Below, piece after piece: positions 1 to 64,000 of a stretch of DNA of 64,000 nt (positions within the stretch are counted from its first letter, which is position 1; every line of letters begins with the position of its first letter). Below the pieces are notes generated by a model. That model had not been told where the DNA came from and ran no database searches. It saw only the letters and a list, made by a program, of their open reading frames with translations. Position numbers and translations under genes: made by a program. The stretch lies in NCBI GenBank assembly GCA_965218295.1, contig CBDCKN010000015.1, forward strand, positions 384,001 through 448,000, given 5' to 3'. Source of the stretch: Longimicrobiales bacterium. GTDB taxonomy: Bacteria; Gemmatimonadota; Gemmatimonadetes; Longimicrobiales; Gaopeijiaceae.

Positions 1-1
1 C

Positions 2-985
2 AAGACCGGACCCTCTACCGATTCATCGGTTCTGGAGGAGCTCGCCACGCAGGGACACGAGATCCCGCGGCTGATGATGGAGTACCGTGAGCTCGAGAAG
101 CTCCGGTCGACCTACGTAGACGCGCTGCCCCAGCTCGTGATTCCACGAACGGGACGGATCCACACCCGCTTCAATCAGACGGTGGCGGCCACCGGACGCC
201 TCTCCTCCAGCGATCCGAATCTGCAGAACATTCCGATCCGCACCGAGCTGGGACGGGAGATCAGAAAAGGCTTCATCCCGGCCGAGGGGTACCTCTTCTA
301 CGGCGCCGACTACTCCCAAGTCGAACTGCGTATCCTCGCCCACTTTTCCGGGGACGAGCCCCTGGTCCAAGCCTTCCGGGAGGGAGTGGACGTCCACAAG
401 CAGACCGCGTCGGTCATCTTCGAGGTGCCCCTCGAGCAGGTGACGTCCGAGCAGCGGGGACAGGCCAAGACCATCAACTTCGCCACGCTGTACGGCCAGG
501 GTGCCTTCTCGCTCGCCCGACAGCTGGGGATCGGCCGCGACGAGGCCAAGGCGTTCATCGACCAGTACTTCGAGCGCTTCAGCGGGGTGCGGGCCTACCT
601 GGACGAGCAGATCGCTACGGCCAGGGAGAAGGGCTTCGTGGAGACCCTCATGGGGAGGCGCCGCTACATCCCCGAGCTCAGAGCCAAGAACTGGAACGTG
701 CGGCAGTTCGGCGAGCGGGTCGCCCAGAACACTCCCATCCAGGGCACGGCGGCAGACATGATCAAGAAGGCCATGATCGATGTGGCCCAGGCGTTGGCCG
801 AGGCGAATACGGGAGCTCGCATGCTGCTCCAAGTCCACGACGAGCTGCTCTTCGAAGTCCCGGAGGGTGAGGAAGACGCGTTGGCAGAGCTGGTCGTCTC
901 CCGTATGGAGGGCGCCGTGGAGCTTAGCGTCCCGTTGGTGGCCGAGGGTGGAGTGGGGAAGTCCTGGTACGACACCAAGGGGTAG
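2..985 (+). CDS. polA: DNA polymerase I, C-terminal polymerase domain (5' end outside window)
   Basis: Frame is open from the window edge. Family A motifs TGRLSSSDPNLQNIP, DYSQVELR, RGQAKTINF and VHDEL are present. Confidence 0.97.
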   Translation, partial: KTGPSTDSSVLEELATQGHEIPRLMMEYRELEKLRSTYVDALPQLVIPRTGRIHTRFNQTVAATGRLSSSDPNLQNIPIRTELGREIRKGFIPAEGYLFYGADYSQVELRILAHFSGDEPLVQAFREGVDVHKQTASVIFEVPLEQVTSEQRGQAKTINFATLYGQGAFSLARQLGIGRDEAKAFIDQYFERFSGVRAYLDEQIATAREKGFVETLMGRRRYIPELRAKNWNVRQFGERVAQNTPIQGTAADMIKKAMIDVAQALAEANTGARMLLQVHDELLFEVPEGEEDALAELVVSRMEGAVELSVPLVAEGGVGKSWYDTKG

Positions 986-1131
986 ACATCGAGCGAGCCT
1001 CGGTCCCGTACAGCCATCCCAACGCCCCGCTCAGCCGAGCACTTTACTGCTCCACTCCGGGCCAGCTGACGCGGACGGGAGATCACTCGTCCTCTCCTCG
1101 GCGGCCGGAAATCACACGCGGGAGGAGCATA

Positions 1132-1506
1132 ATGGGCCGCACCATCAACAAGATCATCCTCGTGGGCAACGTCGGTGCCGATCCGGACGTCCGTGAGACG
1201 AAAAACGGGACCAAGGTCGTCCATATGTCCATGGCGACGAATCGTCCCCCCTACGGGGACGATCCCCAGGAAAGGACGGACTGGCACCGCCTCACCCTCT
1301 GGGCCCGCCTGGCGCAGTTCACCGAGGACTACGTCAAGAAGGGCGACCGGATCTACGTGGAGGGCCGCCTCGAGTACGACACCTACGAGCGAGACGGGGT
1401 GAGCATCCCCACTGCCGACGTGAACGTCCGGGAGCTGGTGCTGCTCTCGTCGTCGAATGAGGCGGTGGACGTGGAGGAGGCGGAGGCCGCGGGGGCCGCG
1501 GCCTAG
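1132..1506 (+). CDS. ssb: Single-stranded DNA-binding protein
   Basis: INKIILVGNVGADP and KKGDRIYVEGRL OB-fold motifs; GGAGGAG RBS upstream. Confidence 0.93.
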   Translation: MGRTINKIILVGNVGADPDVRETKNGTKVVHMSMATNRPPYGDDPQERTDWHRLTLWARLAQFTEDYVKKGDRIYVEGRLEYDTYERDGVSIPTADVNVRELVLLSSSNEAVDVEEAEAAGAAA

Positions 1507-1525
1507 GGCGGTATTGGCTGGTGGA

Positions 1526-3598
1526 CTAGAGCCACTCCCAGAAGCGACGCTGCACCGAGAGGACGAGCTCCCAGTCCCCGTCCGCGTTGAGGCCCCGCGC
1601 CACGTCGAGGAGCAGGAGATCCCACCCGAGCCCGATGCCCACTCCTGCGGAGCTTCTGAGCCCGTCGGTGCTTCGGCCTGGCCATCCGTCGGGCAACTCG
1701 TTGCGGCTGAAGCCCGTCTTGCCGGTGGCCACGAAGGCCCGTATGGACAGCCAGGGTGTGAGCAGGGGCTGGCTGCCCTCGACCCTCATGAGCGCCATCC
1801 GATCGCCGATGAAGGATCGGTACGGATATCCGGGCAGGGTGTGTCTGCCACCCAGGAGATAGAGCGACTGAGCCGGGATCTCGTTTGAGGAGAGGCCAAG
1901 CTGGAGGCGGCCCTCCACCGTCGTGCCCGACGAGTGCAGCTGGCGCTGAAGGCCAGACTCCCACCACAGCGAGCCGTAGCTCCGGTCATCGAAGGCGCCG
2001 ATCCGCGCTGTGGCCGAAGTCGTGAAGCCACGCATGCCGATCCGCCTCGAGTAGGATAATTCGAGGGCCCAACCGTCTCCCTCATCGACCGGGAGCACGG
2101 GGCGATGCGTGCCCGCTCCAGCTGCCGCGTCCTCGACCACGTTCTCCCCGGAGCGATGGCGCTCCCACACTCCTGCCAAGCGCAGGGTGCCTGTGCTGCC
2201 CACCGCCCAACTGTATCTCAGCTCCGCGCTCGACGAGAAGTAAGGATCCGTGTAATCCTCTCCCGCCAGCAGTCCCCCCAGGGTGTTAATCGCTGTGCTG
2301 GAGCCGCGTAGTCGCCCGCTGGCGTCGTTCAACTCGTTCCATCGGAGACGGAGTCCAAGTCCCTGATTGGCGGGTGTTCGGCCGAGGGTCACCGAGAGAT
2401 GGCTCTTGTCACGCCCGAATGAGTACCCGCCGTGGGACTGCAGTCTCCAGGTGGGCCCGAGAATGAAGGCCGCACCTGCCCCAGCGAAGGAGCCCTCCGC
2501 CCTGTTGTACCTGTAGACCGAGGAGACGAAAGGAACGTAGAGACGGGAAGGCTTCAGCCCACTCAGGTATCGGCGACCCACCACCGTCATGGCCTGTCGC
2601 CGGATGGCCTCGATCTCCGGCGAGGTCTCGAGGCCCTCTTCCTCCAGCTGATCGTAGAGCCCCGTTTCGAACGGGAAGTTCTCCCTGGCGGCCTGGGGAA
2701 CCGACGAGATCGGCCCACCGAAGAAGAGGTACTCCGGCAGCTGTGGGTTGAACTGGTAGTTCCGTATCTCGAAACGGCCTCGAATGACGCTGCCGGCCAG
2801 GAAGTCGATGATCGGAAGTTCCCTCCTCAACTCCACTTCCTGGCGGTACGGAAGCCAGTACTTCCCCTCCCAGACTGAGTTGTCCATGGAGATGCGGATG
2901 TAGTCCAGGTTGCCGTCGACGTAAGAAGCCGGCGTGAACGTAAAGTTCATCCGGACGATAGCCCCCGACCCTCGCTCCAGGAACACGCTGCCAATCACCC
3001 CTGGAGAGCCTGGGTCCTTGGGCCGGACTTCGACCTCGTACACGCGGATGTCCCGAGTCGGGCCCGGAAGCGAAAGGGTGAGGGAGTCGGTGAGACGGAA
3101 GTCGTAGATCTCCTCGGCCCCGGGTGCGACGGGGTGTATGACGGCCGCCACCTCGTCTCCGTCCCCCAAACGGATGAGGTCTCCGAAGTCATCCTGCACC
3201 ACGGTGAGGTGATCGAGGTGGTACTTGATGTTCGTCGGGAGCTGTTTCTCGTCCCGGAGCCCGACTACCCGCTGTTTCGTCTGCGCCGGGGCTCGCCAGT
3301 AGACCTTCAACGCGATCTGGTCGGTCCTCACCAAGGTGCGCTCGTCGCTGTCGGGGCGGTCCAGAAAGAAGTAGACATAGCCCCTGGCGTCGGCCTCGTA
3401 TGCTTGAAAGGCCGAGTCCACGGCCACGGCCTGGCGGAGATCCCTCGCCTCTCCTACCAGCCTCGTCGCTCTAGGTCCGTTCCATACGCCGTCGGACTGC
3501 GCTTCCACCCCGGGCGCGAGACAAACGAGCAGCGGGAAGATGGCGAAGGTGAGACCCTGCATCCGGGTGGGAAGTGACAGACGGGGCTTCTCGGTCAT
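1526..3598 (-). CDS. Secreted/outer-membrane hypothetical protein with C-terminal beta-barrel-like region
   Basis: Long ORF with signal peptide (FAIFPLLVCLAPGVEAQ) and amphipathic beta-strand C-terminus. Start placed downstream of the terminator at 3647-3681; ATG 3562 is an alternative. Confidence 0.7.
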   Translation of the reverse strand: MTEKPRLSLPTRMQGLTFAIFPLLVCLAPGVEAQSDGVWNGPRATRLVGEARDLRQAVAVDSAFQAYEADARGYVYFFLDRPDSDERTLVRTDQIALKVYWRAPAQTKQRVVGLRDEKQLPTNIKYHLDHLTVVQDDFGDLIRLGDGDEVAAVIHPVAPGAEEIYDFRLTDSLTLSLPGPTRDIRVYEVEVRPKDPGSPGVIGSVFLERGSGAIVRMNFTFTPASYVDGNLDYIRISMDNSVWEGKYWLPYRQEVELRRELPIIDFLAGSVIRGRFEIRNYQFNPQLPEYLFFGGPISSVPQAARENFPFETGLYDQLEEEGLETSPEIEAIRRQAMTVVGRRYLSGLKPSRLYVPFVSSVYRYNRAEGSFAGAGAAFILGPTWRLQSHGGYSFGRDKSHLSVTLGRTPANQGLGLRLRWNELNDASGRLRGSSTAINTLGGLLAGEDYTDPYFSSSAELRYSWAVGSTGTLRLAGVWERHRSGENVVEDAAAGAGTHRPVLPVDEGDGWALELSYSRRIGMRGFTTSATARIGAFDDRSYGSLWWESGLQRQLHSSGTTVEGRLQLGLSSNEIPAQSLYLLGGRHTLPGYPYRSFIGDRMALMRVEGSQPLLTPWLSIRAFVATGKTGFSRNELPDGWPGRSTDGLRSSAGVGIGLGWDLLLLDVARGLNADGDWELVLSVQRRFWEWL

Positions 3599-3646
3599 GC
3601 AGATCGTACGCGTACCGCAGGGCGCCGGTTCCCCCGTCGCCGGCAC

Positions 3647-3681
3647 AAAAAAGGGCCCCGTCCGATCGCGGACAGGGCCCT
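3647..3681 (-). terminator. Intrinsic terminator of the sigma-factor gene
   Basis: Minus strand reads GGGCCCTGTCCG-CGAT-CGGACGGGGCCC followed by TTTTTT. Confidence 0.85.
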
Positions 3682-3704
3682 GATTGCCAAGGTGGCTTCG
3701 GGCG

Positions 3705-4565
3705 TCAGTTCGCGCTCCAGAATCCCGAGAGAGAGTCACCATGGGGGCTCTCGCGGAGCTTCTCGAACGCCCGGTTCCGGATCTGCCGGATCCGTTCGCG
3801 CGTTACGCCGAGGAGTGAGCCGATCTCCTCCAGCGTCCGCTCCTCACCGTCGTCGAGGCCATAGTAGAGGTACAGGATCTTCCGCTCGCGCTCGGTGAGG
3901 TAGCTGTCGAACATCGTCTCGAGGAAGTCCCGACGGGCGATCGCCTCCACATCCTCCTCGATGTCGGTGGCCTCGGCTCCGGCGAACCTCTCACCGAAGC
4001 TGGCGCTGTTGCCGTCGCTCCGATCGATGGGAGCGTCGAGACTGAGCTCACTCGCCGCCACTCGCCGGAGAGCACGGATCGTCTCGATGGGCTCCTCCAT
4101 CTCACGCGAGATCTCCTGGATCGTCGGTGAGCGGCCGAGCTGTTGCGTGAGAGCCGTGTCGATCCGGGCCAGCTTGGCCAGGTTCGAGTTCTGGTTGAGG
4201 GGGATGCGAACCGAGCGTGTCTGCTCTGCCAGGGCCTGGAGAACGGTCTGGCGAATCCACCAAACGGCGTACGAGATGAACTTCACGCCCTTGTCCGGAT
4301 CGAACTTCTTCACCGCTTTGAGCAGCCCCTCGTTGCCGATGCATACGAGCTCGGCGAGGCCTAGGCCACGACCCTGGTACTTCTTCACGTAGGAGATGAC
4401 GAACCGCAGGTTGGCGGTGACCAGGCGCTCAGCCGCCTCCTTGTCGCCGGTGCGGGCGCGGCGTGCCAGGGCCCGCTCTTCCGCGGGGTCCTGGATCAGT
4501 GGGTATTTCTCGACGTCTTGCAGATACTGGTCGAACGAATCCAGGCCTCGGGAAGTCGAAAACAT
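3705..4565 (-). CDS. RNA polymerase sigma-70 family factor (RpoD/RpoS-like, no region 1.1)
   Basis: Region 2 ANLRFVISYVKKY and KFISYAVWWIRQ; region 4 HTH TLEEIGSLLGVTRERIRQI. ATG 4565 chosen because it lies downstream of the promoter elements. Confidence 0.93.
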   Translation of the reverse strand: MFSTSRGLDSFDQYLQDVEKYPLIQDPAEERALARRARTGDKEAAERLVTANLRFVISYVKKYQGRGLGLAELVCIGNEGLLKAVKKFDPDKGVKFISYAVWWIRQTVLQALAEQTRSVRIPLNQNSNLAKLARIDTALTQQLGRSPTIQEISREMEEPIETIRALRRVAASELSLDAPIDRSDGNSASFGERFAGAEATDIEEDVEAIARRDFLETMFDSYLTERERKILYLYYGLDDGEERTLEEIGSLLGVTRERIRQIRNRAFEKLRESPHGDSLSGFWSAN

Positions 4566-4610
4566 TCGTTCCGGGCGCCTCGTTTCGGAGGTTGAGAGGG
4601 ATCGTGAGCT

Positions 4611-4627
4611 ATGCAAACAACGTGCCG
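4611..4627 (-). promoter_or_regulatory. Sigma-54 (-24/-12) promoter
   Basis: Minus strand CGGCACGTTGTTTGCAT gives GG-N10-GC, close to consensus TGGCACG-N4-TTGCW, about 46 nt upstream of the ATG. Confidence 0.7.
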
Positions 4628-4699
4628 TCCTCGGCGCGAAACGACCTGCTAAACGAGTCGAGGAGAACAGCTTAACTCGCGTCGCGGCGAAGGGTGTGA

Positions 4700-4728
4700 A
4701 ACTTATAAAAGTGTGTTTCTGGAGTCAA
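4700..4728 (-). promoter_or_regulatory. Sigma-70-type promoter
   Basis: TTGACT-N17-TAAGTT on the minus strand, in an AT-rich patch. Confidence 0.55.
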
Positions 4729-4836
4729 AGGTTTTCTTCATAAGCCGGGATCCGAGCCACGAATGGTGTCTCTTGGCGTCATTATGGCAGGTCGAGGTTG
4801 CTAGACACCGGGCGGTGACGCCGCTCATCCGGAGGC

Positions 4837-6642
4837 CTACCGGCGGCTTCGGCGCAACTGTGGATCCGCGAATCCCTGCAGCAATCCGAGCAACTCGGTG
4901 GCCGTGATCCTGAACACGGGCTTCTTGAAAGCGTCGGGGCCGTTCACCGGAAACGCCAGGTCGATCCGGATCACTCTCCGGGTACCTCCGGGGAAGCCGA
5001 GGCGTAGGCCGGCGCCGGCGCTGGCACCGAAGCCGGAGTCGCCGCCGAACGGGGTGTCGCCCCGCCAGACCGAGCCCACGTCCAGGAACGCGGTGAGCCC
5101 CAGGTCGAAGAGACCACCTGCAGGCGATCCCAGATAGATCCGGTCCTCAAACGAGCCCATCAGTCGCCGCCCGCCCGGGGCGTGGTCGAGGCCGTGGCCC
5201 CTGAGGTTGAACGGCCCTCCCAGCGTGAGCTGGAAGGGAACCGTCATGGACCACCCCGCCGCCCCCGAGATCCGCGCGAAGAGCGTGTGGCGAGGTAGGG
5301 CCAACGGCTGCCAGTACGTGTAGACGTCGAATTCGCCAATGGCGTCCCGCCAGCCCTCCTGGGGGCCGTCGAAGATCCGACGGGCCTCGAAGCCCACGCT
5401 TCCGGCGAGGACCCAACGGCCCGGTGCCAGCCCTCCGAAGACACGGATGCGTCCGAAGAAGTCGTCGTCCTCCGTTTCCGAGTCGGGGCCGAGGAACCCG
5501 AAGCTACGACCCAGCGTCAGGGAGACCTCGCCGCCCACAGGTACGTCCTGGACACCGCGCAAAGCGTCGAGACCGGCCCGCCGCTCGAACCGCAGGTTCC
5601 GCTGTCCGAGTAAGAAGTTGAGCCGGGTCGCGGAGCGTCCTCGGGTCTGCGGTGCGACCGGCGCGGACAGCTCCGGAGGGGCTGGCTCGGTGTTAGCAAA
5701 GTCCCGATTCCGGACCGCCTCGGGACCCTCCTCGAATCGCCCGAAGTCGAGATCGTCTCGAGAGATCCCGAGGCCCAGGATCGTCAGACGTCCCGCCTCT
5801 CCCAGTCGTCCTGCCACCGTGAGCTCGGCACGCTTCCTCAAGAAGGGAGTCACGACGTGTGTGTACACTCCGCCTTCCGGAAGGGCGTATGCGAAGAGGT
5901 CCTCCCGACGGGTGTAGAACTGGGTGGCAGCGTACCGGCCCACCTCGCCGACGAACGGATAGACGAAGGCCTGTTGGAAGAAAGGACCGACACGGGTCTC
6001 TCCCGCTTGGAGCTGGGCGTCCCATCGGGTGCCCAGGAAGCGGGCTGTCTGGACCGCCCCTCCGATCGCGCGAGCTTCCCGGCGCTCCCGGTAGAAGGCG
6101 CGGGCCGCGACACCCTTCCCGAGGACGTTCTCCTCCGTAACGTCGAGTCCGTTGAACTCGAAACCTTCGTCAAAACGGGCACGGACCGTCACCTGGAGGG
6201 TCCACTCATCCTGCGTGTCCACTACGATGTGGACGGACCCGTCGGACTGGGGGACGGCGAATACGTCCACCCGAGCGATGAAGCCCAGTTGGCGGATGAT
6301 CCTCTCCGACTCCGCGACCAGAAACGGATCGTAGCAGTCGCCTACTTTGAAGAGGAGCTCCCCCTGGATGAACTCCTCATCTGTCTCCATATGGAGCCAG
6401 TTGGCGAAATTATAGAGCCACTCGAGGGACTTTCCGTTGGTGAGGCTTGTCGTGTCGAAGACCGGGTGGCTGTTTATGAAGATGAAGGAGATCTGGCCGT
6501 TCGGACACGCCTGTCCCACGAGCCTAGCCGGCCCCGAGGCGGTCAACGCGGCGAGGAGGATCAACGCTCGGGTGAGACTTCGGGCCCAACGCTCTCCAGC
6601 GGCGGCGATTGACACTCGGTTTTGCTCAGCTAACCTAAACAT
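4837..6642 (-). CDS. BamA/TamA (Omp85)-like outer membrane protein
   Basis: POTRA-like segment (ELLFKVGDCYDPFLVAESERIIRQLGFI), EENVLG, LGGPFNLRG and RIDLAFP motifs. Start codon uncertain. Confidence 0.75.
   Translation of the reverse strand: MFRLAEQNRVSIAAAGERWARSLTRALILLAALTASGPARLVGQACPNGQISFIFINSHPVFDTTSLTNGKSLEWLYNFANWLHMETDEEFIQGELLFKVGDCYDPFLVAESERIIRQLGFIARVDVFAVPQSDGSVHIVVDTQDEWTLQVTVRARFDEGFEFNGLDVTEENVLGKGVAARAFYRERREARAIGGAVQTARFLGTRWDAQLQAGETRVGPFFQQAFVYPFVGEVGRYAATQFYTRREDLFAYALPEGGVYTHVVTPFLRKRAELTVAGRLGEAGRLTILGLGISRDDLDFGRFEEGPEAVRNRDFANTEPAPPELSAPVAPQTRGRSATRLNFLLGQRNLRFERRAGLDALRGVQDVPVGGEVSLTLGRSFGFLGPDSETEDDDFFGRIRVFGGLAPGRWVLAGSVGFEARRIFDGPQEGWRDAIGEFDVYTYWQPLALPRHTLFARISGAAGWSMTVPFQLTLGGPFNLRGHGLDHAPGGRRLMGSFEDRIYLGSPAGGLFDLGLTAFLDVGSVWRGDTPFGGDSGFGASAGAGLRLGFPGGTRRVIRIDLAFPVNGPDAFKKPVFRITATELLGLLQGFADPQLRRSRR
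6609..6636 (+). promoter_or_regulatory. Sigma-70-type promoter for maeB
   Basis: TTGACA-N16-TAACCT, 30 nt upstream of the maeB ATG. Confidence 0.55.
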
Positions 6643-6665
6643 TCCCCTCTGAATAAGGCTTCCGA

Positions 6666-8933
6666 ATGGACGCTCGCAGCAAAGCGGCCTTGGAGTATCA
6701 CACCAAGGGTCGACCTGGCAAAATAGAAGTCCTTCCCACCAAGCCACTGAACACACAGAGAGACCTGTCCCTCGCGTACAGTCCGGGTGTGGCGGTGCCC
6801 TGTCTGAAGATCCACGAGAGACCGGACGACGTCTTCAAGTATACGGCGCGCGGCAACTTGGTTGCTGTCGTCTCCAATGGGACGGCGGTTCTGGGACTCG
6901 GCAACATCGGACCGATGGCGTCGAAGCCGGTCATGGAAGGCAAAGGCGTGCTCTTCAAGAAGTTCGCCGGCATCGACGTGTTCGATCTGGAGGTCGGCTC
7001 CGAAGACCCCGAGGACGTCATCCGGTTCTGTGAGCTCCTCGAGCCGACCGTGGGTGGAATCAACTTGGAAGACATCAAGGCTCCCGACTGCTTCGTCATC
7101 GAGAGGCGACTCAAGGAGGGCCTGGACATTCCGGTCTTCCACGACGACCAGCACGGGACGGCCATCATCAGCGCCGCGGCTCTCATGAACGCACTCGAGC
7201 TCATCGGAAAGAGGCCATCGAAGATCAAGGTGGTGTTCAGTGGCGCCGGTGCGTCGGCCATCTCCACCGCGGAGCACTTCACGCGGATCGGGATTCTCCG
7301 TGCGAACATCCTCATGGTGGACAGCGAGGGGGTGATTTATGAGGGACGCCAGGAGGGCATGAACGAATACAAAGCGCCCTTCGCCGTCCGGACCGACCTC
7401 CGTACCCTGGAGGACGCCATGAAAGGGGCCGACGTGTTCATCGGCCTCTCGGTTCGCGGGCTGGTGACCAAGGAGATGGTGGCCTCCATGGCCAAGCGTC
7501 CCATCATTTTCGCGCTGGCCAATCCCGATCCGGAAGTCACGCCCGAAGAGGTGGCTGAGGTGCGGAACGACGCTATCGTCGCTACGGGGCGCTCGGACTA
7601 TCCGAATCAGGTGAACAACGTTCTCGGGTTCCCGTTCCTGTTCCGTGGCGCCCTGGACGTCCGGGCCAAGGCCATCAACGAGGAGATGATGCTGGCGGCC
7701 ACCCGTGCCCTGGCCGAGCTGGCGAAGGCCACGGTGCCCCAATACGTGACCGCGGCCTATGGCGGCGAGTCCTTCGAGTTCGGCCACGAGTACCTGATTC
7801 CCAAGCCGTTCGACTCCCGAGTGCTCTTCCACGTGGCTCCGGCCGTGGCGAAGGCGGCCATGGAGTCCGGCGTCGCGCGGGAGGAGATCGACCTCGAGGA
7901 GTACGAGGATCGGCTCAAGGCGAGCCTGGGGCCGAGTGGCGAGGTCATGCGAGGGATGGTCAGCCGTGCGCGGAAGCGACCCATGCGCGTGGTCCTCACG
8001 GACGGCTACAACGAGCGCGTGATCCGTGCCTGCCAGCAGATCGTGGAGGACGGCGTCGCGATCCCGGTCCTCATCGGCCGGGAAGACAAGGTCCACAGGA
8101 TCTGCGAGCTCCACGGCGTCGACATCACCGGCACTGAGATCGTCCACCCGATCCTGAGCGACGAGGTGCGCCACGAATACGCCGAGGAGCTGTACCAGTC
8201 CCGTCGGCGGAAGGGACTGACCCGCGCCGAGGCTCGTTCGCGGATGTACCAGCCCGGCTACTTCGCCGGCATGATGATCCGGCTAGGTGACGCCGACGCC
8301 ATGGTCGCCGGCATCGAGTCCCACTATGCGGAGGTCTTGCGGCCGGCGCTGCAGGTCCTCGGTCGGGCCGACGGGGTGCGGAGGGTGGCCGCCATGTACG
8401 TGGTGGCTCTTCGCGACAGGGAGCTCCTCTTCTTCGGCGACACCGCCGTGAACATCGACCCCGACGCGGATGTTCTCACGGACATCGCTCTGCTCACAGC
8501 TGGCTTCGTGGAGAAGCTCGGAATCGAGCCGCGCATCGCCATGCTCTCGTTCTCCAACTTCGGATCGGCTAGCCATCCCGAGTCCGAGAAGGTGCGGGCG
8601 GCCGTCGACCAGGTAAAGGCGCTCCGCCCGGATCTGGAGGTCGACGGCGAGATGCAGGCCGACACGGCGGTAAACACCGAGATCTTGCGGGAGCAGTATC
8701 CGTTCAGCACGCTTACGCGGGCGGCCAACGTGCTCATCTTCCCGAACCTCGCTTCCGCCAACGCCTCCTATAAGTTGTTGGCGGAGATCGGAGGGGCGGA
8801 TGTGATCGGTCCGATCCTGCTGGGGATGAAGCATCCCGTTCACTTCCTGCAGCGGGGATCCACCGTCCAGGACGTCGTGAATCTGGTCACTCTGGCGTCG
8901 GTGGACGCGCAGGCCCGATCTGCACAAGATTAG
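6666..8933 (+). CDS. maeB: NADP-dependent malic enzyme with phosphotransacetylase-like domain
   Basis: [25 protein letters not shown] and [12 protein letters not shown] motifs, plus PTA-like C-terminus (VDGEMQAD). Confidence 0.97.
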
Positions 8934-9009
8934 CGCTGGACTCGACCTAGGCGGTCGGTGTTTTCTCGGTGTTGAGCTCTACTGAAGAGAAGGAATAAAG
9001 GACCGATCA

Positions 9010-10635
9010 GTGGCGACAGAGATCGAGGGCAATCCGTCGATGATTGGAGCGAGGGCCTCCGCCCGAGCGGGACTGGACACCCACGCACTCGACCCGCAGA
9101 AGCAGGTGCACTGGAATCTCTCCCCCGCTCAGCTCTACGAACGGGCGCTGGCGCGGGGGGAGGGACGACTGACCCACATGGGTGGGTTCACGGTCGTTAC
9201 GGCCCCTCACACGGGGCGCTCGCCGAACGACAGGTTCACGGTCAAGGAGTCCGCCACGGGCGAGGGCATCGACTGGGGCGCCGTGAACGTACCCCTGAGC
9301 GAGGACCACTTCTACGCGCTTCGTGACGAGGTCATCGCTTTTCTGAACGAGCAGGAGCTGTTCGTCCGGGACGCCAAGGCCTGCGCTCATCCGGGTCACG
9401 GACTGAACGTCCGGGTGGTGACGCACAACGCATGGCACAACCTTTTCGCCTACAACATGTTCCTGCGGCCCAACGCCGAGGAGCTCGAGGGTTTCCAGCC
9501 CGGCTTCACGGTGCTCCATGCGCCCGGCTTCCTGGCCGACCCGGCGAGGCACGGCACGAACAGCGCCACGTTCATAGTCGTGAACTTCCAAGAGCGCCAA
9601 GTCCTGATCGGGGGCTCCAACTACGCCGGCGAGATCAAGAAGTCGATCTTCTCGGTCCTGAACTACATGCTCCCGGACCAGGGCGTGCTGCCCATGCACT
9701 GCTCGGCCAATGTCGGTCCCGACGGCGACACGGCGCTCTTCTTCGGCCTTTCGGGCACAGGCAAGACGACCCTTTCGGCCGATCCGGAGCGGGGACTTAT
9801 CGGCGACGACGAGCACGGCTGGGGCGAGTCCGGGATCTTCAACTTCGAGGGCGGTTGCTACGCGAAGACCATCAAGCTCTCGCCGGAGGGTGAGCCGGAG
9901 ATCTACCAGGCGACCAAGATGTTCGGGACGATCCTCGAAAACGTCATCCTCGACGACGACACCCAGGACATCGACTTCGACGACGGGAGCATCACCGAGA
10001 ACACCCGTGCGTCGTACCCCATCCACTACATTCCCAACGCCGTGGTCCCGGGTCTGGGCGGGCACCCGAAGAACTTGGTTTTCCTGACAGCCGATGCCTT
10101 CGGCGTCCTGCCTCCCATCTCCGAGCTCTCGCCGGAGCAGGCCATGTATCACTTCGTATCGGGCTACACGGCGAAGGTGGCGGGGACCGAGCGGGGGATC
10201 ACCGAGCCCAAGGCAACGTTCAGCGCCTGCTTCGGGGCGCCGTTCCTGCCGAGACACCCGGGGGAGTACGCCGAGATGCTCGGTGAGCGACTCCGGGAGC
10301 ACGGCTCCAGGGTCTGGCTCGTGAACACCGGGTGGAGCGGGGGGGGATACGGTGTGGGAAGCCGCATGAAGCTGTCGTACACGCGGGCCATGGTGAGCGC
10401 TGCGCTGGCCGGTGAGCTGGATGGGGTCGCCACCGAGGCCGATCCGGTCTTCGGGCTGCACATCCCCGCGGAGGTTGCGGGCGTGCCCACCGAGGTTCTG
10501 AACCCGCGCACCACCTGGGCCGACGGGGCCGAGTACGATGCGGCCACCGAGAAGCTGGCCTCCATGTTCAAGGAGAACTTCGCCCAATTCGAGGCGCAGG
10601 TTGCCGAGGGCGTGAAGGAGGCGGGGCCGAAATAG
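9010..10635 (+). CDS. pckA: Phosphoenolpyruvate carboxykinase (ATP)
   Basis: FFGLSGTGKTTLS, LIGDDEHGW, FNFEGGCYAK and ENTRASYP motifs. Confidence 0.97.
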   Translation: MATEIEGNPSMIGARASARAGLDTHALDPQKQVHWNLSPAQLYERALARGEGRLTHMGGFTVVTAPHTGRSPNDRFTVKESATGEGIDWGAVNVPLSEDHFYALRDEVIAFLNEQELFVRDAKACAHPGHGLNVRVVTHNAWHNLFAYNMFLRPNAEELEGFQPGFTVLHAPGFLADPARHGTNSATFIVVNFQERQVLIGGSNYAGEIKKSIFSVLNYMLPDQGVLPMHCSANVGPDGDTALFFGLSGTGKTTLSADPERGLIGDDEHGWGESGIFNFEGGCYAKTIKLSPEGEPEIYQATKMFGTILENVILDDDTQDIDFDDGSITENTRASYPIHYIPNAVVPGLGGHPKNLVFLTADAFGVLPPISELSPEQAMYHFVSGYTAKVAGTERGITEPKATFSACFGAPFLPRHPGEYAEMLGERLREHGSRVWLVNTGWSGGGYGVGSRMKLSYTRAMVSAALAGELDGVATEADPVFGLHIPAEVAGVPTEVLNPRTTWADGAEYDAATEKLASMFKENFAQFEAQVAEGVKEAGPK

Positions 10636-10695
10636 GGTGGCCTGATGCCCGTCGGTTACGAGGCCCCCGCCTCCAATCGAGTGAATGATCGACCT

Positions 10696-11154
10696 ATGGC
10701 AAAGTCCTATTGGCTCATGAAGAGCGAGCCCGACGTCTACTCCATCGACGACCTCAAGAACGACAAGACGACCTACTGGGAGGGCGTGCGGAACTATCAG
10801 GCTCGAAATCACATGATGGCCATGAAGAAGGGCGACGAGGTCCTCTACTACCACAGCCAGCAGACGCCGCCGGGCGTAGTGGGCGTCGCCCAGGTGATCA
10901 AGGAGGCGTATCCGGACTTCACCCAGTTCGACAAGAAGCACAAGTACTTCGATCCGAAGTCCAGCGAGGAAAAGCCGCGCTGGTGGATGGTGGATATCCG
11001 CTTCGTGAAGAAGCTGAAGTCGGAGGTCTCGCTGCATGACATCAAGGCCGTGAAGACGCTCTCCGACATGGTCCTCGTGAACAATTCCAGACTCTCGGTC
11101 CAGCCCGTCCAAAAGAAGGAGTTCGACATGATCCTGAAAATGTGTGGAGGCTGA
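10696..11154 (+). CDS. EVE domain protein (THYN1-like)
   Basis: YWLMKSEP, WEGVRNYQARN and SRLSVQPV motifs. Confidence 0.92.
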   Translation: MAKSYWLMKSEPDVYSIDDLKNDKTTYWEGVRNYQARNHMMAMKKGDEVLYYHSQQTPPGVVGVAQVIKEAYPDFTQFDKKHKYFDPKSSEEKPRWWMVDIRFVKKLKSEVSLHDIKAVKTLSDMVLVNNSRLSVQPVQKKEFDMILKMCGG

Positions 11155-11179
11155 GGACGTATTACTGCTGAGGCCACGC

Positions 11180-11340
11180 GTGGCCATGTTCCGCGCCATG
11201 ATAGCGACGGTCCAGGCCATCAACGGCGATCACATCAGCCAGCTCGCCAACCGGGGGGAGCACCACCTCGAGGTCGCCTGTATGACCTGCCATGCGGGGC
11301 GCCCGCAGCCCGCCACGCTCGAGCAGGAGGTGACCTGGGG
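11180..11340 (+). pseudogene. Fragment of a c-type cytochrome gene
   Basis: RAMIATVQAIN...EVACMTCHAGRPQP carries a CxxCH heme motif. No signal peptide or N-terminal part is present. Confidence 0.5.
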
Positions 11341-11513
11341 GCCGGGCTCTGCCCCCTCTTGGAGACGGAGCCCTCGCCCCCGGGCCCCGGTTTTCGCGCC
11401 GTCCGCTCTAGCAGTCCCGTGCGGCCCGGACACGGGCCGCTTATTGTGAGTGCGCATCCGTGGTAATCGGGGTTACTCGGCGTGAGCGTCCCCCTGGTAA
11501 GGCTGGAAGCGTT

Positions 11514-13049
<1,536 letters not shown>

Positions 13050-13160
13050 GCGCCTAGCTAGCCTGAACGGATAGGCGGCCCGTCATCTCGCGTCATTGAG
13101 GGACGGGTCGCCGGCACATCGGGGCTCCGCGGCCCTACGCGAGAAACACGGGAGGCAAGG

Positions 13161-14483
13161 ATGGAGACCATTGGAGCCGATACCCTGATGAAGAGCCAAG
13201 CCGTTATGGCGGGCCAGAACGAGTTCGTATTCCCGGCCGCCAAGCCGCTATACGACGAGCCCCTCGTTCTGGCCGAGGGCGAAGGTGTGCGGGTACGAGA
13301 CGCCGACGGTCGCGAGTACCTGGACCTGTTCAGTGGCATCCTCACCACGTCCGTGGGACACTGCAACCCCAAGGTGGTGGCCCGAGTCCAGGAGCAGATG
13401 GGCTGCCTGGGCCACACCTCCACGCTCTACGTCACCGAGCCTCACGTCGACGCCGCCCGCCGCCTGGCCGACATCGCGCCCGGCCAGCTGAGCCAGACGT
13501 TCTTCACCAACTCAGGAACCGAGGCCATCGAGACGGCCATCCACATGGCCTGCTTGCACACGGGTCGCACGGAGATCGTCGCCCTCCGGCAGGCGTACCA
13601 CGGCCGCAGCTTCCTGGCCACCAACATTACGGCGGTGAGCGCCTGGCGGCCGATGGCCACCACGTTCCCGGGCATCAAGCACACGCTGACTCCTTACCCG
13701 TACCGCTGCCCGTTCAAGCAGCCGTGCGACGAGAGCTGCACCGAGGCGTTCACCGAGGACCTCGAGGACGTCATCCGGACGACCACCAACGGACGTCCGG
13801 CCGCGTTTATCGCCGAGTCCATCATGGGTGTCGGGGGCTATATCGTGCCGCCGCCGGGATACTTCGAGCGGGCCGCCGAGATCATCCGGTCGTACGGCGG
13901 CCTCTTCATCTCGGACGAGGTCCAGTCCGGCTTCGGCCGCTCCGGCGAGCGCTGGTTCGCCATCGAACATGCGGGCGTCGAGCCCGACATCATGGTCATG
14001 GCCAAGGGCATCGCCAACGGAATGCCCGTGGGCGCCACCATCACACGGCCGGACATCGCCGCGTCGTGGAAGTCGAAAACGATCTCCACCTTCGGGGGCA
14101 ATCCGGTGTCGATGGCGGCGACCACTGCCACCCTGGAGGTCATGGTGGAGGAGGACGTGCCGCAGCGGGCCAAGGAGCGGGGTGGGCAGCTCTACGCCGG
14201 CCTCATGGAGCTCTACGCGCTCTTTCGCTGGATCGGAGATGCCAGGGGCATGGGCCTCATGCAGGCTCTGGAGCTCGTGGAGGATCCGGACACAAAGGAG
14301 CCGTCGCCGCAGAAGACGAAGGCCCTTCTGGAGGCCGCCAGGGAAGAGGGTCTCCTCATCGGGATCGGAGGCCTCCACGGCCACGTCATCCGCATTGGGC
14401 CGTCACTCCTCATCACCGAGGATGAGATGGCGGAGGGACTGGAGCGCCTGGAGCGGGCGTGTCACCGGGTCGAGGGCGCTTAG
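13161..14483 (+). CDS. Class III PLP aminotransferase (AGXT2/beta-alanine:pyruvate aminotransferase-like)
   Basis: FISDEVQSGFGRSG, MAKGIANG (PLP lysine) and STFGGNP motifs. Confidence 0.9.
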   Translation: METIGADTLMKSQAVMAGQNEFVFPAAKPLYDEPLVLAEGEGVRVRDADGREYLDLFSGILTTSVGHCNPKVVARVQEQMGCLGHTSTLYVTEPHVDAARRLADIAPGQLSQTFFTNSGTEAIETAIHMACLHTGRTEIVALRQAYHGRSFLATNITAVSAWRPMATTFPGIKHTLTPYPYRCPFKQPCDESCTEAFTEDLEDVIRTTTNGRPAAFIAESIMGVGGYIVPPPGYFERAAEIIRSYGGLFISDEVQSGFGRSGERWFAIEHAGVEPDIMVMAKGIANGMPVGATITRPDIAASWKSKTISTFGGNPVSMAATTATLEVMVEEDVPQRAKERGGQLYAGLMELYALFRWIGDARGMGLMQALELVEDPDTKEPSPQKTKALLEAAREEGLLIGIGGLHGHVIRIGPSLLITEDEMAEGLERLERACHRVEGA

Positions 14484-14646
14484 TGTCCCGTTGCCGAAGT
14501 GTCTCGGCCAGTCGAGGACACGCTGCATCCCTGGGCTCGGCGTTGGGACTCCTTACCGTAGCTTTGGCTACGCCGCGTCGTCCCGCCTTGATCCCAGGGC
14601 GCCCCCACCCTCTTGGTGGATCGCGAACTTCGGCAACGGAACACTA
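14481..14646. mobile_element. MITE with about 18-bp terminal inverted repeats and TA flanks (IS630-like ends)
   Basis: TA-GTGTCCCGTTGCCGAAGT ... ACTTCGGCAACGGAACAC-TA, one mismatch between arms. A related end occurs at 43840-43892. Confidence 0.75.
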
Positions 14647-14650
14647 GCCG

Positions 14651-16135
14651 GTGACCTCCACGGTCATCATCGGAGTCCTCGTTGTATACCTTCTCGTCCT
14701 TCTGGGCCTCGGCCTGTGGGGGAGCAGAGCCTCCGGGAGCGTGGCCGGTTACTACGTGGCCGACAAGAAGCTTCCCTCGTGGGTCATCGCCTTCAGCTCC
14801 AACTCCACCGGTGAGAGCGCCTGGCTGCTCCTGGGGCTCACCGGGATGGGGTACGCCGTAGGCTTCCACGCTCTGTGGGTCGTGGTGGGGGAGTTCCTCG
14901 GCGTTCTAATAGCGTGGAAGTACGTGGCCCGCCCCTTCAAGGAGTACACCGACCGGCACGACTCCATCACGGTTCCCGACTATCTGGAATCCAGGTTCCA
15001 CGATACAGGTCACGTCATTCGCGTGATCAGCATGATCATCATCGTGAGCATGGTCACCGCCTACACTGCGGCTCAGCTCACGGCCTCGGGGAAGGCCTTC
15101 GGGTCGTTCCTGAACACGAGCTACTCGATGGGGGTCTGGATCGGTGCCGCGGTGATCCTCTACTACACGACGGTGGGTGGCTTCAAGGCGGTGGCATACA
15201 GCGATCTTTTCCAGGGCGTGCTGATGTTCATGTGCCTGGCCGTGCTCCCGGTGGTTGGGATCGCCGCCGCAGGAGGCTGGTCGTCGATGGTCGAGGGCCT
15301 TCGGGCGCAGGACCCGAGCCTCCTGGGCCCCATGGGCGCCGCCGGATTCAGTCTCAGGGGCATCATCGATGTCGCCGGGTTCATCGCCATCGGACTCGCC
15401 TTTATGGGCTCGCCACAGCTTCTCACCCGTTTCATCGCCGCCCGGGGGCATCGCGACATCGTCCAAGGGGGCAGGATCGCCGTGTTCTGCATCCTGATCT
15501 TCGACCTCGGGGCGGTCTTCGGGGGGATGGCGGGACGCGTGCTCTTCCCGGGGCTCGCCGACCAGGAGACGATCCTTCCGGTCATGAGCAGCTCCCTCTT
15601 CCCGGCGCTCTTCACGGGGATCTTCCTGGTGGTGGTCCTGGCGGCCATCATGTCCACGGTGGACTCCCTCCTGATCCTTGCGTCCTCGGCGGTGGTGAGG
15701 GACATCGTCCAGCAGATCTTCCACCCCGACGTAAGCGAGCGGCAGCTCTCCCTCTACGGAAAGGGCGTCACCGTCGTCATCGGAACCGCGGCGTTGGCGG
15801 CGGCACTGACGGAGGCCAGGGCGATCTTCTGGCTCGTGCTCTTCGCCTGGTCGGGTCTGGCCAGCGCCTTTACACCGGTGGTTCTCTGCTCGCTCTTCTG
15901 GAAGGGGACCACCCGAGCCGGGGCTATCGCAGGGATGGTCTGTGGATTCCTGGCGGCCGTGCTCTGGGTTCTGCTGCTCAAGGGGCGGTTCTTCGATCTC
16001 TACGAGATGATCCCCGGATTCGCGGTAGGGTTCGTTGTGACCATCGGCGTCAGCCTGGCCACCTCCCCGCCGCCGGGCGCTGCGGAGGAGATGGACTCCG
16101 TTCGGGAGGTGGTGAGGGCACCGGCCTCCGCCTAG
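14651..16135 (+). CDS. putP: Sodium:solute symporter, PutP-like
   Basis: About 13 TM segments; SAWLLLGLTG, TVPDYLESRF, GGFKAVAYSD and LAAIMSTVDS motifs. True substrate uncertain. Confidence 0.8.
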   Translation: MTSTVIIGVLVVYLLVLLGLGLWGSRASGSVAGYYVADKKLPSWVIAFSSNSTGESAWLLLGLTGMGYAVGFHALWVVVGEFLGVLIAWKYVARPFKEYTDRHDSITVPDYLESRFHDTGHVIRVISMIIIVSMVTAYTAAQLTASGKAFGSFLNTSYSMGVWIGAAVILYYTTVGGFKAVAYSDLFQGVLMFMCLAVLPVVGIAAAGGWSSMVEGLRAQDPSLLGPMGAAGFSLRGIIDVAGFIAIGLAFMGSPQLLTRFIAARGHRDIVQGGRIAVFCILIFDLGAVFGGMAGRVLFPGLADQETILPVMSSSLFPALFTGIFLVVVLAAIMSTVDSLLILASSAVVRDIVQQIFHPDVSERQLSLYGKGVTVVIGTAALAAALTEARAIFWLVLFAWSGLASAFTPVVLCSLFWKGTTRAGAIAGMVCGFLAAVLWVLLLKGRFFDLYEMIPGFAVGFVVTIGVSLATSPPPGAAEEMDSVREVVRAPASA

Positions 16136-16181
16136 GGGCCTCTCTTCGGCCTGGACCTGAGCAGGGCCGGCCGCTGAGGAC

Positions 16182-17372
16182 TCAGGCGCCCAGGACCCCG
16201 TCAGCCAACAGCTTCTCGATCTCGTCGGGTCCGTAGCCCAGCTCGGCCATGACCTCGCGAGTGTGCTCCCCGGCGCGAGGGGGCACAGTGCGGGTCTGGG
16301 GCCTTTCGTCGTCCCAACGGAGCGGGATGGCCACGTCCCGGTAGTTGGGAATCTCCGGATGATCGACCCGGGAAAGCATGCCGGACGCTTCAACCTGCGG
16401 GTCTTTGGTCACGTCAGCCATGTCCTGGATCGGAGCCGCGGGAACAGCGTGCTCCCCCAGGAGTTCCCAGAGGCCCCGGGTCGTGTGCGCTTGCGTTGCC
16501 GCGGTCAGGACGGCGGAGAGCTCGTCCCGGTTCTCCACCCTTGCCGGATTGCTGTCGTAGCGCGGATCGTCCACGAGCTCCGGGAGCTCGAGCGCCACGC
16601 ACAGCCGGCCGAACAAGGCGTCGCTTCCTGCGGCGATCATCAGCTGTCCGTCCTCGGTGGGAAACACGCCGTACGGTGCGATCATCCCGGAGCGGGACCC
16701 CATGGGCCCAGGCACCCTCCCGTCGGCCAGATAGCCCATGAGGTGATAGGAGACCCAACCGAGAGCGGTATCGAGAAGAGCCGTCGTCACGTGGCAGCCT
16801 TTCCCTGTCTCGGAGCGGCGCCGCAGGGCGGCCAGGACTCCCAGGGCGCCCCACATGCCGGTGCCGAAGTCCACCACCGGGCCACCCACACGGGCCGGCC
16901 CGGTCTCCGCGTGGCCCGTAATCGACATGATGCCGCCGTACGCCTGCATGAGGGGGTCGTACCCGGGCAGGTCCTTGAGCGGCCCGGAAGGTCCGTACGC
17001 CGTCACGGATACATAGATGATCTCCGGACGCCTGGCCTTCACCGCTTCGTAGTCCAGGCCGAGCTCCTCGACGACGCCGGCCCGGAGCGACTGCACGAAG
17101 ACGTCGGCGCCATCGGTCAGCTTCTAGACGATCTCCCTGCCACGGTCGCTCTTCAGGTCGAGGCGGACGCTCCGCTTGTTACGGTTCGTGGAGAGGAACA
17201 GAGGGCTCTCGCCGCCCCAGAACGGGGGACCCCAGGCGCGTGCGGCGTCTCCCTTGGGCGGCTCCACCTTCACGACATCCGCGCCGAGGTCGCCGAGGAT
17301 CTGCGTGCAATAAGGCCCCGCGAGGTTCTGCGTCAGATCCACCACCCGAAGACCCCTGAGGTGATCGGTCAC
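16182..17372 (-). pseudogene. CaiB/BaiF family (class III) CoA-transferase interrupted by an in-frame TAG
   Basis: N-terminal part ([22 protein letters not shown]) and C-terminal part (PGYD, PYGVFPT) share one frame: REIV*KLTDGADVFVQS, with TAG at 17126-17124. Confidence 0.85.
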
Positions 17373-18493
17373 GCTGGGGCCCTGCGCTTGCCTCGGCGCC
17401 GTCGTATGGCCCCTTCCTCCCGCCACTTCTGCGGCGTCACCGTCCGCTCCAACTCCCTCGGGCGAAGCTCGAACCAGCGCGCCACGAGGAGGATCTCCGC
17501 CGCTTCGTGGGGCTGCAGCGCCCCGGGACCCCGCTCGACGCTCCGGTATACGTCCTCGACGGCCTTCGACACCCGGCTCCGATCCCGCTTCGACTTCGGA
17601 TACGCATAGTCACGTCGAATGCGGCCCCGGCGGATCAGATAGACACGATCGTCGCCTGCGAATCCCGGCACTCTGTAGAGAAACGTCAGGCTCTCGACAC
17701 GACCCCTGAACGCGGCGAGCTGATCCTGGAAGGCCTGTAGCCTTTCGATTCGATCCCTGAGGACGCCCGCGTACTCGAAATCGAGACGACCCACCGCCGC
17801 CTCCATGCGACGCTCGAGGCCGACGAGGGGCTCGCGGGTCCGACCTTCGAGGAACCGGCGAGCCACGGCGACTTGTCTCTGATAAGCGTCTCCGGTGGTC
17901 CCGCCGCAGCACGGGGCGAGGCATGTCCCCAGCTCGGCTCTCATACAGAGCGGCGTGCGCCCGCCGCTGAACATCTCGAGCTGGTCGTCGAAGCACACCG
18001 GCGTGGACCCTGGACAGTCCCTCAAACCCACGGCGTGTGCCAGCTCTCGAACGGTGCGCCCCACCTGTCCCACGGCCGGGAATGGACCGAAGTAGAGGGA
18101 TCCGTCGGCGATGACACGGGTCACGGGCAGGATACGCGGTGCGATCTCCCGCGTCAGCTTCAGGAACGCGTAGATGCGCTTGCGCTTGTGCTGGACGTTG
18201 AAGGTGGGCTGCCAGCGCTGGATGAGCTTCATCTCCCGCACTAGGGCAGAGAACTCGTTCGGAATGTACTCCCAGCGGATGCAACCGGTCTCACGGATCA
18301 GATTGGCGGCCTTGTCACCCGGCGGCGCCCGGAAATAGGAGAGCAGGCGCGTCCTCACCCGCACCGACTTTCCCACGTACAGAGGATGCCCATCGACGCC
18401 GAGCAGCTGATAGATGCCCGGTCGGTTCTCGGCGTGGGTACGTACGTGCTCTCGGAGGGCAGAGGTTGGCACGCTCTCTGGTGTTGGAGTCAC
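17369..18493 (-). CDS. GIY-YIG nuclease with UvrB/UvrC (UVR) motif, Cho/UvrC N-terminal-like
   Basis: PGIY...[14 protein letters not shown], a Cys cluster ([14 protein letters not shown]) and [13 protein letters not shown]. No UvrC C-terminal RNase H/HhH region. Confidence 0.85.
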
Positions 18494-18581
18494 GGCACTT
18501 TCGCTTTTCCTTCGGTAAGTATAAGGGCCCCCGACCCAAAGAGCCATTGCTCCCGATGGCGCCGCACTGCTAACGTCCGCC

Positions 18582-19871
18582 ATGCCTTCCGAGAGCCGGG
18601 ATCGGGTCATTCGGGACCCGCTGTGGAATACGATTCGACTCGATGCGACGGCTGTGCGCATCGTGGATACTCAGGCTTTCCAGAGGCTTCGCTACATCCG
18701 GCAGCTCGGCTTTGCCCACCTGGTTTACCCCGGGGCGACGCACACCCGATTCGATCACGCCATGGGCGTGTATCATCTGGCCGTTACGGCCATCCGGCGT
18801 CTGAAGGAAGGGCGTCGACTCCCCGAGGGCATCTGGGAGGATGCGTACCTTGTGCCGTATGCCGCCCTTCTCCACGACATCGGGCACTACGCGTTCTCCC
18901 ACGCCCTGGAGGAGCTGGAGTCGGATCTCCTCCCGGGGGATCACGAGGTGATCAGCGCTCGCTTCTTCGATTCCCCGGAGCTGAACGATGCTTTGGCGAC
19001 CATCGGACCCGACGCCGGGCCGAAGATCCATGCCCTGATCCGCGCACGCAGCGACAATCCCCTTGGAGGCCTGGTGGCGGGTAGCCTAGACCTGGACAAG
19101 ATGGAGTACCTACGACGGGACGCCCGCTTCTGCGGGGTGCCATACGGTGAGGTGGACGTGGACCGGCTGCTCCAGGGGATCGTCGTCCTCGCCGATCCCG
19201 AGACTGGGCGGGCGGAGGTAGGGGTCCACGAGAAGGCGGTGGCGGCCCTCGAGTCGCTCCTCTTCGCCAAGTATCAGATGTTCAGAAACGTGTATTGGCA
19301 TCACGGCGTGCGCGCTGCCACGGCTCTCTACAAGAGGATCGTGGACGACGCCGTGCGGGATGGGATCCTCGACGCGGAGGAGCTTGTCGGCGCTACCGAC
19401 GAGGAGCTGATCTACGAGACGACCCGCCGCGCTCAGGAGGCCGACAGTCCCGTCGCCGAGAGGCTTTCAACACGGTGGCTCCCCGCCCTCAGGACCCGCA
19501 AGCTTCCCAAGCGGGCATTGGAGGTCACGGCCGCCGAGCTGGGCGATCGGGTCGTGGAGGACTGGGTGGTCTCCGAGACGCCCATGAAGAGGGCGGTGGA
19601 GGATCAGTTGGCCGAGGAGGTGGGCCTCGAGCCCGGCGAGGTGGTCATCGACTTTCCCGCCAAGCGTGCCATGTTCCAGCTGGATCTGCTCATCGAGAGG
19701 CGGACCGGGCAGGTCCAGCGCCTGGGTCTGGGTGGCCTCCCGGGACTCATCGATCTGCCTCGCTTGGCTCAAGAGCTCTACACGACTTCACGGGTCCTCC
19801 GGGTGTTCACCTTCGAGCGCCGCTCACTGGACCGTGATCAGGTTCTGGAGCAAATCACCCGCCGGGGCTAA
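18582..19871 (+). CDS. HD-superfamily phosphohydrolase (SAMHD1/dNTPase-like)
   Basis: FQRLRYIRQLG, HTRFDH, ALLHDIGH, DLDKMEYLRRD and VYWHH motifs. Confidence 0.9.
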   Translation: MPSESRDRVIRDPLWNTIRLDATAVRIVDTQAFQRLRYIRQLGFAHLVYPGATHTRFDHAMGVYHLAVTAIRRLKEGRRLPEGIWEDAYLVPYAALLHDIGHYAFSHALEELESDLLPGDHEVISARFFDSPELNDALATIGPDAGPKIHALIRARSDNPLGGLVAGSLDLDKMEYLRRDARFCGVPYGEVDVDRLLQGIVVLADPETGRAEVGVHEKAVAALESLLFAKYQMFRNVYWHHGVRAATALYKRIVDDAVRDGILDAEELVGATDEELIYETTRRAQEADSPVAERLSTRWLPALRTRKLPKRALEVTAAELGDRVVEDWVVSETPMKRAVEDQLAEEVGLEPGEVVIDFPAKRAMFQLDLLIERRTGQVQRLGLGGLPGLIDLPRLAQELYTTSRVLRVFTFERRSLDRDQVLEQITRRG

Positions 19872-19902
19872 CGCTCGTGTGGACTCAGGACACCGGCTCT
19901 AC

Positions 19903-20649
19903 TCAGCTCGCTTCTTCGAGTGCCAAGAAGCCAAGCGTAACGTTGTCCGGGGCGCCTCGGGCGTGGGCCTCGGTGATCAGGCTGGCGGTAGCATCCTCGA
20001 GACCGTCGGACGTGAGGCCTTGTAATGCGTCCTCGAGCTCGCTGTCCATCATCAGCCCGGCCAGGCCGTCGGTGCAGAGCAGGAAGATGTCACCAGCCTG
20101 GGCGGATCCGTCGAAGACATCAGGCTCGACTTCATCCGAGGTACCCACGGCCCGGTTGATGAGGTGGCTGAGAGGATGCCCCCCGGCAGTCGACAGCGTG
20201 AGCGCCCCCGACTCCACGAGCTCCTGGACGACCGTGTGGTCGCGGGTGATCCGCTTCAGGCCTCCATCTCGGAGGAGGTAGGCGCGGCTGTCACCCACGT
20301 GGCCGACGACCCACAGCCCTGAGTCCACCTGCATTGCGAGGGCCGTCACGGTAGTGCCCATGCCCGCGTGCTCGGGCTCCTCTCTGGCGGCCTCCCAGAT
20401 GTTGCGGTTGGCCCGCTGGACCGCCTCAACCATTCTCTCGCCCCAGCCCGAGCCCGATCCTTCGGACGTCAGGCCTTCCTGCACGGTTCGTGCGGCTTCC
20501 GCGGACGCGATATGACCGGCGGGACGGCCGCCGATGCCGTCGGCCACGATCACGATTCCGTTGGTCTCGTCCAGGAGCAGTGTGTCCTCGTTTCGGTCTC
20601 GCTTGAGTCCGGGGTCCGACGTGCCCGCCACGCGCCAGGTGAGTGCCAA
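19903..20649 (-). CDS. PP2C-family Ser/Thr protein phosphatase
   Basis: RNED, VADGIGG, GMGTT, HVGDSRAY, LCTDGL and DNVT motifs. Confidence 0.93.
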   Translation of the reverse strand: MALTWRVAGTSDPGLKRDRNEDTLLLDETNGIVIVADGIGGRPAGHIASAEAARTVQEGLTSEGSGSGWGERMVEAVQRANRNIWEAAREEPEHAGMGTTVTALAMQVDSGLWVVGHVGDSRAYLLRDGGLKRITRDHTVVQELVESGALTLSTAGGHPLSHLINRAVGTSDEVEPDVFDGSAQAGDIFLLCTDGLAGLMMDSELEDALQGLTSDGLEDATASLITEAHARGAPDNVTLGFLALEEAS

Positions 20650-20928
20650 GGATGCTCCAGGGTCAGAGATGCTTGAGCAGGAAGCTTAACCGCGGGAGGA
20701 GGATGCGCAACGCCGATAGAGACAGTGTCCGCGAGTTCGAGCGAGGCGCGACGGAGGGAACCGGAGGGGGCTACGGGGTTAGCATGTGGTGGTTACCGAC
20801 TTGCCCGATCTTCCGCGATTTGAGGGCAGAGGCCGAGGCGATCGAGATCATGTTGCGGGTGTCCGGACGCGTTCCTAAGAGTGGGAACCCTTTTCGTGGC
20901 TCGGTGCCTAAGTAGCTCTCGAAACATC

Positions 20929-20957
20929 TAGACAATAATGAGGTAAGTTGCTACCTT
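20929..20957 (+). promoter_or_regulatory. Sigma-70-type promoter for the second sigma gene
   Basis: TAGACA-N17-TACCTT. An AGGTA-N6-TACCT inverted repeat overlaps the -10 box. Confidence 0.55.
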
Positions 20958-21053
20958 AACGGCTGCCTATCTGCCTATCCTACGGATTCGACACCGTTCG
21001 AGGAAGGTCGGCTCACCATAGAAAACCTGAGTGGTTAGGAGAATAGATTTTCG

Positions 21054-21953
21054 ATGGCTACGGTTACTACGCGCAGGAAGCGGAAGGGGCGGCGCAACCC
21101 CCTGGCCGGCTTCGACGCGAGCATCGAAGAAAAGACCGCCCTCGATCAGTATCTGAGGGATGTGAGTCGGCATGAGCTCATCACTCCCGACAAGGAGAAG
21201 GAGCTCGGTGCCCTCGCTCAGAATGGTGACCAGAACGCGATTCAGGAGCTCGCCCGGGCCAATCTTCGATTCGTCATCAGCGTGGCCAAGAAGTACCAGA
21301 ACCGGGGTGTGGCGCTCACGGACCTGATCCAAGAGGGAAATGTCGGATTGGTCACTGCCGCCCGGAAGTTCGATCCCGAGCAGGGCGTGAAGTTCATCAG
21401 CTACGCGGTTTGGTGGATTCGCCAGGCGATCCTGGCCTCTCTGGCCAATCACGGGCGTGCGGTGCGTGTGCCTCTCAACCGGGCGTCCGACCTGGCGCGC
21501 ATCTTCCGTGAGAAGGAGCGCCTCAAGCAGGAGCTGAATCGTGAGCCCACGTCCGAGGAGTTGAGTTCGGCGACGGACCTCACGCCGGAGCTGATCGAGT
21601 CTCTCCAGACTCTCAACGCGGCGGAGATTCGGCTCGATGCCCCCATCGGCGACAGCGAGGATTCTCAGCTCGTCGAGCGGTTCATCACTGAAGAGGCGGC
21701 CGAGCCAGAGCAGGAGGTCGAGAGCCGGCTCTTGACCCAGACCGTCGGCGACGCATTGAGCACGCTCGAGGCGCGGGACGCCAAGGTCCTTCGACTTTAC
21801 TTCGGGCTGGAGGGCGAGCGCGAGCACACGCTCGAGGAGATCGGCAACCTGTTGGGAGTGACGCGCGAGCGGATTCGGCAGCTGCGTGACCGGGCCCTGC
21901 GGAGGCTTCGCGAGGGCGGTAAGGGAGACGCACTGGAGTCGTTCGCGGCGTGA
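21054..21953 (+). CDS. RNA polymerase sigma-70 family factor (RpoD/SigA-like, no region 1.1)
   Basis: ANLRFVISVAKKYQ, DLIQEGNVGL, KFISYAVWWIRQ and TLEEIGNLLGVTRERIRQ motifs; AGGAG RBS. Confidence 0.94.
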   Translation: MATVTTRRKRKGRRNPLAGFDASIEEKTALDQYLRDVSRHELITPDKEKELGALAQNGDQNAIQELARANLRFVISVAKKYQNRGVALTDLIQEGNVGLVTAARKFDPEQGVKFISYAVWWIRQAILASLANHGRAVRVPLNRASDLARIFREKERLKQELNREPTSEELSSATDLTPELIESLQTLNAAEIRLDAPIGDSEDSQLVERFITEEAAEPEQEVESRLLTQTVGDALSTLEARDAKVLRLYFGLEGEREHTLEEIGNLLGVTRERIRQLRDRALRRLREGGKGDALESFAA

Positions 21954-21968
21954 CCCACGGGCAGGGAA

Positions 21969-22020
21969 GCCCCGCCTTCCCCGGGATCCTACGGTCTCGG
22001 TGGGGGGCGGGGTTTTTTTT
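21969..22020 (+). terminator. Intrinsic terminator
   Basis: GCCCCGCCTTCC...GGGGGGCGGGG stem followed by T8. Confidence 0.8.
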
Positions 22021-22046
22021 CGTGTGCTGCCTATCCCACTGAGCAC

Positions 22047-22946
22047 ATGAAAGGCATGGTTCACCTTGTCCGCGGTGGAGTGTACACCGTGGCGCTCGAG
22101 TCGGGGACCGTTGTCGAGGCATCACTGAGGGGTCGTCTCAAGCTCGAGAAGCGCACGGGCGATCAGGTGGTCATCGGGGATCGAGTCCGCGTGACGGAGG
22201 TGGGTGGCGAGACCCACGTCATCGAGGAGGTGTTCGAGCGCGAGACGACCATTACTCGCACCCGCTTCGGCGGGCGATCCACCAAGGTCCTGGTGTCCAA
22301 CGCCGATCGACTCCTCGCAGTCTTCGCCGCCAGCAGGCCGAAGCCCCGTCGTGACCTGATCGATCGGCTGATGGTGGTGGGCGAGTACGGTGGGGTCACA
22401 CCTGTCGTAGTCCTGAACAAGGCCGACCTCGAGGGCGCCGCCGAGGTGGCAGAGGAGTTGGAACGGGTCTACCAGCCCTTGGGTTACGACGTGCTAAGGG
22501 TGAGCGCCCTCACCGGGCAGGGCATGGACAGCTTCGCCAAGCAGGTTTGCCAAGGCATCGCGGCTCTTGCGGGCCCGTCCGGCGTTGGGAAGTCGAGTCT
22601 GGTCAACGCCCTCGAGCCAGAGCACAAACTCAGGACCGGGGAGCTCAGCCGCAAGCGGGGCACGGGTCGTCACACCACCGTGACTTCACGGTTGATCCAG
22701 CTCCGGTGTGGTGGGCTGGTCGCGGATACTCCCGGCTTCAGCGACATAGGGGTTTGGGGGGTACGACAGGCGGACCTGGATGAGTGCTTCCCGGAGCTCC
22801 GCTCTCGTGCAGCCGGTTGCCGTTTCCGAGGCTGTAGCCACCTTCACGAGCCGGACTGTTCCGTGCGCGAAGCGGTCGCTGCAGGAGAAATCGACACCGG
22901 TCGCTTCGAGAGCTATAGGACCCTGTTCGAGGAGGCCGAATCCTAG
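22047..22946 (+). CDS. rsgA: Ribosome small subunit-dependent GTPase A
   Basis: Circularly permuted GTPase motifs NKAD, GPSGVGKS, GRHTT and DTPG; zinc finger CRFRGCSHLHEPDC. Confidence 0.96.
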   Translation: MKGMVHLVRGGVYTVALESGTVVEASLRGRLKLEKRTGDQVVIGDRVRVTEVGGETHVIEEVFERETTITRTRFGGRSTKVLVSNADRLLAVFAASRPKPRRDLIDRLMVVGEYGGVTPVVVLNKADLEGAAEVAEELERVYQPLGYDVLRVSALTGQGMDSFAKQVCQGIAALAGPSGVGKSSLVNALEPEHKLRTGELSRKRGTGRHTTVTSRLIQLRCGGLVADTPGFSDIGVWGVRQADLDECFPELRSRAAGCRFRGCSHLHEPDCSVREAVAAGEIDTGRFESYRTLFEEAES

Positions 22947-22960
22947 AAGCCCGGTCCGAG

Positions 22961-23773
22961 TCATGGCGAGGACCTGTAGCGCCCGGACAGGGGTGTTACT
23001 CGCAAGACTCCGGTGGCCGGATCGTCATCCACGGTCACAGGCCACTGGTACACCTGCTGGAGTGTGCTCTCCCGAAGGACCTCGCGAGGCTCTCCCTCAG
23101 CGGCGACGCGGCCACGGTCCAGAAGCAATACACGGTCTGCGAAGCGGGCGGCCAGGTCGAGGTGGTGGGTGATGAGGAAGATCGTCATCCCCCCGTTCGC
23201 CGAGGATCTGAGGAGCTCCAGGATCTCCATCTCGTGGCGTATGTCGAGACTGGTGGTGGGCTCATCCAGGACCAGCGCCTCGGGCTCCTGGGCGAGGGCC
23301 CTGGCGACTCGTGCCCGCTGAAGCTCGCCCCCCGACAGGGTCGAGATGAACCGATGTCCGAGCTCCCATACGTCGCAGCGTTCCATGGCCCGCTGGATGG
23401 CCTCCCGATCGGCCGGAGTCTCAGGCTGGAGCGGTCCCAGGTATGGGTAGCGACCCATGCCTACGAGATCCCGGACGGTGAGCGGGAATGCCACCGACTC
23501 TGCTTGAGGCACGACCCCCACCTCTCTGGCCAGCGCCCGCCGGTTCCACTCCGAGACGCTCCGTCCTGAGACCCGGGTCTCTCCGGTCACGGTGGGGACC
23601 ATTCCGAGTAGGGCTCTGAGCAGCGTCGACTTTCCCGATCCGTTGGGACCAAGGACCGCATAGAAGGATCCCCGCGGGACTACCATTGACACGCCGTTCA
23701 GGGCGGGATGGTCCATCCCAGGATAACGGACCGTGAGATCGACTGCTTCCAGAGCGTTGGATTCGTCGGTCAC
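22961..23773 (-). CDS. ABC transporter ATPase (cobalamin/iron-chelate type)
   Basis: GPNGSGKST, LSGGE and LVLDEPT motifs. Confidence 0.92.
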   Translation of the reverse strand: MTDESNALEAVDLTVRYPGMDHPALNGVSMVVPRGSFYAVLGPNGSGKSTLLRALLGMVPTVTGETRVSGRSVSEWNRRALAREVGVVPQAESVAFPLTVRDLVGMGRYPYLGPLQPETPADREAIQRAMERCDVWELGHRFISTLSGGELQRARVARALAQEPEALVLDEPTTSLDIRHEMEILELLRSSANGGMTIFLITHHLDLAARFADRVLLLDRGRVAAEGEPREVLRESTLQQVYQWPVTVDDDPATGVLRVTPLSGRYRSSP

Positions 23774-24772
23774 CTAGCGGCCTCCGCTCCCCAAGCTGCG
23801 GCGGAGCAGAATGAGGAATAGAGGCACTCCCACGAACGCCGTGATGACGCCGATGGGTACCTCGGTGGGTGACAGGATCGTCCGGGCCACCACGTCGGCC
23901 AGGGTAAGAAACACGGCTCCGGCAAGGAACGAGAGCGGAAGCAGCATGCGGTAGTCGGACCCGACGACCAGCCGTACGCCGTGGGGCACGATGAGCCCCA
24001 CGAACCCGATGACACCCGTGGCTGCCACCCCCGCCGCGGTCAGCAGCGAAGCCACTACGTAGGCCGTCTTCTTGACGCGCTCCACGTTCGTCCCGAGGTA
24101 GCCTGCCGTCTCCTCGCCGATTGCCATGAGGTTGAGCGGGCGTGCGAGACCCGCCAGCAGAACCGTGGCCGGCACGGTATACAGCGTCACCGTCGCCACG
24201 GTAGGCCAATCTGCGCCGGCGAGGCTACCCATCATCCACAGGACGGCGCTCCGCACCGTACGGGCGTCGGAGACGGACAAGACGAACGAGATACAGGCAG
24301 TGAAGAACGCGCCCACCACGACCCCGGCCAGAAGGAGCACTCGCACGTCGACTCTGTCATCGGCGGCAGCCGCGACCCTCATCACGAGAGCGATGGCCAG
24401 GAGGGCTCCTGTGAAAGACGCGGCCGGGAGAGCCCAGGAGTGACTCGCTACCAGGCCGAGAGACAGGGCCAAGACGGCTCCGGTGGCGGCTCCGCCGGAG
24501 ATCCCCAGAATGTACGGCTCCGCCAGGGGGTTCCGGAGCAGTGCTTGAAAAACTGCTCCGGCCAGGGCAAGTCCTCCGCCCACCAGGATAGCCAGCGTCA
24601 CCCGCGGCGCCCGTAGCTCCACCACGATTCGTTGGACATTGGGGTCTCCTCCACCCGTCAGCGCGGTGACGACCTCGGACGGTGTGAGCGCGACCGAGCC
24701 GAGCCAGATGCTCACGGCGAACGCGCCCATTACACCCAGGAGGAGCACTCCGGCCCAAGCGAGCGGCCTCAC
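23774..24772 (-). CDS. ABC transporter permease, FecCD/BtuC family
   Basis: QALLRNPLAEPYILG, GFVGLIVPH and PIGVITA motifs. Confidence 0.93.
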   Translation of the reverse strand: MRPLAWAGVLLLGVMGAFAVSIWLGSVALTPSEVVTALTGGGDPNVQRIVVELRAPRVTLAILVGGGLALAGAVFQALLRNPLAEPYILGISGGAATGAVLALSLGLVASHSWALPAASFTGALLAIALVMRVAAAADDRVDVRVLLLAGVVVGAFFTACISFVLSVSDARTVRSAVLWMMGSLAGADWPTVATVTLYTVPATVLLAGLARPLNLMAIGEETAGYLGTNVERVKKTAYVVASLLTAAGVAATGVIGFVGLIVPHGVRLVVGSDYRMLLPLSFLAGAVFLTLADVVARTILSPTEVPIGVITAFVGVPLFLILLRRSLGSGGR

Positions 24773-25776
24773 CGAAAGGCCTCCGGGTGGATCAGACGAG
24801 CGATGGTCCTGGCGGCCTCCCCCAGTCCGGGGCCCGGTACTTCCACCGAGCTGGGCAACGGCACGTGCTCGACATCGGAGACCTGCGGCGGCACGCTCCC
24901 CTCGGAGACGAGGATCAAGTCTACCTCACGGGTGATCAGCTCCTCCAGACTTATGGGGATATATAACCCTTCAAGGTCGTCGAAGACGTTCTCCGCCCCG
25001 CCGGCCACCATGAGCTCGTGTATGTACGTCCCGGGCCCGGCCACCCACGGGGGCTCGCCACCCATGAGGTAAACGACCTTGCGATGGGGCAGGCCGTTGA
25101 CGCGCGCCGCCACGTCGTCCAGGGCCTCCTGGATCCCCGCCAAGATCGAATCGGCTGCTGCAGCGGCGTCGGTGATCGCTCCAAGACGTCCGATGATCGA
25201 CTGAACGTCGGCGATGCCGTCGGGCTGGATGGCGAAGTGTGGGATACCCAGGTCGCTCAGGCGCTCTGCCGTGGCCTGGTCGGACTCGCCCTGGAACCGG
25301 ACGACCAAGTCGGGATCGAGTGAGACCAGGACCTCGAGGTTGGGCTGGAGTCCACCCCCCACCGACGGCAGCTCGGCGAGCTCCGGCAAATGGTCGTAGT
25401 CCGTTCGACCTACCAGGCTCTCCCGGACCCCAAGAGCCAGGAGCGTCTCGGTTGCCGACGGCACGAGCGAGACGATCCTCTCCGGAGGGGCGTCGAAACG
25501 GTGCTGCGCCCCTGAGTCATCGATGACCAGGATGGGATAGTCGCTCCCAGCGGAGCCTGGGGGGAGAGCCTCGGGTGAATCGCCTCCAGTGGTGCCTTGA
25601 TCGGCTGTACAACTCAGCTGCGAGGCGACCAGCACACACGTGCCGAGCCGGCGCAACGAAGTCACGGTGGATGCAGCGCCACTCGAGCCGAGCGACCTTC
25701 GTGCTCGTCGTGAGGGCCGAGTCGACCGCGAGACGATCGAGCGAAGCGAGATCAATACCAATCGATCATCGGTCAC
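24769..25776 (-). CDS. Helical-backbone substrate-binding lipoprotein (BtuF-like)
   Basis: PERIVSLVPSATE, VGRTDYD and PNLEVLVSLDPDLV motifs. Real start is probably downstream of 25776. Confidence 0.88.
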   Translation of the reverse strand: MTDDRLVLISLRSIVSRSTRPSRRARRSLGSSGAASTVTSLRRLGTCVLVASQLSCTADQGTTGGDSPEALPPGSAGSDYPILVIDDSGAQHRFDAPPERIVSLVPSATETLLALGVRESLVGRTDYDHLPELAELPSVGGGLQPNLEVLVSLDPDLVVRFQGESDQATAERLSDLGIPHFAIQPDGIADVQSIIGRLGAITDAAAAADSILAGIQEALDDVAARVNGLPHRKVVYLMGGEPPWVAGPGTYIHELMVAGGAENVFDDLEGLYIPISLEELITREVDLILVSEGSVPPQVSDVEHVPLPSSVEVPGPGLGEAARTIARLIHPEAFR

Positions 25777-25802
25777 GGGCCACTAGCTGCCGGACGCTCG
25801 CG

Positions 25803-26813
25803 TCACGGGGCCCTGGTGGCCACGGGCGTCGGCAGGCCGCAAGAGTCCCGGAACGATTCGCTCCAGCCGACGTCCTCTCGCTTCAGGGTGGCGATCCAGA
25901 CGGAGCTCTCACCCAGCACCTCCAGGATGAGCTCGGGTGTGCCGTCGCCGTCCACGTCCATTCGGCCGAAGTAGCGCGCAGCACCCTTGCCGTGCTGGCT
26001 CCATACCCGGTAATCGACGTACGTGGTCTGGTATCCACTGCCGTCGGGGTCGGAGGCGATGAGGAAGACCGAGTAGGCGTCGGGGGGCGCGGGTCCCACC
26101 TTTAGGGAGTCGCCGTACACGAAGGTCGCGACGACCGTAGGAGCCTCTTCGGAGCCGTTCCGGAACATCTGTATGTCACGCCGGATAGCGAGGACGGATT
26201 CGGGCCAAGTGGCTCTCAGCGTGGGCAAGAGTGCCCTCATCATGTTGAGCGACATGACTCTCAGGTCACGAGTCTGCACGACCGTCTCATGATCCTCGTA
26301 CGCGAACGATGCCCCGACATCGCTCGAAAGAGCGAGGAAGGTGTTGGTAGCGGACGCGTTGGGGACGACCTCGATGGGACCACGGACCTGGGGTCTGGCC
26401 CCGCAATACGACGCAACCGCGCTATACTCGGCTGCCGTGAGAGTGCCCACCCGCACCCCCTCCGAGAAGAGGGTGAACGTCGAGCCCCCCGCGAAGTGTC
26501 GCTCTGTAAATGCTCGGCTGTCCTGGGCCGAGCCATCTCCTGGAAGCGCGTGTAGCCCATCGGCGTGCATCTCCGCCACAGGCACCAGCCAGGCCTCGGA
26601 TCCTACCCGCCGGCCCAGGTACAGGACGGGCTCCGAGGGCTTGGGAGTCACGGGAGTTGCAGTCGTGTCAGCGGGCGGAGCAGGAGCCTCCATGATCGTA
26701 GGCTCCGAGGGAGATCTCAACCTCATGTCGACCCCTCCCCACTCCACGTTGTCGCAACCCAACGCGACCATTACAATCCCGAGCAACGGGACCCTCTGAA
26801 GGCCTTTGACCAT
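25803..26813 (-). CDS. Hypothetical lipoprotein
   Basis: Lipobox-like ALGC; DVDGDGTPE motif near the C-terminus. Confidence 0.7.
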   Translation of the reverse strand: MVKGLQRVPLLGIVMVALGCDNVEWGGVDMRLRSPSEPTIMEAPAPPADTTATPVTPKPSEPVLYLGRRVGSEAWLVPVAEMHADGLHALPGDGSAQDSRAFTERHFAGGSTFTLFSEGVRVGTLTAAEYSAVASYCGARPQVRGPIEVVPNASATNTFLALSSDVGASFAYEDHETVVQTRDLRVMSLNMMRALLPTLRATWPESVLAIRRDIQMFRNGSEEAPTVVATFVYGDSLKVGPAPPDAYSVFLIASDPDGSGYQTTYVDYRVWSQHGKGAARYFGRMDVDGDGTPELILEVLGESSVWIATLKREDVGWSESFRDSCGLPTPVATRAP

Positions 26814-26909
26814 GCGGAAAAGTTATCCCGGCCCCTGGAGGAAATCAAAGGTGCCGCCTGACCACCGGACGGCCCCAGGTGAGGTCGATCTGCGGAGAAC
26901 GGCGAGTCG

Positions 26910-27559
26910 TTGAGGGCCCGTCTGGCGTGGGTGCCCTCTTTCGTTGTGGGGGCGGCCGCGGCCACGGCCGCAGCCGTCGCCGTGGCACTGTTGCTGTACT
27001 CGGGAGAGGGCATGCTCCGGTCGCTGACGCTGATCGTCGCGGTCGAGCTTGTGGCCTTGGGCGCCGGGCTGGCGGGTCCCCCGGTGGCGGAGTGGCCGGG
27101 GGTGGTGGAATCTCTCCGGAGGCGATGGCTATCGGTGCTCATCACCTTCCTGGCCGCGTCGGTCTTTACAGTCGCTTGGACGTTCGGGGAGGGGTTTGGC
27201 GCGGGGGCTACGACCCAGGCTCTCGGCCTGGCGTTGCTGGCCGGGTTGCCACTCTACGCTTGTGGCCGCCTCCTGGCGGCTATCTCTACGGTGTGGATTG
27301 ACGATGGGCCGCCGAGGGCCGGGGCAGTCGCCGCTCTGGGTGTGCCGCCCTCGGGGTTCTGGCGACCGGCTTGAGCGGACTGTCGCGCCTGGGTGCCCCG
27401 TCTCTCTTGCTTTTCTTCCTCATCGTCCTGTCCGGCACCGCCCTCTTGCAGGGATGGATTCTGGAGGGGGCGGTTGAGTCGGACACTGACGTGCCGTCGG
27501 AATCAAACGTGGACCTGGAGCCTCTTGCGAAGCCCGAGTCCGAGATGAAGCCCTCGTGA
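26910..27559 (+). pseudogene. Multi-pass membrane protein, frameshifted near 27342
   Basis: ORFs 26910-27374 and 27371-27559 join into one hydrophobic protein (AVAALGAALGVLATGLSG) if the duplicated GT at 27342-27343 is removed. Its stop overlaps the next start (GTGA). Confidence 0.65.
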
Positions 27560-28635
27560 TCATCGCCCACTTCTCTGACCTCCACCTGGGGTACCGGGCG
27601 TACGCCCATGTGGAGCAGGGCCGCAACGTCCGGGAGTCGGACGTTACCCGCGCTTTCCACCAGGCCATCGAGAAGGTTATCGGACTGGGCCCGGCGGCCG
27701 TGGTAGTGGCGGGTGACGTGTTCGATCGGCCGGAGCCCCCTCACTCCGCCCTGGTAGCCCTCGCACAGGGGCTCCAGGCCCTCCGGGAAGCTCTCCCGGA
27801 CACCCCGGTGCTCTTGGCGGCGGGGGCGCGCGATACACCGGCTCCCGTGGCCGATCCGGGTCCGCTGGCGACGTTCGACACCATGGCCGCCGTGGAGGCC
27901 GTGACCGGAACGATGCGCTCGGTGTACTACTCTCAGCTGGGTTTGAACGTGACGCTCGTTCCCCATCGGGCCACGCTGCAGGGACCGCCTCCACCGGTGG
28001 CTCCCAACCCCGATGCTCGCTGGAACGTGCTAGTGGGCTACGGATCGACGGACGGAGGGGACGATGCCATGCTCGCATTGGACCCCTCGAAGTGGGACTA
28101 CGTGGCTCTCGGCTACGAGCACCACCGCCGGAGGGTTGGAGGGCCTGTGCACTATGCCGGATCCCTCGAGCGGGTGGGGCCTACGCCGTGGGAGGAGGCG
28201 GCTGAGGAGAAGGGCTTCCTGACGTGCGAGCTGGAGTCGGGGCGTGTTCGCTTCCACGCCATCCACGGTCGTCCCGTCGTCTCCTTGGCCTCGATCCCGT
28301 ATGAGACGGATCGCCCGAACCGGCTCCGCGAACGTGTCCAGGAAGTACTGGACGAGGTCCCGGGTGGAATCGAAGAGAAGATCGTGCGTATTCGCATTGA
28401 GGGGCTTCCCCCGGACCGCTTGGACCTGCTGGAAGGGCTCTTGCCCGAGTACCGACGCAGAGCTCTGCATCTGGAGGTGCAGCTCGATGACCGAACGGCT
28501 GGAGGGGAATCCGCCGAGGAGCGGCCCTCGGTGCGCTTGGCGTCCAGGCTGGCGGAGCGCCTCACGGAGGATGGGGGGAGCCTCGAGGATCTGGTACGGC
28601 TGGTGGAGGATTGTCTCCCAGCGACGCAATTGTAG
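27556..28635 (+). CDS. Mre11/SbcD-like metallophosphoesterase with degenerate active site
   Basis: SDLHLG, AGDVFD, WDYVALG and YAGSLER motifs are present, but GNHD reads GARD and GHxH reads GYEH. Confidence 0.85.
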   Translation: MIIAHFSDLHLGYRAYAHVEQGRNVRESDVTRAFHQAIEKVIGLGPAAVVVAGDVFDRPEPPHSALVALAQGLQALREALPDTPVLLAAGARDTPAPVADPGPLATFDTMAAVEAVTGTMRSVYYSQLGLNVTLVPHRATLQGPPPPVAPNPDARWNVLVGYGSTDGGDDAMLALDPSKWDYVALGYEHHRRRVGGPVHYAGSLERVGPTPWEEAAEEKGFLTCELESGRVRFHAIHGRPVVSLASIPYETDRPNRLRERVQEVLDEVPGGIEEKIVRIRIEGLPPDRLDLLEGLLPEYRRRALHLEVQLDDRTAGGESAEERPSVRLASRLAERLTEDGGSLEDLVRLVEDCLPATQL

Positions 28636-28647
28636 GAGGACAGCGCG

Positions 28648-30060
28648 TTGAGCAGCCTCAATCTCGGCACATCGTCGTCGGACGCGGACCGGCTGGGCTT
28701 CCGGCTCGGCCCCGGCCTTGCCGCGCTCGTCGGTGGCGACGGACCGCTCCGCAGCGAGGCGCTCGAGCGATTCGCCGGTCCACTGGCGAAGGGCGACGAG
28801 CGGTTGGCGACGCTGGTGGCCGGACACGGACTGACGGAGCCCGCACAGGCGTGGCGTCGCGCCGTGCGAGTGCTGGCGCAGTGGCTCGGACTGGACGGGG
28901 TGGACAGGGAGCTTTCGGATCTGGAGAGAGAGAGTTCGGCGAGCTCGGGCCTCATCTCTATGGACTCGGGGGTGGAGAACCTCCGTGCCCGGATCCAGGA
29001 GCTCCGTCGGCTTCCGGAGGCCGTGCGAATGAAGGAGCGTGAGCTCCGGGAGATGCGGGCCGACGCAGCGGAGGTGAGTGGCGACATGGAGGTCGCCAAC
29101 ATGGACTGGCTGCGCGAGAGGCAGGACGCGGAGACGCACCTCCTGGCCTATCGGGATCGGGCCCGTGAGCTGAAGGTGCGGCTCCAGCAGCTGGAGGCTG
29201 GGGGCCCTGAGAGCGAGTGTCCCACGTGCGATCGCCTGCTCGCCGAGCGGTTCGAGTCCGTTTTGACCGTGCTACGTGAGGAGTGGGAGTCGGTCGTTCA
29301 GGACGGCAGCTGGTGGAAGCGGCGTCGAGAGCAGCTGGACTTCAAGCCTTCTCATCTTCAGGACCTGGAGGGGAAGGCGATCCGGCTTCAGGCGGCGATC
29401 GAGGAGTGCACGGAGGAGGTGGAGCGTATCCGTGCGCGGCTCCCGGAGTTGGCGAAAGCCGAGGACACGCTCGCCGCGGTACAGGCCGTTGGAACCTCGA
29501 GGGATCGACGGAGATCGACGCAGGTGGAGGACCGCGGGGTGGCCAGCGAAGACGTCGATCGGCGTCGCCGGGCTCTGGAGGCCCTCCGAGCCGAGCTGCT
29601 CTCGGACGCCCGGGACATGCTTGCGGGGCGGACGGGCCGCTACCTCAATCACTTGACCAGCGGCGGCGTTCTGGGCGTGGGCCTCACCGGAGACGGAGAG
29701 CCTACGGTCGTCTGGGACGAGGGGGCGAGACGGCTGCAGTCCGACGAGGAAGTGGCGGCGTACTTGCTCGCGCTCCGGCTCGCGCTCATCGATCTCGCCG
29801 CCGAGCGTGGAATTCAGTTCGAGGAGGTGCTCCTCGGTGATACCTTCGACCGCCTCGAGCCTGAGGCCAAGGTCCGGGCCGTCGGGCTTCTTCGGAACAT
29901 GCTGCCCCAGGTTCCGAAGATCCTCCTCTTCTGCCGGGGCGAGATCCTGGACACGATTCCCGAATCGTTCGATTGGATCGTGGACCTGCGTGTGGACCGG
30001 GCCGGCGCGCCTCATACGCGCGTCCGCAGAAGCGGAGTGGGGAAGCTACGGGTCCACTGA
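28648..30060 (+). CDS. Short Rad50/SbcC-like coiled-coil protein with zinc hook and degenerate ATPase motifs
   Basis: Central CPTC flanked by coiled coils. C-terminal LALRLAL...VLLGDTFDRLE follows the SbcC layout. Lies next to the SbcD homolog. Confidence 0.75.
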   Translation: MSSLNLGTSSSDADRLGFRLGPGLAALVGGDGPLRSEALERFAGPLAKGDERLATLVAGHGLTEPAQAWRRAVRVLAQWLGLDGVDRELSDLERESSASSGLISMDSGVENLRARIQELRRLPEAVRMKERELREMRADAAEVSGDMEVANMDWLRERQDAETHLLAYRDRARELKVRLQQLEAGGPESECPTCDRLLAERFESVLTVLREEWESVVQDGSWWKRRREQLDFKPSHLQDLEGKAIRLQAAIEECTEEVERIRARLPELAKAEDTLAAVQAVGTSRDRRRSTQVEDRGVASEDVDRRRRALEALRAELLSDARDMLAGRTGRYLNHLTSGGVLGVGLTGDGEPTVVWDEGARRLQSDEEVAAYLLALRLALIDLAAERGIQFEEVLLGDTFDRLEPEAKVRAVGLLRNMLPQVPKILLFCRGEILDTIPESFDWIVDLRVDRAGAPHTRVRRSGVGKLRVH

Positions 30061-30296
30061 GCCTGGCGCGTCCCCTACGTCTCCGCCGATCTCATCCGCC
30101 TCGCGGCTTCACGGATGGCGGCCTCGACGTTCGAGCGGTCCCGATACTGCCCGATGGAGATCGTGGTTCGCCCCCGCCGTGTTCGCGGTCCACGGTCTGC
30201 ACGATCCGTAGATGATCTCCGCCTCGATGCCATGGTTTGGAGACGGATCGGAGGCCGTGGTCCCACCCAACGGTGATTCGTGCTCCACCCGATGCG

Positions 30297-30734
30297 TCAG
30301 ATCCGTTGGTGATCGGCCCGCCAGCTCGTCACCCGCTTCTTCACCTCGTCCCGGTCCGTGATGTCCTCCGTGACGATGGCGTTGAACAGGTCGGAGACTT
30401 CCCCGTCGGAGGCGAATCGGAGGCCGATCAGCAGCTCGGTGTCCATCCCGGAGAGGGCGTCGCGCCGCTCCGGCCCCAGAAGGCGCTCGAGGCGTAACCG
30501 CTCCTCGAGGCGAATCACCCGATCCTGCACTCCAAGCGGGAAGGCTCGGGCGAAAAACATGGCGATGATGACGCCGATGGCGAAGAGCAGGGACATGAGC
30601 GACCCGAGGGAGAACGAGGTCACCACCACATACAGCGACCAAAGGACATATACGGCGATGAGCCCAAAAGACACGAAGTGGTACATGGGGACGAGCCTGG
30701 CGTGATTCTCGTAACTCTGCGGCACGTTGCTCAC
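30297..30734 (-). CDS. Small membrane protein (DUF6526-like)
   Basis: QSYENH, two TM segments, QDRVIRLEERLR, LIGLRFASD and WRADHQR; AGGAGG RBS. Confidence 0.8.
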   Translation of the reverse strand: MSNVPQSYENHARLVPMYHFVSFGLIAVYVLWSLYVVVTSFSLGSLMSLLFAIGVIIAMFFARAFPLGVQDRVIRLEERLRLERLLGPERRDALSGMDTELLIGLRFASDGEVSDLFNAIVTEDITDRDEVKKRVTSWRADHQRI

Positions 30735-30849
30735 GGGTTCCTCCTGGCACGGGAATTCGGTTCCTGGGAGGATGGCCGTCGAGGTCGCGCTACCGCTATC
30801 CCCGTGGCGTGGCCGACGGATCGCGGTGGGGATCCGCGCGCAGTCGGGA

Positions 30850-33189
30850 CTACCGCGCCAACGCCTGCCAGGCGATCAGACGGTCTTCGTAGGGAGCTGC
30901 CGAGCTTTCGTCGTCGCTCTGGATCGCGCTCTGGACGAGAGCCGCGTAGACCCAGGCGTAGTAATTCGGGATGCCGATGGTGGAGCGGTCGGGCCAGTAT
31001 GCCCACTCGTCGGGGATCCCCCCCCGGTGCACGAACACGCTGTCGACCAGCCTGCGAGTCCGCTCCTCGTCGAGCCACGGGCCCGTGACGGGCATCAGGC
31101 CCGCGTCCTGCATGAGAACGTTCCTCGGGCTCAGATCCGGAGGGCCTGGGTTGAGCCGAAAAGCCAGGCCCTGCCGGACCAGATAGGGGGACAAGCCCAG
31201 GGACCGCGCCGCGTTACCGCTAGAGGCGAAATAGATGGGCCGGTCGTCGATGCTGTTCTGGATCAGCGCTAGAGCGAATTGCTGCCAGGGGAAGACCACC
31301 GTACCTCCGTCCAGCGTGGCGACCACGGGCCCGAGGCGGAACTCGCGGGTTTCTTCCATCGCGACGTACCCCGCGGGGCTGGCCACCTGCTCGATGACGG
31401 CGTCGTCCAGGGCAAGGATCGACCTCCGCGGTGTGGTCACCGGCTCGTCCATCAGGATCCCGATCTTTCCCAGGGCCTCGGCCTCGGCGGGAACGTGGGT
31501 ATACATCGCCGCCGTCGATGAGGCTTGGTAGGGACGCTGGCAGACGATCGTCGTCGGATCCTGCTCGGGGTCCACGTTGGCGGGACAGGGGCGGGTCAGG
31601 TCCCGGATCTGCTTGGTATACCAGTCGGTGTTGAGATAGGACGTGACAATGACAGTCACGTCCCGTCGGATGCCCTCCACTTCCTGCAGGTACCAGAGGG
31701 GGAATGTGTCGTTGTCCCCGTTGGTGAAGAGAACCGCATACGGCTCCACGCTCATGAGGAGGTTGTATCCCCAGTCTCTGGCTGAGTAATCACCGCTGCG
31801 GCTGGCCCAGGACCAGTTGAGAAGAAGCGGTATGAGGGCCAGCGACAGCACTGGGGCCGCCCGTAGCCAGGAGCCGCCCGTCCGCTCGGCAAGCCGCTGC
31901 CAGAGCGCTGCGATTCCGAGTCCGGCCCAGAGCCCCCAGACCGAGAAGCCGACGATGAAGAAGTAATCCCGCTCACGCACCTCGTGGTTGTCGCTCCCCG
32001 GGGCGGGCGACGCGAGGGAGTACCCGTATTTGAAGTTCAGGTAGAAGACCACGCCCAACGAGAGCGTGGCGAACAGGACCAACGTGTAGAGCCCGGTGGC
32101 CGAGTCACGGCGGAGGTGCTGGCTGGCGCCATAGGCCCCAAGGGCTGCGAAGAGAGCAGTGAACGGGAGCCTCAGGAGTGGGAAGACCGTCTCCGGTCCG
32201 GCCACGCCCCTGGCCCATTGCCAGTCGAAGTACTGGAGGTAGTTGGCGTACTGAGACCACAGGGGTGCCAGGCGTGGGAAGAGAGGTGCCTTGTCGTACT
32301 GCTGCCTGGAGAGGGCCGCTGACAGCTCCACGCACCCCGCCTGCCCCCACGTGACAATGCTTGTCAGGGCGCTCTGGACGCTCGAACAGGTCGGGTCGCC
32401 TTCGTTGATGACAGGGGCCAGACCGGCCCGGAGCGGCAGGAAGAGGTGAATGGAGAGGCCGAGGAACACCGCCAGGGCGCCAACAGCGTAGAGTCGCCAG
32501 TTGAGAAGGGTCTTAGGCGAGATCAGCAGGATGAACACAGCCAGAGCAGGGGCGGCCAGGAACGCCATCAGGTGGTTCCCCACCGACAACGCCAGGATGA
32601 AAGCCATGAGCACCAGCAGGTTGTCGTCCCTGCCCTTGCCCAGGTTCTCTCGCCAGTGGAACACGAGCCAGGTCAAGAGAGCGATGGTGAAGAGCGAGAC
32701 CGTGTAGACCTTCTCGTTCACGTTGGACTGATTCCAGACGGTGAAGGCTGTCGCGCTCACGAGGGCTGCGGTCACGGCGCCGACCAACCGGAAGCGTCGA
32801 TCGCTGGAGAAGAACCCGAGGACGTGGTATACGGCCAGGAACCAGAGGCCGTGGGCCAGGCTCCCCATGAGCGTGGAGAAGAGATTGATGCGGGTGGCCA
32901 CCGTCAGACCGAGAGGGGCCAGGAGGACGTCCCACGTGCGTGCCAGGACCACGAAGAGCGGGTTCCCAGGCTGATGGGGAATCCCCAGGATATGCCCGGT
33001 GGCTATGTATTCGCTCGTGTCCCAGAAGGCCGTGGTGGGAGCCAGTGTGATCGTATAAATGAGGCCCACCCCCAGAGCGACGATGACCGCCCAGCCGTAG
33101 GGCGGCCCGTCCACTTTGGGACCGTTTCTTACCCCCCGCTCGTCGTCGGCGACGAGCTTGGGCGCTGTTTCGGTGTCGGCGAGGCTCAT
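30850..33189 (-). CDS. DUF2723 / TMEM260-like membrane glycosyltransferase (GT-C)
   Basis: TLAPTTAFWDTSEYI, GIPHQPGNPLF, EVRERDYFF and FTNGDNDTFPLWYLQEVEG motifs. Confidence 0.88.
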   Translation of the reverse strand: MSLADTETAPKLVADDERGVRNGPKVDGPPYGWAVIVALGVGLIYTITLAPTTAFWDTSEYIATGHILGIPHQPGNPLFVVLARTWDVLLAPLGLTVATRINLFSTLMGSLAHGLWFLAVYHVLGFFSSDRRFRLVGAVTAALVSATAFTVWNQSNVNEKVYTVSLFTIALLTWLVFHWRENLGKGRDDNLLVLMAFILALSVGNHLMAFLAAPALAVFILLISPKTLLNWRLYAVGALAVFLGLSIHLFLPLRAGLAPVINEGDPTCSSVQSALTSIVTWGQAGCVELSAALSRQQYDKAPLFPRLAPLWSQYANYLQYFDWQWARGVAGPETVFPLLRLPFTALFAALGAYGASQHLRRDSATGLYTLVLFATLSLGVVFYLNFKYGYSLASPAPGSDNHEVRERDYFFIVGFSVWGLWAGLGIAALWQRLAERTGGSWLRAAPVLSLALIPLLLNWSWASRSGDYSARDWGYNLLMSVEPYAVLFTNGDNDTFPLWYLQEVEGIRRDVTVIVTSYLNTDWYTKQIRDLTRPCPANVDPEQDPTTIVCQRPYQASSTAAMYTHVPAEAEALGKIGILMDEPVTTPRRSILALDDAVIEQVASPAGYVAMEETREFRLGPVVATLDGGTVVFPWQQFALALIQNSIDDRPIYFASSGNAARSLGLSPYLVRQGLAFRLNPGPPDLSPRNVLMQDAGLMPVTGPWLDEERTRRLVDSVFVHRGGIPDEWAYWPDRSTIGIPNYYAWVYAALVQSAIQSDDESSAAPYEDRLIAWQALAR

Positions 33190-33303
33190 CTCGTCCTTCG
33201 CTGGAGTGCTGCTCTGCGGGCCCCAAGATAGCACTTGAAGAGGATCACCAAGGAGTGGCCGCTCAGTCGTGTGCTGCCTTCAAAGAGGCCCACCGCGCTG
33301 GTG

Positions 33304-35292
33304 CTACTTTGTCGTGAGGTGCAGGTTCCCCCAGTCGTCCACCGTCAGCCGCCACCCTTCCGGAACCCATGTGGTGGAGCTGTACTCCAAGACCACCACC
33401 GGCCCTTCCAGTTCGTGTCCTGGAGAAATTTCCCTCCGCCAGACCCGGCTGGCATCCACCCAGCGCCCATCCACGTGCACCTGTGTGGGGCTGAGGGTGG
33501 CGGGCTCCGTAGCGGGAGGAAGGCGTTGGAGCTCCAGTTCGGGACCGGGTGCAGAGGCGACCACGCGAAGGGTAACGGCCTCCACCGGGGTGCCCTCCCG
33601 CCGGTAACCGTACCTCTCCTGGTGAAGAGCGTGGAAAGCAGCCACCCAGTCCGTGCCCGGCACCCGGAGCTCGAAGCTCTGCCCGGCGTAGCGAGCGTCG
33701 ACCCACCGGTGGAGCTCGATTGTCGCCTCCTCCACGTCCTCCTGTCGGATCGCCTCGAGGGTGTGCCGCTCGAGCTCCAGATACGCCTCCTCCATGCGTT
33801 TCTCTCCCGAGGGCGTCTCGGTGGAGATCAGCACCGTCCGTGACGTTTCGCGGGTCACGTCGGCCGCCAGCATGCCGTAGGCCGAAAGGAGGCCCGGCGT
33901 GGGTGGGACGATAGCGCGGTCGGCACCCAGCTTTTGGGCGAGGCCCGCAGCGTGGAGTCCGCCGGCACCTCCGAACGCAACTAGCGCGAAGTCGGCTGGG
34001 TCGTACCCGCGCTCTACGGAGATAACACGGAGGGCTCGCTCCATGGCCGAGTCGGCCACAGCCAGAATCCCCTCGGCAGTGTCCTCGAGGCTCGCGTCCA
34101 GGCTCTCGGCAAGGCCGGCAAGCGTGGGCTCGATTCCGTTCCGGTCGAGCGTACCTTCACCACCCAGAAAGGCATCGGCGGGAAGGCGACCGAGCCAGAC
34201 GTGGGCGTCGGTGACCGTGACGGCGTCCCCTCCCTTACCATAGCAGATGGGACCGGGGTCGGCACCGGCGGACTGGGGGCCCACCCGTAGCGCACCGCCC
34301 GGGTCGACACGAGCGAGGGAGCCTCCTCCTGCTCCCACCGTGTGGATATCGATGACGGGGACAGCCACGGGCTGGCCCCCGATCTCGAACTCCCGTGTGT
34401 GTAGGAGCCCACCGGGGCAAAGAGACACATCGGTGGACGTGCCGCCCATGTCGAATGAGACGATCTGATCGAATCCGGCGAGGCGTCCCCACGCCAGCGC
34501 CCCCACCACTCCCCCCGCGGGGCCGGACAGTACGGTGTGGATCGGCTCTCGGGTCGCACGGCTCACCGGCAACGATCCTCCGTTGGAGCCCATGATCCTC
34601 ACCCGCTCCGCTCCGGTCTCCCGATCCAGCCGGCCCAGGTAGGCGGACATGCGGGGTGCCACGTACGCGTTGACCACCGTCGTGGATGTTCGCTCGTATT
34701 CCCGGTACTCGGGCAACAGCCTTGCGGATACCGACAGAGGAACAGAGACCTCCGCCAGAGCTTCGGCGACACTCTCCTCGTGCGCAGGGTTCGCGTACGA
34801 GTGGAGAAGCACCACTGCAACGGACTCAGCACCAGCGAGCCGCTCGGCCAGACCGTCCAACTCGTCCTGGTCGAGGGGCTCGACCACCTGGCCCTCCGGT
34901 CCGACTCTGCCGCGGATGCCGATACGGTCGTCTCGATGGACCAGAGGACTGGGGCGATGGCCGACCAGGGCGTACAGCTGAGGCCGGTTCTGTCGTCCAA
35001 TCTCTATGACATCCTCGAAGCCGGCGTTGGTGACGAGCTTGACCCGGGCGCCCTTTCGCTCCAGAAGGGCGTTCGTGGCCACGGTGGAACCGTGAAGGAG
35101 CAGATAGTCGCCTTCGCCCGTGCCCAAAAGCGTCCTGAGTCCCTCGAGGACGGCGTCGGCTGGATCGGTGGGGGTGGAGGGTACCTTGAGCGATCGGAGG
35201 CGGCCGGCGTCGAGGACGAGGATATCGGTGAAGGTACCCCCCGTGTCGACGGCGACGACCCGCCGGATCTTTCCCTTTCTCGCTTCTCTCAT
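33304..35292 (-). CDS. Hydantoinase/oxoprolinase family, A subunit
   Basis: VDTGGTFTD, HGSTVATNALLE, SGPAGG, DMGGTSTD and GPQSAGADPGP motifs. Start at ATG 35292. Confidence 0.93.
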   Translation of the reverse strand: MREARKGKIRRVVAVDTGGTFTDILVLDAGRLRSLKVPSTPTDPADAVLEGLRTLLGTGEGDYLLLHGSTVATNALLERKGARVKLVTNAGFEDVIEIGRQNRPQLYALVGHRPSPLVHRDDRIGIRGRVGPEGQVVEPLDQDELDGLAERLAGAESVAVVLLHSYANPAHEESVAEALAEVSVPLSVSARLLPEYREYERTSTTVVNAYVAPRMSAYLGRLDRETGAERVRIMGSNGGSLPVSRATREPIHTVLSGPAGGVVGALAWGRLAGFDQIVSFDMGGTSTDVSLCPGGLLHTREFEIGGQPVAVPVIDIHTVGAGGGSLARVDPGGALRVGPQSAGADPGPICYGKGGDAVTVTDAHVWLGRLPADAFLGGEGTLDRNGIEPTLAGLAESLDASLEDTAEGILAVADSAMERALRVISVERGYDPADFALVAFGGAGGLHAAGLAQKLGADRAIVPPTPGLLSAYGMLAADVTRETSRTVLISTETPSGEKRMEEAYLELERHTLEAIRQEDVEEATIELHRWVDARYAGQSFELRVPGTDWVAAFHALHQERYGYRREGTPVEAVTLRVVASAPGPELELQRLPPATEPATLSPTQVHVDGRWVDASRVWRREISPGHELEGPVVVLEYSSTTWVPEGWRLTVDDWGNLHLTTK

Positions 35293-35343
35293 AAGTTCTC
35301 CAGGCCTCGACTCGGGGCCCCTCTCACGTGGCGAACGAGGTCC

Positions 35344-36843
35344 ATGCAGCTCAAGCCCAGCTTCGAAGAGTTCCGCGCCCAGGCGAACCGCGGCGGCGTC
35401 CTTCCGGTGTGGAGGGAGTTTCTGTTCGATGTAGACACCGCCGTCACCGCCTATGCCAAGATCCGACGCCCCCCGTTCGGCTTTCTGCTCGAGTCCGTGG
35501 TCGGCGGCGAGCAGTGGGCACGATACACCTTTCTGGGGAGTGAGCCCGCCGAAGCCTGGCGCCTGATCCAGGGCCGAGCCGAGCTGTGGACTCGGGGTGA
35601 CGGCTGGGCGCCCATCACCACCGACGACCCTCTGGCCGATCTCGATGAACGGCTGCGAGCTCGTCAACCCCTCGCCACCGGGGGCCTGCCCCGGCTGTGG
35701 GGAGGCACCGTAGGGTACTTCGGGTACGACGTGGTGCGCCAGATCGAGCACCTGCCCGATGGCCCCCCGGACGATCTGCATCTTCCTGACGGACTCTTCG
35801 TCTTCATCGATGTCGTGCTCGCCATCGACAATCTCCTGGGGCGCGCCATGGCCATCGCCACCGTCGAGGTGGAGGAGGGCCTGAACGAAGAGGAGCTCCG
35901 CAGGCGGTACGATCTGGCGGCCGAGAAGACACACGAGCTCGTGTCGCGGCTGTCGGAGGAGCCATCTCCGCCTCCATTGGAGCTGGGCCCCGAGCCGGAC
36001 GAGGACCCGAGCTTCACGAGCACCATGAGTCGCGGGGAATTCGAGGCGGCCGTGGAGCGGATCCGTGATTACATTATGGCCGGTGACGCATTTCAGGTGG
36101 TCTTGAGTCAACGCCTCGAGATGCAGCTTCCCGCCGGGCCCTTCGACCTGTATCGAGCGCTCCGGTCGCTGAATCCGTCCCCCTACCTCTACTTCCTCGA
36201 GCTCGACGGCCTTTGCCTGGTGGGGAGCTCACCGGAGGTCCTGGTCCGGGTCGAGGACGACGTCGTGACAGTGAGGCCCATTGCCGGGACGAGGCCCAGG
36301 GGAGCCACGCCGGAGCAGGATCGGGCGCTGGCGCAGGATCTGGCCGGTGATGAAAAAGAGCTGGCGGAGCATCGCATGCTGGTGGATCTGGGGCGCAACG
36401 ACGTGGGCCGGGTCGCCGAATACGGCTCGGTCACGGTCCCCGACCTGATGTTGGTGGAGCGTTACTCCCACGTCATGCACCTGGTCAGCCAGGTGGAGGG
36501 GAAGCTCCGGCCGGGCCTGTCGTCCATGGATGTGTTCCGGGCGTGCTTTCCCGCCGGTACGGTCTCGGGGGCTCCGAAGGTCCGTGCCATGGAGATCATC
36601 GACGAGCTAGAGCCGGTCAGGAGGGGCCCATACGCCGGGGCTGTGGGTCACTTCGGCTGGGGAGGAGCCGCCATGGATACGGCCATCACGATCCGAACCG
36701 TCGTGGTGAAGGATGGCACCGCGTATGTCCAGGCGGGTGCCGGTATCGTGGCCGACTCGGATCCGGGTCGCGAGTACGAGGAGACGCTCAACAAGGCACG
36801 GGCCCTCTTGAGGGCCGCCGCCATGCTGGCACCGGGGGATTAG
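35344..36843 (+). CDS. trpE: Anthranilate synthase component I
   Basis: FLLESV, NPSPY, GSSPE, KELAEHRMLVDLGRND and GTVSGAPK motifs. Start at ATG 35344. Confidence 0.93.
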   Translation: MQLKPSFEEFRAQANRGGVLPVWREFLFDVDTAVTAYAKIRRPPFGFLLESVVGGEQWARYTFLGSEPAEAWRLIQGRAELWTRGDGWAPITTDDPLADLDERLRARQPLATGGLPRLWGGTVGYFGYDVVRQIEHLPDGPPDDLHLPDGLFVFIDVVLAIDNLLGRAMAIATVEVEEGLNEEELRRRYDLAAEKTHELVSRLSEEPSPPPLELGPEPDEDPSFTSTMSRGEFEAAVERIRDYIMAGDAFQVVLSQRLEMQLPAGPFDLYRALRSLNPSPYLYFLELDGLCLVGSSPEVLVRVEDDVVTVRPIAGTRPRGATPEQDRALAQDLAGDEKELAEHRMLVDLGRNDVGRVAEYGSVTVPDLMLVERYSHVMHLVSQVEGKLRPGLSSMDVFRACFPAGTVSGAPKVRAMEIIDELEPVRRGPYAGAVGHFGWGGAAMDTAITIRTVVVKDGTAYVQAGAGIVADSDPGREYEETLNKARALLRAAAMLAPGD

Positions 36844-36850
36844 TGTGGTG

Positions 36851-38228
36851 GAGCTAGGATCAAAGGGTGTGTAAAAAGAGAGGCGACGTACCTTTCCGCT
36901 GAGTAATAACCAGCGAACTCCGGGTGACAGCCCGGGGGAAAGGAACGACGCCTCGTGAGGAAGAATACGGTGGGACCCGAGGGTGAGTCCAGGACGCCCG
37001 TGTGGGAAGTTCTGGAAGAAGTGGTTCGGGAGAAGGCGCAGGAGTTCATTCAACAGATCTTGGAGGAGGAAGTCACGGAGTTGCTAGGGCGAGAGAAGTC
37101 AGAGCGCAGGAGGGTGGTGGACGCGACCGAGGGCTACCGCAACGGATACGGCAAGCCGAGGCGGCTGGCGATGAGCTCGGGCACGATCACACTCCGACGC
37201 CCTCGAGTTCGAGGCCTTGAGGAGCGGTTCGAGAGCCGCGTGCTGCCGTTGTTCGCGAGGCGGACGAAGGAGCTGGGCGCTCTGCTTCCGGAGCTGTATC
37301 TGCACGGACTGGCGGAGGGAGACTTCGAGTTGGCGATGCGGGGCCTGCTGGGCGAGGGGGCACCGCTGTCGAAGTCTTCGATTCGGCGGCTGCGGGCGGG
37401 ATGGACGGCGGAGTTCGAGGAATGGAGCCAGCGTCGCCTGGAGGGTCGTGAGGTCGTCTACGTGTGGGCGGACGGGATCTATGTGAAGGCAGGGCTGGAG
37501 CGGGACAAAGCGGCGCTGCTGGTGGTGCTGGGTGCCATGCGAGACGGGACGAAAGAGGTGTTGGCCCTGAGAGCGGGCTACCGAGAGTCGGTCGAGTCCT
37601 GGTCCGAGGTGTTGCGGGACCTGAAGGCACGCGGCATCGAGGCGCCCCGGCTTCTGATGGCGGACGGTAACGCTGCGATCTGGGGCGCAGTACGGCAGGT
37701 ATGGCCTGAGGCGGGTGAGCAACGGTGCTGGAACCACAAGATGAGGAACGTGCTGGACCGACTACCTCAGCGGGAGCAGGGCGAGGCGAAGGATCTTCTC
37801 CGGGCCGTGGTCTACGCACCGAGCCGGGCCGAGGCCCTGAAGGCCCGCGAGGTGTTCGCCCGACGCTATAGGCCGTGGTATCCGAAAGCAGTGGACGTAC
37901 TCGAGGACGACTGGGAGCGGATGGTAGCGTTCTACGACTTCCCCGAGGACCACTGGAAGCATCTACGCACGACGAACGTGGTCGAGAGCCCGTTCGCCGC
38001 GGTACGGCTCAGGACGACAGCAGCGAAGCGGTTCAAGCGGGTCGAGAGCGCTACGGCGCTAATCTGGAAGTTGCTCTTGGTGGCCGAGAAGCGGTTCCGA
38101 AGGCTCGACGCTCCTCACCTCCTCAAGGACGTATTTGAAGGAAGAAAGTTCGAAGACGGAAAGCCCGTCTCACACCAACAGCGGAAGAACGCCGCCTAAT
38201 ACGTTTACACACCTATTGACCCAACCTC
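36851..38228 (+). mobile_element. IS256-family insertion sequence, copy 1
   Basis: Imperfect IRs GAGCTAGGATCAAAGGGTGTGTAAA and GAGGTTGGGTCAATAGGTGTGTAAA. Ends defined by comparison with copy 2. No matching flanking direct repeat. Confidence 0.93.
36955..38199 (+). CDS. IS256-family (Mutator-like) transposase
   Basis: YRNGY, VYVWADGIY, ADG, QRCWNHKMRN and RTTNVVES motifs. Confidence 0.95.
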   Translation: MRKNTVGPEGESRTPVWEVLEEVVREKAQEFIQQILEEEVTELLGREKSERRRVVDATEGYRNGYGKPRRLAMSSGTITLRRPRVRGLEERFESRVLPLFARRTKELGALLPELYLHGLAEGDFELAMRGLLGEGAPLSKSSIRRLRAGWTAEFEEWSQRRLEGREVVYVWADGIYVKAGLERDKAALLVVLGAMRDGTKEVLALRAGYRESVESWSEVLRDLKARGIEAPRLLMADGNAAIWGAVRQVWPEAGEQRCWNHKMRNVLDRLPQREQGEAKDLLRAVVYAPSRAEALKAREVFARRYRPWYPKAVDVLEDDWERMVAFYDFPEDHWKHLRTTNVVESPFAAVRLRTTAAKRFKRVESATALIWKLLLVAEKRFRRLDAPHLLKDVFEGRKFEDGKPVSHQQRKNAA

Positions 38229-38304
38229 CTTCTGACTCCATCGGGGGTGCAGAACAGAAGAAAAACTCAAACACTTATCTGTCCACTGAATCGGGGGAGG
38301 TCCA
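38229..38304 (+). mobile_element. Right-end relic of a different IS3-family element
   Basis: Ends in CTGTCCACTGAATCGGGGGAGGTCCA, a typical IS3-type IRR ending in CA. Truncated on the left by IS256. Confidence 0.6.
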
Positions 38305-38368
38305 AGGTGCGACGAGTACAAGCCCTCCCGGAACCTGTCAACGCCAGTGAGACACTCTTGGAAATCAA

Positions 38369-39376
38369 TTAGAGAGCAATCTCCTGTGTAGTGAGGGATG
38401 GGGTGGGAGGATTGATCCAGACGGCCTCCGGGAGTGGTTTAGGCTTCGGCTCACCGGAGACGAAGCGCTCGGGATGAGCGGCCCATGCCTCACGGAGCAC
38501 GGCCTTCCTGCAGGCGATGATCCGATCGGCGTGACCGAAGTGGACCTGTTCGGGGGTCAGCATCGAGATGCCGCCATGGCGGTGCTCGGCATTATACCAA
38601 CGGAAGAACGAGCGACAGAAGGTCTTGGCTTGCCCCTGATCCCCGAACCGGCCGGGAAACGAGGGATGGTACTTCAAGGTCTTGAACTGAGCCTCGGAGA
38701 ACGGATTGTCATCCGAGACCTGGGGTCGGCCCAACGAGCGGGTCACGCCGAGATCGGCGAGTAGTTGAGCCGTGCATTGGCTCGTCATCGGAGCCCCTCG
38801 ATCGGAATGCAGGGTCAGGAGGTGGGGCTGGACGCCATGCTTCAAGCAACTCTGCTGGATCAGCCGGCTGGCCAGGGCAGAGTTCTCCCGATCCGCCACC
38901 ATCCATCCCACGACGTAGCGGCTGAAGATGTCCAGGATCACGTAGAGGTAGAAGTAACTCCACTTCTTCGGCCCCAGCAGCCGGGTGATATCCCAGGACC
39001 AGACCTGGTTCGGGCCCCTCGCCATCAACTCGGGCTTCTGGTATTTGGGATGACTCCGCTGCGCTCGACGCTCCTGAACCGGCACCTGGGAAGCCAGAAC
39101 GCGATACATCGTACGCTCGCTGCACAGGTAGACGTCCTCGTCGAGCAGCGTCGCCACCACCTCGGCTGGGGACCGGTCCACGAACCGCTCCGAACACAGG
39201 GTGTCGAAAATCTTGTCCCGCTCCCTCTCACTTAAGGCCCGGGCGGGGGTCGGGCGGGGCTGCTGATGCCCGGTCGATGCACTCCGACGACGGTAGAACG
39301 TGGCTCGCGGCACCCTGAGCGCATCGCACGCGGGCTTCACCCCTACGTGCTTGGCTAGCTCCTGGGTCGCCTTCAT
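38369..39376 (-). CDS. IS3-family transposase OrfB (rve/DDE domain)
   Basis: PNQVWSWDIT, LHSDRG, DNPFSEAQFKTLK and WYNAEHRH motifs. Confidence 0.93.
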   Translation of the reverse strand: MKATQELAKHVGVKPACDALRVPRATFYRRRSASTGHQQPRPTPARALSERERDKIFDTLCSERFVDRSPAEVVATLLDEDVYLCSERTMYRVLASQVPVQERRAQRSHPKYQKPELMARGPNQVWSWDITRLLGPKKWSYFYLYVILDIFSRYVVGWMVADRENSALASRLIQQSCLKHGVQPHLLTLHSDRGAPMTSQCTAQLLADLGVTRSLGRPQVSDDNPFSEAQFKTLKYHPSFPGRFGDQGQAKTFCRSFFRWYNAEHRHGGISMLTPEQVHFGHADRIIACRKAVLREAWAAHPERFVSGEPKPKPLPEAVWINPPTPSLTTQEIAL

Positions 39377-39822
39377 GAGTTCGTCCCGTCCTCGAGGCTC
39401 AATCCCAGCAGCCCTGCAACTTTTCCCTGGACGTCGATGATCAAGTGCGCCTTCTGGAGCTCCTTCTCGAGGCGAGTGTTCTCGCGCTCCAGCTTGCGCA
39501 CCTTCTCCTCCAGCGGATTGCGCTCGCGCTTACGGCCTCGTTTCTTCGACAGCGCTTTCAGGGACCCGCTATGCGCCGCCTTGCGCCATGTCGTCAGGTG
39601 CGACGAGTACAAGCCCTCCCGCCGTAGGAGTCGGCCAACCTCTCCGGGCTCCGTGCACCGGTCCGCTTCTTCGACGATCCGCAGCTTGTACGACGGAGCG
39701 AACCGCCGGCGCAGCGGCCTATCTACCACCTCCGAGTCCGCAGGAGCTGCCGCGCTTCGCTTACCGTCCCAGGTTGGTGGGGCTATTCCATTCTCTTTCA
39801 TTCTCTCTCGGTGTCTCAGCAT
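39373..39822 (-). CDS. IS3-family transposase OrfA (HTH plus leucine zipper)
   Basis: RRRFAPSYKLRIV and LLRREGLYSSHLTTW. Overlaps orfB in the -1 frame; G-GGA-AAA slippery heptamer at 39427-39421. Confidence 0.9.
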   Translation of the reverse strand: MLRHRERMKENGIAPPTWDGKRSAAAPADSEVVDRPLRRRFAPSYKLRIVEEADRCTEPGEVGRLLRREGLYSSHLTTWRKAAHSGSLKALSKKRGRKRERNPLEEKVRKLERENTRLEKELQKAHLIIDVQGKVAGLLGLSLEDGTNS

Positions 39823-39895
39823 CCTCGGTTTCTCTGCCTTCGCCCTACTCTAATTCCTTAGCTGCTCCGTGTCTCACGTAAGTTGGCAGAGAGGG

Positions 39896-41328
39896 AAGCG
39901 CTCGGGATGAGCGGCCCATGCCTCACGGAGCACGGCCTTCCTGCAGGCGATGATCCGATCGGCGTGACCGAAGTGGACCTGTTCGGGGGTCAGCATCGAG
40001 ATGCCGCCATGGCGGTGCTCGGCATTATACCAACGGAAGAACGAGCGACAGAAGGTCTTGGCTTGCCCCTGATCCCCGAACCGGCCGGGAAACGAGGGAT
40101 GGTACTTCAAGGTCTTGAACTGAGCCTCGGAGAACGGATTGTCATCCGAGACCTGGGGTCGGCCCAACGAGCGGGTCACGCCGAGATCGGCGAGTAGTTG
40201 AGCCGTGCATTGGCTCGTCATCGGAGCCCCTCGATCGGAATGCAGGGTCAGGAGGTGGGGCTGGACGCCATGCTTCAAGCAACTCTGCTGGATCAGCCGG
40301 CTGGCCAGGGCAGAGTTCTCCCGATCCGCCACCATCCATCCCACGACGTAGCGGCTGAAGATGTCCAGGATCACGTAGAGGTAGAAGTAACTCCACTTCT
40401 TCGGCCCCAGCAGCCGGGTGATATCCCAGGACCAGACCTGGTTCGGGCCCCTCGCCATCAACTCGGGTTTCTGGTATTTGGGATGACTCCGCTGCGCTCG
40501 ACGCTCCTGAACCGGCACCTGGGAAGCCAGAACGCGATACATCGTACGCTCGCTGCACAGGTAGACGTCCTCGTCGAGCAGCGTCGCCACCACCTCGGCT
40601 GGGGACCGGTCCACGAACCGCTCCGAACACAGCGTGTCGAAGACCTTGTCTCGTTCCTTCTCGCTTAAGGCCCGGGCGGGGGTCGGGCGGGGCTGCTGAT
40701 GCCCGGTCGATGGCCTCCGACGACGGTAGAACGTGGCTCGCGGCACCCTGAGCGCATCGCACGCGGGCTTCACCCCTACGTGCTTGGCTAGCTCCTGGGT
40801 CGCCTTCATGAGTTCGTCCCGTCCTCGAGGCTCAATCCCAGCAGCCCTGCAACTTTTCCCTGGACGTCGATGATCAAGTGCGCCTTCTGGAGCTCCTTCT
40901 CGAGGCGAGTGTTCTCGCGCTCCAGCTTGCGCACCTTCTCCTCCAGCGGATTGCGCTCGCGCTTACGGCCTCGTTTCTTCGACAGCGCTTTCAGGGACCC
41001 GCTATGCGCCGCCTTGCGCCATGTCGTCAGGTGCGACGAGTACAAGCCCTCCCGCCGTAGGAGTCGGCCAACCTCTCCGGGCTCCGTGCACCGGTCCGCT
41101 TCTTCGACGATCCGCAGCTTGTACGACGGAGCGAACCGCCGGCGCAGCGGCCTATCTACCACCTCCGAGTCCGCAGGAGCTGCCGCGCTTCGCTTACCGT
41201 CCCAGGTTGGTGGGGCTATTCCATTCTCTTTCATTCTCTCTCGGTGTCTCAGCATCCTCGGTTTCTCTGCCTTCGCCCTACTCTAATTCCTTAGCTGCTC
41301 CGTGTCTCACGTAAGTTGGCAGAGAGGG
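39896..41328 (-). mobile_element. IS3-family element, copy 2, missing the last 134 bp (orfA 40806-41255, truncated orfB from 40809)
   Basis: Near-identical to 38463-39895 at offset 1433; abuts the left end of copy 1. Confidence 0.9.
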
Positions 41329-41607
41329 TCCCGCCGTAGGAGTCGGCCAACCTCTCCGGGCTCCGTGCACCGGTCCGCTTCTTCGACGATCCGCAGCTTG
41401 TACGACGGAGCGAACCGCCGGCGCAGCGGCCTATCTACCACCTCCGAGTCCGCAGGAGCTGCCGCGCTTCGCTTACCGTCCCAGGTTGGTGGGGCTATTC
41501 CATTCTCTTTCATTCTCTCTCGGTGTCTCAGCATCCTCGGTTTCTCTGCCTTCGCCCTACTCTAATTCCTTAGCTGCTCCGTGTCTCACGTAAGTTGGCA
41601 GAGAGGG
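41329..41607 (-). mobile_element. IS3-family element, copy 3, left end and 5' orfA only
   Basis: Matches 39617-39895. Its orfA continues at 38305-38328 with a TCC duplication. Confidence 0.88.
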
Positions 41608-41780
41608 GGCCTCACAGTCTTGGTGTTACGTTCGACGATCACGGCTATTCGGTCTGGAGCCTTGGCAAAGGCCAGGATCCTCTCACCTTCCGTCGATGTG
41701 AGGCCAAAGAAAAGGAGAGTCTTTTTTCGGACCCTGAGTGTCTTCCTAACAGGGATGTCTTTGAGAGTCGTCTCATGCAT
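41608..41780 (-). pseudogene. 5' part of an unknown gene truncated by the IS
   Basis: GGAGG RBS and ATG at 41780; frame (MHETTLKDIP...) stays open up to the IS left end. Lower GC than the flanks. Confidence 0.4.
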
Positions 41781-42188
41781 ATCAGTCTGACCGTCCTCCC
41801 GGATGCTCGAGGAATCGCAGGACACTGCCTTCGGCTTGTGACTCCCGCTTCATTTCAGCCGATCGATCCACGAGTTCGTCAACCGAACCTCCAAGCTAGT
41901 GGCGGCGATTCGTACACTCCCGGCCTTGCACGATGCGGGCTCATAGGCCCTGGCAACTGTTCGAGATCCGACGAATCGCGGGCTACGGTGCGACGCCCCA
42001 GCTAACGTACGGTCTTCAAGACCCTAGATGGAACGGGCTGTCGCACCTTACTCTGTCTCCGAACATGTCGATTCGTCGACATACAAGGTTGTAGAATCCG
42101 TTGCCGATGAGTCTTATGTCCAACGGCATGTCCAAGTCGGCGTTGGCCAATGTGGAAAACAGCAGAAACCGTTAGGATTGCTGACATC

Positions 42189-42271
42189 GCCGGGGTGGCG
42201 AAATGGTAGACGCAGGGGACTTAAAATCCCCTGGGAGCAATCCCATGTGGGTTCGAGTCCCACCCCCGGCA
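42189..42271 (+). tRNA. tRNA-Leu, anticodon TAA
   Basis: Acceptor GCCGGGG/CCCCGGC, D-loop TGGTAGAC, anticodon arm GGGGA-CTTAAAA-TCCCC, long variable arm and GTTCGAGTC T-loop. CCA is not encoded. Confidence 0.96.
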
Positions 42272-42425
42272 CTTGGCTTTTCGACGGTTTTCCACTTCGC
42301 CGAAGAGGGCCTCTGAGACCGAATTGTGCCCAAAAGTGTGACATGGAAGATCCCCTGGCGTTTACGTTGGAGACACGGAGTTGTTTCTCTAGACCGGCCT
42401 CCAGAACCGTGTGACGGCTGTTGTC

Positions 42426-42854
42426 TCAGAACACGGTGGCGAGGATCACGAAGACGGCGGCGCCGTCAACATCCTCGTTGGCAATCAGCGCTTGGCCATC
42501 CACATCCCATGCGACGTTGCGTACAAAAGTGTCTGCCGTCTGCGCGAAACGCAGGATGCCTTGATCGATGGTGTAGGTGCCGGCCATGTCGGCGGTCAGG
42601 TCGGCTCCATTGTTGATGGCGGCCGGCATGAACAGGGTGCCGCTCACCCTGCCGTCTTCGGTCAGTTCCAGATCAAGCGTCGCACCGGCTTGCAGCGCAT
42701 TCGTTTCCACGCCAGCTTCGGTGATCGTCCACGCTATTGCGGCGTAAGTGATTAGGGGGTCGGGCGGATTGAAGTCGGTGGAGCTGCTACAACCCAGAAC
42801 GCCGAGCGCTGCCGTCACGGCGGCCCGACCAAGCCATCGGCGCGTGGTGCTCAT
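42426..42854 (-). CDS. Hypothetical lipoprotein (lipocalin-like beta fold possible)
   Basis: AAGGAGGAG RBS; signal peptide with VLGC lipobox. Confidence 0.75.
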   Translation of the reverse strand: MSTTRRWLGRAAVTAALGVLGCSSSTDFNPPDPLITYAAIAWTITEAGVETNALQAGATLDLELTEDGRVSGTLFMPAAINNGADLTADMAGTYTIDQGILRFAQTADTFVRNVAWDVDGQALIANEDVDGAAVFVILATVF

Positions 42855-42925
42855 GGTAGTCTCCTCCTTTCGCTCACCCGAAATGTAACCGGAATGTCGG
42901 CCCCGCTCCCTGCTCCCCTCATAGT

Positions 42926-43096
42926 TCACTCGAGAAACCCCACTCGCGGAACCGCTTTGAAAAGTCCGTATCCCGACCCCGCCACCAACACGAGACACGC
43001 CAGACCGGGAAGCATGCGACCGTAAACGAGGAAACCGGTTCCGAATAGCGCGGCATAGACGACGAGACAGCCGAGGAACCAGCAGAGGATGGTCAC
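42926..43096 (-). pseudogene. 56-codon ORF resembling the C-terminal two TMs of a Na+:solute symporter
   Basis: Not in the ORF track. Translates as VTILCWFLGCLVVYAALFGTGFLVYGRMLPGLACLVLVAGSGYGLFKAVPRVGFLE; its GTG overlaps the upstream TGA. Confidence 0.55.
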
Positions 43097-43518
43097 TCCT
43101 CAGCTTCCAGGCCCATGCGAGAATCGGTCCGCTCGCGCAGCGCCACCATCATCTCGTTAAAGGCCGTCTCGAGCTCCTTTAAATGCTTATCGGCTCGCCG
43201 GAAATGTAGACTGTGATCCATGTTGCCGCGCTCGACATCCTCGAAGGCCCGTCTCAGCAGTACCAACGGCCCCGCCACTCGGTTGGTCGTGAAGATTGCG
43301 AGCGCCGTGACCGCCAACGCGAGTACGGGCACTCGGGTAAAAAGGAAGAACCAGACGTCTCTGTGCAACGATTGCGGTACAATGCCGCCCAGCATCATGG
43401 CGACGGTGATGACCGGCGCCGTCAGCACCACCACGAAGACCCAGAGGGCAGAGAACGGCAACACGGCTGGTAGGGTGTACTTGAATCCGCTTCCCCGGAC
43501 TTTCCGATTCATCTTCAT
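43093..43518 (-). CDS. Small two-TM membrane protein with HAMP-like domain
   Basis: RVAGPLVLLRRAFEDVERG...LKELETAFNEM; AGGAG RBS. Confidence 0.78.
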   Translation of the reverse strand: MKMNRKVRGSGFKYTLPAVLPFSALWVFVVVLTAPVITVAMMLGGIVPQSLHRDVWFFLFTRVPVLALAVTALAIFTTNRVAGPLVLLRRAFEDVERGNMDHSLHFRRADKHLKELETAFNEMMVALRERTDSRMGLEAEE

Positions 43519-43839
43519 AGTCTGCCTGCTCCTAAGTCAGAGATCTCATTGGTGACGCCGTTGATTTGCCACGCACGCTCTTCATCGTAATCGGTCCGGC
43601 ATCCGCCAGCGCTGAAGACCGGGGCCACTCCAACAGTATCCCCACACCCGGCTCCGGCTCACGGCCGACCGCTCACCTCCTTCGGATCCAACATGTCGCG
43701 CAGTCAGTCGCTCGGACAGTCTCTTGTCGCACGATCTGGCCGGGTTGCTCGTAAGCATACGTAGGTTTTGAGTCGGACCATACGTATAACCCCGAGGTCG
43801 TGGGTGCCTGGGATCGGCCTGCTCCGGCTGCACGGATTC

Positions 43840-43892
43840 CACGGCGCCCCGGCCCTCTTGGTGACTCGCGAACTTCGGAAACGGAACACTAG
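43840..43892. repeat. Partial second copy (one end) of the MITE at 14481-14646
   Basis: CCCTCTTGGTGACTCGCGAACTTCGGAAACGGAACACTAG versus CCCTCTTGGTGGATCGCGAACTTCGGCAACGGAACACTAG. Confidence 0.75.
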
Positions 43893-43899
43893 TCACTGG

Positions 43900-44910
43900 T
43901 CACGCGAACGCCACCAGCTCCAACGGCTCGGACTTCCCACGCAGCATCGCGGGCCCCATCTCCTCGGCCGTCCATCCGTCTGGAAGAGTCAAGCGTTCGA
44001 AGAGGTCGGCGGACGAGACGAGGCGCCTTCCGAGCCGGGCACACTGTCCTTGAATCCGCGCGCCGGTGTTGAGCACGTCGCCGTTGAAGACGAGCCCCCT
44101 CTTCAGATCTCCGATCTGCGCGGTCATTACCTCCCCCACGTGCACCCCGGCCTTGAACTCCAGCACGACGCCGAATCGGTCCAGGTAACGCTGCCTCTTC
44201 TCTTCGATGATCGAGTCGATGTCGAAGAACACTCGGAGGCAGTTCGCGTCCTTTAGCCCCCGCTCCTCCTTCCAGGTGAGGACGACCTCGTCTCCGACGT
44301 ACTCGTAGATCTCACCAGCATTGTCGAGTACTGGCCCGGAGATGTCCCTGAAGAACTCGTTGATGAAAGCGAGGTAGGTCTCGTGGCCCAACTCCTCCGC
44401 GAGCGACGTCGAGGACTTGATGTCGAGGAACATGAAGATGCGGGCTTCTCGGCGAGGCCGGTGATATCGGCCCAGCAGGTAGCGCAGGAGCACGCCTGGA
44501 CCGAAGAGCCGATCGAGTTGCCGGAAGAACACGATGATCACATAGAGAGCGAAGCCGGCTCCCATCTGGAGGTAGAAGTCCGGCTCGGTGAACGATGCCC
44601 AGAAGTCCTCCATCGTCAGGCCCTGCATCAAACCGACGATGAGACCGACCGACTGGAATACGACGACGAGGGATCCAACGTAGGTGAGTGACTTCGCCAG
44701 GACCGCCACCGAGAACGGCAGACGTCGCATCCGCTCGTCGAAGGTGGACTCCTCGAGCAGGGCCAGCGGCATCGCGAGGACGATCCCGATGACCAGACCG
44801 ATGTACGAAATCCTCCCTGATTCGATGAACTCGTAGGTAAGGGCGACGGGAATGCAGACCATCATGATCATGATGGCGGTTCTGAACCGGCGTGTAGTAT
44901 TCGCAGTCAT
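43900..44910 (-). CDS. Membrane-bound class III adenylate/guanylate cyclase
   Basis: Four TMs followed by FMFLDIKSST, YVGDE, AGVHVGEV and GDVLNTGARIQ. Confidence 0.9.
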   Translation of the reverse strand: MTANTTRRFRTAIMIMMVCIPVALTYEFIESGRISYIGLVIGIVLAMPLALLEESTFDERMRRLPFSVAVLAKSLTYVGSLVVVFQSVGLIVGLMQGLTMEDFWASFTEPDFYLQMGAGFALYVIIVFFRQLDRLFGPGVLLRYLLGRYHRPRREARIFMFLDIKSSTSLAEELGHETYLAFINEFFRDISGPVLDNAGEIYEYVGDEVVLTWKEERGLKDANCLRVFFDIDSIIEEKRQRYLDRFGVVLEFKAGVHVGEVMTAQIGDLKRGLVFNGDVLNTGARIQGQCARLGRRLVSSADLFERLTLPDGWTAEEMGPAMLRGKSEPLELVAFA

Positions 44911-45142
44911 GATAACCCCGGACTGAGACAACCTCTGGTTCGAGTCAAACGATCGGATCAAGCTACGGAGCGGAGACAACGTGAGGGGCAGGACCAGATC
45001 GATCAACATGAGGTGTCCCTGCGGAACGCCAGCGTGACGAGTATGTTTTGCGTCGGTCACGCCTCGTCCAAGGGTGGTGACCTCTTCCTTCGGCCCAGAC
45101 GCAGCAAAGATCGTCGCGTCGCCCGACTCGGGGAGAGCTGCC

Positions 45143-45610
45143 GTGAATCAGAATCATCCGGACGGTCATGAGCATCCGTCTGATCCCGTCGAAGGGCGGG
45201 TGAGACTAGCCACGAGTGCGACCGCACATTGCCTGGCCGGCTGCGGCCTTGGAGAGGTCGTGGGAGTTGTCATCGGGGTCGCACTGGGACTGACAACCCT
45301 CGCGACTCTCGTGCTGGCTGTACTTCTCGGATTCGTCTTCGGGTTCGCTTTGGGTCTCATCCCCCTGCGGCGTGCGGGATTTACGTGGGCGTGGGCACTA
45401 AAGCAGGTCCTCGTAGCCGAGGGCCTGAGTATTGCCGTAATGGAGACCGCTGAGGTTCTGGTGGAGGTGTATACTCCCGGGGTGATGCAGGCGGGGCTGA
45501 GCAGCCCGATTTTTTTGGGTGGGATGTTGCTGGCCCTGACGGCCGGCTTCGTTGCCGCTTGGCCGGTGAACTATTGGTTGGTTGGGAAAGGCATTCTTCA
45601 CATCCACTGA
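45143..45610 (+). CDS. DUF4396-like membrane protein
   Basis: ATAHCLAGCGLGEVVG and GFVAAWPVNYWLV motifs; GTG start with GGGGAG RBS. Confidence 0.82.
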   Translation: MNQNHPDGHEHPSDPVEGRVRLATSATAHCLAGCGLGEVVGVVIGVALGLTTLATLVLAVLLGFVFGFALGLIPLRRAGFTWAWALKQVLVAEGLSIAVMETAEVLVEVYTPGVMQAGLSSPIFLGGMLLALTAGFVAAWPVNYWLVGKGILHIH

Positions 45611-45646
45611 GTTCGGCCTCGAGCAGGCACCTGGAGCGAAACCGAC

Positions 45647-46630
45647 ATGGAATACACTACACTTGGCTCCACCGGCCTCAAGGTCTCCCGCCTCTGCCTC
45701 GGGTGCATGAGCTACGGCACCTCGGAGTGGCGCCCGTGGGTTCTCGACGAAGACGAGGCCCGGCCGTTCTTCCGACGGGCCGTCGAGTCAGGGATCAACT
45801 ACTTCGACACCGCCGACATGTACTCGTTGGGAGTGAGCGAGGAGGTTACGGGGAGGGCACTTCGAGAGTACGGCACCCGGGGCGAGCTCGTGATCGCGAC
45901 GAAGGTCTTCTTCCCCATGGGAGGGGGCCCGAATCTCGGGGGGCTGTCCCGCAAGCACATCGTCGAGGCGTGTGAGGCGAGCCTGGGACGGCTGGGAGTG
46001 GAGGCCATCGACCTGTACCAGATCCACCGTTTCGATCCGGAGACGCCCATCGAGGAGACATTGGCGGCCCTCGACGAACTGGTCCAGTCGGGAAAGGTGC
46101 GCTACATCGGCGCCAGCTCCGGGTGGGCGTGGCAGCTCGCCCGGGCTCTCGGCGTCTCAGAGGGGAATGGATGGGCCCGCTTCGTCTCGATGCAGAACCA
46201 CTACAACCTGATCTACCGCGAAGAGGAGCGGGAGATGATTCCGCTTTGTGAGGCGGAGGGGATCGGCGTGATCCCCTGGTCCCCCCTGGCCCGGGGGATT
46301 CTGGCGGGGACGCGGACCTCCTTGGACGACCACCGGTCGACGCCGCGTGCCGCGGCCGATACGTACGCCCACGACTTCTACAAAGACCCTTCGGGCTGGG
46401 ATATCGTGACGGCGGTACAATTGGTGGCCGAAGAGCGGGGGGTATCCGCGGCCGAGGTATCCCTCGCCTGGCTCCTCTCGAAGCCTGTCGTCGCCGCTCC
46501 CATCGTGGGCGCGACGAAGCTCTCCCACCTTGATACGGCTGTGCGGGCTGTCGGGCTGCAGCTGGAGTCGGCAGAGATCGAGCGGCTCGAGGCGCCCTAT
46601 CGACCTCAGGGCGTGCAGGGACATTCCTAG
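45647..46630 (+). CDS. Aldo/keto reductase
   Basis: FDTADMYS, IATKV, DLYQIHRFD, GKVRYIGAS and PWSPLARG motifs. Confidence 0.94.
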   Translation: MEYTTLGSTGLKVSRLCLGCMSYGTSEWRPWVLDEDEARPFFRRAVESGINYFDTADMYSLGVSEEVTGRALREYGTRGELVIATKVFFPMGGGPNLGGLSRKHIVEACEASLGRLGVEAIDLYQIHRFDPETPIEETLAALDELVQSGKVRYIGASSGWAWQLARALGVSEGNGWARFVSMQNHYNLIYREEEREMIPLCEAEGIGVIPWSPLARGILAGTRTSLDDHRSTPRAAADTYAHDFYKDPSGWDIVTAVQLVAEERGVSAAEVSLAWLLSKPVVAAPIVGATKLSHLDTAVRAVGLQLESAEIERLEAPYRPQGVQGHS

Positions 46631-46702
46631 ACCTTGTAGCTTTGAGGGTCTAGACGACACCCGGAATCTGCCCTCGGCGTGCGTGAGGCGAGAAAAGAAT
46701 CC

Positions 46703-47581
46703 ATGACCCTCGGCTCACTGATCAACAGGCTCCTCGCACCCCTCGGTCTTCGCCTGCACAGAAGGCCGAGTGGCCTCGGCCGGACCAGGTTGTCCAGGCA
46801 GGACGAGGAGTCGGTCATCCAGGATCTGATCCGGGGCCTTGAGATCGAGCCCTACTTCGTGGACGTCGGGGCCGGGGACGGTGCAACGGACTCGAACACC
46901 GCCAGACTGGCCCTGGGAGGCTGGCGCGGCGTCTTCTTCGAGTGTGATCCCCCCACTCTCGCCGTCCTGGCCGCGAATTTCGCCGGCCAGGAATGGGTTT
47001 CGGTGTCAGGCGCTCGTGTGACGCCCCTCAATGTGGCTGCCCTCCTGGAGGGCCATGGAGTCCCGCGAGACTTTGGGGTGTTGAGCCTGGATATCGACTC
47101 CTACGACCATCACGTTCTGGCGAGCCTGCTGGAGCGTTTTCGCCCCACCATCATCGTGGCCGAGATCAACGAGAAGATCCCGCCGCCCTTAGCGTTCTCG
47201 GTCAGTTTCCATCCCGAGCACAGGTGGGACCAGAGTCATTTCTATGGTCAGAGCATCGTCACACTGGGCGAGTTGGCGGATCGGCACGGGTACTCACTGG
47301 TGCATCTCGAGTACAACAACGCCTTCCTGGTGGATGCGGACCGGACGGACGTGCCGGGGCTGACACCCGGAGAAGCGTACGAGACGGGTTACCTGAACCG
47401 ACCCGATCGAAAGAAGCGGTTCCCTTGGAACAGCGACGTGGAAGAAGCCCTCAGCTTGCCCCCAGAAGAGGCGGTCGACTTCTTTCGACGCCTGTTTGTT
47501 CCCTACGAGGGCTCCTACGAGATCAGCATCGCCGACAACGGAGGCAACGATGGCGGGGCGGCGCCACCTGCGAACGAGTGA
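46703..47581 (+). CDS. FkbM-like SAM-dependent methyltransferase fold protein
   Basis: FVDVGAGDG...SNT, LSLDIDSYD and RPTIIVAEIN motifs. Confidence 0.7.
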   Translation: MTLGSLINRLLAPLGLRLHRRPSGLGRTRLSRQDEESVIQDLIRGLEIEPYFVDVGAGDGATDSNTARLALGGWRGVFFECDPPTLAVLAANFAGQEWVSVSGARVTPLNVAALLEGHGVPRDFGVLSLDIDSYDHHVLASLLERFRPTIIVAEINEKIPPPLAFSVSFHPEHRWDQSHFYGQSIVTLGELADRHGYSLVHLEYNNAFLVDADRTDVPGLTPGEAYETGYLNRPDRKKRFPWNSDVEEALSLPPEEAVDFFRRLFVPYEGSYEISIADNGGNDGGAAPPANE

Positions 47582-47759
47582 AGAGGTCTGGGAACGCCGA
47601 TACTTACGTGCTCTTGAGCACGGACCCTGTACACGGGTATTTTATACGACGTACATCTACTCTTCGCCGTCAAACCCTCGAGGGTTGCAGGGACTCCATT
47701 CACAGCCAGAGCGGTCGGTGGGATTCGGACGATCGGACCGCTCTGCCACGTAGAGACAG

Positions 47760-48839
47760 ATGCTCGAATACACGCCTGAGGTCGCACGTGCGACGACTCC
47801 TCTCCTGGAGCGGGTGAAGGAGTTCATTCCACCGGTCGAGTGGGCAGTGGTGGCGCCGCACATTTACGCCATCAACGAGCTCAAGAAGGCCAAGAACGCG
47901 GTTATTCTGGCTCATAACTATCAGACACCGGACATCTATCACTGCGTGGCCGACTTCGTCGGGGACTCGTTGCAGCTCTCCATTCAGGCGCGGGACACGG
48001 ACGCGGAGATCATCGTCCAGGCCGGCGTCCACTTCATGGCGGAGACCTCGAAGCTTCTGTCGCCCGACAAGACGGTGCTGATCCCCAGCCTCGAAGCCGG
48101 TTGCTCGCTGGCGGCATCGGTGACGGGTCAGGACGTGCGGCTTCTCAAGGAGAAGTATCCGGGCGTGCCGGTCGTGACCTACGTGAACACGTCGGCCGAC
48201 GTGAAGGCGGAATCGGACATCTGCTGCACCTCATCGAACGCAGTCGAGATCGTCGAGTCTCTGGGCGTGGATCGCGTGATCCTCCTGCCTGACGAGTATC
48301 TGACCAAGAACGTAGCGGCTCAGACCGACGTCGAGGTGATCGCGTGGCAGGGACGCTGTGAGGTCCACGAGCGCTTCACGGCCGAGGAGGTCCGGCAGTA
48401 CCGCGAGAACACACCCGACCTCGTGGTACTCGCCCATCCCGAGTGCTCTCCGGACCTGATCGCCGAGGTGGACTACACGGGCTCCACGGCGGGCATGATC
48501 CGCTACGTGAAGGAGCGCCGACCCCCTCGGGTCATGATGGTCACCGAGTGCTCCATGAGCGCCAACGTGGCGGCAGAGACGCCGGATGTGGAGTTCATTC
48601 AGCCCTGTAATCTCTGCCCTCACATGAAGCAGATCACCCTGCAGAACATCCTCGAGAGCCTCCAGCTGATGCGCTACCAGGTCACCATCCCCGAGGAGAT
48701 GGCGATCCGTGCACGGGAGTCGGTGCAGCGCATGGTCGATCTCCAGACGACGGGAAGAGGCTTCTCCGGTGGCGTGCCTCCCGAAGTGGTGGTCGAGGAC
48801 CGCGAGACCGTCGAATCGGTAGCGAGTGTTCCGGTCTGA
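47760..48839 (+). CDS. nadA: Quinolinate synthase
   Basis: [30 protein letters not shown] and CPHMK (4Fe-4S cysteines). Confidence 0.96.
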
Positions 48840-48844
48840 CCTCC

Positions 48845-49726
48845 ATGTCCTCTCAGGCCGAGTCAGAGGCCGAGCGCGACATTTCATCGCTCCCTGAGAT
48901 CCTGGTCGAGGGCACCGTACGCCACGCCCTCGAGGAAGACCTCGGTCAAGCCGGAGACCTCACCACACGCTCCGTAGTCGCCCCCACGGCCGTGACGAAG
49001 GCAGAGATCGTCGCGAGGGACACGGGGGTTTTGGCGGGCGCCCAGGTGGCGACCCTGGCTTTCATGCTCGTCGACTCGGAGCTCACGGTCCGCTTTTGTG
49101 CGAGCGACGGGTCCACCGTGGGACCAGGGGATGTGGTGGCCGTGGTGGAAGGCGCAGCCCTGTCGATCCTGACCGCGGAGCGCACGGCCTTGAACTTCCT
49201 GGGCCACCTGTCGGGAGTCGCCACGGCCACGAGAGGGTTGGTCCAGGCCGTCGAGGGCACGAGGGCGAGGATCTGCTGCACCCGGAAGACCACGCCCGGG
49301 CTACGAGCGCTAGAAAAATACGCGGTCCGCGTCGGTGGCGGTGTGAATCACCGACTCGGGCTCGATGGGGCGATCCTGATCAAGGACAATCACATCGCGG
49401 TGGTCGGTGGAGTAGCCGAGGCCTTGGCGGCCGCCCAGGCATCGGCCGGTCCCCTCACGCCCATCGAGATAGAGGTCGACACCCTCGCCCAGCTCGATGC
49501 AGCCCTTGCGGGTGGAGCGGCGGTGATCCTGCTGGACAACATGGCTCCATCCGTCCTCCGAGAAGCCGTCGAAAAGGTCGATGGTCGGGCGCGGCTGGAG
49601 GCATCGGGGCACGTGACCGTCGACACCGTCCGGGACATCGCGGAAACCGGCGTCGACTACATCTCGAGTGGCTGGATCACCCACTCGGCGCCCGCCCTGG
49701 ACTTCGGGCTCGACTTTCCGGGATAG
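48845..49726 (+). CDS. nadC: Quinolinate phosphoribosyltransferase
   Basis: AERTALNFL, TRKTTPGLR, LIKDNH, EIEVD and LLDNM motifs. Confidence 0.96.
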   Translation: MSSQAESEAERDISSLPEILVEGTVRHALEEDLGQAGDLTTRSVVAPTAVTKAEIVARDTGVLAGAQVATLAFMLVDSELTVRFCASDGSTVGPGDVVAVVEGAALSILTAERTALNFLGHLSGVATATRGLVQAVEGTRARICCTRKTTPGLRALEKYAVRVGGGVNHRLGLDGAILIKDNHIAVVGGVAEALAAAQASAGPLTPIEIEVDTLAQLDAALAGGAAVILLDNMAPSVLREAVEKVDGRARLEASGHVTVDTVRDIAETGVDYISSGWITHSAPALDFGLDFPG

Positions 49727-50048
49727 GAGAGCGGTCCACCTCCTCCAGCGTCGAGTAGACACTGGGTGAGATCCGCAGGACCTCGACGGTCAGAAGGCTG
49801 TTGAGGAAGTACAGCGGGTCGCGTTGTGGATGCCCAACAGCCTTCCAGAGACCAGAATATGCTCCCCGGTGAAGGCTGTCCAACACTTGAATGGAGGGGC
49901 CTCTGTTCCCCGGAACAAAAGGCCACAACCGGACTATCACCGCCTCGAAGAGCCATCCTCGCCCGTCCCGAGGGCGTCGGCCTGGTAGAGGGCCCCGGAG
50001 TCCACTTGAGACACCGATCACGGAGGCACGCCATCATCCGCAGGCGAA

Positions 50049-52142
50049 ATGCGTAGATTGACCATCGGAACCCTTTCCGGGCTTTACGTGGCGATCCTGG
50101 GGCTGCCGAGCTTTTCTGCCGCACAGATTCCCGACTCCATCCAGTTGGACACGCTCGGTGGGTTTCCACAGAGCTTCCGCATGACCGAGATCCGGGTCCT
50201 GGCCCGGCAGAAGCTCACGGCTACCGGAGGAGTCGGCGCAGTGGAGATGCGCCTCGATTCCCTCGGTGCGGTTCCGATTCCCACGCTGGAGCAGGCGCTA
50301 CGGGAGATGCCTTTCCTTCGGATTCGAGTGAATTCCCGGGGCGAGGCTCAGCCCAGCCTGCGTGGCGCCACCGATCGGCAAATCGCGGTTCTGGTGGACG
50401 GCGTTCCCCTGACGCTGGGCTGGGATCATCGCACCGATCTCTCAATCATCCCCCTGACCGCGGCCCGCTCCGTGAACCTTCTGCGCGGGCTTTCGTCGGT
50501 CCTCCACGGGCCGAACGTCCTCGCCGGCGTCGTGGAGGTGGATGTGGCGCGGGGAAACCTGCGAATGGAGCAGCCCGCGCCTGCGACCTTCAGCGTGGCG
50601 GTTGAAGAGACGGGAGGGCTGACGGTCGGAGCCACCGGGGCCCGGCTCATCGAGTCCGGAGACGGCCAGTGGCTCGTCCAGGCCGGGGCTGGATTCAGGG
50701 ACCGGTCCGGAATCACCCTACCAGACTCGGACTCCATGGAGCCCCGGGAGAGGGCGCTGCTCACCCGGGACGGAGACCTGCGACTCAACAGTGACTCCAG
50801 GCACGTCGACGGGTTCGTCTCCACGCGCTACCAGGGGGACAGCGGCGCCTGGACCTCGTTGACGGTCTCCGGCTTCGACGTGGATCGCGGGGTTCCCCCC
50901 GAGACAAACGAGTCCGAGCCGAGACTCTGGCGATATCCGGACCAGTCGCGATTCGTGGCTGCCTTCTCCGGCGGCACCGGTCTCCGTGAGACGAGCTGGG
51001 GCGAGGGTGACCTGGAGGCAAGCCTCGGGATCGACGTGGGCTCTTTCCGGATCCAGCAGTTCGGCACCGCCGAGTACGAGACGGTGATCGATGAGGAGGA
51101 GGGAGACGACCGGACCCTTACATTGCGTCTTCTCGGGGACCACACCATCAGCCACCGGGCGGACGTGCGCGCGGCGTTCACGTATGGCGACGTGTCACAC
51201 TCTGAACGGGTGACCGGCGAGGGCGAGAGGGAATTCCGCCAGCGCTTGTGGAGCCTGGGAACCGAGGCGGAATGGCGGTTCGACGATCTGCCCGGGTGGG
51301 AGAGCCTGGGCGCCACGCGGCTCAACGTGGGCCTGGCCGTCGACGGAGCGGACACCCCCGAGTCGGCGGACAAGCCCCCGTTGGGCCGCCTGTGGAACTG
51401 GGGTGCCCGCCTCGGCTTCTCGTCGCTCACGGCGGGCAGCAGATTGCTCCTTCACGCAGGCGTCAGCCGTCGCGCGCGCTTCCCCTCGCTCCGGGAGCTG
51501 TACTCCGACGCCCTGGGCCGCTTCCGGCCCAATCCGGACCTGAAGCCCGAGATCCTCACCGGTGCGGAGATGGGATTGACCTGGGACCTTCCCGGGCTCG
51601 ACTTGCAGATCGTGGGGTTCCATCAGATCCTCTCCGACGGCATCATCCGGATCGGGGTGGAGACGCCCGAGGGACCCAAGCGCCAACGAGTGAACCGGGA
51701 CCGCATCCGGAGCACGGGCCTTGAGATCGTTGCCACAGGGGCCCTGAACAGCCTCGAGTACGCCGGCGACGTAACCTTCCAGCAGGCATGGCAATTCGAG
51801 GGAGGCAGCGACGATCGCACACGGCCCGAGTACGAGCCCAACCTCGCTGCCCGGCTGAGCCTGGGGGTCCCGGTGGTGGCCGCCACGACCGTCTCCGGAG
51901 AGTACCGATACCTCGGGCGACAGTTCTGTCTGAACGTCTACAGCGGCGACTTCGACCGCCTCGACGAGACGCACAGCCTGGACCTCCAGGTCAGACGTCT
52001 TTTCCTGCTGGAAGGGCGCAGGACATTCTCCAACGTCGACGCGCTGGTCTCCCTGGCGAACGTTACGGACAGAGCCATCTTCGATCAGTGCGGATTGCCG
52101 CAGCCGGGACGAACCCTCCGCTTCCAGATCCGACTCTTCTGA
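50049..52142 (+). CDS. TonB-dependent receptor
   Basis: Plug (VLVDGVP, GLSSVLHGPN), FPSLRELY, NPDLKPE, PGRTLRF and terminal Phe. Confidence 0.9.
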   Translation: MRRLTIGTLSGLYVAILGLPSFSAAQIPDSIQLDTLGGFPQSFRMTEIRVLARQKLTATGGVGAVEMRLDSLGAVPIPTLEQALREMPFLRIRVNSRGEAQPSLRGATDRQIAVLVDGVPLTLGWDHRTDLSIIPLTAARSVNLLRGLSSVLHGPNVLAGVVEVDVARGNLRMEQPAPATFSVAVEETGGLTVGATGARLIESGDGQWLVQAGAGFRDRSGITLPDSDSMEPRERALLTRDGDLRLNSDSRHVDGFVSTRYQGDSGAWTSLTVSGFDVDRGVPPETNESEPRLWRYPDQSRFVAAFSGGTGLRETSWGEGDLEASLGIDVGSFRIQQFGTAEYETVIDEEEGDDRTLTLRLLGDHTISHRADVRAAFTYGDVSHSERVTGEGEREFRQRLWSLGTEAEWRFDDLPGWESLGATRLNVGLAVDGADTPESADKPPLGRLWNWGARLGFSSLTAGSRLLLHAGVSRRARFPSLRELYSDALGRFRPNPDLKPEILTGAEMGLTWDLPGLDLQIVGFHQILSDGIIRIGVETPEGPKRQRVNRDRIRSTGLEIVATGALNSLEYAGDVTFQQAWQFEGGSDDRTRPEYEPNLAARLSLGVPVVAATTVSGEYRYLGRQFCLNVYSGDFDRLDETHSLDLQVRRLFLLEGRRTFSNVDALVSLANVTDRAIFDQCGLPQPGRTLRFQIRLF

Positions 52143-52241
52143 CGCGCCCGACCGGGCGCTACCTTCTCTGCGGCCTCCACCGTACGTCCGTGGCGCTCCT
52201 AACGCGGCTCGCCCGACTTCTTCGACAGGCCTCTAACAGAG

Positions 52242-53207
52242 ATGATCCGAGTCACCTTTCTGGGGACCGCGGCCTCCCGTCCGACGGTTCGACGCAACGT
52301 GAGTTCCATCGCCGTCCAGCGAGAGGGAGATGTCTTCCTGTTCGACTGCGGCGAGGGCACCCAGCGTCAGATGATGCGGTACGCGACGGGCTTCGCCCTG
52401 GGCGAAATCTTCATCACGCATCTCCACGCGGATCACTTTCTGGGGATCACCGGCCTGTTGCGGACCATGTCGCTCCAGGGCCGGACCGAGCCACTGCACA
52501 TCTACGGGCCGCAGGGGTCCCGCGCTACGCTCCAGAATGCCGTAGAGTTGGGTGTGGATCGCGTTTCGTTCCCCCTCACCATCCAGGAGCTCGAGGTGGG
52601 CGCGCGCGTGTCCCACGAGGAATACGATGTGGTGGCGTTACGTGTGAACCACGGGACGCAGGTGCTGGGCTATGCACTGGTGGAGCACGAACGGCTGGGA
52701 CGCTTCGACGTGGAGCGCGCCCGGGCTCTGGGCATTCCGGAAGGCCCCCTTTTCGGCAAGTTACACAGCGGCGAAGCCGTGGAGGTGGACGGCCGGATGA
52801 TCGAGGCTGCCGAGGTGGTGGGCACTCCTCGGCCCGGTCGAGTGGTCGTGTACACGGGGGATACCCGCCCGGCGGATACCATCATGGAGGCGGCAACCGG
52901 GGCCGCTTTGCTCATCCACGAGGCGACCTTCGGTGACGAAGAGGCGGACAGGGCCCACCGGACATACCACAGCACTGCGCGGGGCGCTGCCGCAGTGGCC
53001 CTCAAGGCTGGCGTTGCGCGCCTCTGCCTCACGCACGTCTCCGCTCGTTATGCCGACGACCCGGCACCGTTGGAGCAAGAGGCTCGGGAGGTCTACCCGG
53101 AGGCCGTGGTAGCCCGAGACGGCCTCGTGGTGGAGATCCCGTACAGCGACGACGCCGAGGACTCTCTCGCCAACGAGGGTGCGGCTACCGGCGAGGGTAT
53201 GCGCTAG
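52242..53207 (+). CDS. rnz: Ribonuclease Z
   Basis: FLGTAASRPT, DCGEGTQ, THLHADH, exosite GIPEGP, GDT, HEAT and THVSARY motifs. Confidence 0.96.
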   Translation: MIRVTFLGTAASRPTVRRNVSSIAVQREGDVFLFDCGEGTQRQMMRYATGFALGEIFITHLHADHFLGITGLLRTMSLQGRTEPLHIYGPQGSRATLQNAVELGVDRVSFPLTIQELEVGARVSHEEYDVVALRVNHGTQVLGYALVEHERLGRFDVERARALGIPEGPLFGKLHSGEAVEVDGRMIEAAEVVGTPRPGRVVVYTGDTRPADTIMEAATGAALLIHEATFGDEEADRAHRTYHSTARGAAAVALKAGVARLCLTHVSARYADDPAPLEQEAREVYPEAVVARDGLVVEIPYSDDAEDSLANEGAATGEGMR

Positions 53208-53209
53208 CC

Positions 53210-54055
53210 ATGGGCTCGGCCGACCCGCAACAGCGCGTGGGGATCGTGGGCCTGGGCCTCATGGGAGGATCGGTTGCCCGGGCACTGAGGAGGCTCGAGC
53301 CGGCCCCTCGGGTCACGGCGTTCACCAGGGACTCGGAGGATGCCCGAGAGGTCCTTGATGCCGGCATCCTCGACGCCATGGCCGAGACACCCGGGGACGC
53401 CGTCCGCGACCAGGACGTTGTGGTCTACGCCACGCCCCTGGGTGTTACCCTCGAGCTCATGGCGACGCATGCGGGGTGGTGGGGCGAGGCGGCGGTCACC
53501 GATGTGGTGAGTCTCAAGGAGCCGCTCCTCCGCCAAGCGCGGGAGCAGGGGTTCGCGGCCTCGTACGTAGGTGCCCACCCCATGGTGGGAGGAACAGGAT
53601 CCGGGTTCCGCGCCTCAGTCGAGGACCTGTTCGTCGACCACACCGTGTGGGTGGTTCGCGGAGACGCGGAGGAGGACCACGTGGAGCGCGTCGACGCCTT
53701 CTGGCGCTCGCTGGGCGCTCGGACCCGCCCGGTCGAGGCTGCCGAGCATGACCGGCTCATGGTCTGGGCGAGCCACCTCCCCCAGCTTGTGGCGACAGCC
53801 CTTGCCAGGGTCATGGCCGCCCAGGGGCTCGAGGTCGCCGATCTCGGTCCCGGCGGTTTGGACATGACACGGCTGGCCAAGAGTTCGTCCGAAATGTGGC
53901 GCGATCTCATGACGGAGTCGGCCGACCAGGACGTGCCGGCGCTGGAGACTCTGGAGGAGGAGCTCGACGCCATACGTGCAGCTCTTGCGGTAGGGGATGT
54001 GGAGGGCGTCGGAGCCATGATGGACCAAATCCGGACGTGGAGGCGCGAGGGGTGA
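53210..54055 (+). CDS. tyrA: Prephenate/arogenate dehydrogenase
   Basis: GLGLMGGS, HPMVG, EHD, SHLPQ and MTRLAKSS motifs. Confidence 0.88.
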   Translation: MGSADPQQRVGIVGLGLMGGSVARALRRLEPAPRVTAFTRDSEDAREVLDAGILDAMAETPGDAVRDQDVVVYATPLGVTLELMATHAGWWGEAAVTDVVSLKEPLLRQAREQGFAASYVGAHPMVGGTGSGFRASVEDLFVDHTVWVVRGDAEEDHVERVDAFWRSLGARTRPVEAAEHDRLMVWASHLPQLVATALARVMAAQGLEVADLGPGGLDMTRLAKSSSEMWRDLMTESADQDVPALETLEEELDAIRAALAVGDVEGVGAMMDQIRTWRREG

Positions 54056-56088
54056 GGAGGATCAGGGTTCCGGGCGACAAGTCCATTTCCCAGCGTGCCC
54101 TGATCCTCGCTTCTCTCGCCACGGGCGAGAGCCGGTTGCGGGGAGTTCTGCCGGGGGAGGACCCCCAGGCGACAGCGTCGGTCCTGCGGGCATTGGGCAT
54201 GGACTTTCCGCCACTGCCGGACGGGGGGTCCGAGATTCGGGTGCAGGGTTTGGGCCGGCACGGCTTCCGGGAGCCGGACCGCGTCCTCGACTTCAAGAAC
54301 AGCGGGACCGGAGCTCGCCTCATGCTGGGCGTGCTGGCGGGGCAGCCCTTCACAACCAGGGTGACCGGCGACGAGTCTCTCCGCAGCCGGCCCATGGGTC
54401 GGGTGACCCGTCCACTCTCCCACATGGGTGCCACGTTCCGGGAGTTGGGAGAGCCGGATCGGCTTCCTCTCGAGGTAGTCGGCTCTACGCTCCAGGCGTT
54501 GGACTACGATTCGCCGGTGGCCAGCGCCCAGGTGAAGAGCGCCCTGCTCCTGGCCGGCCTTGTGGGCGAGGCGTTCGTGCTCGTCTCCGAGCCGCGCCGC
54601 TCACGGGACCATATGGAGCGCATGTTGAGCATGGTGGGAGCCTCTGTCATATCCCACGAGAGTGGCGGCCGCTGGCGCGTGGAGCTCCGGGACCCCCCAT
54701 CTACCGTCGACCCCCTAGATCTGGAAGTACCGGGGGACTTCTCGTCGGCTGCGTTCTTCGTGGTGCTGGCGCTTCTCGGTGGTGTGGAGGGTGGCCTGGC
54801 CATCGGGCATGTGGGTCTGAACCCCACCAGAACGGGACTCCTCTCGATGCTGGCCCGCATGGGGGCCAGCATCGAAGTGGTGGAAGCCGGTGACGGAGGA
54901 GGCGCCGAGTCGGGTAGAGCCGGGGAGCCGGTCGGAGAGCTCCGGGTGTCGCCCTCGACGCTCCAGGCGGTGGAGGTGACGGAACGAGAAGTGCCCGCCA
55001 TGGTCGACGAGTTCCCGATCCTGGCAGTGGCGGCCGCCCGGGCTTCGGGGGCCACCCGCATCACGGGCGCCTCCGAGCTCAGGCTCAAGGAGTCCGATCG
55101 GATCCGGGCCCTCGTGGAGAACCTCAGGGCCGTGGGGGTCGAGGCCGAGGAGCTCGAGGACGGCCTCGAGATCGTGGGTACGGACCTGCCCTTGGAGGGA
55201 CGCGTCCTCAGCCACCACGATCACCGGATCGCCATGGCGTTCGGGGTTTTGGGAGCCCTCCCGGGCAACCGCATCGAGGTGGAGAACACATCCGTCGTCG
55301 ACGTCAGCTTCCCCGGATTCTGGGAGATGCTGGAGCGGCTCTCCTCGAGGCCGGGGGGGGGAGGCCGGGACGGGTGGACCGCCATGAGTGGGCCTCCGGA
55401 CCCTCCTCGCGGCGGACTGGTCGTCACCCTCGACGGCCCGGCGGGCTCGGGAAAGACCACCACGGCCCGGGAGTTGGCCCGGCGCCTGGGATTTCGCCAT
55501 CTCGACTCCGGCGGACTCTATCGGGCGCTGACGTTCGCGCTGCTGGAGGAGAGAATCCCCCCTGAGGAATGGCCTGCACTCACCTCCGCGGATCTCGATG
55601 ACCTTGGTGTTCAGGCCGGGCCCGGTGACGCTCGAGTGGACATCCACCGTCACGGGAAGGCGCTTTCTTCCGAGCTGCGCACGGCTGAAGTGACCAAGTA
55701 CGTTCCGGTCGTTGCAAGCCTGCCCGCAGTCCGTCAGTGGCTGCTCGGTACGCAGCGTGCACTGGGCGCGCACGGCAATCTCGTGGCGGACGGCCGGGAC
55801 ATGGGCACCATCGTCTTCCCCGACGCGGACCTGAAGGTGTTCCTGGTGGCCGGGCTCGAGGCGAGGGCGCGCCGTCGATTGCTTCAGGATCTCGGAGTGG
55901 ACCCGAGCCCTGACGAGATCGAAGCTGAAGCCGAGCGAATCGAGGACAGAGACCGGACGGACAGCGACCGTGAGCTCTCTCCACTGCGCCGGCCAGAAGA
56001 CGCATTTGAAGTGGACACGACAGCCCTCTCGTTCGAGGAGCAGGTATCACTCATCTTGAAGCGGGTTAAGGACTTGACTGCCTTGTGA
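54052..56088 (+). CDS. aroA: EPSP synthase fused in frame to cytidylate kinase
   Basis: PGDKSIS, RPMGRV, SAQVKSA, ELRLKESDRI and DHRIAM, then Cmk motifs. GTG start overlaps the tyrA stop. Confidence 0.92.
   Translation: MRRIRVPGDKSISQRALILASLATGESRLRGVLPGEDPQATASVLRALGMDFPPLPDGGSEIRVQGLGRHGFREPDRVLDFKNSGTGARLMLGVLAGQPFTTRVTGDESLRSRPMGRVTRPLSHMGATFRELGEPDRLPLEVVGSTLQALDYDSPVASAQVKSALLLAGLVGEAFVLVSEPRRSRDHMERMLSMVGASVISHESGGRWRVELRDPPSTVDPLDLEVPGDFSSAAFFVVLALLGGVEGGLAIGHVGLNPTRTGLLSMLARMGASIEVVEAGDGGGAESGRAGEPVGELRVSPSTLQAVEVTEREVPAMVDEFPILAVAAARASGATRITGASELRLKESDRIRALVENLRAVGVEAEELEDGLEIVGTDLPLEGRVLSHHDHRIAMAFGVLGALPGNRIEVENTSVVDVSFPGFWEMLERLSSRPGGGGRDGWTAMSGPPDPPRGGLVVTLDGPAGSGKTTTARELARRLGFRHLDSGGLYRALTFALLEERIPPEEWPALTSADLDDLGVQAGPGDARVDIHRHGKALSSELRTAEVTKYVPVVASLPAVRQWLLGTQRALGAHGNLVADGRDMGTIVFPDADLKVFLVAGLEARARRRLLQDLGVDPSPDEIEAEAERIEDRDRTDSDRELSPLRRPEDAFEVDTTALSFEEQVSLILKRVKDLTAL
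55384..56088 (+). CDS. cmk: Cytidylate kinase domain (possible independent start at ATG 55384)
   Basis: DGPAGSGKTT, LDSGGLYR, DGRDMGTIVFPDA and RDRTDSDR motifs. Confidence 0.88.
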   Translation: MSGPPDPPRGGLVVTLDGPAGSGKTTTARELARRLGFRHLDSGGLYRALTFALLEERIPPEEWPALTSADLDDLGVQAGPGDARVDIHRHGKALSSELRTAEVTKYVPVVASLPAVRQWLLGTQRALGAHGNLVADGRDMGTIVFPDADLKVFLVAGLEARARRRLLQDLGVDPSPDEIEAEAERIEDRDRTDSDRELSPLRRPEDAFEVDTTALSFEEQVSLILKRVKDLTAL

Positions 56089-56102
56089 GGGCCCGGTAGC
56101 TT
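56074..56102 (+). promoter_or_regulatory. Sigma-70-type promoter for rpsA at the cmk 3' end
   Basis: TTGACT-N17-TAGCTT. Confidence 0.6.
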
Positions 56103-56226
56103 CACCTCGCTAGGCCCCAAGCGCCGGGGTCTCCTATCCCTTTTTCGACCACCTCAACCCGGGCCGAGGCGCTGCAGGCGGGTCCGGCGAGATCAGGCAC
56201 CGGCTGATCGGGTCGGTGAATGAACC

Positions 56227-58716
56227 ATGGCTAACCAAGAAACCCAGAACCCAGAAACCCCCTCCTCCGAACTCCTCGAAGCCGCCTCCGCGGAAGCTCC
56301 CGACAACACAACAGAGGCTGGCTCTAAAGAAGCGCCCATCGACGGTGCCGGCCCCGAGGCCGACAGCGACGGCCCTGAGGCAGCCAGCGACGACCCTGAG
56401 GCAGCCAGCGACGACCCCGAGGCAGCCGCCGAGGTAGCTGCGTCCGAGACGAATGGTGGAGCTGCCGACGCCGCCATCGCGGTAGCGGCAGCCGCTGCTG
56501 AAGGAATCTCTCCGGAGCTCGTCGCCGATCCCTACGGGGAGGAGAAGCTCGACGTCTCCACTGCGGATTTCGAGGCCCTGCTCTCGCAGCACGCCGACGC
56601 GATGGGCGACTTCCGCGAGGGAGAGATCGTCAACGCGAAGGTCCTGCGGGTGACCGACAGCATGGTCATCCTGGAATTCGGCTTCAAGAGTGAAGGGGCC
56701 GTGGCCCTGGACGAGTTCAAGGACCGCGACGCCATCGAGCCCGGCCAGGAGGTCGAGGTTCTTCTCGAGAGCCTGGAGGACGACGACGGCATCGTCGTCC
56801 TCTCCAAGAAGAAGGCCGATTTCCTGCGGGTGTGGGAGAGGATCCGCGAGGCCCACGAGGCGGACGAGCCCGTCGAGGGTGTGCTGACCCGCAAGATCAA
56901 GGGTGGCGTCACGGTCGACATCATGGGTGTCGACGCGTTCCTGCCCGGCTCGCAGATCGCTCTTCGGAGGGTGCCGAACATTGAAGATCTCCTGGGACAG
57001 ACCTTCGAGTTCAAGATCATCAAGCTCAACAAGCGTCGGCGGAATATCGTCGTGTCGCGTCGGGTGATCCTCGAGGGAGAGCGCGAGAGGAAGCGCGAGA
57101 CGCTGGTCAAGGAGCTCCTTGTTGGGCAGGTCCGTGAAGGCGCGGTCAAGAACGTCACCGACTTCGGTGCGTTCATCGATCTGGGTGGGCTCGACGGACT
57201 CCTGCACATCACCGACATGTCGTGGGGCCGAGTTGGTTACCCAGGCGAGGTCGTGGACATCGGGTCGATGATCGACGTGAAGGTTCTGGATATCGATTGG
57301 GACCGCGAGCGCATCTCGCTGGGGCTGAAGCAGCTCCTGCCGTATCCCTGGACCGACATCGACAAGAAGTACCCGGTCGGTGCCCGTGTCCGCGGAAAGG
57401 TCGTCTCGATCACGAACTACGGTGCGTTCATCGAGCTCCAGAAGGGGGTCGAGGGACTGGTCCACATCTCCGAGATGTCGTGGACCCGCAACATTCGGCA
57501 CCCCTCGAAGCTCGTGAACATCGGAGACGAGATCGAGGCGGTGGTGTTGAAGGTCGATCCTCAGGACGAGAAAATCTCCCTCGGCATGAAGCAGATCGAG
57601 GAAGATCCGTGGTTGGGGCTCCCGGTGAAGTATCCCACCGGCACGCATCTGGCCGGTACCGTTCGGAACCTCACGTCCTTCGGGGCCTTCGTCGAGATCG
57701 AGCCCGGAATCGACGGCCTGGTGCACGTCTCCGACATGAGCTGGACCAAGCGGGTGGAGCACCCCTCCGAGATCGTTCAGAAGGGCGACGAGGTGGAGGT
57801 GCTGGTACTCGATGTCGATGCCGAGGCGAAGCGGATCTCGCTGGGGATCAAGCAGCTCCAGGACGATCCCTGGCCCGGCATCTCCGAGCGCTTCTCCGCG
57901 GGCGTGGAGCCCGAGGGAACGGTGGCTCGTGTGCAAGAGAAGGGCGTCGTCGTGGATCTGGGCGACGACATCGAAGGCTTCTCGCCCACGTCGCACACGG
58001 GGGTGGATGAAGGCGCGGTGCTCGGTGAGTACTTCAGGCGCGGTGAAGCCCTGAAGCTCAAGGTCATCGAGTCCGACGCCGGCAATCGCCGTATCGTGCT
58101 CGAGGTCACTGAGGTGCCCGAGCGGATTGAACTGCCCGAGCCCGAGGAGGAGCCCGAAGCCGAGGCAGACGGGGAGGACGCCCCTGAGGCTGAGGCCGCC
58201 GCGGCCGACGAAGGGGACGAGGCTGTAGATGAGCCCGAAGGTGATGCCGACGTCGAAGAGGGTGCGGTGGATGCCGCAGATGAGCCGGAAGCCGAGGCGG
58301 AGCCCGAGGACGAGCCCGAAGAGGCTGCCGCCGAAGCCGCAGACGAGCCGGAGGGTGAGGCCGACGTCGAAGAGGCCGCCGCGGATGTGGAGGATGCGCT
58401 GGAAGCCGAGGCGGAGCCCGAGGACGAGCCCGAAGAGGTCGCCGCGGAAGCCGCAGACGAGCCGGAGGGTGAGGCCGACGTCGAAGAGGCCGCCGCGGAT
58501 GTGGAGGATGCACTGGAAGCCGAGGCGGAGCCCGAGGACGAGCCCGAAGAGGTCGCCGCGGAAGCCGCAGACGAGCCGGAGGGTGAGGCCGACGTCGAAG
58601 AGGCCGCCGCCGAAGTGGAGGAGCCGACGGCTTCCGCCGGCGATGTGGGCGACTCCGCCGAAGAGGTAGAGGAAGCCGCAGACGAGCCTGAGGAAGAGAC
58701 TAAAGAAGAGGCTTGA
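56227..58716 (+). CDS. rpsA: 30S ribosomal protein S1 with long acidic N- and C-terminal extensions
   Basis: Six S1 domains (GLLHITDMSW, GLVHISEMSW, RISLGLKQ); located downstream of cmk. Confidence 0.96.
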   Translation: MANQETQNPETPSSELLEAASAEAPDNTTEAGSKEAPIDGAGPEADSDGPEAASDDPEAASDDPEAAAEVAASETNGGAADAAIAVAAAAAEGISPELVADPYGEEKLDVSTADFEALLSQHADAMGDFREGEIVNAKVLRVTDSMVILEFGFKSEGAVALDEFKDRDAIEPGQEVEVLLESLEDDDGIVVLSKKKADFLRVWERIREAHEADEPVEGVLTRKIKGGVTVDIMGVDAFLPGSQIALRRVPNIEDLLGQTFEFKIIKLNKRRRNIVVSRRVILEGERERKRETLVKELLVGQVREGAVKNVTDFGAFIDLGGLDGLLHITDMSWGRVGYPGEVVDIGSMIDVKVLDIDWDRERISLGLKQLLPYPWTDIDKKYPVGARVRGKVVSITNYGAFIELQKGVEGLVHISEMSWTRNIRHPSKLVNIGDEIEAVVLKVDPQDEKISLGMKQIEEDPWLGLPVKYPTGTHLAGTVRNLTSFGAFVEIEPGIDGLVHVSDMSWTKRVEHPSEIVQKGDEVEVLVLDVDAEAKRISLGIKQLQDDPWPGISERFSAGVEPEGTVARVQEKGVVVDLGDDIEGFSPTSHTGVDEGAVLGEYFRRGEALKLKVIESDAGNRRIVLEVTEVPERIELPEPEEEPEAEADGEDAPEAEAAAADEGDEAVDEPEGDADVEEGAVDAADEPEAEAEPEDEPEEAAAEAADEPEGEADVEEAAADVEDALEAEAEPEDEPEEVAAEAADEPEGEADVEEAAADVEDALEAEAEPEDEPEEVAAEAADEPEGEADVEEAAAEVEEPTASAGDVGDSAEEVEEAADEPEEETKEEA
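56353..56430 (+). repeat. 21-bp tandem repeat (PEAASDD) in the rpsA 5' region
   Basis: CCTGAGGCAGCCAGCGACGAC unit, about 3.5 degenerate copies. Confidence 0.8.
58288..58622 (+). repeat. 114-bp (38-aa) tandem repeat, about 3 copies, in the rpsA 3' region
   Basis: Units start at 58288, 58402 and 58516 and are near-identical. Confidence 0.92.
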
Positions 58717-58729
58717 GGCAGAGCCGTCC

Positions 58730-60646
58730 ATGGATAGCCTCAATGTGAAAGCTCGGACGCCCTTGGTGTCCGGGCTTTTCGTTTGCCTCAGCATCTTTGC
58801 CCTCGCGTGCACCACCGTGGGGGCGGCCGTCGACACGGAGTCGGGACCCACTGATCCGGCGCTCCAGGCGGGATCGGTCGATCCGAGGGGGCAGGCCGAG
58901 TCCGATCGTCTCCTCGCCGAAGCCCAGGCCGCTCTGGATGCGGCGGATTTCGCCCGGGCGAAGGAGGTGTCACGTCAGGTCGAAGCCTCCTACCCGACGG
59001 CACGGCGAAGCTCTCGAGCGCTCTGGATTCGCGCTCAGGCATCCGAAGCGATCGGTAAGGCCGATGAGGCCCTGGCGGCCGTCCGGCGATTCCGCACTTA
59101 CCTGCCGGATGGCGACGATCGCCGAGCGGCCGCCGTGGCGATTCTGGAGGGGGACGTCCTGGAGGCGCTGGGGCGGACCGTAGAGGCCGTGGAAGCCTGG
59201 TTGGCGACGCCGGCGGGGAACGACAATGACGTCGTCCAGGAACGCATTTCCCAGCGCGTGGGGGAGCTCACCGAGAGTGACCTCACAAGCCTGGCGGAAT
59301 CCGGTGGGCCACACGTTTCGCCCATCCTGGCCGAACTGGCTTTGAAGCGGTACGCCGCGGGGGCGGGGGACGACGCCCAGAGCTCAGCGCGACGAGCCCT
59401 GGAGTCGGGAGCGACCGGCCGGGCTCGGCGCATTGCCGAAGGGGTTCTCTCGGGTGACATGAGTGAGTTCTTCACCACTCCGGTCATTGGCGCGATTCTC
59501 CCGACGAGCGGCTCTCCTCGACTCAGGGAGTTCGCCGACCTGATTCAGGAGGGGATCCGGATCGCCCTCGAGCGGTTCGGACAGGCAGAACGGAATCGGA
59601 CGGCGGCCGAGCTGGTCATCCAGGACAACGGTGGGGTCATCGGAAACGCCCCCAGGCTGTTGGCCGCCCTCGACTCCGCGAATGCCCTCGGAGTTATCGG
59701 ACCCCTGCAAGACGGGGCGCTCTCGGAAGTGGCACGCCAGCGGCAGAGTCCCCTGGCCGTCATCTCTCCTACGGCACCCATCGTTCCGGAAGGCGCGGCA
59801 GGAGTCTACTCTCTCGCCGGTGATGATCAGGGAGCCTCGCAGGCCCTGGCCCGCTACGCCGTGGAGAGCGATCTACAGACCGCCGTGGTCATGTACCCGG
59901 AGAGCCGCGACGCCACGTTCGAGGCTCGCTCTTTCGTGAAGGCGTTCGAGTCGATGGGCGGCTCGGTTCTTCGCCAACTCGCATATCCGGCGGGTGCCAC
60001 CTTCTTCGGGGAGCAGCTCCAGGAGGTGGACTCCCTACGTCCGGACGCTCTGGTGCTGCCGCTTCCCGCGCGGGACGTGGAGCTCATGGCCCCCCAGGTG
60101 ACGTTCTACGGACTCGATTCCCTCGAAATCAGGGTCCTCGGCACGGCGGGATGGACCGAAGAGGACATGCTTTCCAGGGTCGATACCCGGCACACGAACG
60201 GGGTCGTGGCAGCGTCCCCCCAGCCGCCCGACCGTGAGGCCGAGGGCTACCGCCGCTTCGTGGACGCGTACGAGGCCTATCACCAGCGTACGCTGCCCAG
60301 CACGGTTCCTGCCCTGGGTTACGATGCGGCGGCCTTGCTGCTTGAGGGGATCCGCATGGGGGCGAGTACGCCCTCACAGCTTCTGGCCAATCTGGAGAAC
60401 ATCTCGGGCTTTCCCGGGGCCACGGGCGTTTTCTCCATCGAGGAAGGGCGCGTCGTTCGGGAGCACTTCGTCATCTGCCTCCAAGACCGGCGAGTACAAG
60501 CTATGCCGGTCGGGGCGCGAGCCGAGCCGATTCTCCTGCCACCGCTTCCCGATCCCGAGACCGACTCCATACCCGAGGGTGCTCCGGATCGAATCGTGGG
60601 GTTCCGCTGTCCCAGCTTCTCGCCATCAGCCCTGCCGGGGCGCTAA
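58730..60646 (+). CDS. TPR plus periplasmic-binding-fold lipoprotein (LpoA/LppC-like)
   Basis: Lipobox ALAC, TPR-like helices, IGAILPTSGS, VIGPL and ALGYDAA. Confidence 0.75.
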   Translation: MDSLNVKARTPLVSGLFVCLSIFALACTTVGAAVDTESGPTDPALQAGSVDPRGQAESDRLLAEAQAALDAADFARAKEVSRQVEASYPTARRSSRALWIRAQASEAIGKADEALAAVRRFRTYLPDGDDRRAAAVAILEGDVLEALGRTVEAVEAWLATPAGNDNDVVQERISQRVGELTESDLTSLAESGGPHVSPILAELALKRYAAGAGDDAQSSARRALESGATGRARRIAEGVLSGDMSEFFTTPVIGAILPTSGSPRLREFADLIQEGIRIALERFGQAERNRTAAELVIQDNGGVIGNAPRLLAALDSANALGVIGPLQDGALSEVARQRQSPLAVISPTAPIVPEGAAGVYSLAGDDQGASQALARYAVESDLQTAVVMYPESRDATFEARSFVKAFESMGGSVLRQLAYPAGATFFGEQLQEVDSLRPDALVLPLPARDVELMAPQVTFYGLDSLEIRVLGTAGWTEEDMLSRVDTRHTNGVVAASPQPPDREAEGYRRFVDAYEAYHQRTLPSTVPALGYDAAALLLEGIRMGASTPSQLLANLENISGFPGATGVFSIEEGRVVREHFVICLQDRRVQAMPVGARAEPILLPPLPDPETDSIPEGAPDRIVGFRCPSFSPSALPGR

Positions 60647-60694
60647 CGTGACCCACCGGTAGCTCGTCCATGGCCCTGTAGAGGAGAACGACGG

Positions 60695-62245
60695 ATGTCG
60701 ATGAAGGAAGAGCTCGAGCGCCTGCGGGAGCTCGAGCGTGTCGCACAACTCGGCGGGGGAGAGGCCCGCCTCGCCACCCAGCAGGAGCGAGGCAAGCTCA
60801 CCGCCCGGCAGAGGCTCGATCTGCTCCTGGACGAGGGCTCCTTCGTCGAGCTGGATCGGTTCGTCACGCACCGTTCCACTGACTTCGGCCTCGCCGACAA
60901 AAAAATCCTCGGCGACGGCGTGGTCACGGGCTACGGGACGATTCACGCCCGCCTCGTATACGTCTTCTCCCAGGATTTCACCGTGTTCGGGGGCTCCTTG
61001 TCCGAGTCCCATGCCGAGAAAATCGTGAAGCTCCAGGACCTGGCCCTAAAGAATGGAGCTCCGCTCATTGGGCTGAACGACTCGGGAGGCGCCCGCATCC
61101 AGGAGGGTGTGGTGTCGTTGGGAGGTTACGCCGACATCTTCCTGAGAAATACGCTCGCTTCCGGTGTGATCCCGCAGATCAGCGTGATTTTGGGCCCCTG
61201 CGCCGGAGGCGCGGTCTACTCGCCGGCCATCACTGACTTCGTATACATGGTCCGGGGCGTCAGCTACATGTTCGTGACCGGACCCAACGTGGTGAAGACG
61301 GTCACCCATGAGGATGTGGACATGGAGGGCCTGGGCGGTGCGGACGTGCACGGCTCCACGTCGGGAGTGGCTCAGTTCGTGCACGACTCGGAGCCGGAGT
61401 GTCTGGCGGCCGTCCGGGACCTGATGGGCTTCCTCCCGCAGAACAACACCGAGTCGTCTCCTGATCGGGATACGTCCGATCCACACGATCGTCGGTACGA
61501 GAAATTACGTGAGATCGTTCCTGATAACCCCAATAAGCCCTATGATATACATGATATCATAAGCCGTGTCGTAGACGACGGTGAGTTCTATGAGGTACAC
61601 GCATCCTTCGCGAAAAACCTCACCGTTGGTTTCGCACACCTGGGGGGACACGCCGTCGGCGTGATCGCGAATCAGCCGGCGGTGTTGGCCGGGGTTCTGG
61701 ACATCGACTCGTCGGTGAAGGGCGCCCGCTTCGTCCGATTCTGTGACGCCTTCAACATCCCGCTCATCGTCTTCGAAGACGTGCCGGGATTCCTCCCGGG
61801 AGTGGGCCAGGAGCACGGCGGCATCATCCGCCACGGGGCCAAGCTCCTCTACGCCTTCTCCGAGGCTACCGTTCCCAAGCTCACGGTCATTATACGCAAG
61901 GCGTATGGCGGTGCCTACGACGTCATGAACTCGAAGCACATCCGGGGAGACGTGAACCTCGCCTGGCCCACCGCCGAGATCGCGGTCATGGGGCCCAAAG
62001 GTGCCGTGGAGATTTTGTTCCGGAAGGAGATCGCCGAGTCCGACGACCCCGGGGGCCTAACGGAAGCGCGCATCAAGGAGTACCGCGAGCAGTTTGCCCA
62101 CCCCTACATCGCGGCGGCCCGTGGGTACATCGACGACGTCATCGACCCCCGCGACACCCGGCCCCGCCTCATCAGTTCTCTCGACATGCTCCGTAACAAG
62201 CGTGACGAGAACCCGCGAAAGAAGCACGGGAACGTTCCCCTCTAG
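60695..62245 (+). CDS. pccB: Acyl-CoA (propionyl-CoA/methylmalonyl-CoA) carboxyltransferase beta subunit
   Basis: [30 protein letters not shown] and KKHGNVPL motifs. Confidence 0.9.
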
Positions 62246-62513
62246 GCAACGCTCCCGCCTATCGCCCGCATCACAGGGGTGACTTCGGGCGAGTGGCCCG
62301 GACGCGAGGACCAAACGGGAGGTAAGGACGGTGAAGCTGGACAACACACTGCGGTGTCTGACGGCGCTCGCACTGGCCATCACGACACTGCCCACGGGCA
62401 CCGAGGCACAGGACAGACACCGGGAGCGGAGGCACCGCTCGGTCATCCACATGCCGAACATCTTCGTGCAGAGTGCTTCCAGGGCCCGCCTTGGACTCTA
62501 CCTCGATGCCCGG

Positions 62514-63911
62514 GAGGTTGGGTCAATAGGTGTGTAAACGTATCAGGCGGCATTCTTCCGCTGTTGGTGTGAGACGGGCTTTCCGTCTTCGAACTTTCTT
62601 CCTTCAAATACGTCCTTGAGGAGGTGAGGAGCGTCGAGCCTTCGAAACCGCTTCTCAGCCACCAAGAGCAACTTCCAGATTAGCGCCGTAGCGCTCTCGA
62701 CCCGCTTGAACCGCTTCGCTGCCGTCGTCCTGAGCCGTACCGCGGCGAACGGGCTCTCGACCACGTTCGTCGTGCGTAGATGCTTCCAGTGGTCCTCGGG
62801 GAAGTCGTAGAACGCTACCATCCGCTCCCAGTCGTCCTCGAGTACGTCCACTGCTTTCGGATACCACGGCCTATAGCGTCGGGCGAACACCTCGCGGGCC
62901 TTCAGGGCCTCGGCCCGGCTCGGTGCGTAGACCACGGCCCGGAGAAGATCCTTCGCCTCGCCCTGCTCCCGCTGAGGTAGTCGGTCCAGCACGTTCCTCA
63001 TCTTGTGGTTCCAGCACCGTTGCTCGCCCGCCTCAGGCCATACCTGCCGTACTGCGCCCCAGATCGCCGCGTTGCCGTCCGCCATCAAAAGCCGGGGCGC
63101 CTCGATGCCGCGTGCCTTCAGATCCCGCAACACCTCCGACCAGGACTCGACCGACTCTCGGTAGCCCGATCTCAGGGCCAACACCTCCTTCGTCCCGTCT
63201 CGCATCGCGCCCAGCACCACCAGTAGCGCCGCCTTGTCCCGCTCGAGCCCTGCCTTCACATAGATCCCGTCCGCCCATACGTAGACGACCTCACGACCCT
63301 CCAGGCGACGCTGGCTCCATTCCTCGAACTCCGCCGTCCATCCCGCCCGCAGTCTCCGAATCGAAGACTTCGACAGCGGTGCCCCCTCGCCCAGCAGGCC
63401 CCGCATCGCCAACTCGAAGTCTCCCTCCGCCAGTCCGTGCAGATACAGCTCCGGAAGCAGAGCGCCCAGCTCCTTCGTCCGCCTCGCGAACAACGGCAGC
63501 ACGCGGCTCTCGAACCGCTCCTCAAGGCCTCGAACTCGAGGGCGTCGGAGTGTGATCGTGCCCGAGCTCATCGCCAGCCGCCTCGGCTTGCCGTATCCGT
63601 TGCGGTAGCCCTCGGTCGCGTCCACCACCCTCCTGCGCTCTGACTTCTCTCGCCCTAGCAACTCCGTGACTTCCTCCTCCAAGATCTGTTGAATGAACTC
63701 CTGCGCCTTCTCCCGAACCACTTCTTCCAGAACTTCCCACACGGGCGTCCTGGACTCACCCTCGGGTCCCACCGTATTCTTCCTCACGAGGCGTCGTTCC
63801 TTTCCCCCGGGCTGTCACCCGGAGTTCGCTGGTTATTACTCAGCGGAAAGGTACGTCGCCTCTCTTTTTACACACCCTTTGATCCTATTACACACCCTTT
63901 GATCCTAGCTC
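62514..63911 (-). mobile_element. IS256-family insertion sequence, copy 2, with 8-bp target duplication ATGCCCGG
   Basis: Direct repeat at 62506-62513 and 63912-63919; same IRs as copy 1. Confidence 0.96.
62543..63787 (-). CDS. IS256-family transposase
   Basis: 414 aa; differs from copy 1 at one visible residue (LRSG versus LRAG). Confidence 0.95.
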   Translation of the reverse strand: MRKNTVGPEGESRTPVWEVLEEVVREKAQEFIQQILEEEVTELLGREKSERRRVVDATEGYRNGYGKPRRLAMSSGTITLRRPRVRGLEERFESRVLPLFARRTKELGALLPELYLHGLAEGDFELAMRGLLGEGAPLSKSSIRRLRAGWTAEFEEWSQRRLEGREVVYVWADGIYVKAGLERDKAALLVVLGAMRDGTKEVLALRSGYRESVESWSEVLRDLKARGIEAPRLLMADGNAAIWGAVRQVWPEAGEQRCWNHKMRNVLDRLPQREQGEAKDLLRAVVYAPSRAEALKAREVFARRYRPWYPKAVDVLEDDWERMVAFYDFPEDHWKHLRTTNVVESPFAAVRLRTTAAKRFKRVESATALIWKLLLVAEKRFRRLDAPHLLKDVFEGRKFEDGKPVSHQQRKNAA

Positions 63912-64000
63912 ATGCCCGGCAGTCTCGGCGATACGACGATCAGGGCGCCCTGATCACTGACGTCATGCACCGATCACCGGCGGAGGACGCCGGCCTGCGC

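Follow-up and report, generated by a model that had tools for sequence, protein, structure and literature searches.

We describe here an SbcCD (Mre11-Rad50) pair that is the own SbcCD ortholog of a family of uncultured Longimicrobiales, stripped of its ATPase motifs and of half of its nuclease metal site and maintained by selection, and that in our reading, an almost evenly balanced judgement, would form a static, ATP-independent dimer binding a partner protein via the coil that flanks its hook. In the window (the whole stretch of 64,000 nucleotides that was analyzed), sbcD (27556..28635, + strand, 359 aa) and sbcC (28648..30060, + strand, 470 aa) are both open and co-oriented, with a 12-bp gap between them that contains AGGAGG, and the upstream gene for a membrane protein, here called M, overlaps sbcD through a GTGA at 27556-27559. 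The layout given in the original prediction (three co-oriented genes, a GTGA overlap and a 12-bp gap) stands, as do both enzyme reading frames, but M is frameshifted in the window. A scan of the locus returned two 9-of-12 promoter matches and no terminator.

The Mre11 and Rad50 folds first proposed were recovered by top structure and profile matches. For SbcD, the top Foldseek matches are all Mre11/SbcD proteins (3av0_A, E 1e-16) and the HMM match is 3auz (E 2e-27), while the score against TIGR00619 (48.9 bits) lies below the cut-off of 77.65; the AF2 model (pLDDT 89) contains the calcineurin-like nuclease fold, the capping domain and, as a C-terminal helix-loop-helix, the Rad50-binding helices. 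The metal site is half lost. Motif I (SDLH, 27574..27585, +) is retained with D8 and H10, and motif II (GDVFDR, 27712..27729, +) keeps the bridging Asp and carries a His-to-Asp change and a new Arg, both fixed in the family. Motif III reads GARD where it was GNHD (27823..27834, +), without Asn and with the catalytic His turned into Arg, the motif IV His has become Tyr (GYG), and in motif V (GYEH, formerly GHYH, 28111..28122, +) the second His remains and the first is gone. We assign metal A to motifs I and II together with the final His of motif V. The same pattern runs through 67 SbcD sequences: the four metal-A ligands (D8, H10, D54, H189) are each retained in 66, the motif III Asn is absent from all, the catalytic His is found in none and is replaced by Arg in 65, and the His of motif IV and the first His of motif V persist in 44 and 10, respectively. 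The derived residues R92, D57 and R58 are near-fixed in this set, not random, and Mre11 DNA-contact positions are altered (H52 to Asp in 65/67, R55 to Asp or Glu in 61/67, His at H17 in 0/67). All five motifs are kept in 18 of 18 SbcD of sister families; GNH occurs in none of 37 sequences of the degenerate type. Judging from these residues, SbcD has probably lost its nuclease activity, and residual catalysis would fit the retained metal-A ligands equally well. The degeneracy originally claimed for the catalytic motifs of both partners holds for the ATPase motifs of SbcC, but only by half for SbcD, where SDLH, GD and the last motif V His remain.

Rad50 proteins are the top matches of the window SbcC, for which no Pfam match was found. 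Its ATPase motifs survive as relics: Walker A as VGGDGPLRS (28729..28755, +) and, within 29737..29943 (+), the signature as QSDEE, Walker B and D-loop as LLGDTFDRLE (Walker B, LLGDTF) and the H-loop as FCRGE (core CRG). Lobe I is mostly deleted and the arms are short, with 201 aa from the N-terminus to the hook versus 404 in intact proteins, and 277 versus 405-409 from the hook to the end. The CPTC zinc hook noted at the outset is present and intact (29218..29229, +). Walker A is found in none of 80 loci of the family and the CxxC hook in all 80; the pattern SGG[EQ] matches at two of them (L166, L187), in L166 (the same gene as L082) off the signature position. That the ATPase is catalytically dead is a well-founded prediction from these motifs.

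Constraint on SbcC has relocated from the ATPase head to the hook-flanking coil. The best-conserved part of the protein is the hook-proximal coiled coil (residues 137-234; 29056..29349, +), which contains the motifs WLRERQDAET (29107-29136, +) and VVQDGSWW (29293-29316, +) and whose modelled helices 122-188 and 199-229 surround CPTC. All 19 columns invariant among 77 SbcC fall within residues 142-230, many of them at non-core heptad positions in the register that we assigned. Mean identity in the hook coil versus the C-terminal lobe is 0.63 versus 0.37 in degenerate forms, as compared with 0.54 versus 0.75 and 0.73 versus 0.91 in two families with an intact pair (f3 and f2, respectively). In G113 and G138 the CxxC is deleted and both hook-flanking motifs are still present. 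SbcD is fused to SbcC in 55/80 loci, giving single chains of 700-930 aa; this and the modelled helix-loop-helix would favor a stable SbcC-SbcD complex.

Across seven genome pairs, dN/dS was 0.06-0.16 for SbcD, 0.10-0.18 for SbcC and 0.08-0.16 for the housekeeping neighbor RsgA; the hook coil (0.03-0.24) was mostly the lowest of the regions, and these are simple NG86 estimates on GC-rich genes that rise to 0.26-0.41 in near-identical pairs. The checks first suggested, dN/dS well below 1 and motif losses shared among homologs, gave 0.06-0.18 across the pair, as in housekeeping neighbors, and equally degenerate close relatives; together these rule out local decay of this copy. With neither close relatives with intact motifs nor dN/dS near 1 found, the idea of a repurposed, selected, non-canonical complex is upheld.

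The degenerate pair is carried by 140 of the 161 genomes of the family (f1), in more than 60 genera. It is missing from 21, including all of genus g6 (0/8), and is therefore dispensable in some lineages. The synteny block in which f1 carries the degenerate pair has an intact sbcCD in sister families, and in other orders Walker A, an ISGGE-type signature and TH are all kept in 12/12 loci. Degenerate forms make up a single clade, with an SH-aLRT of 100 for SbcC and of 84, from a quick tree, for SbcD. By position and tree, the window pair is the SbcCD ortholog of Gemmatimonadota and not a decaying copy, and the degenerate form arose once, at the base of f1. A paralog next to a live copy is ruled out; the pair stands at the site of the intact copy and has taken its place. 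The locus is single-copy, vertically inherited and core, lies amid housekeeping genes, and the pair has no relatives that we could find in viral contigs or phage records. The literature searched held no published account of sbcCD or of a pseudoenzyme SbcCD in Gemmatimonadota, Longimicrobiales or UBA6960. In genus g49 of f3, a shortened SbcC occupies the same locus, with no SbcD there; it is nested among intact f3 forms in a hook-only tree with outgroups, the joined-region tree having been unable to place it, and by this placement its shortening was an event separate from the degeneration in f1. Both genes are absent from 6/8 g49 genomes, so that the short form may be a stage toward loss.

The nearest intact reference is the archaeal-like SbcCD of Gemmatimonadota (∼385 + ∼810 aa; L071, L067, L291-L302), with which the window pair shares locus, gene order, an Mre11 fold with capping domain and helix-loop-helix, an antiparallel coil with a CPTC hook (hook region 33% identical to L071) and the ABC lobe II fold. 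Unlike this reference, it is without Walker A, signature, Walker B and H-loop and most of lobe I, has short arms, has lost the metal-B ligands and the catalytic His, and is fused in most genomes of f1. The host genome also encodes a second pair (C10:57071-61051) of the YhaO/YhaN type, in which an AAA_27 head, intact motifs and the absence of CxxC come together, a combination that the window SbcC does not show. AAA_27 (YhaN-like) proteins occur in 106/161 f1 genomes versus one full-length match in 24 sister genomes, and no YhaN-like gene was seen in ∼1/3 of the f1 genomes, so a hand-over of repair to it is not general. Bacillus subtilis SbcE/SbcF (YhaN/YhaO) likewise combines an SMC-like protein with an SbcD-like gene, and differs in that SbcE lacks the hook and both proteins keep the catalytic motifs (PMC2811018). 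The window pair also resembles Lamassu LmuB and Wadjet JetC in its SMC/Rad50-like coil and head, by weak profile and fold matches. In those systems an active ATPase is accompanied by effectors in a mobile defence locus, whereas the window pair lies in a core locus, without ATPase motifs or effector; M and SbcD have no PADLOC match and the neighbors are housekeeping genes.

The role of M bears on a membrane-anchored, three-part system in which it would tether the dead SbcCD to the membrane, which we hold to be improbable. M lies directly upstream of the pair in 67/80 loci, mostly with a 4-bp overlap, and in L180 M, SbcD and SbcC share one frame, motif I being deleted. In the window, however, its 5' part (26910..27374, +, start uncertain) ends prematurely after 154 codons through a 2-bp insertion in a GT repeat (27340..27341, +), leaving the last transmembrane segments and tail out of frame (27342..27559, +, the TGA overlapping the sbcD GTG); in the same-genus loci L040 and L011, M reads through to GTGA. 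The insertion is present in contigs of two of four sequencing runs and missing in the other two, and is therefore a real allele, polymorphic among strains; an assembly error was rejected, given contigs from two studies (one possibly the window's source) that have it. M dN/dS is higher (0.17-0.29), 12 of the 21 f1 genomes without the pair retain M, and five genomes, four of them single-contig, have the pair with no M next to it. M is also found near intact sbcCD in 11 loci, there fused to an SDR, and its association predates the degeneration. The obligate membrane-linked system once envisaged is not supported on these grounds, and M is a conserved, non-obligate neighbor. Its transmembrane domain resembles that of fused MFS/spermidine-synthase proteins (Atlas 0.90; NF037959), but the window's lineage has the membrane domain alone and window-type M has no NF037959 match; the C-terminal domain of long f1 forms matches in 6/14 (E 5e-8 to 0.06), all below the family cut-off (best relative 32 bits, cut-off 40).

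Other explanations concern what the pair itself does. SbcD might be a re-tuned hydrolase acting on a small phosphodiester with one metal (D8, H10, D54, H189) and Arg92 in place of the second, SbcC only dimerizing, without gating; this is unlikely but deserves some weight, as the four ligands are so widely kept, the derived residues near-fixed and SbcD dN/dS the lowest of the locus in several pairs. Active LpxH has an Arg at the position equivalent to Arg92, which also favors it. Against it stand the losses at motifs III, IV and V counted above, and the nuclease-deficient Mre11/SbcD reported to result from His85/His84 substitutions (PMC11965522, PMC6265447); it would also leave unexplained the constraint peak at the distal end of the coil and the short SbcC without SbcD. 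Binding or tethering DNA independently of ATP, with the Arg-rich hook apex and not the head as the contact, we find rather unlikely. Around the hook there are eight near-invariant Arg as well as Trp/Tyr, and a DNA-contact role has been proposed for the Rad50 hook apex (PMC7752040, PMC10418313), but acidic residues are as many as basic ones in the conserved stretch, the DNA contacts of the head are lost and hookless variants occur. The case for a DNA tether, as first suggested, is weaker if the head is to make the contact, since the DNA-contact positions of Mre11 are not kept and little of Rad50 lobe I remains.

That a redundant pair is slowly decaying after a YhaO/YhaN-like takeover is very improbable: lineage-wide losses, longer branches, a variable head and a common YhaN-like gene in f1 would fit it, but the frames are open, dN/dS is low over more than 60 genera, derived residues are invariant, and f1 retains its pair more often than f3 retains the intact one (40/64 genomes). 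We give scarcely any credence to the pair acting on phage-encoded inhibitors of SbcCD as a decoy or sensor. In favor of this is a weak similarity to LmuB and JetC (E 5e-8 to 7e-5), of the kind expected for any Rad50-like coil; the vertical core locus, the slow evolution, the lack of an effector gene alongside and of viral or phage matches all speak against it. Regulation of canonical SbcCD through hook heterodimers, as the original prediction offered, with the pair as a dominant-negative partner, is close to negligible. The hook is universally retained, but the intact copy was replaced in place, an intact hook-bearing SbcC ortholog is absent in 160/161 f1 genomes (the exception carries a full-length match as an extra copy, 33% identical), and CxxC is missing from 17/17 YhaN-like proteins examined, a protein that many pair-bearing genomes lack. 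A canonical sbcCD kept elsewhere was not found in the host genome: it has no hook-bearing intact partner, and the hookless YhaO/YhaN-like pair instead.

If the pair is indeed an ATP-independent dimer that binds a partner, the SbcD and SbcC chains would stay bound, as a single polypeptide in most genomes, and two copies would dimerize via the SbcD helices and the hook. One structural metal may be held by the retained metal-A ligands and the new Arg. The working surface would be the exposed Arg, Trp, Gln and Asp at the coil apex, meeting the opposite arm and a protein already bound by ancestral SbcC, and end-processing repair would have moved to other nucleases, in the host genome possibly the intact YhaO/YhaN-like pair. 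The near-hook conservation could also reflect self-association or DNA contact alone.

In the current view of Mre11-Rad50, arm opening powered by ATP gates a two-metal nuclease. It is possible, though we remain doubtful, that the SbcC coil of Gemmatimonadota has a second, hook-adjacent function requiring neither ATP nor nuclease, and that two Longimicrobiales lineages independently reduced the machine to it, one retaining SbcD in fused form, as a pseudonuclease of the one-metal/Arg kind, and the other without SbcD. If true, these would be natural separation-of-function forms of Mre11-Rad50. With a form lacking the ATPase motifs and half the metal site in more than 60 genera, the own role of the hook and adjacent coil becomes testable: the single-chain fusions suit structural studies and pull-downs, and the residues that are invariant at the apex are targets for mutation.

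The window encodes an SbcD-like protein of 359 aa (27556-28635, +), in GTGA overlap with the upstream membrane gene M, and, after a 12-bp gap holding AGGAGG, an SbcC-like protein of 470 aa (28648-30060, +), a co-oriented layout on which ORF reading and predicted structures agree with the original prediction. The 359-aa ORF matches SbcD/Mre11 models below the cut-off in profile searches, and its predicted structure is an Mre11 fold (pLDDT 89) whose listed Foldseek matches are all Mre11/SbcD. The 470-aa ORF is predicted to have an ABC lobe II and a coil that turns at CPTC (pLDDT 84, pTM 0.54), and matches Rad50 structures in fold/profile comparison. A divergent lipoprotein-like gene of 336 aa (25803-26813, -), which has no Pfam match, lies beside the locus in 39/54 loci, intact and degenerate alike, and a 414-aa ORF (36955-38199) presumably resembles an IS256-type transposase.

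Motifs were read in 37 loci typical of the window's Longimicrobiales family (f1), in the best 80 of 228 loci (about 18 of which overlap with the 37), and in 9 further loci. Walker A is absent from SbcC in all of these best 80, lobe I is mostly deleted, signature, Walker B and H-loop are replaced, and the arms are shortened; SbcD and SbcC are fused in 55/80, the deepest branches including fused forms. SbcD positions were counted in 67 non-redundant of 78 sequences and compared with 16 intact ones, in which all positions listed here are invariant (16/16). D8, H10, D54 and H189 are each kept in 66/67; the GNHD Asn is found in 0/67 and its catalytic His is Arg in 65/67. The H52 equivalent has become Asp in 65/67 and the R55 equivalent Asp/Glu in 61/67, the motif IV His persisting in 44/67 and the first motif V His in 10/67. 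The predicted degeneracy of both enzymes therefore stands for the SbcC ATPase motifs and the GNHD Asn and His, but not for D8, H10, D54 and H189, whose equivalents in the P. furiosus structure we take to be the ligands of one metal, the lost residues being those of the other.

Named relatives of the pair are Longimicrobiales (Gemmatimonadota); two records in the window's clade are labelled UBA6960, which we take to be a family name. An intact SbcC query matched 136 of the 161 f1 genomes around the hook only, and an SbcD profile search of the remaining 25 added 4 carriers and left 21 without the pair, giving 140 carriers, with the motifs themselves read in fewer loci. Seven unpublished genomes (G037, G056, G232, G234, G298, G381, G400) contribute to genome tallies only. 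In the phylum sample only 8/24 f1 genomes matched, because pair-losing genera were over-drawn (genus g6, 0/8). In other orders the hook region is near universal (94/97 and 40/40 genomes), and of the 12 loci fetched there, all retain Walker A, signature and H-loop and 10 match GNHD. The gene block around the degenerate pair is that around the intact pair of sister families, and the degenerate forms make up one clade in our trees; the pair is thus an ortholog of sbcCD that changed once, in place, and its motif loss is conserved among homologs. It falls outside active SbcCD by its lost ATPase motifs and GNHD, yet it is an SbcCD ortholog. A dead pair in fused form (L176), from a contig of 4 kb in a bin labelled Planctomycetota, is probably mis-binned; genome G176 has two fused copies (L276, L277) in a single bin with 7% contamination.

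As anticipated, dN/dS (NG86) lies well below 1: in 14 degenerate pairs (dS 0.37-2.0) SbcD gives 0.07-0.19 and SbcC 0.10-0.20, with a single pair at 0.35, and three near-identical pairs give 0.26-0.41, on 8-25 changes. In 7 genome pairs, SbcD and SbcC are as constrained as the RsgA or TMEM260-like neighbour and M less so, neighbour ORFs being taken stop to stop, which somewhat inflates the values. Constraint along degenerate SbcC is inverted relative to intact families, identity in hook coil versus C-terminal lobe being 0.63 vs 0.37, against 0.54 vs 0.75 in the intact family f3 and 0.73 vs 0.91 in the intact family f2. All 19 invariant columns among 77 SbcC sequences lie within residues 142-230, and many invariant residues (R156, Q159, R169, D170, R173, R178, D219, W222, R226) occupy non-core heptad positions in our own register. 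Genomes G113 (L265:4297-7191) and G138 (L266:2737-5391), which lack M, carry a fused SbcD-SbcC with CxxC deleted and both flanking motifs kept, indicating that the coil surface is held more than zinc. In the hook tree f1 has a long stem (0.74) and short subsequent branches, as expected where function changes and stasis follows.

With Walker A gone from 80/80 loci and dN/dS far below 1, the pair is very probably selected and without ATPase function, which supports the suggested repurposed complex; loss of nuclease catalysis is probable. Canonical complexes use ATP hydrolysis to unlock the nuclease; their arms switch between ring and rod, and helix contacts adjoin the hook (bioRxiv 2020.06.24.160820; PMC11965522, in excerpt). 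Because the ATP cycle cannot run without an ATP site, the degenerate pair would be a static dimer lacking the ATP-driven cycle; and since the head no longer has its DNA contacts and selection is strongest at the apex (the hook turn and flanking coil), the apex is its likely working surface. From these sequence patterns we tentatively favour an apex that binds protein, a reading whose chances fall just short of even, over hydrolysis and DNA binding. Residual hydrolysis at the one metal whose ligands are kept is unlikely; H85S and H84Q are reported to be nuclease-deficient (excerpts of PMC11965522, PMC6265447) and H52S exonuclease-deficient (excerpt of PMC7260605). DNA binding by the apex, proposed for archaeal Rad50 in the accessible parts of PMC7752040 and PMC10418313, seems quite improbable here.

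M is an old neighbour of the locus and not a required subunit. It adjoins the pair in 67 of the best 80 of 228 loci, precedes intact sbcCD in 11 loci, and was not found next to sbcCD in the 12 loci fetched from other orders. It is retained in 12/21 f1 genomes without the pair (one copy broken; all 7 of g6 included) and in 7/8 sister genomes without the ortholog (unpublished G037 among the 7), and is missing although the pair is present in G070, G077, G113, G138 and G147, where an rsgA or flavin reductase gene abuts sbcD instead. In the window, M is split by a 2-bp insertion near 27340 that leads to a stop at 27374; M of the same-genus loci L040 and L011 reads through, and the insertion is present in the contigs of sequencing runs X1 and X2 and missing from X3 and X4 (4 of 24 listed runs). 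The proposed three-gene operon is thus borne out as adjacency, but with M frameshifted in the window and missing in five genomes, and M as an obligate membrane link is not sustained. M is similar to the membrane domain found in fused MFS/spermidine-synthase proteins. Many f1 genomes join it to a divergent spermidine-synthase-like domain and sister families to an SDR domain, the window's lineage having no such partner, and M appears to be a domain-swapping membrane module. Source loci for this variety are L084, L088, L091 and L094-L096 (upstream genes) and L059, L068, L069 and L075. At L180:2174-5341, a deletion that takes out SbcD motif I puts M, SbcD and SbcC in a single frame, either a true fusion or an assembly error.

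As to a canonical sbcCD elsewhere in the same genomes, G095 alone among the 161 f1 genomes gave a full-length intact-SbcC match, an extra copy at 33% identity (true orthologs, 45-75%); the window's genome holds an intact, hookless YhaO/YhaN-like pair (C10:57071-61051). The extra SbcD-SbcC of G095 (L104/L278, contig C160) is divergent, has intact SbcD motifs, coexists with a dead pair and may sit on a mobile element. Twenty second loci were fetched: 17 encode an SbcD-like protein in which DxH, GD and GNHD are present, and 17 encode a protein with Walker A. CxxC was found in none of these 17 Walker A proteins, which rules out hook heterodimers with the second pair; the suggested regulation of a canonical SbcCD is not supported. 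Their hooklessness agrees with SbcE, likewise described without CxxC (PMC2811018, in excerpt). AAA_27 matches occur in 106/161 f1 genomes and, full-length, in 1/24 sister genomes; the distribution of the YhaN-like gene fits a hand-over of repair, though many carriers lack that gene. E. coli-type sbcD gives strong matches in G007, G012, G020, G030, G033 and G041; the dead pair is absent from G007, G020 and G033, suggesting replacement by another SbcCD.

A parallel case lies in genus g49 of f3. A representative search returned short SbcC proteins of 449-520 aa (P0106, P0114, P0117, P0139), 3/4 with Walker A, with signature and H-loop eroded. In two g49 genomes, one with two copies, short SbcC directly follows an M-SDR fusion (L282:5947-7281, L283:5947-7587, L284:1-1395), and no SbcD match was found in these two drafts. 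The short forms nest among intact f3 sequences (SH-aLRT 94), with hook identity of 0.46 to f3 and 0.36 to f1. Both SbcC and SbcD are missing from 6/8 g49 genomes, which counts against over-reading this case. We found no published account of a degenerate Gemmatimonadota SbcCD pair in the literature searched. The pair is a pseudoenzyme form of a known machine, SbcCD, to which the present analysis adds a dissociable M, hookless variants, inverted constraint and a parallel SbcD-less lineage.
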